Shown: one piece after another, positions 1-64,000 of the stretch
Layout of the letters: each line of letters begins with the position of its first letter
Position numbering within the stretch: position 1 is the stretch's first letter
Assembly (NCBI GenBank): GCA_051294905.1
Contig: CM119374.1
Coordinates: forward strand, 17,422,001-17,486,000
Length of the DNA: 64,000 nt
Direction of reading: 5' to 3'
Source of the DNA: Botryllus schlosseri
Lineage: Eukaryota
The notes under the pieces: generated by a model
What the model was told of the DNA's origin: nothing
What the model saw: the letters and a program-made list of their open reading frames with translations, nothing else
The model's database searches: none
Position numbers and translations under genes: made by a program

Positions 1-218
1 GTCGGTGGTCAGAGTTGTATTGTCGACTCACAATCAGATCGAAATTTTCAAGCATAGCTTGTGTGGTTTTGAATATGAGTCACAATTCCGTTCGTGTTGA
101 AGGCAAATGCAAGTCGAGTTTATTGCCCCTGGAACGATCTCGATACACCATCTCCAATCTGACAAACTGGAACGCTCCACCGAAATCTACATCATCGAAG
201 ATTGCACCCGTAAATTTC

Positions 219-3200
219 TCATGCACCGCTCAGTCGCTCCGCAATCAGTTGCATATTGAAAATTGTTGAATTCGTTATGGACTTTACTGGAATCAGTTCC
301 CTCGCTCGAAGACTGCCTCGAAAATCCGCATCGTCAACGGTAACCCACCTAGTGGCGCGTTCGTCTCGGGCGAGGTTCAGTTCCAGCTCGCATTTTTCTG
401 AGCATCCGATCAAAATCTGTCCAAGGCGAAAGAGATCTCATTTTTCAGTTCGCAATCAACGGCACTACAATGTCACAAGAAGAGGTGGTCAGCAACGACG
501 GTCTTCTATTTTTGTCAGAGTACTCAAGTAGACATACTGCCGCTTCTACTTTACTTCAGTTTTTTAGGCATTACTTTGGATAAGTGAGCTAAATCTAAAT
601 TACAAGCCTACGCGGAGCTTCAAATATTTGCTAGTCACAAAAACAAGAATCGAACACCTTGCTAAAAAATACTCGTTGAACTGTGCATCATCAACATCGT
701 AACCAAATCCCCCTGCGTGCGGCACTACAAATGACGGCATTCGCAATTCTACTACTGGTCTACTACTAATTGCCCGCAACAAATAATGGCATGTTATCAC
801 AAATCAAATCAGTTTTGCGTGTCTTGATTCCAGCGGAAAACTGCGAAACCCCTGGTGTTCCATGGAACTGCTGCTTTAGATTTTTTTGTAAAGTAGAAAT
901 TAGTTTTGCGATGCATTGACGTTCATGAGTGAAAGTGTCACGACAAGCTTTGTCACTTTTATAGTTTTGACTCGAGTCAATCCGAGTCATTTTCAATTGA
1001 CCCATGACTCCGAGTCAGTGAGTAGAGGGTCGAGTCCGAGTGAATGTTGAGACTCAAGTCCAAGTCATTGTGTTCACTGAATTTAGTTTTGAGTTCAATC
1101 CAGTTAAACCCACTTTTTTCAACTCTGCTCGAATGGTCCTTTTTCCAAATATCAAGACTGATAGAGGATGTACCAATAATGTGGTGACTTTACTATTCTT
1201 TTAAATTACGATGAAATGTGTATCTTGGCCGTCCTAGTCTCGAGTCATATGACTTGGTTCGAGTCATGCACAATGACTCGAGTACAAGTCAAGTCTATAC
1301 ACAAATTGACTCGAGTCGAGTCATTTTACGCATTTGAAAAAATGACTCGAGTCAAGTCGAGTCATCAAAAAATCGGAATACCTCCTGTACCACAGTAACT
1401 GAATATATTTTCATAAATTGCACCTATAATGTACTTCATGTAGTGTCAGACATCATACAGCGTTAGTTGCAAAGACGAAATTTTTGAGGATACCGCGTCC
1501 AAGTAACTGCTAAAACTATGCAACCTCTATTTACTTGTCTGAACACATTCATAGTAGTTTTGACAAGTCCTGGAAATTGCTCCTTCCAATCGTAACTGAG
1601 AAGTAATTTAAGGATTATGTTATATTTGTACTTGACTCGAATACGAACGTTGACACGTCTGGTCATTGTCGACTTTATCAGCCTGTCTAAATGGATGAGT
1701 ACATACCTCAAAAGTTTTATTCTGTGATGAACATTCGGACGTAAGCACGGAATTACTAAGAATCTTCAGTAGGCAAGACCTTAACGATTGTTCCACCTTC
1801 ACATAGTCTGCTGCTTCTCTTCTGTTAACATAATTTTTTAGTCTTCGAGAACATATAAAAACTATCAATGCATTTGCATACCGATCGTCTTTCTGAACCA
1901 CATTGGTTTCAAAGGTGTACTTCTCCACTGGAACTTCTGCATCGTTTATCAACACACAGACTTGCGATATCTTATCCTGAACGCAAAAGTAGCTCATGAG
2001 GCACATCGCCACCCAGTGGATAAATCACAGATGTGGACAGTACGAAGACACTTTTTTAAGTACGAAAGTGTGTTTTCGCTGTTTCCACTACTTACTCAAG
2101 AGGTTTGAATTTAGACTACAGTCACTGCAACAATTTTTGATGGCATTCTTAGCCACATGACAGCAAGCCCCTGGTTGCGGCTAAAAATTCGCCGGGACGC
2201 GTGATATATGACGCCCTGCTGCGGCTTGAACTGATTGCCGGTGCGAGTCTGATTGCAACTGTGTGCCGAGTTTGAGGGAGAACAAGGCGTCGGCGAGGGC
2301 GGAGTTTCAAAAGAGTTTTTTCAGCTCGTTGTGAAACAGATATTCAACCCTGATTCAAGCCGCACTCCGCAATTCACTCTGATCAGCACCTTTCTGGGAC
2401 TCGCGAGCATGTCCTACTTTTCAGATTTTAACTAGTGGAAAGTAGCATTTGGATAGAATTTCTTGCGCAATGTGCCCTCTAATTTTTCAGGAGTCTGCGC
2501 ACAGTCACTAAATCACTATGCAGTCCCTTGGACAACCGTGCCTAACGACTATAAAAACAGGTCACCGCTTCCGCTCTCTTGTGTGGAGCTTAGATTTTCT
2601 GTGGGCAGAGACCGTGTCAGCACTGCACAATTGCGCGCGCGCAGTTTGAAGGGAACAGTGGTTGTGAGAGAAATTTGGCGCTTTTTCGGTCTAAGCTTCA
2701 TAACAAACCAGTGTTCCCATATGACACGTTGGCAGTGGAGGATAATAGGGTTGGGGGTGAGGGAAGCGGCTGAAGTTTCCGTGGCAACTGAGTGATGCAG
2801 ACCCTGTATGACAGTAACAGATTATAACACTGAACATTGTACCCATTTCCATTTGTAATTTTTGAGTTGTTTTGAAAAAGGCACCAACTACTTCATCAAT
2901 CTATTTGAGTACTTGGCAGACCTGTGATATACTACTTCTGTACTAAGTAGTTGTGTCATACTTTGAAAATCACTGCTTCTATTCATACTTGATTAGAAAT
3001 TTATGACATTATTTCTACTCGTACTCGAGTATCTACAATGACCACTTTCAGCATCTCTGGTAAACTCACGAGTTACCTGCTCCATCACGCTGGTCAGCGA
3101 CGAAAGTGTGCTAGTGATGTAATCATTCAATCCAGGATGCGCTGATATGTGCACGGGGACGCTGTATTTTGTCCTTCTGAGAAATGACTGAGCTGGATAT

Positions 3201-3737
3201 ATTCTTTTCACGTATAGAATTTGATGTATTGCAATTTCGAGAAACTCCAAAAGAATTTCGACAGGCGCTGCAATATTGAAGATATGGTAACTGAATCTGA
3301 CAATAGAACGAGAAAGGTATGTATGCAGCATATTGCAGCTATGAATTGCAGGTAGCCGGATCGATTGTTCCATTTGTGTCCCACAAACATTCAAATTTTT
3401 ACAAAATTGTAAATTTTTATAGATGACAATTTCATGAGAAATTTGAATATCATGACTGAAATCATAACAACTACATGTCAATGAGGTTGCTGCATTACTA
3501 AACCTTAGGCACCGTATTCATCCTCAGATACAGTATCGAATGTAAAGAATATTGCCTACATATGTATGAATAATGATATAGATTGGCTACAGTGTCACAT
3601 TTAACAGCAGTTCAATACAAACCTCTTGTATTTCGATTCGACTGGGGTACTTGCACGGCCTGTTGCTCTCTTACAGAGCCTTCGACAGTGTCCATTACGA
3701 AGTAGTCATCCTCGCAAGCCTCTTCAGTCACGCTCAT
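219..3737 (-). CDS. MAD2L2: Mitotic spindle assembly checkpoint protein MAD2B / REV7 (HORMA domain), complete, 5 coding exons, 237 aa
   Basis: Exons 3623-3737, 3077-3267, 1882-1976, 1707-1821 and 219-416, all GT-AG with consistent phases (714 nt). The peptides [61 protein letters not shown] and [28 protein letters not shown] match REV7 motifs (EFLEVAVHLILYVREVYP, HPELNQYI, PVEKFVFE, LIPLKTMTSDILKMQL). Confidence 0.93.
480..560. mobile_element. Terminal fragment of an abundant MITE family with ends CAGGGGCTATTTCACGCG...TGACCACCTCTG
   Basis: AGAGGTGGTCAGCAACGA followed by GAGTACTCAAGTAG; the reverse complement of this end recurs at 39545 and 59933. Confidence 0.5.
955..1375. mobile_element. 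GACTCGAGTC-rich MITE (hAT-like), copy 1
   Basis: Dense GACTCGAGTC/CGAGTC subterminal motifs. Colinear with 56906-57411 (shared ATAGTTTTGACTCGAGTC, CTTGGCCGTC, CTCGAGTCATATGACTTGGTTCGAGTCA). Confidence 0.7.
2163..2405 (+). pseudogene. UBE3A: Frameshifted fragment of a UBE3A (E6-AP) HECT domain inside MAD2L2 intron 2, antisense to the host
   Basis: Translates, with 2 frameshifts, as [10 protein letters not shown] / [13 protein letters not shown] / [50 protein letters not shown]. Compare UBE3[70 protein letters not shown]. Confidence 0.85.
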
Positions 3738-4229
3738 CCTGAAACATGAATCTGCAAGCACCTGCGTCGGGACGGTGCAAAACTGAAGAAGCAAATTGTA
3801 AATAAAAACATTGCAGGCAGGTCACGCTCCAGTGCATTACATGAGCAGAGATAAAATGTTATCGCTAGGCCATCTAAAATGCATCCAATGTTGAGGGCAT
3901 TTATGGGTAACTATACATTGCCAGAAAGAAGCATTTTAAAACCATGACTGATTTCCGGTTGACGAATAAATAAATCTCTCTCTCTCTATGGTGACTTCAT
4001 GCATTTTCTGAAAATATTCATGGTCTATGTCAAGATGATCTTCCAACGGTCTGTGGTAAATATCCAGTGAGTTTTATTACCAAGACCAACTTTGAGACTA
4101 GAGAAAATGCGAGTAGTGAGTATATACCGTTGGTCCTAATTTTGTTTATGGCTGTATAGTGTATAGAGATTGTAGGACAATAATGGCAGAGGATTACTGA
4201 TTGTGAGTTTGTGACATTTGTATTTGTTA

Positions 4230-4620
4230 TTCCGCTAGATGGTAGGTACGAGACATGCGATCTTGTGTCTGAAATGAAAATTTGTGTTCGCGTTCGCGGT
4301 GGAACTTCGCGAAGCAGGTGCACTTCGGCGTAGCAAGTTTCAGTTATGAGTCCGCGGACAATCTAGCTAGGATACAGATTGGTTGAGAGTAGTCCCACTG
4401 AAAAACGTAATTCCAGTAAAAAGCATCAATATTGCAAGTTCTGGTACAGGTGCAGCACATAGTATGCTACCTACTGGCCGAATTGAAATCCCGGTACGTT
4501 TAGCGTAGTATATTTGTTGTGCCAAGACAGTTCCTAGCGTCACACTTGTGTTCTGTGAATAGTATTTTTGGTGTGCACGAGGCACCGATTCTATATTGGC
4601 CTACTGGTACCGTGACGCGA
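4230..4620 (-). promoter_or_regulatory. CpG-rich putative promoter / 5' region of MAD2L2
   Basis: Local CpG enrichment (GTTCGCGTTCGCGG, CTTCGCGAAG) ~500 nt upstream of the ATG-containing exon; TSS not resolved. Confidence 0.35.
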
Positions 4621-5412
4621 TTGTGGCAATTTAGCTAATGGCCTAATGGGCATGTTTCAAGTCCGGTATTCTGGATAAATCGGTTTAGGCTATACTAGGA
4701 TCTGGAATAGAATCTAACAACCGCGCAGCGATAGCAAAGTCTGTCGGTGTATGCTATACTTACGACTTGTTGGCCATTATTTCAAAGTAGTACAGTACAC
4801 TTCTGATTGCTGTATCGACTTTTGTTAGGCTATCCCATTGATTTAGATGCAGTTCTATATAATGCAATTGTGCCGGTAACGGCGGTAAGCAGTAGTGTAT
4901 TCAATCCCTTGAATTCATGCATTTGTCAAACCAATTTGTTTCAGAAATCATTCATTACTTCGGCTGCCCAATGCTGTGTTCTTTGATATTATGAATAATA
5001 ATGTGCCTTTTATAACATCTTTAGTAAGATCTTTTTATTGTATCTTGATGCAATTGAAGACAATGCTTCATATTGAAACACAGTTTGGTTAGGTATAGGC
5101 CCTATTTCATGGTACAGGATTGACTAGTTTCAATACAAAAAATGAAAATGTAGATATACTTTAGAAATTTTACTGCATGTATCGACTACTTTGAAGAGAT
5201 GTATCAGGTATCAGTTTGATTACTGAGATATATGATTGCTACATTTGGCGATTTTGATCATCTCTTCTCTACCTTTTACTATTATCAATTTGCTAAGTAC
5301 TAATTTTCGTTATTATTGCACTACTAGTTTCATATCGCCTACTTGTACGCCTGTATGGAATTGGTGTCCTGTGCCCACACTATGTTTTATTTTTTGATTA
5401 TTTTTTATTAAA

Positions 5413-6470
5413 TTACTTCAACTTGGAAAATCGTCGCTGCTCACCTGATATATCAGGCAAAACGGCCAGCGATTCCAATCAGGCAATTCATAAGGAAATC
5501 ATGATATTAACTATTAAGGCAACACAAATCTTTTTTTATACCTATGGTTTTTTCCTTTCCGGTTCCTTGTATTCTAAAATTGGTCGCAAACTGTATATTC
5601 CTCAACAAGCAGCCAACTACTGCTTCTAAGGTAGGAGCAGAATAGAGTCTATGACTTCTTTGCCCTCCCCTTCCTGCAGATTTCAGACTGCAACGCAATT
5701 CAGGGAGTACTTGTGTAGTATTAGCTTGAGAATATGAACTCATGCGCGCTTTCAATGTCACCGTATCTCTAACAAAACCACATTTTCATATGCTGTTCCG
5801 TCTGCATCCTGAAAAAAGACTTTCATCCATGATCATAGCCAAGTCACAAGGTCAAAATGAGTGTAAAGTCACTTTGAGAAGGATTCATTCGCCAAGGGCT
5901 CTGTTTATCAACTAGAATACTTCTATTTTAAGGAAAATTTGAGAGGGGTGAAATTTTTCAACAATGAAATGACGTCATGCAACCACTGTGACGTAGTGAA
6001 ATGACGTCACAAATCCCAAGTATAAATTTGGAAGGGGGATTGAAGACCGCTTCCGCCCCTTCCATTTTTGGCAAAAACATTGTTACTGTCCAAAATTTCA
6101 CATAATGGGCATTGTGATGTAATTTAATGTGTGCCATCACGATTTTACGTGACGCCTTGTTACCGGAAATATTTTTATTGCCTCTTCAATTTTTCACCAG
6201 TTTAAGCTCCAAACGCGCTTTCCGACGTGACTTGGTCGGTGGAATTGTAATTGATTTACCCAGCCGACTCTGTGCAGACACAAAAGCACGCGAATACGCG
6301 TCATCCTCCGTAGTTGTTTGTTGACGCAATGGTGGTGACTCATGTCGTGTTAGACGATAGGTTTCCTAAGATACCTACAAAATTCCTGTCCAAATGGGTA
6401 TTATTTCAGATACGTTCGAATGGATCGATTCAATTGCCGGCAGGCGGACGGACTGAATGTAGTCCAGCAT
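5413..6470 (-). CDS. Uncharacterised small spliced protein (~100-150 aa); 5' exon structure ambiguous
   Basis: Exons 5762-5808, 5542-5687 and 5413-5444 join with canonical GT-AG in consistent phase to DADGTAYENVVLLEIRLKSAGRGGQRSHRLYSAPTLEAVVGCLLRNIQFATNFRIQGTGKEKTIGEQRRFSKLK*, with AATAAA just after the stop. The upstream exon is either 6260-6343 (MSHHHCV...HRVGW, donor GTAAAT) or 6414-6470 + 6198-6365 (MLDYIQSVRLPAI...). Confidence 0.6.
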
Positions 6471-6479
6471 AAACTAAAT

Positions 6480-7110
6480 TTGCCGTCCCGGAGTTTATCA
6501 ACGGAACCATTGCGCCGCGAAATTATTGATTTGACGAACACATAATTAAAATATGGGCACGTCGGAGATAGTTTCTTTCGTTTAGTCTGAGAAAATTTTA
6601 ACTGCTTGCAAACAACACGCAGTAACGCGATTTTCTGTATTGATAACTTATACTATGTAATCAGTACGCGATCTACGCTAACGAACGACTTTTTAATCGT
6701 GCGGTGGCAGGTTGATTTCTCGTAAATTTATCGCCAGCTAATAACAACTTGTCCGACGGAATTTCTTCACGCTATCTCTGCATTTCGATATGAGGCGACT
6801 ACTCCTTTTCTGTGTAAAGTTACGATAATACATAGTTATGAGTTATCGGAGTTCAAAAGAACGGAGGGCCGTGAAAATTAATATATAGATGCGGTCTGTT
6901 ATCGCCAAAGTAAACGCAGCTGCGGGTGTTTTTTTCGCGGGCCTGCGATGTATTGCCCGTCTCGATGAAAGTCTACGGTTGTAGGTTTTACTATACAGGT
7001 GGCTGTCTAGTTTCGCTCAGCGGAAAGTAGCTGTTTGGAATCGGTTGTGTTTCAAACGTCCTATTACCGGAAGTAATCAAATGTAATCTGCGGTGTCGCC
7101 ACGAGCGTGT
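6480..7110. promoter_or_regulatory. CpG-rich bidirectional promoter between the uncharacterised gene (-) and FRMD4 (+)
   Basis: High CpG density from ~6200-8200, ETS/GABP motif CCGGAAGT at ~7067-7074, E2F-like TTTCGCGG motifs, and head-to-head gene arrangement. Confidence 0.55.
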
Positions 7111-7246
7111 TGGAAGTGTCAGCGCGGATACTTTCTGAAATTCTATCGAGACAAGGTCGACTTTCGCTGCGTGTTCTGAAGACTTTTCGATGCCGTATTT
7201 CTCACGGCAAATTTGGCCGGTCTGTGTATAGCCACTCGAGACCGCG
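7100..7246 (+). other. Candidate 5' (non-coding or non-AUG) first exon of FRMD4
   Basis: Downstream of the ETS motif, ends at donor G|GTACGT (7247). The acceptor TTTTTTTTCAG at 11961 before the ATG exon needs an upstream exon. Confidence 0.4.
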
Positions 7247-8758
7247 GTACGTCACTTACCGAGTCGAATTTCACCGCTCGACAATGGAGCGGGATCGGTT
7301 TTCTTCGTTTGGTGTTATTTTTGAAACGCGACACGCGCCTTTTGTGTCGCTACGGTTTTACTGTGACCTTCGTCACATCGGCCGTAAGTCCGACGCCGGT
7401 GATGACTTGTTATCTCACCGTAATTGACAATAAATTACGGGAATTTGGTGCGCAATCTATTTCAATTACATATTCCCGAGTGGATTCAATGAAATTTGTT
7501 TTTCGCAAAGCATGATAACGATAAATGTATCTGAACATACGCCTTGAGCTCGTCTATATCATGTCTGGTCTATGGACGTATGGCAATAAGTTAAATCCGC
7601 TGAATAGTCAAAATAATATCCGACATCATTTGGATATTTTCATGTCCGAATGCGTTTTTTAAATCGATGCGGCAGCGCAGAAAGTCGATAATAATCCTGC
7701 GAAATCTTTAAATCGCGCTTATTCGAATCCTAATCGACGCTGGGTGTCATTAGCTTTCGTACTCGCGAAAATACGGTGCGTACTCTATTCACTCCGAAAT
7801 GGCGTGGTTAGCAGAATTACTTACGCGGCGTTCGTAGCAATGACATTTGGTGATCATTAGAAAATGTGGCGACGATTTAATCTCTTATTTGCCCACCACG
7901 CGTACCTGAAAGCGTCTTCTATAAATATGATTCAGAACAATGGATTCGTTCTGCGCTCGAGACGGCGAATTTCGCAGAAGGCACTCGATGAACTGGTATC
8001 CCGCTGTGCGTTCGGTAGCTTGGTTTCCATGCAGCCAATTTTGTATTTGATTCGGGAATTGTCCGATGTTACGCGCTGCGGATTGCCGTTAACTGAATTC
8101 GTCTGCGTGAAACGCCGGTTTCGTATGTAGTTTCTTTGACAAATGACCGCCATATGGTAGCCCACTATTGTTATGATTTGGGCTGTACGTACACCTCACT
8201 CGCTTACCATCTTCTACCCGAACGTCATTTCTCATTGCTTTGCGATTTCGCTAATACATCACAGTGACGTAATATTATACTCATCTTTACTTTTGCGTGG
8301 TGGCGTCTTAGCAAATGATGATACATACCTTCTGCCCACCCTTAGTAATCAGTGATAGTCGTTTTTGATTTCCAAAGCACCCTTGAAGCTTCCATGAGAA
8401 TTGAAGATGTCGATGTCTACATAATTTTCAATTTGATGCTGTATAAATTTCATATTTAGTTGAAGAGAAGCTGTAGCATTATTGATGTCACTGTTAACAT
8501 GGATGTGTATTTTGTATGTTAACTCATAATTTAGCACCAATGCTGATAGTTTAAGGCTGTGCAAGTGCACATCATAAATGTTGGCGCCCTGTGTACAACT
8601 GAATATATATTGGTTATGTGTGATATGCATCGTTAAACCATGTGTGACTGTTCCCATCCTTTCAATTTATCACAATCATGTGGTGTTTTGAAATGATAAA
8701 ATTACCAATAAACTAAACGGAACAGAGCTGAGCTATGAGCACATACATATATGCCTAC

Positions 8759-9375
8759 TAGGGCTGTTCAAAAATAACCTTTTTTCCTGAATCTTGCTGG
8801 TTACGTGATTAAATCGTTAGGTTGCCTTAAAAAACGACACACACCAAATTTGAATTCATTCCATCCAATATTCGTGGATTTCGTACAGTTTGGAAATTTT
8901 GAATTTGCCTAAAAATGCAAAAAAAATTTTTTCCAATTTTCCTTCCAACCTTATGAAATTGTTGCGATGTCTTCAAAAACGATGGAAAACAAATTTGACT
9001 CAATTCCAAGCTGTAGAAGCGGAGTTATTCAAGTTTTTTGATGTTAATTCTGGGATGATCCACCAATCAAGGATAATCCCAGAATTATCAAATAAAAACT
9101 GAAACAACTCCACTTCTACGGCTTCGAATTGAGTCAAATTTGTTTTCCATCGTTTTTGAAGACAGCGCAACAATTTCATAAGGTTGAAAGGAAAATTTGA
9201 AAAAAAAATTTTGTTGCATTTTTAGGCAAATTCAAAATTTTCAAACTGTACAAAATCCGCGAATATTGGTTCGAATGAATTCAAATTTGGTGTGCGTCGT
9301 TTTTTAAGGCAACCTAACGATTTAATCACGTAACCAGCAAGATTCAGGAAAAAAGGTTATTTTTGAACAGCCCTA
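8759..9375. mobile_element. Fully palindromic (foldback) hAT-type MITE, 617 bp
   Basis: TIR TAGGGCTGTTCAAAAATAACC / GGTTATTTTTGAACAGCCCTA with a perfect 8-bp TSD ATGCCTAC. The arms are complementary up to a 9-nt loop at 9062-9070. Confidence 0.92.
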
Positions 9376-11965
9376 ATGCCTACTCATCAGTACGGAGATA
9401 TCGAGAGCGTGTCTAGGCTTGATGAAATTATCATATTACTTCCAGTAAATGTCATTGGTGGTTTGGCTGTTTGCTTCATTTCAGGACGCTGCTTCAGGTT
9501 CAGGATTTCTATTGTTAAATTTTCTTAGCTTCCATGGGAAGTAGCGTACTTTTTCAAGTCCAAAGTGTTAAAGGAAGAATGGAAATGGCTTCATTGCATG
9601 TTCATGACGCAAGCCACGCTTAGATTTGTAATGAAGCGTTACGATTTACGAAGATAATGTTATTATTGAACAAATCACTTTTTATTGATGTGTTATCAAT
9701 GAAGCGTTACGTAGAATGATTATTTTTGAGCTAATAACTTTTTATCTATGTATTGTCAAGGACCATGACAACTAACTGCTCAGATCATTTTCATTTGACC
9801 AGAATACTATTATAAGTTATATCATTACACTTACAACAACTGGAATAAATTCATAAAGCTTCTGCTGATGTTCTGATAGCATGTCAGTAATCACCAACCT
9901 GTAGCTGGTAGATAACTTGTATTTGCTGATATTGACAGCTGTTTCAGGTGGTCTCATTGGTCTTAATGGCAAGAAGTAGTGGCACTGGGAATGCTCCTCA
10001 TTGGTCAAGTCTATATCAAATCCAGTTTGCACTAATTTTTGGTCAAGTCTCCGCAAGGGATACTTCTTTCCAGGACCAATACATTATAATGTCAGCTGAT
10101 GTTTTGAGATGATGGCGTATATTCATTTCTCCCTCGGTGCTCAGTGATGTGCAATATTTTGTCAAGTATTAGCAATAGCCTTTCTTATTGATTCATCTGA
10201 ATTTTTGGGAATCAACTTGTCACAGATCTAGTCAAGTTGTTTAATGCAATCACTCTAAATTCACAATATGAACTTTGGGTCTCAAGTATTCAATTTTAGG
10301 GATTCCTTTGACTTCTGAATTTCGGTTGTTCTCCGCCAATATGAAAATCCATATGAATTGGAATACAATGTATTTCAACTGTAGACACGAAATTACAGAA
10401 AGAAATCACAATCCCCTTGAACATAATAAGATAGCTGTCTTATTCAAGAGCAATTATGGTAGCTGAAAGATTTTACATACACTGTCCAGTGCATTTCTAT
10501 ATTCAGAGTGATATTTACTACCTTATTGCAATCGCATTAGCTTCTCAAACTGTTACACTCGATTTATGCCTTTCATAAAGTTATGTGTCAATTTCGATCA
10601 TCTCACGGGTACCTGCGACGTTTTAATTTAGTGGATCAATATCCAGTGAACTAAATACTATCTAATGTGGCTTTATTCAATTAAGTAGGCCGTTCAATTC
10701 AGCACGCTTATAGTTACTATGTACATTGTACAGGCAGCAAATATTTAGGGCAGGCTAGCTTGTGTTATGTTGTTGATTTATTAGAAGATTACCTTCCCTT
10801 TTCTTCAAGCAGACTACTTATTAACCATATTAATAGACCTGGTGCTGTTGGTTCTCATTGACACGGAGAAAAGCAAAATGGATTCCATATATCAGTGATT
10901 TTATACAAGGGAGTTATCAAGCCCGCCCTTCTATGACATTGTGATTTTTTTCCTGCTAAGACATGCATACAAGTCCATTGAGGTGAGATGCTGCTTTTGT
11001 TTCCTGTTGATTCGTTTGTTGATTAATGATGGCTTGTGGGTTATGAAACTGACTAATTTTCTTACATGTGTTGCTCCTAATTACTCATCTTGACATAATC
11101 TTGGAGGCGGTTATTGAGGTATATCTGCAAATGCAGTAGTCCTATTGCAAGGCTGACGTCTTTTAAAAGCTCTATTTGGTAGGTAACATTTTCTAGCAAT
11201 TTTCTAGCCATGTATCCTGGCACGGAACAGTTCACTTTTGGGTTTTGTCTTATATTGCCCATATTTTGGTGAATTTGAACGATTGAGTTGAAGGTTTATA
11301 TTTTACTCTTAATCTTATAGATCGGTTCTGTGATATTGAAACTGTAGAATGAGGCAAGATAAACCTACCTAAACTGTGAAGCCTAATAAAACTGATCTAT
11401 ATAACTGTATAGTATATGCCTAGCTTATATGTATAGTTGGTTACGTATGAATATTGTGTTCATTTGTTTTTTGTAATTGGCTTGTGCTAGAGACAATGAT
11501 TGTCTCTAATCTGTACCATGTCAGCAAATTTTGCAGATTCATTATGTGATACACCTATTTGACTTGATTCTTTTGGAACAATGTAGTACGGTAGGCTCTT
11601 TGTTTCATTGGGAACATGCTACAAATAGAAGTATTGTAAAGAAATAAGTTATTCCCTCCAGAAATTGTCTATGTTTGGCAGTTTTCTCTCAAAATAGCTT
11701 CAGTCATTCACAGCATGTATGCACAACAAAAGGCTCGCTGCTGCCTCATTGTGAAAAAGGCCTTACTTGCTGCCTTGTGAATACTACACAACATCAACTG
11801 TTGAGCTTGTGGTAATTTAGTTGAACTTGATTTCACGTACGCCAGTCTACTGTTTTGGGTTTTGCTGTGAAAAAAGCCACTTAGTTAGTGTTGACCAGTC
11901 TCTTCGAAATGAATTCTTGCCGTTTATTGTTCCATGCTTGACACTGAATCTTTTTTTTCAGTCAA

Positions 11966-14900
11966 ATGGAGGGTAGAAAATGTGCCGTGTTTATGCCAGG
12001 GAACAGAAGGCTGGATCTTGCAGTTTCTGTGAGTAGCGTTTCGTTCGTTCTCAGTTTGTTCTAAGACGCAATCTATCTGTGGTGACTGGTGATCTATTTA
12101 ATCTATTGGTAGTTGTGAATGCTCAATGCACTATTTCATGCTACTGCTTTGCTTTGGGAATATTGTAGCCTACTGTATTTTTGGGATTTATATAATTAGT
12201 AGGGCAAGTTTTTGCAACTTTTGCAATTTTTTTTACACAACTTCCGGCATCTTCCTAAATACCCAGAAGTTATGTAATATAGTGTTTTGAGCTGTTTTGA
12301 GGAATCTTATATTGCAACTTTTTTGAACTTCTTCCAACTCTTTTCGATTTTTGGTGCAACCAACTTTTCACTGGAAATATTTGGCACTATATGTAAATAG
12401 ATGCTTGAATATTTCACTGTCCTTTAAATTTGAGGCTCTTTCTGATTTGACGTATGTTCACTTGTTCAGGATAGACCGCTGAAAATTATAATTTTGCTGG
12501 GTCCGTTTTTTCAGCCTATTGATTTCGTTGAAGTCGCCAACGTTGAGTTTTGCTACAGTGTCTTGGATACAGAACGATTCGAATGTCGCATACACTAGTT
12601 CTAATAATTTCAAGGAACTTGTCCACAAATGCAACTTTTTAGTGCAACTTTTGTGAAAATTAGATGCAACTTTTTACTGCAACTTCTGTGAAAAATAAGT
12701 ACATCTTTCCACGCAACTGCAACATAAACCTGCCCTATTAATTAGTGATCACATTGTTATATGGCAGCACACTCGGTATACTGTCCAGGAGATCTTGTAC
12801 AGATTTAGCAGTTCATGCAGATTTGATATGACCGTTTATTAATGTTCTTAGCCAGTGGAAAAGGGCACATCCCAAATTTCAATGTCATCTGTGCAGCCAA
12901 AGCTGCCTTGTTCAAGGTTATTATCCCGCTTTTGTTTTTTTATAAGGACCTATCGCACCATGCTCTATGATTATCACACCATTATATTGCCCTAGAATAT
13001 GATTGCAATTGTGATTATTGTAATGTCAAATACTTCCAGTTCCACTCTTATGTTTTTTTCTCTATTGCATGTGGTAGGAATATAGACATAACTACATAGG
13101 TTACCAAATGATCTGGTACAAGTCTCTTGGCTGATGTGTAATTGTCTACTACTGACAAAGAGATACCATCATAGTTTCATTGACACCCCAATATTTCCTA
13201 AAGAAATGTATTTGATAAAGTAAATAGGCTAACATTCTGAACCAACTAACACTTCCCTTAACACCCCTATAAGATATACTACTTTCCCTCTCCGCGTGCT
13301 CGCCATTACATTAGTTTGCATAGGCTGCAATATAGTATACAACTACAACATCCTCATGTTATATAGGCCTCTAAAACTTTTTTAATGGCCTAACTGTAGT
13401 GATTGATATCATTGACTACTGGTTACTATGTGAGCTCTTATTTGTGGCGGGTTGGCCTACTTAATAATGATGTATTACGATTACTTGTGATTAGCACTTA
13501 TTCACAAATTGTGGGTTACATCAGAATGGTCTTGTCAATGCAGTTATCCCTATTACACATGCAATGCTGCTCTGAATCCAATTGGGTAGCTGAGGCAATG
13601 AATAGCAAGAATTTTCTTTGTTAATCCCACATAATATACTCAGATCTTGTAGCTACGCTTGCTATGAAAAATTGCAATTTCAAGATATTATGGTTTTGAA
13701 TCTGCAAGCCAATTTTCCTAACAGAAACCATCCATTCTATTCGTGAACCACTTTGATGAGTGGAAAGTAAGTACTGTGACTTTTAATGAAAGGTAAAGTA
13801 AGTAGGTCTATAGTCGAAAGCTGAATCACGATAGTAATTACTTCAGCAATAGTAAGTTCTATCAGGGTACTCAATTTCTGACCACTCATGTTATCCGATT
13901 GTGAACATACGAATTTTGCTTGAAGACCTAAATGGACCTTGCTACAGCCAGAACTAATATGTACCTTCCCAATGCCCGAAGGCTTGAAATCTGTTTAATG
14001 ATACATGTATTCTAGGGACGACGGTAATTAATCTTTGTCTAAAAGTGCTGTAATTCCCATTATGCTTCCCCATATCTGTTAGTCCAAACCTTTAATTCAT
14101 TGGATTGATAACTGATAATGCTCTTTGGTCAATGTGCAGAGACACAGAGTGCTTGACTACCGTAGTTGGACTTGATTATCATGTACACTGGTGTTGTGTA
14201 TCGATACAGACCGAGCGAGATAGTGTAATGGTTATGCGTCCGGCTTCTCGAGCGGTAGGTCGTGGGTTCGATCCCCGGCCGGGTGATACCAAAGACTCGA
14301 AAATTGGTATCCGCAGGTATCCTGCTAGGCGCTCAGCAATCACGGATAGCATGGAGGAGAAAAAAACGGGGGCGCAGACTAGATGACCTCATGGGGCCGT
14401 ATCGCAACTCCGTCGTCAAAGCATCTCGATGGTGCAGGCGAAAAAGAATACATATCTCTCACTCTCTCTCAGACAGTTAGTTGTAATTTTGGGGTTGGTC
14501 TTTACTCACCTCCAGTCTGACCACTATATCTAATTTGTGAGACATTTTTGAATTGGTGACTTCTAATAGAGCTGTGCCTGTGAGTGAGTATCCGAAATTG
14601 CAGTGCCTAGTGCCTACTGATATCACACATGGTCAACATAAATACAAATTATAGTGTGGTGGAAATGAAAAATGTTTTGTATGTACTGTACAGGTAAACA
14701 GTTTCCATAAGAGTGCTTAGCGCACTAGCCTAGAGAAATAGGCTAGTTTATGATGAGAACTTGCAATTTTGAACATTATTGTTTGTAAATACATTGTCTT
14801 ATCATTGTTTTTCCCATATAATGCTACATAGATGCAATTTTTAAGCAAATATCTGTTATTACATTTCAATTGCACTGCACCAACTGTAATGTGATTGTTA

Positions 14901-17900
14901 TATTGTTGTTTTATGTTTTAGTTGTGAATTGTGAGTGACTGGGTTGTTATTATTTCCATGATATCAATCAGTGCATATAAACATACCGTAATTTTCCATG
15001 CATAATACGCACATTGTTATCAATATTTTTGTCCTAAAATCGGGAGTGCGTAGTATAGATGGGTACAAGAATTTTGAAAAAATTCCCCCGGAACTGAAAC
15101 TTGCAAATACACCTTTCTTCTTGTTTGTTGTCAATCGCGCATCACATCCAGCCATTGTGCCCGGACTTGGGTGGAAATCTTATTAACGCACCTATTGTCC
15201 ACGCCTGGTAGGTGTATTCGACTCATTTACGCCTATTGGAAGGGTGTGAAAGTATAGTTTGCCTGGTTTACAACACCCCCCTCTACGGTGGAAATCTAGT
15301 TGATACACTTTTTTTCTCTGCTGGTTCAAACACGCTGCATACGAACATAATGCTCCGTATCGGATGCTTTCTCGATCACCTGCTCGTACAGGGGGTGCGT
15401 ATTATACATGGGTACTAGGGTACAGGCTTTGTCACAGTTTTGACATGCCATTCTAAGGGTGCGTATTATACATAGGTACGTACAGTACATGGAAAATTAC
15501 GGTACTTAAAATGGTGTGATAACTTTTTTCAAACTTCTCCTCGCTATTTGATGATGAAAATCGGGATTCGCATTCAAACAGAGAGAGACCATGGCTGGAT
15601 ATCAAATCAATCCATCAGTACTATTCCCGCCACTTCCTTTCCAGGGCAAACAACTCGGCAAAGCTCTTTGGAAAGCCGTTTTAACGGAACTCAACTTGAA
15701 AGACGAGGAAGATTACTTCGGTCTGAAATTTAAAACTTCCGGGTTAGCATATTTTATGTTCTTTCGTTCAGCTGCTGTGACAGATGAATGATGGCAGGTA
15801 TTTTATCTCATGTAACCATCGGAATCCTTTTGGTTTCGATTTGTTTCGCGCATTAATGTTTATGTCGCTGATGATTAGCTATGAGCTTCGGGATATTTGT
15901 GTGTTTACACTTTTTAATGGTGTTTGTGCATTATATTGAGTTTGATCACCCTGTTAATAGAATGATCCATTGTCAGAATGAAGCCTGTCTGATGACATGT
16001 TTCACCAAATTTTATCAGTGACGCCAATCGAGTCTATCTATACACATATTCCAAAGAGAAGACTATCTTTGTGAACGGGACACTTGTTATATAATGACTT
16101 GCACTCTTTATCACATCTATTAAATATGGTATTGGAATGCCATTTTAAACCAGTCAGACGTGATGTTTAGGATCAATGATGCAAGTTTGTTCCTTTGTGA
16201 AATTTTTATCATTATCATCTTGCCCTGAAAAACTCTGTCAAACCTTGGAAACTATTGCTGTTGACCTGTACTAACAATACTACAATAGGTATTATTGTTG
16301 GCCTGAAACGGGCACCTTACACTCATCTGTCATCTTTGTTACTAAAGTATTAATGTGCTAATGTTGTACTTGTGATTTTCAGCGATCACTATTCGTGGTT
16401 AGAGGAAGATAAAAAGGTTCTGGAACACGATATCGAATCGAAATCAGAAGAGGAGCCCCTCGAATTCGTTTTTTCTCTCAAGTAAATAATGCTCTTACTC
16501 CAAATGGACATGAAGTAGCACATTGCAACCTACTGCAGCCAACCAACATAGGACTCCTGTCTTTTGCACTTTTGCAGGATCGTTTTTACACCTATTTCAT
16601 GACATGGATAAGATTTTAACGTTATGAAATTTATTGTAAATGGTAAATAAAAGCCAGAAAAGTGTTTACTAATAAGGGGATGATTTGGTTACTCTTATAT
16701 GTTTTATTTGGCTGTAACTTTTATATGGCTAGATGATATAATATACTCTAACATGGTTATGGTAGTATTCGGTAAGAAATGAGTGATGCGAAGAGATGAT
16801 TGTGGGAATGTATGCAACTATGGTCTATTATTACCCTGTGTACGTACACCAACCCACAATGGCATTTATTAATTGGATGACACGGCATTTTCGAGTAGTA
16901 AACACTAGTCATATAGGTGTCTTAAAGGTATTGAGATGAATTCAGACATTCAGTTCAATCTCTGACGTACATAGTACACTTAGGCGGTAGAGGCCATTAT
17001 CAAAATGGAATTATCCGGGAACTTTATTAGACGCTGTTTTTACCTATACTCTAACAATACTCAAAGAAAATTTTATTCTGAAACGAAAGCAAATACAGCC
17101 AAACCTTTGGAATTGTTTTTGAATTGCAATTTTATTTGGTAGAAAATAGTTTATTTTACATTTTTGATTGGATTGCCCAAGATTTCAGTAATTTAAATCT
17201 TGTATTATGATCTTGCACATAATGTAGTCATTATGGGGCATTTAGGGTATTTTCTGATTTCAAGTTTACTTTCAAGTGTATATTGAAATTAGCATAATTC
17301 AATTTCTTTAGTTGCCGTGGCTGAGGTGGCTCCTCTCTAATGCAAAACTCATCTTACTGGATTGTCTCTAGATGTATTCTTCTTCTTCTGGTTGAATCAG
17401 CCTTGTCCCTACCTTAAAATTACCACTTCTACTTGTAATTAAGAAGAATTTTGCAATTGTAACACCACCTCTGTGTTTGCTATGAGTACCTGTGAAAATT
17501 TCTTCTTACTTTTTTGGCCACATCCGTTTCATTGGTCAATGCAAATGTCACACATCCGACTTCCGACATCACCCAGGTAGTATTGTCGTAAGGTAGCCTA
17601 CTCATATTGTTGGAGGATTTTGATTGAGTGTACAATATCGCAACCGAGGGCATGTGAAGGCATTCGTGGACTGCAGTCAACCACTATTTGTGTATTCAGG
17701 TGCTACGAAGACTCCGTCACTGTGCATAAGCATCCCAGCACTGTGGAACTCATCTTTTTACATGCACAAAATTTATTACACAATGTAAGCCTGTTTTGAT
17801 TCGTACTCCCTGCCAGCAGAGGGTTACTCTGGTCTGTGTTTATTTTACAGGGCGAAATTCATATCAATTACGAACTCTCTCTGGAATTAACTGCTTATTC

Positions 17901-20900
17901 ATTGCAGGTATGAGCTTGTTTTGTTGTTGATTCTACTGTATAGAAAAAATTGGTATGATCCGTTTTCTATTCCCGCAAGGTGGCGGTAGAGAGTCATGAC
18001 CTTAACAGTATTTTGCCTTCTCTTTTTGCAGGCCGTCTATGGAGATTTCGTGAGGTATGTATTGTTGGCTCTTGCGTTTTGTGCCTTTTTGCAATTTGTA
18101 AGTGCAGGGATGGAACTATCTTCCAACGCAAATCCAAATTGTAGTCGGTATTTGATGTCATATCCATATCCCGCACTTCATCCTGTACTGATTCGTAAGC
18201 TATAAAGTGGGTCGAATGGTTAGCCTCTTAGCCAAGATTTTGCTCCGAGTTTCATAAGATTTCACATCCAGACTGAACTCAGAATGGGGTCACAGATGGC
18301 GTTCAACACTTCTGGTGGTGTCAGCGATGTTTTTCAATGTTTTTGGAGTATGCTACTTAAGTAGGTTTTTGCCAACTGCAGTGGTTAAACTACTTGCATA
18401 TCTGACAGTTTTTTTAAGCAGAACTGCTTGTTTTTAACACTTTGGAGGATTTTGTAACATAGAAAGCAGTTTTTGGATACCTTTGCATCACTGTCATGAG
18501 CGAAATTGTCATAACTGGGCGAAATTTCCTCTGCAACACGAAAATTGCACCGATTCACTGTGTATTATCAAGGCAGTGCGTTATTATGCGTTAGTTGTGA
18601 AGATGCATACGGAAATTTCAAAACTAGCCACCTACAATTTACTGCAAAGGTCTGCGGCCTCTCGATCAAATCTACGTTGTGACGGTTTTGACATAAGAAT
18701 CATTTCTTCTACTTGTAACTAAGTAAATATTCGCAGTGTTAGCTCTACTTTTACTTGAGTAACGTTGATGGGTACTGTAACCAAAACGCGCTTCAAAGTC
18801 CGCCGCTGACCTCAAACCCTGTCGCTTCTTTTCAGCGAGGAGAAAGCTTCTTCAAATATCAGGGAGCTTCGCTGTCTTCCTAGAATCGTATTACAGGAAA
18901 TACCTTCCGTTGAATACTGGTAAGGCGACTTGGCGGGTTGCATCATGAATCGGCGATTTGTAGCTATTCAGTCCTTGTAGCGGCGTCAATTTATAACCAA
19001 TATTTCAAAAGTTGGGGTTTACTCTAGTTCTGGGGGGCTTTTTTGGGGCTTTATCACTACTGCGTTTTGACGGGACGTTTATTTTATCGAAAAAGGCAGT
19101 TATTTTATGTTGTCGCGTACATGTCAATAAAGAATATGACATGGCATTGTCCAAATCCTAAATTTGATGGGACAGATGGTGCTGTTCAACCAGCAAGTGA
19201 CGCGTGGCAAGGCTCGATAATGATATTGGCTCTTGTTGAACAGTAAATTGGATGATTTCCCGATGCTTATGTAGCTGTGTGTTTGAAGAAATAATGTCAC
19301 CAGACTGAGCCGGTCGATTTTTGAGTGTTTTCAGCACAAACGACGGCTTTGATCTTTGGTGATTGTTGATCCAGATGATATTTGACGATTTTGTGAGCAA
19401 CTCTTTATCCGTCGACTTAGCAAATTTGCGAATCGAAAGTAAAATGTTGCTAAATATTTGTGGATTTCTTGTATTAACCCGACGGCAACACCATATATCG
19501 CAACGTATTCACATGACAAAATTGAAACGGAAATGTGTTTGGTCAAACTCCAATTGGTAACCGATTGGGATGGATTTTTTCTTAGCATGGCAAGCGCAAG
19601 GGTTTTACTTCTTATAATTCCGTGTCTTGAGAGCCCTAAAATTTAAATATATCTGGTTTGTGGTACTGAACATAAAGATTGATTTTATCACAACATCAAT
19701 TGCAGAACTTACAACCCTGACGCTAATCTTCAAGCATTCAACAAACCCCAAATTTTCATTTAGTCACAAAAATCTACCACATTAGAATCTAGTACATTGC
19801 TATAGATGTACAAAATGAACTGCATCAACAACAATGTTTAAAGAACAAAGCCATTCAACATGATCGTCCCACAAAACAAGAAGATTATCATGAATATTTA
19901 CTGCAATGCAGCATGACGTCTGCTGTAACACGCCTCCAGTGAACCCCAATTACGAACCACAGACCTGGAAGCTCTATTTGAAAAATATCACGATCTGATA
20001 TAATAAGGAATCCTCAGTTTTACTGATAAAAGATAAGGCATAATGGCTATATCGGTATGGGCTCAAAATTCTGATGTCGCTTGGGCTTAATACGAGACAT
20101 TACTTCTACACGTTGACCAGTACGGCTCTCGCGATCTCACTCCAAACTTCGCGGCAATGCTAAGAATTTGATAAACCAACAACATAATAGTGTATCGACG
20201 GTCAACCGGCGTTCTATCGCCCGAAATGTTACCGCGTAATCGCACATGACGTCATAACGTGTAATACTTGTTTCAGTGAGGATCAGGTGATCTCGTGGTA
20301 TAAGAACCTTTGCGGGATATCACGCGGACAAGCTATTTTGTAGTAAGTTGTGTTGTGACGGAGTGGAAGTTCTTGCGCCGACTGATGCGTTCTACTTTTG
20401 CAGTTACATGAGCAAAGTTGAGAAGCTGACCGACTACGGAGTGCATTTTTTCATTGTGAAGGTGAGTGCTAGCGTTGTTCGCCGGCTAGGTGATTTGATT
20501 GTGCGGTTGCGTGAAAGCACGTTTCACACTAAATTTGGCCCAATTCCAACCGATAGAGGCGAAGTTATTACGATTTGAAATTCAACAATGACGGTGGCAA
20601 ATCTCGCTCATCACTTGTGCCATAGTCGTGTAATCGGTGGTTCCATTATTATTTCCATTAGGGCTCTTCAAAAATGACTTTTTTTTCTCAAATCGTACTG
20701 GCTACTTGATAAAATTGTTAGGTTACCTAATTTAAGCCTACACACAAAATTTGGTTCAATTCCAGCCAGTAATCGCTTTGCTACAGGAGGAGAAAGTTTC
20801 TATTTATTATACAAATATAAATAATAAAAAATTTGAAAATTTTCTGTTCACCCCATGAAAGTGTTAGGCTGTCTATAGAAACTATGCTCACCAAATTTGG

Positions 20901-23900
20901 TTCAATTCCAACCCGTGGAAGCGGAGTTATTGCCGTCGAAAAATTTGGATTTGAATAAAATAGTGTTTACGGTGAGCAGAACTATAATAAATAAACAAAG
21001 AATCGGTCACCGTAAATACTATTTTATTCAAATCCAAATTTTTCGACGGCAATAACTCCGCTTCCACGGGTTGGAATTGAACCAAATTTGGTGAGCATAG
21101 TTTCTATAGACAGCCTAACACTTTCATGGGGTGAACAGAAAATTTTCAAATTTTTTATTATTTATTTTTATATAATAAATAGAAACTTTCATCTCGTGTA
21201 GCAAAGCGGTTACTGGCTGGAATTGAACCAAATTTTGTGTGTAGGCTTAAATTAGGTAACCTAACAATTTTATCAAGTAGCCAGTACGATTTGAGAAAAA
21301 AAAGTCATTTTTGAAGAGCCCTAATTTCCATCCACTATATCCACACAACTTACAGTTGAATACACACTACACAGGACACGATGCGACGTTACCGAATATC
21401 GTGTTTCAACCTTTTCCGAAGAGAGAGTGTGATGCTTTTTCACGCGTTTTTATCTTTCATGTCGTCTGTGATAGATTTTCACTTTAGATTGAAAAACATT
21501 GGTGATTCATGAAAAAAGTTCTGATGCCGATTAGCTGGAAATCAGTCAAGTTCATTGAGATAGCCTCTATTAAAACGAAGGCGATGTCATTTGTAAATGG
21601 AATACTTAAAACACTGAAATTATTTACCACGTTACTGATAAAAAGTTACTGATCCAAACTTTTTCTATTCTAATAAATTCACTTTTGTAGGTTGGAATTG
21701 TGCCAAATTTCGCGTGCAGCGTTTTTTTGTTAACCTGCCAAGATTGTTTCAACTAGCCAGTGAAATTGAGTACAAAGATATTTTGTAACAACCCTGCTGA
21801 TAAGTTATGTTTGGTTTGTCGCGTCTTAAACCGAAACCACGAAAACATATTACTTTGTAGTTACGGTATTTTACAGATATTAGAATCACGTTGATCATTC
21901 CGAATCGCGGGCTATCTTTGAAACTCTTCCCGAAAAATTGTATTTCACGTATCAGATACCCATTCGCAGTCCTGTTTCGGGGTTTGGTTCGCAAAAATCG
22001 CAGATCCAGACCCCGCCGGAATTTCAAAATCCATTTTCTTCGAATCTGTTACGTTGCGGCGTCGCTCGGATAAGTTACCGGTAATTAGGACGCGCGTATC
22101 GTGGCTGCTATGTACTCGAATTTAGTTTCTTCGCGCCATCATAGCCGCCGTATTCAATGGCGCTAATGGACGAGACTGCTTTATTGACGATTTCACGCTT
22201 CAGTTTTCGTCGCGCCGCTGTCCTGTTGATAACTGGACATCTTAATGCGCTTCGTGTGCTTGTGGCGTGTCGCTGTTCTACAAGGCTATTACAAGGCCTT
22301 GAATGGAAACGCGATGGTCTTAATCGCACGGCACGACGGGATGCGCGAACATGTTGTGGCGGTCTGGTTAATGTGTTTAATCGGCGAGCTACTTTGATCG
22401 GTGCCTTCTTTGATTGCGGCAGCGTTAGATGTACCTCGGTTAATACTCGGGCGATTTGATTTGGTCTAGGCATATTATCCCTTTTAGGATATCATTGGAC
22501 TTAGGTACGTTTGTATTTTTATCCTCCATGTTCTTGCGGCATTAACTGTACGCTGTACAGTGTACAACACACGATCCCTGCATATGCTTGTACGTACACG
22601 TACAATTGTGCAGTAAAAGTTTGCACATCAATAACTTTGTTTCTACTGGTTCGCTGCGTTGTTTTTTGGTAACCTAACAATTTTATCAAGTAGCCAGTAA
22701 AATTAGAAAAAAAAAAATTTGAACAGCCCCATTGTAAAATTGTACGGTTACTGTGAATGCATGAACGTTGTATGGTTTTGTCCGGTTGACGAAGTCCACT
22801 AATCAAAACATGTACACGAGAATGAGAAGAACCAAAGTAATCGCACGAATATTGGCGTGCAGTCAAAAGGCTGAATTTTGCCGGAATACTACGCAATAAT
22901 TCCACATTCAGATATATTTTAACGGAGGTGGTCACTGGTCAAAAACGTGGTAGGCTACATCCTCTTTTACTGGAACACTTTTTAGAAAAAAAACTTCGTA
23001 GTTTCTTCAATTGTTGTTAAAAGTAGAATATCGTTTTGGGATAAGTTTGCATCGCTTTTCCCAGTGAAATTGTCATAACAACCGCGTGAAATAGCCCCTG
23101 TATCACGGTAACCGAATATATGCAAGGAGATTATACCATTTTGCAGTGTCGTTCAATTGGTCACTTTGCATTAGTCGAGAAGATGTATGTTGCAGCTCCG
23201 AGAGTAGACCCCATCCGATTAACTGCTGAAATATGCGACCACCGAAAACGAATCTCCTCTTGAAAATACATACCTTGGTGTTTTTGAAACCTTCACGTTT
23301 CTCCTACCTCTACTCTGGTAGCTGCGCTGGCTACATTGACCAACACTTGTTTTTTAATTCGCTGGAGAATTGCCGGGGATAGGACGCGTATCTCAATGTA
23401 CCGAATTTATCAAAGTATCTATGTCTAATTTGAGTCATCAATAGTCGAAATTCGGATATCCTGAATGGCCTTCGATTGTCCCCTGTTGTCTCTCTGCCGT
23501 TTTCCGAACCGAATCCGTATCAGCTGCCTTGCTTAGATTTTGAATATGGCGTGTCGCGATCGACGCGCGCGGATTGCCTTTAACGCTAAGCAGACTATAC
23601 TAGGCTAATCGGATTTTTATGCGACTTCGCAAATCCTTAGTAATTGCGCTCTCGCAACAGATGCACGCCGACTGGGCGTTTGCGATACTGCGTGACGCAT
23701 GGTGATCTATTCCAGGAGGTCGCTAGTTTGAACCTGTGTAACTTCACCACGGTAGTTTGGTATGATTTTGACACCTGCTTCTTGCTACTTGGCAGTGTTT
23801 AACTGAAGCTCGTGCGTCATCGCCATGTATTTGGCATCGCGGTGGCACGGTGTATTCAGTGTATTGGCGCTGGTCCTTATTGTAGTAATGGCGTGGTACT

Positions 23901-26900
23901 CGTTACTGAGCGACCAACGCGCGACACCCGACCCTTATTTAATTTTGCTTATTACGACATGGTTTGCCGTATTGGTTTCGGTATTGGATCTATATAAATC
24001 TCTTCAGTGTGCCGACAGCTCTCGAGAATAGGCAACTCAAAAATGTACAGCGGATATTGCGAATTTGTTATGAAACCAATTTAACGGAACAAGTGGACAA
24101 TGTACTGTACGTTGATGCAATAATATCTATATGTGTGTCCCAGTCAGCCTACTGCAATGTCGATTTAACCCGCTCGCCATGGCTATGTCGACAATCGTAA
24201 TTCAGCTGGTCGACATCGTGATTCAACGGTCAAAAATCGTCGTGACACCTTCCGTTCAAGTTGAAACGCGAAGAAAAAAAATCGGTCTTGAATCACAACG
24301 TTGCCATCTTGTGATACGGATCGCCAGGTTTAATGATTGATCCGATAAATTATCCTCTTTTACAAAAAAAAACAACAACAACAACATTGACATCGATGTC
24401 TTGATTGCTCGCGTCGGCAAACATTGGTATTGGGTCTGTTTCGCAATATTGGCCTCTAACTATATTTTAAAAATTTAGTCTGCCCTGATTTCAGTTAAAA
24501 TTACAATCGAAACTGCGTCGTCTCGTTCTCTGTGGTAGAAGATTGTGACGCCACTTCAAAAAATAATGAATGTCATCAACTATTGGCGTACCACTAAAAT
24601 AATTCGGCCGCGCGCCTTTTGAAAACAAACCGCGCTTCAATATAGCAACAACAAAAAAACAATATAAATAAATATCACTATAAATTATATGATATATACG
24701 AGTAATTAAATATAACTATTTTGAATGGAATAATTTTGGCCACATAAATGTATGGTATACAATTGAATAATATTTTCGTATAGAAATAAACCCGAATATT
24801 TTCGGCTGACACTCGTCCACGCCATCGATATCTTATTCAATCGTATGCTGAAGCTCTACCTCGTTACATCTGTTGTTTGTTGCGATATTGAAGGTTTTTT
24901 TCTTACCTCCAGAAGCATATCCTATAACTGATGCGGTAATGTCAAGCACCTACTGTGTGTATCGCGACAACGGGTGCGTGCGCATACTAAAATACTTCCC
25001 AACGATGACTCGGCGCGCTGAATAATCTTTGTTACGTCACGCGCTTTCGAATCACACTTGCGAGTTGACCCGATGAATTCCACCCGTTGGAAGCCGTTAG
25101 TACATTTGTGGATATACAAATCGCAGCAAGCCACGACGTTCGTTGCTCTTCTATGACGTAATAGTTACTTCCGCGTGCGTTACCGTGTTTGTCGTTCGCA
25201 GGACAAGGGCAAGTCGCCGCTGTGGCTAGGAATTTGTAACAAAGGGATTTACCAGTACCCGGCCAACGACAAGAGCGCGCCGAATTTGGTGAGTATGGGT
25301 TGTGTTCGTGATTATTATGATGCGAATCCCGTATTCATTTCGCAAGCGTGTCCGAATTCATATCGGAAGCCAACTAAAATTAGCATGACAAGTCTGTCGG
25401 TCTACGAATATCGTTGATTGCAGATTGCACCTTCTGATTTTAACCAAATCTTCTGGTACCCAAGTTTTTGACATTCGAGCATACGTCATATTTTGTAGTA
25501 CGATTGTTGATATACAATGTTCTTTCCGATTCTCTACTAGTTGCTGACGATTACCCCTGACGAGTGTCAGCCGAAAGTATTCGAGTTCATTTCAATATGA
25601 CTTATACTATTCAATTGTACATCGAGGTTCGCTAGGTATTCCGATATTGACTGGGGATTGCGAATCGGCCTTAAGTACAGAGGCAGATCAGGTATCATAA
25701 TAAGAAATATCGGCCTGTGGTGAATGTCCGTAATAGTCGAAACATCATAAATACCTAAACAAAAAAACAGAGATAGCAAGCCGATTGCTGGAGTGCTCCG
25801 ATGGTATTGAAGTACTGTAGCTTTTCCCTAAACATTGGGATACGCCGGTCCGAGTGTGATGCTTATTCGCGTGTTATGTCTCATGCGTGCGCGCTATTCC
25901 ATTAATTCGAGTATGCTATTTCACAAGCGGGGAATTCTTTTTTGCCGGGTCAAGTTCCGCTTTCACGTTGTAATATTAACTCATGGCAAATGAGCGGAAC
26001 GTACTGGATGATATCGTGTATTCATCGTGTTATTATCGGTGGTAATGGAGTGTCCGAAATATTTCTTGTGGACGGAGCTCTCTTGGGTTGGGGCCAATAG
26101 CGTATAGATTCGTTGCTCGAAATTATAGACTCCTATTACTCGAATCTCTGGGCCCAGCCCTGGTCGTGATACGTACCAACGATAGCTTCTCTGACCGCCT
26201 CTGACCGCAACCATGACGCATTGAAACCACCTCGGACACATTGGCGTGTATAATAATGGAGATTTAAAACTCTTCAAATTTCGCAAATTTTCGAAGATAT
26301 TGTGGAATCTGGTTCAAATGAACGATTATTGTATACGCACACCGCGCACCACATTGCTCTTGCCTATGCGTGGCAAGATTTGTGTAGATGTAGTTCTAGA
26401 AAGCCCTCTCATTTCACGTGGAAAGCCAGTCCGGTCCGATTCCTACAAAGTAAAAGTTAATGATTTGCTTCGAAATTGTATCGAGTTAGTCACGTTTTAG
26501 TTATTAGTCGCGAATTTTTAAAGGTCGTTAGTTCCACATTTACCCAGTAGTTTGCGCAAGCCCGAGTTCCACATTTATGGTAGGAGTTAGCGCGGAAATT
26601 TGAGCGTTTAAATAGCACTACGCCGTGTTCGATGGTTTCAGTGTTTTTGAAAGTCATCTCACGCGTTACCGATAGGTCGTCCTTCCTTTGAAACGGGCCT
26701 TTTGGAATCCACTCGGAAGTCTCCCCCTCGGCATCTGCTGTTATTTCAGCTGTGACGCCGTAATGGCCGGGTTTCTGAATAAGCGGCAATCGAACGACTG
26801 TACAGTACAGAAGGGCGACGATTACGGCGTTTCAGCTTTGAGTGACGATTTCGGATTCGTTAGTACAGACTCGACCCGGACTGACTACCATTCTGGATAA

Positions 26901-29900
26901 TTGACGGTCACCTGAACTGCTGTTTTCTTGGGTAGTTCTAGTTCTAGTTGCGGATTTCGAAGAGTGAGTAGTCCCAGTTCTAGTTACGGATTTTAAAAAG
27001 TAAAAACTCTAGTTTAATTCTAGTTTTAGTTGCAGATTCAGGCAAGTGGGTAGTTCTAGTTCTAGTTCTGGTTGCGTATTTCAAAAAGTGAGTACTCTAG
27101 TCTAGGTCTAGTTCTAGTTCTAGTTCTAGTTGCAGATATTGAAAAGTGCGTAGTTCTAGTTCTAGTTGCGGTTTTCGAAAAGTGAGCAATTCTAGTTCAC
27201 ATTTAAAAAAGAATTAGTTGCCGAACACCTAGATAACAGGCGTCTTCGTTTGGCGTGAATCGTGATACCAGTGTTTTGTCGCGTGATGTTCTTGCGGCCA
27301 TTGCTAGCGCAGAGTCGTCACTACTAAGTACTAACAGTGGCGTAACCAAGGGGTTGGGTTATGGGGGGTCGAGACCTCTCCCATTCCAAACTCGAAATCC
27401 ATTCCTTTTGAAATGCGTATTCCATCTCCAATGTTTCTTACATCGTTTGCAATTCAGTTCAGAATCAAGTAGTTGTTATTTAGTCGGTCAGTTGCGGATT
27501 TTTGAAGGTCGTCAGTAGGGCTGGGCAAAATCGAGTACCCAAGTGATTCGATTCTGAATCACGTATAACGCTTCGAGTCGAGTCGAGTAATCGAGTATAG
27601 CTCGTTATGACGTCACAACAGAATGTACTATGTCAAAGTTCAAATATGTACCTTTTATAATACCACAAGGAACAAAATGCCTGCTATCCGTCTCAGTAAA
27701 GATACTTTGGTATTTTTTGACCGTACCGATTTGATTGCACTTCTTGACAATGTTGTGATGTGATCATGACTTCGGAAATGTGTTATTTGCAGTAACGTTC
27801 GTTGCTTTGTACTATGTCTGGTATGCTGCGACACGGCCAATCAAGGTTTGAAGATTTCCACAGTGGAAAATAGTATCAAAACTATAATTATCGTCCGTAA
27901 ATTAACTTTCAGTTGCGGGGAGCCCATAACTTCAGTACTCGAAAAAATCGTCTTTTACTACTCGACTCGAATCATTAAAATTAATACTCGATTCAGATTC
28001 GAGTACTCGAATCATTGTGCCCAGCCCTAGTCGTCAGTCCTAGTTCTATAGTTGCGCGTTTTGAAAAGCGAGTAGTTCTAGTTCTAGCTGTGATTGCGCA
28101 TTCTGAAAATCCAGAAGTTTTGTGCAAATCTTGTCCGGAAGAGTTGTTTAGTGAAGCGAGCGGGATATGCAATCGAGGTCGCGTGATTTTATGGCAAAAT
28201 TTGTGAGGTAACGTCTCGACTGTGACGTAAACACGTCTTCGCGGTTTGGTATTGTTTTAACCCTATCATCGATTTGATACGATGTTCTAACACTGCAGTC
28301 ACCTTACTTAAAGGACAGGTGTCGTGATTTCTAACTGTGAACAGTATATTGAAAATGCTGTACACTCATTTTAGTTGCGTATGTTTTGAATTTTAAAATT
28401 TTTGTCGAGAGATCGTAACTAATGAGATCGGCGCTATTATCATTTGCGATTACAGCTGGGCACAATGATTCTGAATCGACTTTTAATTGTACTGATTCGA
28501 GAGAAGATTTGTTTCGAGTACTCAAATTATACGCCCCATTTCACTACGAGTTACATTATCAACGAGAATTATAGTTTCGATACTTTCTTCCCACAATGGG
28601 AGCCTCGAAATCTCGATAAGCCGTATCACAGCATAAAACTAGCTCAAAGCTACGCGCGTTCGCGGAAACGACATTTCTGCGTGCGAAGTCGTGAGCAACC
28701 CGGAGCATCGTCACAAAGCGCAATGATATAGTATAGTTACTGCCGAAAATATAGCGATTACCTTTAAAGCGATGTATTACTGGCATAAATTATTTGTGGT
28801 CGCAAAAAATATTAGATTTCATCTTTCGGCATCACCCATACTATGATGGATTCATATTGCGCGACTGGTCAACCGAGTGTTCCTGTCATTCAATTTTGTC
28901 CATCCGTAATTATTACTAAAAAGTGGTATTGCAGGAAACTGTCATTTGCGACTCGGTGATATCTAGGACTCTGCGTGGCTTTGCGCGTGCGGCTAACGCT
29001 GGTTATTAACAAAAAGTCGGTCAAACTCCGATTACGTATTGTGCTCTAGTCACGATGACTCCGTGCATTGTAATGCCTGACGCCTCAATGAATTTGTCAT
29101 TGGTTAAGGCGCGCGTAGCGTCTTGATTCCCGGTGTTAGCTATGCCGGGCGTAGATAGATAGAAGTCGTGGCTTGGGCGCGTCTTCCGTGGATGTATTTT
29201 TAGCACTCGCGCTAATATAGGTATTTGACGCGCTTTGTTGTGTTCTTATGGCTCGGGTGTCTTGGCCTTTTGATGAGTCGGCGTCTCAGCCAAAGCAACC
29301 TAATCGTGTATTCACCCTTTACGTGAAATACACTCGAATTCACGCGACTACAGCGAAGGCAGTTGTAGTCGGTATGGAACGGCAGGGTTAGATAGTTATG
29401 TTTGCTAACGCGGGAGAGAGACTGCGATGCGGTTCAGTGGAGCGAAGCGGTCGTCATCTGCGATGCACTCAACCACTATGAATGTTCTTTCATAACATAT
29501 TTAGGCGAATACTGTTCGCTGAGATATCGTAACCGCTAAATTACACGGAATATCGTAGATAGTTCGTGTTTTACGTGTTCGCGCGGTTTATATTTGTCGC
29601 GTCGTAGGCGATTCGTGATCGATTTGATTAGATGTTATGGCGTAATCCGATTTTGAGATCTCGAGAGTTTTATAATCCGTGGGATATCAAACAGATTGAG
29701 TGAAGTCAACGCGTCATGCGCGCAAGAATTTAGGTGCTATTCAGGCTGTCAGCAGGTCTGAGCACATTGATTATAACGTTGACTGCAAGGATTCGAGTCG
29801 GGGAGTATGAGTTTGATTTTTGGGAGTAACTAGACGCCTGTAATGTCTATTTACCGTCTTTACGACATTTCCCCTGCCCTGGAAGCACTGAAACCTCCAT

Positions 29901-32900
29901 TGGCTTTATCACGGTATCGATGACATGCAGCATGCATGAGAATCTGTATGTTCATGTTCATTGTTCATCATTCGATCTTCATGTTAAGGATCGTGTGGTA
30001 TAGCGACATTGTCAACAAATATGAAAACATTCATTTTGCTGAGTCTAACTGGCAATATTTTCATTCCGATGGCACAAAATTCGTGTTTTACAATTCATTC
30101 TGAGTGACTATGTATAAATTATACTTAGTTATACTAAAATTGATTCGGAATAGAAACCGACAGATACCCGATTCTCTCCAGCCTCAGTTATCATAAGGAG
30201 TTTAAAGTTCGTCCACGTGACTCAGCTGAGGTGGCAGGTGGTGGGCACACCGCGTACTGTCATATTTCTCGGTTTACCGCAAAGTGGCATGATAGTTTTG
30301 TATTTCCACAGCGTCGCTAGATAGACAGGTGAATTGGCAGGCGACGAGTTACTTCTCGTTTCAGTAAGCTCGTTTGTGTGCTGTGGAATGTTTCGAGTAC
30401 GATAGCTTTTCCTGTGTCGGGTGTTGTTATTGACGTCATGCGATTGGGGTATACCACGCTGGTATACTTGCGGATTTATCGCTACACGACACGCATTTCA
30501 AATTGCTAGCTAGGAAAAATTTCCTGTAGTGTTCAACTTAACCATTCTTTGAGGATTCCAACCGCCTGGTATGGCACTTTTAATTTAGCTATTTTCGTAC
30601 CGCGCTTACAGTACGGACAGCTTCTTTAGATACGAAGTTTCCGGTAATCAATAAGTTGGCGATATCGAGGTTTAATCTCACGCGTCGCCCCTCGTAGGTG
30701 CCTAGAAATGTGTGCTGCATACAGTGTCATGTTACAATTGAATAGTATATTCATATTGAAGAACTAGCTGATTCGCATACGCATAATACCGCTTGTCGCC
30801 AGATATTTTAACGGTTTTCTGCTCGACGCGTTGTCGAAATTATATTGTCTTACAGCCGAGTTAACGGCGTCTGTCTGTAATCAATTAGTGCACACAGATT
30901 TGGTATTGTCCATCTTGAATTCATTAATTCGGGTCCTCGCTTCGCGCTGTTGACATTATATTTCGGCGAGCAGGGTAACTATCCTCATAGAAGTTGTTAT
31001 AGCTTGTGGAGTTCACCCCAGTATTGAAAGTAAAGTAAGGTCGAAAAATATGAACTGAGCAACAGTGAAATAATTAGGAACACCCCTGTTCGGTTCGTTT
31101 CATACATTCATTAATTCGTGCATCAATCTGTGGCATTGAATTGCCGGTTAATAAATTTCGTTAATTTGTCGAAAGCTCGACGCGACTATGACAACGGAAA
31201 GGATGCCTACAGGTAGTATCTGTAGGGAGGAATATGATGGTTAGCTATCTTCCCTCCACCCAGATGAGTGTTGAGGCGCGCCAAGGTGTTTGAGTATTTG
31301 GTTGTATTAATATACTGATCATAAGCATGTAAAACAGCAATCTATGTTTTATTCTGTTTAACTTAGTTTGTTAATCGTTTAGCTGGAAGGATGGTTAGTT
31401 TGTGCAGAGTAGAAAGGTAATATTATGATCTATGATCTTAGGAGCATAGAAACCGCTAGTGATGTTATTACCACAACCACCACAGTTTTTTATATTCTCT
31501 ACACCGGTAAGTTTCGGTTCGAGGTGGCCGTATTGGCCGGAATGTGACCGCGCCTCGCTTCGTAAATATTTCATACACTCCGCTTTTTAATAACGAGTTG
31601 TGCTCGACGCCCGTTCAAAAGACAAGCAAGCATTCAAACTTACGCAGCCGGCATCGACGGTATTTGTTTTCATATTTATACTGCAATAATAATGCGTCTG
31701 CGTCCGTGATTTGTTGACCTTAGCGAATGTTTCTTAGCACGAGGGCCCTTGGAATGTTTTGCATGAAAACTTGAGATCGCGCGGTAGGGGTGTGTATATC
31801 AGTCGCTTGAGTACAACTCTCGTTCAGGCAAACTTTATCAATTATGAGAGTAGAAATTTGTCGATTTAGTGATACTTAATATACACATAACTTGTTCGTA
31901 GTAGGCCTACTGGATTTTCAAAACGCGCAACTGAAACTAGGAGTAACTCACTAAAACGCAACTCACTAATCAATGATAATACGAATTGATGAATTGCAAA
32001 TGAGCTAAGAAATTTTGGAGATAGAATCGGCACTTCAAAATGACTCAGTTTCGAGTGGGGGGGATTTGGACCCCCAAAATATAGCTCGCCTCAAATATTC
32101 ACCCGGGGTCCTGGCTGTAACTAGCGGATCTTGCGTAACTCGATATATTATATATGTCATTAACGTCTATGTATCAGCTTTGGATATCTAGTGTTGCGCC
32201 GGGCAAATTGGCGACCCGCCCCTATATCCGATTACGGCGTTGTGGTAATCCTGCGTGTGTTGCATTGCGCAAGATAGCAAGCAGCGCTTTCCGCCCCTAA
32301 CCTTGGACCGTAATTGCTGGAATTATATTTATGCATGAACGCATCCGGGGCTTAGCCTCCGAGACGGGAATTCATACCCGGTTATATTATGACGAACAGC
32401 CGCGATTCCGCATCTGCAACGACGCGCGTCCAGTCCAGTTGCAAACTGTTCGGCGTTAACTTACTTTCGAGGTGGCTTCAATTTAGCCTCAAGCACTTGA
32501 CTCGCTCGCTCGTGTGCCTTGAGCGAAGGTATTGTTTTCGCGCGTTCAGTAAGTTCAAGAACTGAGAAGAAGCTGTACTTCGTGCGAGTCTAGACGTTAA
32601 TCTCTCCGTTAAATGCGAGTAAATGCAAGAAATTATGCTGGGATATGTATTCGCGTACATTTTCGCCACTTGTGCAGGAGTTTTATGGGGTAGAAAGTAT
32701 GGCAGACTTTAAATTAGCTGTTATAAAGTTATGGTACTGATGAGTGCGTGCTTTGTTAGCAATAGTATTCGCGTACTATTGTTCATTTCGGCATTGTTTT
32801 CTGTGTTGTGCTCCAGATGTACGAACAATGTCTACTTTGTTGTTAAAATGTTCATCGTACCGGGACTAGGTAATAGGCTTTCTGCTCTAAAACAATTGGA

Positions 32901-35900
32901 TATATTTCTCAAAGAATGTGAAAATAAAACACCACTATGCGAGTGGACGGGAACGAAACCCGAAAAAATATTACTTACGCGTTGGTGCACTCGAAGAAGC
33001 GAAACTTTGTTTTCTACATTGGATGTTAGCTCGTTGCTAGTGCGAAATGTTCGGCAGTATATCCTTATCTTGTGCGTCTATATTGATGCGTTGTACTCAT
33101 TGGATGTTATGTAACGACAGGTGCAAATTGACATGTTTTAACCGATGTCGTGTGTAGCAGCGTAAGTGGTATTTATTGCATGTATCCCTTTCTCTAGCTA
33201 AGTCATAAGGACGGCACCGAGAAAATATGAATTTCATGTTAAGATTGTGCAGTCCGGCGTGCGCTTATCAATATTAATGTATCAATGAGCGATGTTATCA
33301 TCATTCCCGCTCGGAACTTTGTCTGCAAATCGCAATGCGATACGCCTCGAATTGGTACACTTATTAACAGGCGTGTCGCGATTAATTTCTGGCGACCTAC
33401 TGGCCGCGCGATGCGTTTACGAGCGGAGATAATCTAATAAAGCGTGGCTAACTCCTGGATGAGTCTGTTATCGCACCGTATCGCCGACATGCGATTACCC
33501 GTCGGCTAAGACATGTAAATGTAACCGCGAAATTCACCCGGCGGCTATTTCCCAACCGTCGTAGCGCGGCTAAGCGCTAATGAGCTCGATCATCGTAGGC
33601 TATTGTGGAGTCGGGCGTTAGCGCGTACTTTTCCGGCGCGCGTCAACCCGTAGGCCTATCGACAGTGTTGGGTTGCTTTGGTCTGCAGTGTGGACAGTGT
33701 GTGGTTACTATAAAGCACCTGTTGAATCTGGTGTTAGATTACTCTCCCTTTGTGCTGAGGTAGCGTAGCGTCCGTGTAGCTATCTGGGAAGGGCGGTTGT
33801 GAGTTCGGACATGATATTTCCATTGCGATTATCTCTCATTTGTAAGCCTGTGCCTGGGAATGTTGCTAGCTCGGTGTCGTCGATTAATTTCAGACATTCA
33901 GCCCGAAGGCTAGCAGATATGTCACTAAACACAGCGCTTTGATGTAAACAAATTCTTGAGCGATTCAGGAAACGGCGTTTTGTGTCGATTGTTGGCGACA
34001 TAAAGCACCACTTACGGAGTTAGCTTTTTTGTGTGGTGATGGGATAGACTGTCGACGAGTGTCGCACCCCTATTAATCACTGTGGCGGTCATGATGTTTT
34101 AGTGTGGAAAGGATGATTTACTCCCTTGTAAAGGGGACTTGAGAGGTGGTAGTGAAAGTGTTTATTTGTATCCTTGATGGATGTGTACAGTGTCAAATTG
34201 GATTGATATTTCTATGAAGGACTTGTGCCGAATGTGTGCTGAGCTGATACAGGGGGTATTATTATGTACTTGTTAAGGGTTTATTAATGAAAATACTGTT
34301 TCAGTGTTGGTCATGGACTTCTGTTTATCAAGCTCTGCTTCGGTTGGATTAAATCCCTGTGTGGCAGCCATGTTTTAAAGTGACATTTTGAAATTCGAGT
34401 TTAGCGCCTGTTGGCATTTTTAAAGCGCCTTTCTCCCTACTCTGACATGCTTTCACGGATCATGTCCTCAAAAGTATTGTGTGCATATTTTTGAAAGGCT
34501 ATCAGGCGATCATGTTGCAATTTTGAACAATATTGACTTGAATAACACTCATCTCATTTGCTAAATTGGGTGATTTAATGTTATCATTATGGTATCATTA
34601 CTAATCTCCCGGCGTTGTATTTTTAGAAATTCTTGTGGCGTAATCTGCAGAATCTGTTCTTTCGCGAGAAGAAATTCTCTGTGGAAGTCTGTTTCGGACA
34701 CAAAAGGCCGCTGAGCACGGGATCTGGCAGCGGCGCGCCGGAGAAGGCTAAAAAAAGCGAGAGCAATTCGAATCCCCCGAAAACTTATTCTTGGTATGGA
34801 TCGCCTTCTCTTATCAAGTCCATATGGCTGATGGCAATTGCGCAACATCAGTTTTACTGGCACAGAAAGCAGTCTTCAAAGGTAAATTTTGATTATGTGG
34901 ACGCCCGTATAGGCTAGTTTCTGACTCTTGAATAATATAACACCGGTCATGGTGTAGCCAGGATGAAAATGTTGGTAGGAGCAAAATTATTTCTATGATT
35001 GCATGATGTCACGAATATTTTTTTTTGACTTACTGACAGCGAATGATGTCATAATGCCTAGGTCAATACTTGCACCCATGTAGGCCCATCTTGTTAGTTG
35101 CTTAGCCTACTATGTGCTTGAGATGTTTTTGTGATATAGGCCCATTGGTCCACTACTTACACTGCTCAATGTGCTCACGTATATGGAGAAGAGGTGGCCG
35201 TATGTGAATAAGTTTAATCCGAACTAGCAGATAACCTAATCTAAGTTTGGTAACATTTGATGTCTGTGAAATTCCAATTTTATAAAATCATCAATCGAAA
35301 CCAAACGTTACTACCGTTGCACCATTATTTAATTTTCTTGAAATCTATATTTGTGAAAGGGTCGGACCTCCTTTGAATAAACATAGCGATAGCCTGCGTC
35401 CGCGTCAAACATCTATACCGCTATTATGGAAGTAGGCCTATTTTCCCATTATAATTGAGTTTTTGGCTTCTGATCTGATCAACTGTATAAATCAGTGAAA
35501 GGTTAATAATAGTTGCTATGGTACTTACTGCTTTGTATGACCCGACCCAGTTTGAAGATGATGGCAATGACCTATCCGGGATGCAGAATGACAGCCTTTC
35601 AAAGTTCAAATCCATCTCAGAACAATTGATCTTGTCCATAATAATGCTTATTAATGCATACTGTTCCCTGTGGTGATGGTGATGGTATTTCTATTTTCCT
35701 TGGATATAATGTGTGCTTTACTAATATCTATTTCCAGGCAATATCTCAATGTGAGAATTTAGGTTAAACTCAAATATTAATAAGCTAGTTCCAATCATGC
35801 TCATTTATCTATGCCATGGTGAATTTTTGTGTCATTTTGATCATCTATTGAATATGTAATCTCAACAATGCCTACTTTGGCGCACCTATACTGATATCTA

Positions 35901-38900
35901 TCATTTCAATTCTTATCTGTATTCAACTTCAATGATTTTTTAGGAAGTAATCTTTTGCCAAGGTAATCTGGTTGAAATTAGTTGAAAATGAAAATAAAGT
36001 AGTGTAGTAGTGTTCTATGAAGTACAGGTTGTTGAAATTGTTCATAAAATTACAAGTTCCCGGTATATTGTAAAATCGTTTCAGTGTCAACTTTCAAGAC
36101 TTTACTTCCGTTACTTATGTTAATGTTTCTAATGAGTAATGATTTATAAATATTTTTGTCACTTACACTTCACAAAATATGACCTAATAAAGCAGGGAAA
36201 GGGAAAACTAAAATTAATACTAATCATAAATGCTTGAAGAATAATCACATCTCACTTGGTATGAGCCTTGAGTGCTTAAGTAGCCTATTATGTGGTTCAC
36301 CTCATTTAAGAGTACAAGTGTACCATAAAAGATTCTTTTGTATTAATCTTTTTTGCATAATATCCAGCTGATATGTAATATTTTACATCCAAGACTGCTC
36401 GTGCCTGAAAATATATGTTTGACGTTTTCAGAGTAAATCTCAGAGTGGCAAGACCAACGCCAGTGTACTTCGCAATCTATTGGATAATAATCAAAACACG
36501 TATATCGTACCGCCATCAGAAAGCGATAACATGCAGAGGAAAGGACAGCGTAAGACGCAACGCAGTACGCCCACTCACTCGAATAAAGGTAGGTAACTAG
36601 ATATTCGAACCCATTTTCTACCCAAGCTTCCACACGTCTAATATGTTTGCTAAAACAATTCTAGTTCCTCTACAGTGTACAGGTAGCAATGTTCTATGTT
36701 TGAAAGAAAGAAATAATAGTGCTTCCGAGGACGCACTTTGTCCAAGCTTCCTGATTGACGCAAGAGTTTACCCAATTGCAAAAACAGCCTGCTGAAATGC
36801 TTGGTACATTTTTGTTATAGTGGATGAAACCAAAACGTCATCCTTAGGGCATTTACACAAGTTATAAACTATTGCGATGGTATGATTGCGCCAGCAGCTT
36901 GATTGTCATACCTCGTACCTCAATTCAAAGTCTGTCAGAAAGAGTTACCTTTAGTTCAACCTATTTAACACGTTAAAGTACTTAGCAACTGGAATACTCC
37001 GGTCATGAATTATTTGAGGTGTCATTTAGTTGCTTACTGCGTGGGAAGCTTGCCAAGACTATTATTTGATATATCGATGTAGTTTGATCATGCTTCAAAT
37101 ATCAGATTGCTTTTGAATGTAATTTACTTTGATTAGGGGATTAACCTGTGGAAGATGATAGTCATGCCTCGGTTTGCGGTTTTTCGGAATCCTGATGATG
37201 ACGTAATGCATTAATATAGGTCGTCGGTTCAGTATTAATGCTGGTGATTGCGTCAAGTCCTGCAGGTTTCATATGGTCACCTCGAATAACTGGTCATGCG
37301 TTATTCGCTGACTGTTTCCCGGTTACCTGGTGACAAAGCGGTCGATTTGTTGCAGTGTCCATCAAAGTGGACGTAGAGCCAAAGTCGGCTGAAGTTAAAG
37401 CGTTGGAACAAAAAATGATTACGGATTTAAAAAAGCGAAAGTCCGACTTGGAAGACCAACTCTACGACAAAGTTCAGGAATTGAAAGCAGTCTGTCAGGA
37501 AGAGCTGGTGAGCGAACGTTTCCTGCTTTGTGATTGATTCTTCCTGTGTTTTGTTTGCTGGCCGTGAGAGGCTGCTCAGGGTCAAAAGATCAATGGCTGG
37601 TAGCTATTTGACTCCGTGAAAGACTAATTCACATTGATTGCATTATCACGGTTTTTGTGCCTTACCTACTGTTCGTGCTTCAACAATGCATCTGATCTGT
37701 TGCCGTAAATTCAAGTCTGTGCGAGTGTGCGTACATGATGTGTGGGAGTTGTTTCGTGTTAGGTTCAATTGAGTTTTTTAGTAATTTCATGATTGTAAAA
37801 CACCACAATATTGTGATATAATGAAAAGATAGGAAAGACAAAGGAGTCGAAACAACTTGAAGTAGTCTTTCAATCTAACACTGACCTTGGCATAGAACAT
37901 GTTAATACGACGTATGCACCCTTTTTGCAACCAAATTCTCCAATTTTGCGTGTTTAGTTACAGGACCAGCGGTTAAAGTCCCGTATTGCACAATCAATAT
38001 TCATGTATCAAACCAAGTACCGGTATTTGTTTTTGAGCAAGGACAATGATGAATCTAATCAAATTCACGTTTCCTTAATTGTATTCAATCTGCATGTCAT
38101 GCATTCCTGGTTGCATCTACGCTGGCTGTAGTAACTGTACTATATATTTGGCTGTGTACCAAATAGCTGACGGTTGCAGTCAGTACATATTGAGAAGTTG
38201 TGATGATGAAATTTTTCAGAAGTCATTTTGACTGCAATTCGACCAATCGAGGTTAGTTGCAGGCTTGATGTCATCTTGCCATCGATAAGCAACCGTATTT
38301 GAGATGTGAAAATTTGTTCGCAAAACATTCATGGCTCGCCATGTCGTGTGTTAGATTTTTCATTTGCCAGATTCAAGCATTGACCAAAGGTCGGCGTTCG
38401 TTGGCATGAAATTGTTTCGTTGATTGACACAGTGTGTTGATATGATTGGCATCGATTTTGACATGCGTCATGTCAAAGCAGGACTCGATAAAAATAAATC
38501 TTACTTCATTCCAATCAAATCGATTTGATACTTTGTTTGTCTTAGTTGATATTGACGTATTGATTCTTGATAATGAAATTGCCGTGACTTGCTTGTACTC
38601 TCAGGTTGAATTAATGGATCTTGACAAATTTGCAAGTTTCTTTGAATCTAATGATTGAAATAGATATTTTGCGTCTTTGGTATGACTTCACGGAATCTAG
38701 AGTCATTTAGTAATGAAATGTAAAACGTCATGGTGCCTCTATAATAATCCAATCGCTTATAATAGGTTATGACTAAGAGTTGATTTGTGCTCTGAAATGC
38801 ACTCTGCTAACATGTATACACAAACAGAATGGCATTAGTACTTTGCAATATATTTACGGTAACTGGTATGATAGGTACTAGAAAAAGTGAAACAACGTAT

Positions 38901-41900
38901 GCACCACTTTGTAAACATCACAGTTGATATCTTAGTTCTGTATGTTTGTGAAACCTATGTAGACACTGTTGAATACACTGTCTTTTCCATTGGATTGGGT
39001 TTCGGTAGTATAATAATTAAACCTCCCTGTTGCTTCTTTAATCACTGAGAATTTATTGACTTTACCCTCTGCGAGTACGCCTACACTCTACACTACGGAA
39101 TGGCAATTTCTTGATCGGTTTCGGGGTATGTTTAATGTTGAACATGCATTCCAGCAATAGCACAATTGAAGAGTGGCATACACAGAGGTTTTCAAGTGTT
39201 CATTGTTACTGTTCAAGTAGAAGTAGAAGCAATGCTTTCAATTTTGAAATTGCGAAGTATTTATTCACGACCAACACAAACTCACTAATGGCACTATAAA
39301 TAGGTCCAATCTTCGCATATTTTAGTTACCGTGACACAGGGGTGATCTCACATTGGTTTTATGACAATTTCCCACTGCTTTCAAATTTTGAGAATTTGAA
39401 GTATAAATAGAACGTAGTACCTTCTAAAAAATTGGAAGTAGTCGAAAAATATACATACTTCAGTAAGATTTTCCAGTAGGCATAACCTACTTGGAGTACT
39501 ATAAAAGAGTAGAAGTACTTCATTGCTCGCAAATGATCACCTCTGACTATAAGTAAGTGTAAGATTTACTATTGTATCATTCCAGTCTCCAGAGCTATTA
39601 GGCAATTCTGCGAAAATTGTTGCTTCCTAGATGTAGCGTAGAGGTGTTATTATGGCCTCGATGCGTGTGCGTGTGTGTGATATCATTAAATATTTAATGC
39701 AGCAGGGTTTTGATTAGTGTGCGTGTCAATGATTTTCTTGCATGCCTGAATCTCATACGCGAGGTCGATTATTTTCAGAATCTCACTAAAAAGATCCCGT
39801 ACGACTACCTCCGTTATATTCTGCCGTGGGAGGAAAAGCCGGTGCCGGAACGGACGATCGGCGCGTCCTATCCGGTACAGTTGCGTCACAACAACAACAA
39901 GTCCCACCACAACGACCCTTCCGTGACGGCCGAACTGCAGAAACTCGAATCGGAATGCGACTTGTTGAATCAAATCACGAAAGCCGCCTACAAGCTGGCG
40001 TACGACCCGACGCTGCGCGGAAAGACCAAAAAGAAGCGGCTGCAGTCGTATCAGAAATCGTTGAAAAAGCTTCAGGTAACTTCTGTTTACTTGGTTTATG
40101 ATAAGCCGGCATAGATTTGATGAATGCCAGTGGGACGCGAGTAATTGACGATTGTGTCGCACGATTCACATGTGTTGTGTAGCTTCAAAAGTAGAATGCG
40201 ATATGTTGAGTGTTGAGTCGACGTGCTTATTTGCTAATGTTGCCGGCTTGATTGATGACAATCGAGTCGTTTGTCGGAAATATTAGGGTATTGAACAGGC
40301 CACCTTATTGCTCGAATAATACCATGGGTAAGTAAATGCACTTGCGAGTAATGAGTATTCTATCTATCGGATTTAATCGTGACTCGTGGTTAAAACAAGA
40401 AATCTTAGTATTTATTTCGATGCGAAAGTATTTCATTTGAACCTGACGTCTCAGTACTACTATTCATATGCATCCGTACATTTTTCACAACTGACCGTGT
40501 CTCGCGAGGCCCTAAGTGTCCTGAACAGTGACTTGAAATTAATATCAAAATCTGTGAATACCATAGGGTTGTTTTAATCAGAGAAAGGCATGTATAAGCA
40601 ACTACACCCACCCACCACACTGTAGGTATTATGGTAACATGGTCTTGGCGCAGTAGACCAGGCATGATCTGACCTAAGTTCGTATGATAATGAAGGATGA
40701 AGCCTCTCTAGTTGTAAAGCGACATAGTTTCAGCAGTTACCACGTCAATGCCTGATGGCCTAAACGGACAATATTAACGTTGATATACAATTGCCCAGTG
40801 TGGAATATGCCGTCGAATTACATGCACACACCCAATGGTGGCACGTTTGGATCGATAGGCTATATCGCAGCATCGTCGCTGTTGTATTGATTTATGTGGG
40901 TGTTGTTTCATCATCCTAATTTCATGCAGACTGTAGAAAATCGAATTGACGAACTGCGTACCAAGCAAGGTCGGGACGCCGCGTTTCGGCAGTCTACGTT
41001 GATTATGACCAGCGATTTCGACATCATGACCGCTATGAGGGAGTGCAGTATCGATGACAAATCGGAGAGGAGTTCATTATCAGAAGGTCAGTGATCTTCG
41101 CTTCAATACCGGATATCTTATCGTTATCAAGTCGAATGTGCAACCGATGGAAGCTTGAGTGCCAACTCGAAATTTGAAGCATTGTTGTGGACTCCGCTTT
41201 TCCCATAACGATGATTTAATCGTTTTGAATAGACCATTTTTGACCGAGTTTCGTTCAAGATTGTATTTAATGACGGTCCTTAGAGGGGGTGATGATAATA
41301 AGAGTTCAAGTCACAGTGATTGATTTTTTGATTCAAAATTGTGAAATCTAATACTGTTTTGCAATGGTCCAGCCTGGTACGGATAAATAAATGACGGTAT
41401 CGTAGGTCGACTTAGTGTGAATTTTGTGACAATGCATTGAAACTATAGGGCTAGCACGTTAGTGGGACACATCGTGGTACTTAGTCTTATTCCTGTAATC
41501 TTAGTACTAAGTCCTGTATGTATCTTTGTTTGTTGTACTTAGCTTATGTAATTCTGAAATTAAATTATCTCTGTCTCAACAATGGAGATTCAAAGCGCTA
41601 GAATCGGAAATTGTGCCCTCATGGAGCAGGGATTCCCAACCGTGGCTCTCAGAGCCTTAAGGTAGCCTTCTTGCAACTCTGATTGACCTCAAAATATGCC
41701 ACAAAAATAGGATAGACGGCAGTTGTTGTTTGTTTCAATGAATAGTTGGAGTCAATTTCTGTATATGGATGCCAAGATGAGGGCTATTAGTTGTGTCTAA
41801 AGCCGTCCAAGGCCGCTTCTTAAAACCGGGAAGAGAATTCTTGCAGACTAGCGTCAAACGCATGGATAATACCGGTCAGACCAGGATATATCTTGATTTC

Positions 41901-44900
41901 CGCTGGTCAGAGACCTTTATTAACATCAAAATAAGAACTCATAGTCAAATATATATTGCAACAAGTCCAGTATTACTCAACGTATAAGCCCGCGCATGAA
42001 GTGCTGAAATGTATGAAGAGCTATCACACAACAATATAATAGTATGTTGTAGTAATGGTATGCATTTTCAGTGTATTTCAATACATAGCACTCGTCAATC
42101 TGCGTCTATCACTGCTAAAATAACCGATATAGAATGTGTATAGGAGTCTATGTGCATGCTTTCGGATTAGCTGGATGGTGATATCCAGAGGTAGGCTAAC
42201 TACCTATAATTTTTCGTTGTCAATAGCCAACTCGAGAGTTTTCATGCGGCAAGTTTGAAATGCGACTCCGACATCCAAAAAGGTTGGGAGCCACTGATTT
42301 GGAGTGTATATTGGTGATGTGCATTTGGGTGAAATCTTGGAAATGCAGAAAAATCCCTCAGGCATCACCGACCCCGTCTCCGCCCTAAAAAAAACGCATC
42401 CCCGTGCAGTTGGAATTGTGCAGCCATCTCCGATAGTACTCTGTTTCATGTGCCACTCACAACAAATCATTTTTATGAACTTCATTGGACGCAGGAATGG
42501 TACTCTTTTACAACACGTATAATTTATCTGCAGGTATGATGCTGGACGACGAGACGTCGTGTAGCAGCGGTGCGGAAGCGCTGTCGACGCACAGCACCCC
42601 CGCGTTGTCATCAAGAGTGAAATCGCGCTCGGCAGATGTGGACGTCTGCGACGCTAATTTTCAAAGGTACAGTTTCAAGTAGTGTGATCGACATCGAGAT
42701 TTTGAATCATTTGCTGTTACAAGTGTTTTTGCTGGTGAAGACGATAGTTTCTGACGTTATGAAACGTTGACGTCTTCAGGTCGAGGACGCCCCCTCCGAA
42801 GATGGCTTGGCTCGAAACCCCGAAATCCAAACTGCCAAAGAACGGTCGGATACCGTCCAACAACTCCTATCCGGTGATGCCTTCTCCGACTTCGATTCGA
42901 TCCACAACGTCGTCTGGGGCAGATACCCCACCGACTCGCAGTAGCCGTGACGACTTGAGATGGGATCAACCAAGGTTAGGATTTTGCTAGTTGTTGGTTA
43001 GTTCTGGGCTAAATCGAGTGGTGGGGGGACTCGATTCAGCCTGGGTGTCATGCATTCCTGGTTATTCACTACAGACCTGCTGTAGTGATGTACTATAACT
43101 AACTGTGTATCAAATAGCCGATTGCAATTGTAACACCGCCTATTACGACATTGTCGACATAACAGTAATAATGACTCTAATAATTTTGTATTTCTCGACC
43201 TTTAATATTCGATAGCGCGATCACTGACATACTTGGAGAAATGTAATTTTCGGTATGTTTTGGATGCTGAGTGGTTTCAAATATCCCCCGGTGGGAAGGA
43301 AGCATCGAAACTATATTTTTCGTTGATAAAAAAAACTTTAGTGCGAAGCGCATATATTCACAGAAAGTTAAGGTTGGGTTAAAATTGTTTTATTGCGTGT
43401 GTAGGCGTTACAAAATGTGTATTCATGTAAATTTTATTGGTTGATCGAAATACAATCTCAACCTCTCGTTTAGACAACGAAATGCAGTCTGGAAAGAGTC
43501 TTCGTTGGACAGTCTGGAATCAACGGGTAGCAGGCAAAGCAACGATCGTATCATTTCGAGTCCCTCGAAAAGGAGAGGCAAACATATTCCGGTGAGCACG
43601 AAATTGATTTTGTCGCATCTCGAAATTTTTGTAATATTTCGCCCCTGAGTGGGAGGGCTGGGCAGTATCGATTATCTGAGTGAGTCAATTTGATTTCTGG
43701 TGTTGAGCTTCGATTCGAATAATTGTAGTATCAAATTGACAATGACGTGATAATTTCGTTATTATGCAGCATGATTGTTTCCTAGCGCTTGGTGACCTTT
43801 GACCGTTTCGAGGATCTGTCAATACCTGACAGAAATCCTGTTGAATAAATAAAGGTATCGTTTTGCAACATATTTTTGATGCCGAGATTAGGCTAACCGA
43901 GGGCCCATCGTTGAAATTAGGGGAATTCTTTCGGTGAAAGCCGTCTATTTTCTTTACTCTGCTCTCACTACTGAACAATATCATTTCAACTGTCACTTGA
44001 CCATATTGTGATGCCCAGGCTTGTTCTGAGCCTGGTAGGTTAATGAATACGACTGAGTATTGAAATTCTCGTTAAGAACGATAACGCCAGACGTATCGCA
44101 AGAGCCCGTAACGCCCGGCAGAGCGACAAAACCAAATCGCGAGATTCTTCAAACCGATCGAATCCCATTGTGGACATCGTTGAAAACACTGTCCGGGAGG
44201 GCCGCGTCGACAGCAGGACCAGCCTGACCGATTCTGGCCACGGCACGGACAGCCGGGGCCCGTCTTTTCACGAGGATGACACCCTGCGGAGGAAGAAGGA
44301 TGATCGTACGGAACTAAAGAAGGATGTGAGTGCCCCTATACTTACTTTGGTATTCATCTTGCTGCCACAGCGGACATTTTCTAATCACCAATACATGCCT
44401 GTTTGATTACCAAGTCTAGAATCGATCTAGGAATGTTAGTGGTCTGCCCAGTACCCATGTGGACTACCTCATAGTCCAATTCATTTCTCCTCCAACACAC
44501 TAGCATTCTAATTTTCACCAATTTTTTCAAGCGGAAAGAAAATGACAGGCTTTCTTTGTAATTATAAGCGAAATCAGCAAGCCTGCGATTCAGAGATTGC
44601 GCTCTCCGGAAGCGCTATTTAGCCTTAATGCAGTTTAATTGAAGAGTTGTGTTGAATGTTGATTCCGTTCTATTTTCCTTTTCCGCACTGACTTTAGGAT
44701 GCAAATATTAGCTACGGATATATTCAAAGTCAACTTTCCCCTTGTACGTTTGCATATCTGTGTGACTGGCTTAATGTTGTGTTGCCACTAGGGTTAGTTC
44801 GGATATCAATAATTTTCACTATCCGGATAACGGATATATCCGTATATTTGGAATTTTAGCTAACCGGTTAACCGGATAGTGAATCCTAAGTGAGATAATC

Positions 44901-47900
44901 GATTTCACGAGGTCTGCATGAAAAATGGATCGCAAAATCATTACACAGTGTAATTGCAGCTCCCTCCTTATAAATCACACCGCATCAATAGTGGCATCCT
45001 GTAGCCCGGACCGGAGTTTTGTAACAAAGAGTCCACACGTATTAAATGCTCTTTCTGCTTACATAAAATGGGCTGAGTTATAGTAGTCTAAGCAAGGCTG
45101 AATATAGTAAGCAGCGCTTCCTTTTTGCCCATTCTTCTGTTTAGGTGTCCACTGTCCAGTACTGGAAGGACGAGTAGCTGATACCGGATTTGAGGCTGAC
45201 ATGATAGCTCGCTCTAATTCCTCCATGAGAAATTCACATGATCAGGCCCGTAGCCAGCCGAAAAATAAGGGGGGTGTTTTTAATAAAACGAGGTGGTTTC
45301 GATTTTTTTCTTCGAATTTAGTATCAGCGGGAATCAATTACGGTTGCACGCACGAACATGTTTCCGGAATTCGAACATTCGATGTCATTCAGTTTCGCAA
45401 TGTCACTCATTTATTAGAATCGCTGATCATAATAATATCAGCGGCATATTGTCTCCAAGCCACCAAGAGATAGGAGCCAACGCATGCCGGCCCGAGACTA
45501 TGGTAACGCCAGCGATGATATTGTTCGTACCATGCCTATTGCAGATGCGATTGCGCAGGCCAGCGATAATATCGTGAGCATCAAGCCAATGCAGATGCGA
45601 TTATGCAGGCCAGTGATGGTGTAATGTTCACAGAGCCTATTGCAGATGTGATTCTGCCAGCGGATCTATAGGCTTGTTGAAGACTCGAAAAACCAGGCCA
45701 GCAACGATAGCCGAGTTCGCGGAAATCAATGACCTAATTTGGCGATCTTCTCAGCGGGAGATTGCGTCGCGTTACACCGTGCATTGACGTATCCCGCTAA
45801 TCGCCGACACGCTTCTCGCTAATTGGCCGCGCGAAACACTGATAATACGACTTATTGAAGCTTCCTAAAAGTTTAAAACACATTATTAACGATACTATTT
45901 TATCCGGTTGACCGGCAGATTTATTTCTGGATATCGGATAATAAAAACACCTGCGGTTAACCGGTTAACCGATAATCCAACCCTAGTTGCCACGCCTGGG
46001 GAGAAAACTAAGGACTCTATGAAAAATTCGATAACATTTGGGTGTATTTTGATAAAAGTTGGTAGTACTGTTTAAAAATTTTCAGTCAAAGATCAGAGGC
46101 GGTCAATTGCTCATGTGATAGACTACCCCCCACTTTATTTCCCAGAGGTCCCAACTCACTTTGGACGCAACCATTCCAAACATTTATTCGTCAGTGATAT
46201 TTGTATGCTCTTTTCGGATTCGATTCTTGAATAACCAGTTACCATGGCGACTCTCCGTTCCAGATCAGCGACTCATCTTCCCTGTCTGAACTGTCGACGC
46301 GCAGCACCCCGGTTCCGGGCAACTACCCCACGTTTGTGCCCGCCTTCATCGCAAATCGAGGTCGCTCGTCCACCCAAAACGACCCGCAAGTCCATCTGGA
46401 ACCTGCCGGTCCAGATAGAGCACGCAAGAGAAGTTCCAGCTTCACCGAAACCGGCAGTGTAATTTCGAGACCGGCCCACAAGGATGCCATGCGAACTCTG
46501 ACCCGGCAAAGGGGTGAATATGATAAATCTGATACCGGGTCACGTCAAGGGCACGTTATGTCTGGGCAACGTCCGCCGAATAACTCTGATAACCCAATGA
46601 TATCCCAAAAATATCCAGTGAACGTCCCAAACAACCATATGTCCGGACAACATCCCACGAATACTAAGGATACACAAATGTCCCAGATGAATCCTACGAA
46701 GGTGCCTAATAGCCAGATAATGTCCGATCAACGTCCTGCGTTCGCGAAAAGCCGCAGCGCCACCGAAACCGGTCCGCCTCAATTCGAGACCAACTTTAAC
46801 ATACAACAGCAGTACTACTTGAGCCACGGACCTGGTCGGCTGGTCCGGCAACGTAGCGTAGACGATAACATACAGGACACGGTCGATTCAGCCGCGACCC
46901 AGCAATATGTGTCGGTCACCGATAAGTATTATCACCAGGACGGTTACCCTATGGGTAACACTAACGGGAACAATAACAAATTGAACTTCGGGCAGTTGTA
47001 CAGGATTCCCCAGGGCGAGTATCGTACGCAGGAAAGGGCGCGTACCCCCCAACAAGGGGGCGCCGCAAACAATAACATCCCGAAGTCGAACAGCCTCGAC
47101 AGTATATTGGAGAGTCGGAAGGCGCCCGTGCAGGAGCACATGGCGTACCAGCAAACTTATCATCAGCAGCAGGATCGCGGGATTTCGAATCGCACGCCTC
47201 CGACGCAGTATCACAGGGATTCGCCGCGTAGCGCTGGCACCCCCGATCCGGATATGGTGGTGCAGGAACAGGTAGGGCTGAAGTTCTTAAACTTGAGCCA
47301 TCTGTTTGCCTAGATTATCGGAATTCTGATGCCAGTGACATCATGGGGATACGATTATCCATATACAATGTTCTTTACAATTCAATGCTAGTTGGATCCC
47401 TTAATGATAGTCCACGAACTTGTGTTTGACTCGTGTCTTTGTTTGGAAGATGTCCGAGCAGCTCCGTGACCGACTGAACAACGAGGCTTTCAGCGAGATC
47501 CACGGGATGGGCTGGGTGCCGTCGTTGGACGACTATGGGAGCAGGGCTTCCGTGGCGGAGAGCTTGCCGGCCAATGCAAAACGCGAGGTGAGTTGTGTTT
47601 TTTATCGGATTTCCTCGAATCGGCCGTTCTTTAATGCCAAAATTTTAGGACAACATCATATGTTCTGGATGCTATGATTCAACCGGTCAAGGTTTCGAGG
47701 CTCCCATGCCGGAAGAAATTGTTGAGGCAATATTTTTTGTTGATTCGAGAGCCTTACCAATTAGTTACCTGAAAAAAATTCAACACGAATCTAATCATTG
47801 CCATCGATAACAGGCTCATGATATACCAGACCAGGATTCAAGAACCCAAATCCTTTTTTTTGAGCAGAATTTGTGCCCGAGTAGTGATAGGTAGTTTTAA

Positions 47901-50900
47901 CGTGGGTTTTCCTCACTCGGTAATTTTACGTTCAGGACATCCAGCAATTGCTCAGGGATGCATTCGCCGGACGCAGCTCAAAGCAGCCCAGACGGGTCCC
48001 GTCGGCACCCATGAAAAGCAGGAAGGAAACCCATCAGATCCAAATGCGGATAAGAAACGACATGATGCGATTGCAGGAACAGGTACGCCTCGCAGCCTTG
48101 TCGACGTCGCCGGTATTTTCAAGATTTCCGATACTTTTTGCAGAGTCAAAAAGAAAAAGCGCTCCGCAGAGGAACGGACGACCCCACTTGGGAGGATTAC
48201 AAAAACAGCTACAAGTAAGCCCGCGCACCCTCTCGCCGACAGCATCCGGTTTCACTTTTGAAAATTTCCCGATCAGGCAGCAAAACCAGGCATCGTCGAA
48301 AAGCAACCACAAGTCGGGACGCGGCGGTGTCAATATCTTCGCTCACAATCAACCGCCACCCATCTCGCACCAGATGCAAAGCGACCGCTCCGAACGTGCG
48401 CCACACGGCGCCTCAAACAGAGAGTACCGACACGGAAACGGACATCCCGTGCAGAGCAATGCGTCAGGTAAGAACGAGCGAATGGATGTGTGGAGGTATA
48501 TGTTGTGTACTATTGTCAACTAGTTTGACTGCCTCTGCTTATAGATAACTGTTCCTAGACTTTCCGCTATCAATTTAAAATTTCAATGTCATTATTGTTA
48601 TTGGTCGTTGAAATGCTAGTAATTGCATCGATGAGATACAATTCAATGTCTGTACCGTTTTTTGCACGATTGTCGTGTGTAGAATGTAGATGCTAGCTTG
48701 CATTTGCACAGTCATTCATGTAGGACCTTCTATTTCTGGCCAGTCCGGAACTACCCTAGGTAATCCCTTAGAATAGAGCAGCCTACTACCCCTTTGCCTT
48801 TGGAAAATGCAGAAATTGCGTTAAGTCGATATTTCGGTGTTCTTCGCCATGTACCGGTAGATGGTATCAAAGTGTCTGCCCTACGTCTGTTTTCGATGTC
48901 ATATCTTTACCTTTCGGTGTATGATTTCTATTCTTTGCGGACGATCGTGCGTTGTTTGCATGCCAGTGTCCTACTGTTTGGACTTGCCGTAACGGCACGC
49001 GTTTTTGAATCTTGCACTCTTAACGTGCATTGGCGGGTTCGAACTAACGTAATTTGTCTCGGTCTGAAGGAAAAACTGGAATCGTTTTTCTTTATGGTTT
49101 TGGGTTTTTGTTCTTCGGGGGCATGCGAAATCGGATTCCTGGCGTTACGAGTCGGTGTCAGTGTCTAGGCTGATGTGATGTCATATCTCCATTGCTAATG
49201 AGACTGTCATCTCGCGCCGTATTTAATTTTGACTCGGAATCAAATTTACAAGTCGTCGAATATTCTGCACTGAAAATATCGTGAACCACTCAGCCTCACT
49301 AGAAATGACCACGTCATCAATACCAATACTTCATGTGCTGCATTATACTGTTTATGTTTTCAATACGGTTATAATTTCAGCGAGATCTTGGGTAAAACAG
49401 CTTGGGTATGCCGATAACTGCCGTCACTGACCGGTTATATAATATTATTACAGTCGGCATGCATCTATTTATTCGATAAATATCGTATGTGTATAAACAG
49501 CCTAGTGCACTTGTCACATATGCTTGAATCCATCATGGTCTCAATTCTCATGGTCTGTATGCGAAGTTGGCCGAGTCACTTTGAAAATGTACTTGAATTG
49601 ACTCGAAAGATTTTGGAAATCAATTGACTTGACTTGATCTAAATTTGCTGCGAATCGAAGGTAGTGACTTGATCCCAACACCGGGCGGCGTACAGTCGAA
49701 GAAATCATAGATTTTCAATGCGTAGTCCGACATCTCGCATTCTCATATCCCAGAATGGTACAGATCCCATTATATCGTTACATTGTAATATGCCCATTTT
49801 GAACTGGATATGCCTTCGTTCTGGTGCACTTTTTATGTATCGCCTGTTACTAACAAGCTACTGTTAACTTTGCATTTATCGTCTAAACTTTGTTTGTGTT
49901 TGTCAAGTGTTTGATCAATTATTTCACTACTTACGCGCATGCTTTTACGTCTTGAGTATCGACAGAAATAACGAATGTTATTTTTCTTCTTTTATTTCTT
50001 TTCCTACGCTTTCCTCGTGTACACTTCACCCCTCTTTCCGCCCGCATTTCTCAATTCTCACATTTTGCATCAATCACACCGCAAAATGAAACGATCCGTT
50101 GCATGATGTCCGCCTCATTTCATTGCACAAATGATGCAGACGGTAGATTGTCTTTCTCGCCACGGTACGACGGGTATCACGATAATCCTAATTACGGCAC
50201 GGTGAGGTCCCAGAAATCGGATCAAGGATATCCGGCGTACCCGAACGCCCATGGCAGGCAACGTAGTAGCCCTTTTGAGCGTACACATTTGTCATCAACC
50301 TTACCGAGAAAGTATGGGTCACGCGAAAGCTCACCGAAACAACACCCCAGCCCCGATAGGAAGCACGGTTCGTCACCCCGCGCAATCAACCCCTACTTAC
50401 CGAGGACTTATTCCAACCCTGTCAACTTGGATCCTAATTTCCAAACGGACCGCCACATTCAACACCGGCACCAGCACAGCGCAGACTCGCTGTTGTCCGC
50501 ACAATCCTTCATTCCTCCGACACAATCTTTCCCAGCGTCCAAAGAAAGCAGGAGAGAGATGCACCAATCCGCGACGAAGCCGCATTATCAGCAGGGGGGT
50601 TATTATCAAGGAGACGCACCACCTACGCAAATACGGTGAGTTATTTTTGTGGATCTTTGTTATTTTCGAACACTTCGTTTTGCAAATTTTTTGCTCTTGA
50701 TTAGGGCTGGGCAAGTGGCGAGGGTTGATTTTTTCTAGTAACAGAAATATACGCCTTCAAGCCAAGAGTAATATTTTACCAATGAAACATAGTTTCAACA
50801 CTTTCATTTCTACTGTCGGAACCTCGAAAACTTGTTTAGCCGTATATCAGCGCCGAAAACCTGCCGCGCGAGGCTACGTATATTTTAGAAGTAGCGATTT

Positions 50901-53900
50901 TGTCAAGTAGCGATCCACCCTCGCAATGGTCTCGAGGCACTACGAAAAAAAGTTCATGATGGGTAAACAAAAAATTATTTTTGGATGCGTGTGATTTGCA
51001 TCGATTTTACTTGTGGCTTTAAACTATCCAAGTCATTATTACTGTCTCGACGTCATAATAGGTGCTACTGAAATACTCGGCCTGAAGCTTAAGACGATCT
51101 ACAATCTACATGTACTCGAGTCACCTAGTTACTCGGTTCTGCCCAGCCCTGCTCTCGAGCATAGTGGAATGCTTTTCGTCGATGGTGCGCTTTTTAGTTA
51201 ACAATGAACTTAACATTTTATACTTATTGAATGCTCTGTTCCTAACCTTTTCACTCTCGGAACTACCGAAGCGTTTTTCTGAAACTGCCCGCCTCCCGAA
51301 TTACAAGTGTCTGTAGCTCTGTACCTTTACATGAATGCTTCTTTGCTCTGGTGACTGACGAAACCCTATTTTGAAATAATCCACAAATAACAGACGGTCT
51401 TTGGGAAGTAACGGTGTTTGATTCGTGTTGTAAGGCCGTCATTACTACTGGCTATTTCGCTGTTCAGTGAGATCAGCTTCCGCGCTGACAGTTATTTTCC
51501 GAACCCTTTCCGACCGTACATTTGTAGTTGAGATTAATCGCATCCGATCGCGAATCATTGAGTGACATCAAGGTGGCTATTCTGCTTTTCGGTGGGCTTC
51601 ACCGTCGTGCTGATGCTTATCTGCTTATGCAACCAGCCTACTAACTATGGTGATGCGATACGACGGTGTGCCAAGTCTTTCTTGAAACACTGACGATTTA
51701 CTTATTTGGCTCCCGTCTACCTGTGTCGCATCTTCGATTTGAAAGCACTGCATCTTCCGGTGTTCGGCTACCTTACAACTTTGAGAGACGCTCTCCGCAC
51801 AGTAATGTGCGTTCAGTGTAAAATAGTATTCCTCTGGCATTGAACTTCGTTACTGAATCATGCATGATGGGATTCTAACCCGAGGCATGCTTCTTTGATA
51901 TCTTTCACTGATGGCTAACAGCAAGTCTAGTAATCGATGGTGACTTCGGACATATCAGTGTAGTGCTGTGTAGATATCGTACTCATATGCCATACATCGT
52001 ACAAACAGCAAGTCGGACAAAGAACGCAATCCTGGCACTCCGTCAAAGTCGGAAGATAGCGCCACTGTCATTCAAGCCACCACGACCAGTCCGGAAGGTC
52101 ACACGGTCAGCGTATTTACAGTGGCAACAAACCGCGGTGCCCAAGAACCCAGAGGGGAGGTTTGCGAGGAGAAACTAGTGAAACCCAGCACGCTCGACCG
52201 TAAAAAGATGAAGAGCAACCGTTCTAGAGATCAGCTTTCCCCTACGTCTGAGACCAGCGATAATTCGGACTTGTCGCAAGGCATGGCTGTCGAAGCGGCA
52301 CGGGCCGCCCAAAACTTGATATCCATGTCTAGGGGTAGTCTTGATCATTTGAATGTCGGGAATGATTCACCCGGGGCACCTTCGAAGTTTGGTCTGCGGT
52401 CATCTTTGCGGAAAAAGGATATTAACGCCACGGAGGGCCAGGCCGGAAGGTCTGAAACAGCGACACCCAGGAGAAGTCGCGTGCCAGAGACGCGGACACC
52501 TCGGTCGCGCAGCAACACGCGCCGTGATGTCAGGGACAGAAACAGGGGTCGGTCCGTGAGTCCGTCTGTTTCAGCCAGTAGTAATGGGGTCGCAATCCCC
52601 GTCAGGGACATGCGTTCGAGCAGTAAAACCCAGCTTGACGTGGACGAAAATCCCGGGACGGCCCCCAGATTTCAAAGAACCATCTCTACTCCGACTGGGT
52701 CAAAAGTGACACCGTCTCGCGACACAGGGTCTCCAAAAAGCAACAAAACTACTGGCATGCGTGACGAACCAATGACCCGGTCGAAATTGAGGCCGCCCGC
52801 GGTGCCGCGGGTGTCGACGCCTACCCCAGTGCGGAGCGCAAAGATGAATACGGACCTGACCAACGGTTGGCAGTCTGCCAGCAATCCTAACTTTGAAACT
52901 GGGCAGTCGGGCACACTGCCACGCGCCCCGAAATCGAACAAACGCCTGGAGCGGTCCGGTAGCACTTCCGGGTCTGTGTACCGGACTGATAGGCTGGCCA
53001 GGGCGAAACAGGCCAAGGGTAACGCAGTGGCGCAGGCGGGGTATAATTCGACGCCCAGGAGGGAAAGATACGATTATCCTCCTCCCAGTGAGGATTTGAG
53101 ATACAAAAGGTTACTATTTTCATTGCTACGTAGACTACCGGAGACTAAAGCTCAGAGATGGTCAATAGCCAATTGGGACAATTCTACTAAAGTACATAAT
53201 TCAACATTTCTTTAAAGTGAAACCTTGAATTTTTCGAGTAGGAAGTAGTATTTCGACAACTTTGCACCACTTTCAGGTCGGAAATCGCCATGGCCACCCC
53301 TTATTTTTTTCCATCAACAATCTACTTGTGTTGTCAGGCATTCACTTTTCTACTTAAACTGGAAATAGTTTTGACATGCCTCACTAATCACTATGTCTAT
53401 TCGAAGTATTTACAACCTAAGTTTTGCTTGTACTCTAGTTCTACCAACGATTGCTTTGACCATCTCTGCTAATATAAAGATTCTCGTACGACCGCTTGCC
53501 TGCGAGTCGACAACGGATCCTAATTTATCGATTTGTGTAGGAAATCGCTAACTGAGTCGTGTCCCACCCCATCGGCATCGCAAGCCGGCGTAGAGATGGT
53601 GGTGGGTTCCAAGCCGCCCTTACCCGCTTACCAAACGGCGACGCGTTGTAAAACGGCGTCTGTCGAGCTGAGGAAACGCAAGTCGTCTCACAGGAGGTAT
53701 CATTGAATGAGTAGAGGAAAAGGGTGATTCTATCTTCCGCGGGAAGATGGTGCGAAGCGAAAGTGGGAGGATTGGGATTTCTCATCCTTCCTTATCTCGC
53801 TTTCGGTACTCTCTTTTGAAGCTTTCTCTCTTAACGCTGCACGGATAAGAAGGTCAGGCGGAACAGATCTGAATTACTTGTCGCTCGTGACATCTGCTTG

Positions 53901-55142
53901 TGTTTCTCATTCTCTTTGTTTTTGCGCAGGCTATATGTGGTCTACGGGGTCCTGCTCTTGACAATTCTTACGTCGACGCCTCCTTCCAGTCTTCTATAAG
54001 AATTCTTTATTATGGCTTCATCGAAAATCGTTCATTTTCTCGCCATTTTGAGCCAGCCATGTTTCCTGTTGGGTCTTGTTATTGACAAATCTGCGGTCTA
54101 GTCTAGACCTTTTTCCGGCGTTTCACAAAACGAAATTCATAGACTTTGCGTTATCTATTACCGTCTCCGATATGCCACTCCCGAAAACAGCTTATTCCTT
54201 TCGTTGACAATCATTTTCCGGCGAACTATGTAGAAGTCACGTAACTTCATTCCTACAACTCTCTGTGATTTGCTTATTCCTGTCCTGTAATCAGTTCGTA
54301 CTCGAGGAAAGCTATTGCGATATCCTGCTTACCGCCATAAACTGAAAATCTGTTAGTACAGAAATCACACATACTCTGCGTAATCACAAGCATCATAGTC
54401 AGCGGTTACATATTTTCATCCGCTTAATACACACAATGCACATACACAGCGCGACGTGATGAACAGATAGGACGTCGAAACGACCAAGTACCAGTCCATC
54501 AGTCCGAATCCCACATTGGCGTAATGCCTGATGTAATAGTGTTCACACTGTTCAGCACTCTTCAATCTCGATCTTTTTCGACTGTCTTTCCTTTTGGTGA
54601 TTTCATCGCTCAAGTCATTGACTTCCTTGTATTCATCCTTCATCTAGGCTTTTTCGTAAGGACAGAACATCTTGACCTCGTCATTCTGTGTCCTTACCGA
54701 GTGACTTCGCAGTTGCACAATTCCGTGTCTCGTAAGCGAACGCACTTTGCATATACTTCTGCGACCCTAATGTTTCTTCATCAAAAACACGACGTAACAT
54801 TCTGTTTCCGCGCGCTTTTGCAGGTCCTTATCCGAAACCTGGAAGCAGCCACCCGGCACAGCGGCGCCGAACATGTCCAGGCAGGCGATTCACCATCACC
54901 GCCAACAGACTCAACCGCAACACTCGCCGCCCACTGTAGTGCCTGCCTCGCAACAGTACTACACTCGACATCTCCACCCTATGTACAACATGCAAATGAC
55001 GCAACACGGCAATATGGCAGACGGCAGGACGCAGCACGATCACCCGCGCAGGACAGCGTCGGCAGACGACCTGCTGTGGTCAAGCGCGGATGCGCGAGAC
55101 GCTAACGCCAACTTGCAATCGCAGCAGGGAACTCTCGTGTGA
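11966..55142 (+). CDS. FRMD4: FERM domain-containing protein 4 (FRMD4A/B co-orthologue; FERM + CUPID coiled coil + long low-complexity tail), 27 coding exons, ~1975 aa
   Basis: Exons: 11966-12028, 15645-15742, 16383-16481, 17700-17784, 17851-17907, 18032-18054, 18836-18919, 20277-20342, 20404-20461, 25202-25288, 34627-34881, 36432-36588, 37356-37507, 39779-40075, 40930-41086, 42534-42666, 42780-42974, 44091-44325, 46264-47271, 47450-47587, 47936-48082, 48144-48214, 48277-48467, 50140-50635, 52009-53109, 53541-53696, 54824-55142. All are GT-AG and phase-consistent (5928 nt). Diagnostic peptides MEGRKCAV, KVLEHD, YMSKVEKLTDYGVHFF, WRNLQNLFFREKKFSVEV, LIKSIWLMAIAQHQFY, QITKAAYKLAYDP, KKRLQSYQKSLKKLQ match FRMD4A/B. 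The N-terminal half is secure; tail exons rest on phase and ORF logic only. Confidence 0.92.
12200..12737. mobile_element. hAT-type MITE, TAGGGCAAGTTTTTGCAAC family
   Basis: TIR TAGGGCAAG / CTGCCCTA, GCAAC-rich subtermini, TSD ATAATTAG / TTAATTAG. Internal sequence shared with 59178-59654. Confidence 0.85.
14211..14470 (+). mobile_element. tRNA-derived SINE
   Basis: Pol III A box TAGTGTAATGG (14221-14231) and B box GGTTCGATCCC (14265-14275). No tRNA 3' acceptor stem; followed by a non-tRNA body (GGTGATACCAAAGACTCGAAAATTGGTA...) and a CT-rich tail. Confidence 0.8.
14986..15502. mobile_element. Tc1/mariner (Tc2/pogo-like) MITE
   Basis: TIR CCGTAATTTTCCATG / CATGGAAAATTACGG flanked by a TA TSD; subterminal GTGCGTATTATAC repeats. 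Confidence 0.85.
20659..21323. mobile_element. Fully palindromic (foldback) hAT-type MITE, 665 bp, related to 8759-9375
   Basis: TIR TAGGGCTCTTCAAAAATGAC / GTCATTTTTGAAGAGCCCTA with a perfect 8-bp TSD ATTTCCAT. Near-perfect arms around a ~31-nt A-rich spacer near 20975-21005. A related end fragment lies at ~22665-22730. Confidence 0.92.
23825..24031 (+). CDS. Candidate nested 68-aa two-transmembrane microprotein (intronic, sense to FRMD4)
   Basis: CGCCATG start context and two ~20-aa hydrophobic segments (GVFSVLALVLIVVMAWYSLL; YLILLITTWFAVLVSVLDLY) joined by a polar loop, downstream of CpG-rich DNA. No homology recognised. Confidence 0.35.
   Translation: MYLASRWHGVFSVLALVLIVVMAWYSLLSDQRATPDPYLILLITTWFAVLVSVLDLYKSLQCADSSRE
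26750..26858 (+). other. Candidate alternative first coding exon of FRMD4 (MAGFLNKRQSNDCTVQKGDDYGVSALSDDFGF)
   Basis: Acceptor TTATTTCAG (26749), ATG at 26763 and donor C|GTTAGT (26859), in phase 0 and in frame with exon 34627. Confidence 0.4.
26930..27230. mobile_element. AGTTCTAGTT-rich repeat element (MITE-like; end GTTGCCGAACACCT)
   Basis: Degenerate tandem units AGTAGTTCTAGTTCTAGTTGCGGATTTC. The same motifs continue at ~27480-27515 and 28038-28100 on both sides of a later insertion. Confidence 0.65.
27516..28029. mobile_element. hAT-type MITE (TAGGGCTGGGC family) nested in the AGTTCT element
   Basis: TIR TAGGGCTGGGCA / TGCCCAGCCCTA, perfect 8-bp TSD GTCGTCAG, CGAGTA/TACTCG subterminal motifs. 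Confidence 0.9.
33709..33798 (+). promoter_or_regulatory. Candidate internal TATA promoter with a short non-coding first exon
   Basis: TATAAAG at 33709-33715, GC box GGGCGG at 33791, donor GTGAGT at 33799 and a second donor GTAAGC at 33842, at the 3' edge of the CpG-rich domain. Confidence 0.3.
38096..38180 (+). repeat. Dispersed repeat, second copy at ~43046-43135
   Basis: Both sites share TGTCATGCATTCCTGGTT...CTGTAGT...TGTACTATA...CTGTGTA(C/T)CAAATAGC. Confidence 0.6.
39337..39545. mobile_element. MITE, CAGGGG(C)TATTTCAC...GATCACCTCTG family
   Basis: Shared ATGACAATTT, GTAGAAGTACTT and CCTACTTG(G)AGTACT motifs. Other copies or fragments at ~22960-23100 (reverse), ~58530-58760, 59710-59933, 60322-~60540 and 63575-~63890. 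Confidence 0.65.
41627..42296. mobile_element. Old hAT (Charlie-like) MITE
   Basis: Ends CAGGGATTCCCAACC / GGTTGGGAGCCACTG; degenerate TSD TCATGGAG / ATTTGGAG. Confidence 0.55.
44789..45985 (+). mobile_element. Internally deleted hAT transposon with a decayed transposase C-terminal (dimerisation) remnant
   Basis: TIR TAGGGTT / AACCCTA, perfect TSD GTTGCCAC, ACCGGTTAACCG/CGGATA subterminal motifs. Decayed peptides VQYWKDE*LIPDL..LALIPP and FSISGNQLRLH/RTNMFPEFEHSM resemble hAT dimerisation-domain motifs. Confidence 0.8.
46558..46740 (+). repeat. 81-nt coding tandem repeat (27-aa unit) in the FRMD4 tail
   Basis: ATG TC(T/C) codons at 46558, 46639 and 46720, exactly 81 nt apart: MSGQRPPNNSDNPMISQKYPVNVPNNH / MSGQHPTNTKDTQMSQMNPTKVPNSQI / MSDQRP. 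Confidence 0.75.
50702..51151. mobile_element. hAT-type MITE, TAGGGCTGGGC family, copy 2
   Basis: TIR TAGGGCTGGGCA / TGCCCAGCCCTG; degenerate TSD CTCTTGAT / CTCTCGAG. Confidence 0.75.
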
Positions 55143-56905
55143 TTCGAATATTGGGTTCCGGGAGTAGGAGCGTGCCACCTTATTTTTTTCTCCGTATTTC
55201 CTTTTCCCTGAGCACTTAATTCTCATTTCTTATTTGTTTGTTCGATTCTTTTGTTTGTCTGCATTGTGAACTTCGATCATGCGAATTCCGCTCTTTCTAT
55301 GCTATTGTGACAAGTGCTATCGTGTTGAATTTGCCTGAAGATAGATCTAATCTGCGCAAGGCTGGTGTGCGTTTCTGCGATCGGTTATTGGATCGCTGTA
55401 TCATCCGGTTGGTATTGGTAATGGCGTAAGCTTTGATTTCTAATAATAATATCATTTGTGTGTGCGATTGGGATTGGGACACCGATTAAGAAAACCAATT
55501 TTGTATGCGTTCTAGCAGTCTAATGCAGTGGTGCCTACGCGCCAGTGGCTCATGTGTGAAAATGTGAAGATAAACGTTACTGGTGTGTGGTATGGTCGGC
55601 AGCTCTGATAAAATTGATTCCTAACGCACATGGGCATTACGGCTTGTGCGCAAGACTACCCCGCCGTGTCACTGTCGTTCTCAGCTGCATTTTCCCGACG
55701 CATATTGCTCACGTTTCTGTAGCTAGCAGTCTAAGCCACCCTTTCTTCTTTCTTTGCAATAACGATTATTTTATTCATATTTTCTTGTGTTATAATGGCG
55801 ATGCGAGAATTTCTTAATAAACTGCTTTCTTACGGGTTGTGCGTTCTTGACGTAACGGTTGAGAAGTGTTGCTATTTTGTGGAAGTGGGCTAATACCGCA
55901 CAAGAACAGAACATGCAAGCATTCAATAGGGCTTGGATTAGGGATATGTGTCGATTTGGCGGTACGAGCGGGAATGCCACAAATCCCATTTCGATCATTC
56001 CTGGGTAACCTTATTCGAGTCGTACCGACTGAGCCATCATGAAGGTAGGAGCGTGCACGAATATGTTTTCGGGACTTCGTCTTGACATTTTGGATCTTCC
56101 ATCCCATTAATTGCAACTTCCAAAGAAGGACCTTGCCATAGTTTTATGACATTGTTAGATAACAACCCCGTATATAAGCGGTGTTTTACAAAAACCTGGA
56201 AGGGGGCCGGCAGATACGGAATCACAAAGCATATCAGCCTGGTCACTAGTGTAAATGAACATTGTAGTCGAAAAATACCATGGATAACACTAACACCAAC
56301 AGCCCCCATTGTCGTTCGCTCATCGACGCTTTTTACACAAGACCCTTCTATCGTGCCTCTCCATGTGATGGTAAAAATTGTATCTTCCGTTGACAATCGT
56401 GATTACGCAACTAGGCTACTCGTTAGTCTCCGTTCGTTTCGATCGCAAAACAAGCGTTGGGTATGCGAACAATGATAATTCCGAGGTTCGAGTTCACGGA
56501 CGAGATGGATGGGTTTATACCCTGTGAAGATTTTTGTAAGATAGCAGTTTTTTCCAGCAGTCCTAATGTTATAATCTGTAATCAGAATTCCTTGGATTTC
56601 CTCTAAGAATAATCCTAACATCTTCGAGCGGATGTTTGATTCACGAGTACAGGCTAATACTGCTGGATTTCGTGGAGGAAGTCCTGGGAAAATAGGTCTC
56701 CTCACTGCGCCAATTAAGATTAGCCGATGTTACGGGATGTAGTTTTCCAGTTGGAGAATGTAGGCTACTTACATAAATGCTCTGTTCTGTATCTGCCTGT
56801 GAATTCGTTCACACGTGGAAGATTATCCGATCCTGACAGCATTCGTATTTATGCGTATCTATTGGACCCGATAAGTCGGTTAGATGTTAGAAAACCCCGT
56901 TTTAT

Positions 56906-57411
56906 CAGGGTTGTAACCAAATCACAAGGCTCCGAGTCACAAGTCAATCTCACATTTATAGTTTTGACTCGAGTCATTTTCAATTCACCAGTGAGTCAAG
57001 TCCGAGTCCAAGTCAGCGAGCAAAGGGTCGAGTCCGAGTCATGGTGTTATGACTCGAGTCCGAGTCCAAGTCATTGTGTTGACTGATCAATTTCCAGTTA
57101 AAGTCTTGTTAAATTCACTTTTTATAACTCTGTTTGGTGATATCGAATGGTTCGTATTTATATTATACTACATTTCCTCACTTGTAGCAGTTCCTGGTCT
57201 CATTTTCCAGTACCAATAGACGAAACCCCATGTGGCTACTATTACTATTCCTCGAAATTACAATGAAATGTCGGTCTTGGCCGTCAGAGCCTCGAGTCAT
57301 ATGACTTGGTTCGAGTCAGGCGCAATGACTCGAGTCGAGTCATTTCCGTAGTTTGAGGAAATGACTCTAGTCATCAGAAAATCGTGACTCAAGTCGAGTC
57401 ATCTCAACCCG
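56906..57411. mobile_element. GACTCGAGTC-rich MITE (hAT-like), copy 2
   Basis: Ends CAGGGTTG / CAACCCG; colinear with 955-1375. Confidence 0.75.
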
Positions 57412-57808
57412 CCTGCTTGTTATGGACTGGCTACGCACCAGCGTACGACATAACCACGCCAAAGCCTGCAGTAGGCCTACTTCCTATTTGATTTGTTAAA
57501 GGAGTCTTCAAATAGATCTTCCGTACTGATTATTTTATTTCCTGTTTCTCTTTGCATTTTACCTGTTCCTTGTACTTTCTCGGTCACCCATATAAGCACA
57601 TATCAAGTGAAAGTTATTGTTACCATTTGATTGATAACGGATTCTAGAAAAACGAGAACAACACGATTAAATAAAACAGCTTTCCGCGTCTCATAGCTGA
57701 TAACAAGTTGGCCACCGCTGCATTTTCTCAGAGCTTCTTTTACCCATCACCGCCTGATCCCATGCAAACTGCTGTGCGCGAACACGATTGTCCGTAACGT
57801 TACTCCGA

Positions 57809-60800
57809 TCATAACTCGTCATCGACTCCTCGTATATGGCGAAAACTTGTGTTCCTCTTTGCTGGTGATCTCCTCTTTGGAGATTCATTTTCCTTGATGT
57901 AATCGACGATTTCGGGATACAGCAACGACGGCGCCTCCTTACCCCACAAAAAATCCAAATGGTCCCAACCCCTGATCTGCAAAAGTAATTTGCGGAGAGG
58001 ATAACCAGAGGGTCGAATGACGCTTTCGTCGAATGTCGCTTCCCTAAATTTCCCAACAAGACATAAGAATATAGTGACTTCACATAGATATACGCTGTGT
58101 CGCAACCAAACAAAGACCCCACAACGATTATTACGAAAATTGACGTGCGATATTCTGGCAACTTGAAGATATCACTTTTGTTGATATGAGTGAGCCTGGC
58201 CGCCTAGCGTCATCATAATTTTATATTCCCAAATATTTGCCGTTCACCGATTCGATAATGTTAAAATACCGCATGGTGTTAAGAACCACGACAGCGCAGA
58301 CGAAAATGAACCGCCTTCCCTCCATACGTCATAAATTCCTACTACGACACGAACCATTCTGAAGTGCACCATGCTCCTGAGGTTCGCCGCCAAATTCCTG
58401 CCATCGCGCGGGTCGGCGAGATCGTCCCTGGAGCCGAGAAACAAAACCAAAGGCGCCGTGATTCTGGCGACATCGTAGTCCGGAGGTTCCGTAGTGCCGT
58501 AGTTCTTCATATTTTCAGTTTCTGTATAAGGTGGTCAGATGTGGTCAAAAGCTCATAGTTGGTACTCGAGTGGCAGTATATGCGTAACGTGGTATATTTC
58601 TACTAAATTACAAGTAGAAATAGTGATTTATAATCTGCCAAAACTGCTTCAAGTGGAGGTAAAACATGAAAGTCTGAAGACCATCTTACTGAGGTAAGTA
58701 ATTCCAAAAGTATATTTGGTCGAGAAGTAGTATTCTTTTAGTAATCGATCAAGATGCATCTTACCGAATATCGTAGAATGACAAAATTACTAGGGCAAGT
58801 TTTTGCAACTTTTTTTTTACAGCTTCCGGCAGCTTCCTAAATACTCGTAAGATATGTAGAATGCTGTTTTAAGCTGTTTGAAGGAATCTTATAGTGCAAC
58901 TTTTGTCCATTTTTTTCATGCAACTCTTTGCAGCATTTTGCAACTTTTTCGATTATGAAAGTATTTTCGGTTTTGGTGAAATACACGGCCAAATTAGACT
59001 GAAACACCGTAAATCAGCACCGAAGTACGGGTATTTCGGGAGCTAAGCCGGTAAATTGACCTTTTTTTAGTCAACCGAGCACAATGTGGTCTTTTAGTGC
59101 AACTTTTGTCAAAAATTAATAAATAAATGCAACTTTCCGCGGATTTAACTGCAACAAAAACTTGCCCTACTAATTACTAGGGCAAGTTTTGGCAACTTTT
59201 TGAAGCTTCCGATAGCTTCATAAATGCTCAGAAGTTATGTAGTATGGTGTTTTAAGCTGTTAGGAGGATTCTTATTTTGCAACTTTTCTCCATTTTTTCA
59301 CGCAATTTTTTGTAATTTTTTCGATTTTGCATGAAACCAACTTTTTCTGGAAATATTTGGCACTATATGTAAATAGATCACTTGATTATTTGAGGTCCTT
59401 TCTGATTTGACGTTCATTCACGCTAGACCGCCGAAAATTATATATATTTTCACTGGGTCGATTTTTCAGGCTATTGATCTTGTTGAAGTCACCAGCGCTG
59501 AGTTTTGCTACTGTGCCATGGATACGGATCGATTCGACTATCTCATACCCTGATAATTTCAAGGAACTTGTCCATAAATGCAACTTTTTAGTGCAACTTT
59601 GTGAAAAATAAATGCAATTTTCCACGGATTTGACAGCAAAAAAAACTGGCCCTACTGATTACACTAGGAATATGTGTATTTCCGAAAGAAATATACAGGT
59701 GCAGTCATACAGGGGCTATTTCGCCGAGTCCTCATGACGATGCCACACATAAACGTGATGAAAACATCCCAAAGATAATTTCTACTTCGCAAAATCTAAT
59801 AGGTAATTTTGCCTTGTTTGGGAAGAAGTAGAAGTGCTCAAAAAACGTACGTACTTCAGTAAACAGTGCAAGTAGTAGAAAGCTACATGAGTACTATGTA
59901 AACGTAAAGGAACATCGTTACTGACCACCTCCGCGAGCGGCTCGATTTATGCAGAAGCGAGGCGCTAGTATCGCCTTAAAGACTTGAAATTGTGAAGCAG
60001 AAGAGGAAGTAATCTGAGATAATAACCACTCGGGTAAGAAATCCAAGCGAAGGCAATGCAAAACCTACTTGAGCAGTTCAAAAATGTAGAAGTAGGCTAC
60101 TTCAATCAATCAATCAGGTTTATTAATATTTTCACCGTTTCAAAACATCACAAGACTGCGATACAATGAAAGAATAGGAAGGTGTCGAAACAACTAGGAG
60201 TAGCCAATAAGATCAGACACCCACCTTAGTTACCTAGTCACCTTAGTCACTGACCATTTCTGCCAATGACACTCCAAAAAGGTATAGGATCTCCCAAAAT
60301 ATATATTCAGTTTCCATGATGCAGGGGCTATTTCACGCGGTTTAGATGACAATTTCATTCACAAAACTACTTTCTACCTTTCAAAATCTTGATCGTAAAA
60401 ACTGGTGTTCTAGAAGAATAGGGTTTCCATGTTTTTATATTGGAATCCAGAGAGGAGGACAATTTTTTAAATCTAAAAGCTAGATTACCGGAATTGAAAA
60501 CAGCTGATCTTAAAAAGTTTTACTGAAAATCATGTTGTGTAGACTAAAAAATACCATCACTCCGACTCGACTCCCGAAGACCGAATGACCCGCACGAACG
60601 TCCGCATTACATATTTCGCGTCGTTTATGGCATTGTTTAATGTTTGTTTAATGTTTTAAACAAAGGCCTTTAAATTTCTTTTCAAGTTGTAAAATTATGC
60701 CATAATTGTGTAAATACTTTCCAAAAAACATGCTGTATGAGCCCACGGACAATTACCACTCGATTTAGCTGACGTATATCGATATGGGATGGTTGGAACC

Positions 60801-63800
60801 CTCAAAATAGTCGGTTCAACAGTTATAGTACAGATATTTCGTCATAGGAGCTATATTTACTATATATTTTCAATATGAATATATTATGACGTCACAAATG
60901 AATATTCGTGACGTTATGGCTTAAAACAACACAATAAAAAACATGTTTTAAATTAGGGCCTCGTTTTAAACAAGTTTGTTTTAATCCATCTAAATGAGGA
61001 TATATGGTAAATAGAAGGAAAAAGGACTCGTCAGTGAATATAAATAGTCGAGTATGAAGTACAAGCACGTAAAACCTACTTGATGGCTTTAGAAATCGCT
61101 ACCAATCACATCCGCGAGCTTTTAGATTTATACAGATGCGAGACACGCCGTAGACTCGTAAAGCAAACCTGAACCGTAGTCCCATTTCTGCGTCTTTCCC
61201 GAGGTCACCAGTTGCGACATATGGATCAAATTGTGCAAAGACGTGCCGGATGGCGTCTTGGCTAGGAATACTGGAAGCCGATCATTATGATAATGATCGA
61301 CATTAAACCCGGCCAGAAACAACAGCAGGTTTTGCCCGTGGTACGACAGCGGGCTATCTTTTGCCATTCTGAAAAGAAAATACAGTTATTCTGCCCTGGT
61401 CGTTGTGCACACCACTCAATAATGACGAACAACAGTTGAGCTTGTTACACTTAAGGCACTGCGATATAAATGTGATGCGGCCCCAAATTAAAGTTGTGGT
61501 GTGAAAACATTGACAGTAGCCATCTCCTCAAGAAATCCATCGTATTGCAACTGCCAATAAAATATTTTCACTAGTGGTCCTATTGCATTAGCTATCTCTG
61601 TGGTATCGAGATCATTCGCCATCACGCGTCAATGCTTTGTACTCCTTTGCGAAATTTCTGGAAAACGTTTCTCCATTGTTGCACTTTCTCGACACGAGCC
61701 CTGTCTTGTTCCATTTCGTTACTTTACGGGGAATCTACGTAATATGTCACTTACTTTGCTTCCTCTGGAAGATGCAACAGCACAGACTCTGATTGCAACT
61801 TGGAGCACATATATATATATTGTCTATGTATAAGGTTGGTCTGTACGCTATATGCCACACTGTGAATCCATGGGTGGAAAATAGGTGTATTTATCAGATT
61901 CCCACCATGGAGGGGGTGTAAATCAGGTAAACGGCTCTTTCAGTAGACTGTGCTTTTACGCGTATTCCAACCGGTATAAATGAGTCAAATACAAAGATTA
62001 CTACGGAGATATATCACAGGGTGTAGCGGGTTCTGTTTTCATGTACCACCCCATGAAGTCCATAAAGGTGGTATACGCAAACATAACTCAGTATACACCC
62101 CTGGGATATATTTCAAAAAGTAAGGATTGTTGTGTTCAACTCATTTTCACCCATTGAAAGGGTGTAAAATACAATTTGGTACTTGGGAGTGACATTAACC
62201 TCTTTGCACCCCACGTTATGGTGCAAAGCTGATATATACACCTATCTTACCACGCAGGGATTTACAGTGTGACATATAGCGTACAGACCAACCTCATACA
62301 TAGACAATACATATATATGTGCTCCAAGTTGCAATCAGAGTTGACCACTGACCAGGTTGGGCGTATGTTTACTAGGCGTTATACATCGAAAGTATGTTAC
62401 TTGTGCATTTTAGCTGACAACCACTGGCTAATCTTCGAGCTGGGCAAGATTTCCGCTCCTCCAAATAAAGAAACTCCGAATTGGGCCACTTCCGTCAGAC
62501 CAGACAGCAGCTTGATAGGGCTTCGGATATGACCCAGAGTAGCCACGGGCGCCAGCGCTATCATCAAGTGTATCTTTTCGTTGAAGCTTGGATCTTCCGC
62601 GAGTCTGGCGAAGGCGATGAGGGTACCCTGAGAATTTGTTCATCTTCAATTATTGCTGAGCGAATCATAGAGACCATACAGAGATATCAGGACCAGAGGT
62701 GCAAGTGAGGTAGAAGCAACGCCTTAAATTTTTGGTATTTTACGGTTAGTGCTTTCCGAGACAAGGATGGGCAAACTTCGGCCCGCAACACCGTTTCGCG
62801 CGACCCGCGAAAGCTTCTAGACACGTCGTAAAATATTAATAAAATGCGTATTAAGAATCTAAATTACCGTGGGTACTTGATTCAACTTTCTTTTAATATA
62901 TTTCAACGTGATAATGATAAGTTATATTCCTACCATAGTATTTTCTATGTCATTGATAGTGCGATAACCCGACCTCGAGGCCCCTGCAGTTTGAAAGGTT
63001 TCAATTGCTAAACATCGCAGAAAGTGAAACATAAATGACCTAATCGGACCATGAGTGTAATTTTAAATAGGCAACACAAGCAAGTATATTACTTTTAGTA
63101 GATGGAAAAACCCATTCGCGAGTGTGTTATAGATGGATTCATTCTTTATGTGTGTAGAAGTAATATTTAGATATTGTAGAAGCGTAATTAAAGGGTTATG
63201 ATGCTGTCATCAGCATTGTGTGTCCTGAAGTTTAACCAAAAGTACAATCAGCAAATCGCTGCAGATCGCTGCTCACAGACTCAAATTTACACCCAATTCC
63301 AAGAAACGGGACAACCGACTTTCATCGCTAATTTTGACGATAAGGCTTATAAATTCTCGTCAATGTTTCTGACGCGAGTACGGTATCATTAAATCAATGT
63401 CTGTTTTGTTTTACCTATACAAATGAATGTATAATATTTCCATGTTGTCGGTCACTATATAATCAAATAACAATATTGAATTTTGGCTTAGTATCCTAAT
63501 TTCCTATAGTGCGGCCCGCGAATGGATTAAAATGTTGAATGCGGCTCGCGAGGTAAACGGTTTGTCCGCCCCTGAAGTAGGCGAAACCTACTTGAGTACT
63601 TCGAAAGAGTAGAAGTGCTTCGTTACTGACACTACAAATTGGCTGGATCTTCGTAAATATATCCAGTTACAGTAATACAAGGGATATTTCACGCGAGTCT
63701 CATGACAATTTAACTCACAAAACTACCTTCCACTTTTTAATATCCAAATCGTATTGGTTTGGCGAAAAAATGTGATGCAGTAGTGGATGCTGGTATAAAT

Positions 63801-64000
63801 CACAACCACTTGGGTAAGTAATGAACGCAGTCCAAACCTAGTAGAGTACTCGGAAATAGAGAATACCGGAACCACTGCACTGACTGCGGTCGGTGATAAC
63901 TCGTCTTACCTGAGAATGCCCGACGTAATACAACTTCTCCTGCCCGGTGGCCCTCAACACCGCGTCCACCATAGCCGGCAGGTCGAACTCCGACATGTGC
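57809..64000 (-). CDS. LIPA: Acid lipase of the lysosomal acid lipase / gastric lipase family (5' part beyond the window), C-terminal DDEL
   Basis: Exons >64000-63910, 62401-62627, 61169-61368, 58355-58521 and 57809-57976 are phase-consistent. Motifs [19 protein letters not shown]|GT (nucleophile Ser), [29 protein letters not shown] (Asp) and WDHLDFLWG (His). Family is certain; LIPA versus paralogue orthology is not. Confidence 0.92.
58791..59654. mobile_element. Two tandem hAT MITEs of the TAGGGCAAG family (58791-59169 and 59178-59654)
   Basis: Each has a TAGGGCAAG...(T/G)GCCCTA TIR. The 8-bp flanks are AAAATTAC / CTAATTAC / CTGATTAC, with the middle one shared. Confidence 0.88.
59710..59933. 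mobile_element. MITE, CAGGGGCTATTTC...ACTGACCACCTCCG family
   Basis: Same ends and internal GTAGAAGT motifs as 39337-39545. Confidence 0.6.
61786..62341. mobile_element. Long-TIR (~120 bp) element in a lipase intron
   Basis: ACTCTGATTGCAACTTGGAGCACATATATAT...CACACTGTGAATCC is mirrored by GGATTTACAGTGTG...ATATATATGTGCTCCAAGTTGCAATCAGAGT. No clear TSD. Confidence 0.75.
62762..63574. mobile_element. Old hAT (Charlie-like) MITE
   Basis: Degenerate ends CAAGGATGGGCAAAC / GTTTGTCCGCCCCTG with GGCCCGC subterminal motifs. Confidence 0.55.

What the first reader, a model, noticed from the sequence alone, without database searches (positions are those of the whole stretch)
57809..57976. Acid lipase with a C-terminal extension ending in DDEL: a possible ER-retained member of a lysosomal/secreted family
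Seen: after the HLDFLWG catalytic-His motif and the usual end of the fold, the last exon adds ~25 residues ([27 protein letters not shown]); the Ser/Asp/His triad is intact. Known: LIPA/LIPF-family enzymes are lysosomal or secreted and end shortly after this motif, and DDEL is a functional KDEL-type retrieval signal (e.g. Kluyveromyces lactis BiP). Inference: this paralogue may have been relocated to the ER lumen (lipid or sterol-ester turnover), or the basic KRR/KR linker may let a protease remove the signal as a switch.
Basis: partly seen in the sequence, partly recalled or inferred. Interest (0 to 1): 0.7.

Follow-up and report, generated by a model that had tools for sequence, protein, structure and literature searches.

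The report
Tunicate acid lipase with ER-retrieval tail
This is the real, transcribed last exon of a sea-squirt acid lipase gene whose relatives across tunicates all end in a KDEL-like "return to the ER" tag, so a normally lysosomal or secreted enzyme type was probably moved into the early secretory pathway, although this species' DDEL version is likely a weak tag.

Summary
Window 57976-57809 (minus strand) is the last coding exon of a 10-exon, 598-aa acid lipase gene of the LIPA/LIPF family. Spliced transcript contigs from two independent studies join it to the upstream exon at exactly 57976. They then run unspliced through the DDEL stop into at least 238 nt of 3'UTR.

- **Protein:** it has an N-terminal signal peptide, no other hydrophobic segment, an intact Ser344/Asp520/His549 triad, and a 25-residue extension past the point where solved family members end.
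- **Comparative test:** this passes. All 10 full-length clade members end in DDEL, NDEL, VDEL, KDEL or KTEL on otherwise divergent tails; five carry names (our gene, Styela, Clavelina, Phallusia, Ciona). None of about 325 non-tunicate relatives ends in xDEL.
- **Paralogues:** a sister tunicate clade ends in H-x-[D/E]-[L/F]. A third paralogue in this genome keeps the short canonical end.
- **Caveat:** this genome's KDEL receptor has the human-type gatekeepers D50/N54/E117, and its BiP, calreticulin and a GRP94-like HSP90 gene end in KDEL, KDEL and HDEL. By published human data, DDEL should therefore be a weak signal.
- **Protease-switch idea:** there is no comparative support for it.

No paper describing a natural KDEL-tailed acid lipase turned up in my searches. 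I rate it a new variant of a known kind, of moderate interest.

The parts
57809..57976 (-). Last coding exon (exon 10). It holds the catalytic His motif WDHLDFLWG, the end of the fold, the 25-aa extension and the stop codon.
   Evidence: Translation. Spliced joint 57976|58355 in contigs of runs X2 and X4.
57812..57886 (-). C-terminal extension of 25 residues (ESPKRR...GVDDEL), basic (pI about 10.8), with an NTS sequon.
   Evidence: The equivalent segment of orthologue P0163 is disordered in the AF2 model, with pLDDT below 50 for most of 585-603. Solved family members end before it.
57812..57823 (-). Codons of the terminal tetrapeptide D-D-E-L, a KDEL-type retrieval motif with Asp at position -4.
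   Evidence: xDEL or KTEL is present in all 10 full-length clade members.
57809..57811 (-). Stop codon TGA.
57959..57961 (-). Codon of the catalytic His549.
   Evidence: Invariant column in alignment A1.
57571..57808 (-). 3'UTR, minimum extent seen in a transcript contig.
   Evidence: X2 contig of 609 nt lies on 57571-57976 and 58355-58521 with no mismatch.
57534..57539 (-). Candidate polyadenylation signal AATAAA (inferred, not shown).
   Evidence: Read directly from the sequence. No read ends were available.
57977..58354 (-). Intron 9 (378 nt, GT..AG).
   Evidence: Joint in X2 and X4; depth is 0 in bin 58000-58199.
58355..58521 (-). Exon 9, with the catalytic Asp520 (codon 58426-58424).
   Evidence: Joints 57976|58355 and 58521|61169.
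61169..61368 (-). Exon 8.
   Evidence: Joints 58521|61169 and 61368|62401.
62401..62627 (-). Exon 7.
   Evidence: Joint 61368|62401. The acceptor at 62627 is read from the sequence.
63910..64000 (-). 3' part of exon 6, which runs on to 64256 beyond the window. It holds the nucleophile elbow GHSQ|G, with the Ser344 codon at 63915-63913. Exons 1-5 lie beyond the window end at extrapolated coordinates 68669-68540, 67889-67744, 67083-66906, 65780-65689 and 65618-65477 (loci L004, L005).
   Evidence: All introns are GT..AG. An X4 contig carries 1057 nt upstream of exon 7, against 1035 nt of modelled CDS in exons 1-6.

Best explanation
The stretch is the last exon of a gene for a soluble acid lipase of the secretory pathway (LIPA/LIPF fold). 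The gene belongs to a tunicate-specific clade.

The protein enters the ER through a cleavable signal peptide (MAAPFKVISLIVVICVSTSFG|SWW). It carries an acidic N-terminal extension of about 165 residues with no known domain, then a complete lipase domain with an intact triad, and ends in a flexible 25-residue tail with the tetrapeptide DDEL.

The most likely mechanism is this. When the enzyme escapes to the Golgi, the free C-terminal x-D-E-L is bound by the KDEL receptor and returned to the ER in COPI vesicles. The lipase then works in the ER lumen or early secretory pathway on lumenal neutral lipids or sterol esters, rather than in lysosomes or outside the cell.

- Shown: the gene structure, transcription of the tail, the signal peptide by hydropathy, the intact triad, conservation of the terminal motif across tunicate orders, and a canonical receptor in the genome.
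- Inferred: receptor binding, ER residence and substrate.

Asp at -4 is disfavoured by receptors with D50/E117, which this genome has. Retrieval in this species is therefore probably weak, giving partial retention or slowed export.
For: Transcribed as read: spliced contigs from two studies.

Full 598-aa model with GT..AG introns throughout, colinear with the cDNA-derived orthologue P0163 at 81% identity.

Family membership:
- PF04083 hits over the cut-off on this locus and on P0163.
- 1HLG at 8e-87 and 6V7N at 5e-86.
- Invariant Ser, Asp and His.

The only hydrophobic segment is residues 1-21.

Tails of clade members:
- P0163: DDEL.
- Styela clava P0265: DDEL, with the last 11 residues identical to ours.
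- Clavelina: NDEL.
- Phallusia: NDEL.
- Ciona intestinalis: VDEL.
- Three unnamed sequences: KDEL.
- One planktonic sequence: KTEL.

The tree places these in one clade (99/97) within an all-tunicate clade (100/100). With the 60% fill cut-off the extension, present in at most 17 of 36 rows, should have been dropped from the tree columns (inferred, not checked). None of about 325 non-tunicate relatives ends in xDEL.

The tail is disordered in the AF2 model. The KDEL receptor is present. An engineered human LIPA-KDEL is ER-localised, so this fold's C-terminus is accessible to the receptor (PMC9325671). N at -4 and KTEL are efficient signals in human cells (PMC2140024).
Against: There are no localisation data.

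DDEL does not match PROSITE [KRHQSA]-[DENQ]-E-L. In human cells DDEL binds about 8 times more weakly than KDEL and DDEL reporters are mostly secreted (PMC8248988).

The main receptor here keeps D50, N54, E117 and W120. The genome's BiP, calreticulin and GRP94-like HSP90 gene use KDEL, KDEL and HDEL, so nothing suggests a DDEL-adapted system.

The family is named for an acid pH optimum, which would fit the neutral ER poorly. Activity at neutral pH is unknown.

Two clade members lack the motif: a probably truncated Ciona savignyi prediction and the long-branch P0018.
Confidence: 0.65

Rival explanations
1. Leaky or vestigial signal. The ancestor of the clade had a strong KDEL-type tag. In the styelid lineage the change to DDEL largely disabled retrieval, so this species' enzyme is mainly secreted or sent on to lysosomes. 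In that case the conserved last 11 residues ([11 protein letters not shown]) serve another purpose, such as slowing ER exit, binding a partner or stabilising the protein.
For: Human-type receptors reject DDEL (PMC8248988), and the gatekeepers D50/N54/E117 are intact here. Abundant ER residents of this genome use KDEL or HDEL. Conservation in Styela, P0163 and our gene extends over 11 residues, more than a receptor motif needs. Three furin-type sites (RGRR, RTRR, RAKR) sit in a disordered loop of the styelid proteins, and they would only matter if the protein reaches the trans-Golgi.
Against: D-E-L is still strictly kept in three species that are 64-81% identical overall, while the neighbouring linker has diverged. 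Earlier work cited in PMC8248988 found DDEL retrieval when the receptor is abundant. The acidic EDEL of ERp18 works in human cells (PMC2140024).
Confidence: 0.22
2. Protease switch. The basic linker (KRR, AKR) is cut by a proprotein convertase or similar protease, which removes DDEL and releases the lipase from the ER cycle. KDEL-tailed plant cysteine endopeptidases are said to work this way (from memory, not checked here).
For: The tail holds PKRR and AKR upstream of DDEL. Phallusia has GRKR directly before ANDEL.
Against: The basic sites are not conserved. Ciona (…NEGVTHNVDEL) and the three KDEL-bearing members have no dibasic site, and Styela has only KK. None of the sites in our tail fits R-X-[K/R]-R. 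The convertases act in the trans-Golgi, beyond the compartment where retrieval takes place.
Confidence: 0.05
3. Chance or annotation artefact. The DDEL ending would have no function, or the true mRNA would end elsewhere.
For: Four-residue motifs do arise by chance. The two raw RNA-seq runs sampled showed no reads on the exons.
Against: Spliced contigs in two studies carry exactly this end. The orthologue's cDNA-derived protein has the same junction and end. The motif is present in 10 of 10 full-length clade members and in 0 of about 325 other relatives.
Confidence: 0.03

Closest known systems
Human gastric lipase LIPF (PDB 1HLG) and lysosomal acid lipase LIPA/LAL (PDB 6V7N)
   Same: Same fold and family, with PF04083 plus an alpha/beta-hydrolase domain. 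The GHSQG nucleophile, catalytic Asp and His are the same. The orthologue P0163 matches them at E 8e-87 and 5e-86 over the whole catalytic domain.
   Different: Those enzymes end a few residues after the last helix and are secreted or sent to lysosomes. This one adds an acidic N-terminal extension of about 165 aa, a polybasic loop before the PVVFLQHG strand, and a 25-aa tail ending in DDEL.
Mammalian ER-lumen carboxylesterases (CES1 HIEL, Ces1d HVEL)
   Same: They are soluble lipid-ester hydrolases with a signal peptide, kept in the ER lumen by a C-terminal KDEL variant. Family members without the motif are secreted (PMC5818367). This is what the tunicate enzyme most likely works like.
   Different: They belong to a different alpha/beta-hydrolase family (type-B carboxylesterases, Ser-Glu-His triad), so this would be convergence, not kinship. 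Their HXEL motifs are proven necessary and sufficient, whereas ours is untested.
Kluyveromyces lactis BiP (DDEL) and its Erd2 receptor
   Same: The same terminal tetrapeptide DDEL is used there as a genuine ER retrieval signal (PMC8248988).
   Different: DDEL recognition there goes with receptor changes at positions 50, 54 and 117 (D50N, K/R54, E117Q/N). This genome's receptor has D50, N54 and E117, as in humans.
Engineered human LIPA-KDEL
   Same: An acid lipase with KDEL added to its C-terminus is ER-localised and stays Endo H-sensitive in human cells (PMC9325671). This is an artificial version of what the tunicate clade carries naturally.
   Different: It is an artificial construct with the strong KDEL placed directly on the native end, with no linker and no N-terminal extension.

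Membership tests
Acid lipase family (LIPA/LIPF type; Pfam PF04083 + alpha/beta hydrolase) | N-terminal 'Abhydro_lipase' region (PF04083) scoring over the curated cut-off | tested here: met
   Own-genome search hits the two exons of this gene at 38.4 and 34.2 bits, with a cut-off of 27. The 81%-identical orthologue P0163 scores 64.4 bits and also matches PF00561.
Acid lipase family (LIPA/LIPF type; Pfam PF04083 + alpha/beta hydrolase) | Ser-Asp-His triad, with Ser in a GHSQG elbow | tested here: met
   Ser344, Asp520 and His549 are present in the spliced model. They are invariant in the 32-sequence alignment A1.
Acid lipase family (LIPA/LIPF type; Pfam PF04083 + alpha/beta hydrolase) | Full-length similarity to solved members | tested here: met
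   P0163 against 1HLG gives 8e-87, against 6V7N 5.3e-86 and against 1K8Q 4.8e-85. The AF2 core has pLDDT above 90.
Acid lipase family (LIPA/LIPF type; Pfam PF04083 + alpha/beta hydrolase) | Lipase or cholesteryl esterase activity with an acid pH optimum | not testable with these tools
   This needs the expressed enzyme.
Soluble ER residents retrieved by the KDEL receptor | Cleavable signal peptide and no other membrane segment | tested here: met
   The only hydrophobic stretch is residues 1-21, and small residues at -3/-1 (S, G) precede SWW. It is conserved in the orthologues. This is a hydropathy reading only; no dedicated predictor was available.
Soluble ER residents retrieved by the KDEL receptor | C-terminal tetrapeptide fitting PROSITE [KRHQSA]-[DENQ]-E-L | tested here: not met
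   DDEL has Asp at -4, which is outside the set. Clade members P0168, P0170 and P0020 (KDEL) do fit.
Soluble ER residents retrieved by the KDEL receptor | Tetrapeptide among the experimentally working variants | tested here: inconclusive
   DDEL is weak and mostly secreted in human cells (PMC8248988). EDEL, NDEL and KTEL do work (PMC2140024). No data exist for tunicates.
Soluble ER residents retrieved by the KDEL receptor | Motif conserved at the extreme C-terminus of orthologues | tested here: met
   10 of 10 full-length clade members end in x-[D/T]-E-L, on tails that otherwise differ in length and sequence.
Soluble ER residents retrieved by the KDEL receptor | Cognate receptor able to accept Asp at -4 (K. 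lactis-type changes at positions 50, 54 and 117) | tested here: not met
   The receptor on C15 has D50, N54, E117 and W120. The divergent second one on C10 has D50, D54 and E117.
Soluble ER residents retrieved by the KDEL receptor | ER localisation that depends on the motif | not testable with these tools
   This needs tagged expression with and without DDEL.

The most novel reading that the evidence does not exclude
Before the two clades split, tunicates turned an acid lipase into a resident enzyme of the ER lumen. They did this by adding a retrieval tail (x-DEL in one clade, H-x-[D/E]-[L/F] in the sister clade) and a new acidic N-terminal domain. This would be an independent parallel to the mammalian HXEL carboxylesterases that mobilise lumenal lipid. 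In addition, the styelid DDEL version would be efficiently retrieved by a receptor that keeps D50/E117. That would mean upstream tail residues (FRHIRGV) or other receptor features can override the published gatekeeper rule for position -4.
Probability: 0.15. Interest if true: 0.65.

Novelty: new variant of a known kind. Interest (0 to 1): 0.45.

Why it matters
Acid lipases are textbook lysosomal or secreted enzymes. Known lipid hydrolases of the ER lumen in animals come from other families, such as the carboxylesterases with HXEL.

A natural, anciently conserved KDEL-tailed acid lipase clade would show a second, independent route to an ER-lumen lipase. It would also give a handle on neutral-lipid or sterol-ester turnover in the tunicate secretory pathway.

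The clade is also a natural series of -4 variants (K, N, V, D) on one protein, in animals whose receptor looks human-like. That makes it a convenient test of the gatekeeper model of KDEL-receptor selectivity.

If the tag turns out not to work in this species, the finding reduces to a lineage-specific tail on an ordinary lipase.

Tried and rejected
- **Complex prediction.** A prediction of the genome's KDEL receptor with the last 55 residues gave no answer (score 0.01, controls not run). It counts neither for nor against binding.
- **Raw RNA-seq.** Runs X23 and X24, sampled at about 6%, gave no reads on the exons. No strand, expression level or poly(A) site could be read. The only RNA evidence is assembled contigs of X2 and X4.
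- **Single exons against Pfam.** These gave only sub-threshold hits.
- **First gene model.** My first model joined exon 1 directly to the PQMIRY exon (445 aa) and was wrong. Alignment to P0163 showed three missed exons and a longer exon 5. The corrected model is 598 aa.
- **N-terminal extension.** It has no Pfam family and only low-confidence helices in AF2. Its role stays unknown.
- **Naming the unnamed orthologues** (P0163, P0168, P0170, P0020, P0173, P0018). The cluster look-up gave no names or accessions.
- **Protease-switch idea.** Rejected as the main reading because the basic sites are not conserved.
- **Tails of other ER residents.** The first loci for calreticulin and HSP90 did not contain the last exons. 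They were found after fetching more DNA.
- **Earlier findings of the scan.** Only this same finding and an unrelated intronic ORF were on record.
- **Literature.** Searches for acid lipase with KDEL, and for ascidian acid lipases, found no description of a natural KDEL-tailed member. The library is incomplete, so this is not proof of novelty.
Full report
**What is there.** The finding lies on the minus strand. Translating 57976-57812 gives [30 protein letters not shown] followed by [25 protein letters not shown], with a TGA stop at 57811-57809. A pyrimidine tract and an AG sit directly upstream of 57976.

**Transcript evidence.** I laid two assembled runs (X2, a 2015 study; X4, a 2021 study) and two raw RNA-seq runs on window 56800-62799.
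- Both assembled runs contain contigs that skip 57977-58354, 58522-61168 and (X2) 61369-62400, each with GT..AG ends on the minus strand. Three consecutive intron removals show that these contigs derive from mRNA.
- The genome holds only one copy of this exon, so a processed copy is not the source.
- One X2 contig runs from exon 9 across the joint and then unspliced from 57976 down to 57571 without a mismatch. The HLDFLWG motif, the tail, the DDEL stop and at least 238 nt of 3'UTR are therefore on one RNA.
- An AATAAA lies at 57539-57534 (its role is inferred).
- The raw runs, sampled at about 6%, had no reads on the exons, so nothing can be said about expression level, strand or ends.

**The whole gene.** The window ends inside the gene. 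I located the window at C4:17422001-17486000 of a 495-Mb assembly and fetched 13 kb more.
- My first model joined a signal-peptide exon directly to the lipase domain.
- The 81%-identical orthologue P0163 is 603 aa, sits on a 1994-nt contig and is therefore cDNA-derived. Aligning it showed three further exons and a longer exon 5.
- The final model has 10 coding exons, all GT..AG, and encodes 598 aa.
- As an independent check of length, an X4 contig carries 1057 nt upstream of exon 7, against 1035 nt of modelled coding sequence in exons 1-6.
- The junctions of exons 1-6 were not seen directly.

**The protein.**
- Residues 1-21 (MAAPFKVISLIVVICVSTSFG) are the only hydrophobic segment and are followed by SWW, so this is a cleavable signal peptide by hydropathy and the -3/-1 rule.
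- Residues 22-185 are very acidic (pI 4.05), match no Pfam family and fold only as low-confidence helices in AF2.
- The lipase domain follows, with Ser344 in GHSQG, Asp520 and His549, all in invariant alignment columns.
- The orthologue matches human gastric lipase 1HLG at 8e-87 and lysosomal acid lipase 6V7N at 5e-86. The 1HLG chain ends two residues after the position of our ...IKEN, so the last 25 residues are extra.
- In the AF2 model of P0163 the core has pLDDT above 90, while the tail (most of 585-603 below 50) and a polybasic loop are disordered.

**Relatives.** The nearest named relatives are tunicates: Styela clava, Clavelina lepadiformis, Phallusia mammillata and Ciona. The genome is therefore a tunicate, probably a styelid ascidian (inference from identities of 81% and 64%).

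A maximum-likelihood tree of 36 sequences puts all 17 tunicate-type sequences in one clade (100/100), which splits into two. With the 60% fill cut-off the extension, present in at most 17 of 36 rows, should have been dropped from the tree columns (inferred, not checked).

Clade A (99/97) contains our gene. Its full-length members end as follows:
- DDEL: ours, P0163 and Styela
- NDEL: Clavelina and Phallusia
- VDEL: Ciona intestinalis
- KDEL: three unnamed sequences
- KTEL: one sequence found in marine plankton data

The two exceptions are a clearly truncated Ciona savignyi prediction and a long-branch sequence. Between the last helix and the motif the tails differ in both length (12-27 residues) and sequence. 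Only the terminal D/T-E-L is kept. Among about 325 non-tunicate relatives collected, none ends in xDEL. This pattern indicates selection on the extreme C-terminus.

**Paralogues in this genome.**
- Clade B includes a paralogue on C2 that ends in HNEF. Its relatives end in HSEF, HVDL or HSDL, and they carry an N-terminal hydrophobic anchor.
- A third, more distant gene on C11 has GHSEG and ends ...LQILES, the short canonical end. One ordinary acid lipase therefore remains beside two tailed ones.

The paper by Gerondopoulos et al. qualifies this (PMC8248988).
- The human receptor binds DDEL with KD 14.9 uM, against 1.94 uM for KDEL.
- DDEL reporters are mostly secreted.
- D50 and E117 act as gatekeepers. 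Only D50N/E117Q (plus N54K), as in K. lactis, switches the receptor to DDEL.

I therefore looked at this genome's own retrieval system.
- An intronless 212-aa receptor on C15 has D50, N54, E117 and W120. A divergent second receptor on C10 has D50, D54 and E117.
- The genome's BiP ends in KDEL, calreticulin in KDEL and a GRP94-like HSP90 gene in HDEL.

The system looks canonical, so DDEL is predicted to be a weak ligand.

Against dismissing it:
- Raykhel et al. (PMC2140024) found N at -4 as good as K, R or H. They found KTEL functional, F as good as L at -1, and the acidic EDEL of ERp18 functional.
- Older work cited saw DDEL retrieval when the receptor is abundant.
- In Styela, P0163 and our gene the last 11 residues (FRH[I/V]RGVDDEL) are nearly identical, although the linker before them has diverged.

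My reading is that the ER-retrieval tail is an old and functional feature of the clade, and that in the styelid lineage it is probably a low-affinity version giving partial retention. I put about 0.65 on at least partial receptor-dependent ER residence. I put about 0.22 on a largely disabled signal with the conserved end serving another role.

**The protease-switch idea.** Our tail has PKRR and AKR, and Phallusia has GRKR before ANDEL. Ciona and the three KDEL-bearing sequences have no dibasic site, and Styela has only KK. No R-X-[K/R]-R site lies in our tail. I give this about 0.05.

A related observation is that the styelid proteins carry three furin-type sites (RGRR, RTRR, RAKR; residues 237-248) in a disordered loop just before the PVVFLQHG strand. 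From memory, not checked here, human lysosomal acid lipase is reported to lose a propeptide at about this place.

**Comparison with what is known.** By fold and residues the protein is a member of the acid lipase family. [quoted passage not shown] An engineered human LIPA-KDEL is ER-localised (PMC9325671), which shows that the C-terminus of this fold can be read by the receptor. I found no paper describing a natural KDEL-tailed acid lipase, nor any on ascidian acid lipases. Public annotations call these proteins 'lysosomal acid lipase' or 'gastric triacylglycerol lipase-like'.

**Verdict.** It is a new variant of a known kind, of moderate interest. The decisive experiments are localisation with and without the tail and peptide binding to the tunicate receptor. 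A complex prediction of receptor plus tail gave no answer and is not used as evidence.

Noticed in passing
G000:C2:8157081-8161879 (loci L007, L035), minus strand: A second tailed acid lipase paralogue of this genome ends in ...HNLHNEF and starts with a hydrophobic anchor (KKESIIFTAGLICGFFV). Its relatives in other tunicates end in HSEF, HVDL or HSDL, so H-x-[D/E]-[L/F] is conserved. By the human variant screen (F equals L at -1, any residue at -3) this could also be a retrieval signal.
   Followed up: partly
G000:C11:27860488-27863224 (loci L033, L034), minus strand: A third, more distant acid lipase gene has a GHSEG elbow and the short canonical end ...LYRDVLQILES*. It is the candidate ordinary lysosomal or secreted member of this genome.
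   Followed up: partly
Beyond the window: extrapolated window coordinates 64235-64200 (in L004), residues 237-248 of the protein: A polybasic loop (RGRRTRRGRAKR) with three furin-type R-X-[K/R]-R sites is inserted just before the PVVFLQHG strand. It is present only in the styelid members (ours, P0163, Styela) and is disordered in AF2.
   Followed up: partly
Beyond the window: extrapolated window coordinates 68606-65625 (L004/L005), residues 22-185: An acidic N-terminal extension (pI about 4) with conserved W-[ND]-W-[ED]-x-F and P-P-E-C-x-M motifs is shared by the tunicate clade. It has no Pfam match and a low-confidence helical model. Its function is unknown.
   Followed up: partly
window 63000-63584 (intron 6): A dispersed repeat has at least 40 copies at 74-82% identity on many chromosomes.
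   Followed up: no
window 56800-57400, 58800-59200, 60000-60200, 60600-61000: Stretches downstream of the gene and inside introns 8-9 have very high summed contig depth in the transcript-like runs (up to about 30000) and many rearranged joints. They look like high-copy, transcribed repeats.
   Followed up: no
G000:C15:8312396-8312821 (L015), G000:C10:26039225-26039659 (L016), G000:C5:14175894-14178760 (L017, L018): The main KDEL receptor gene is an uninterrupted 212-aa ORF. A divergent second receptor has an altered and longer loop at positions 50-58 (…RYLDLVVDGAGVSS…), the region known to set signal specificity. Two fragments on C5 carry stop codons and look like pseudogene pieces.
   Followed up: partly
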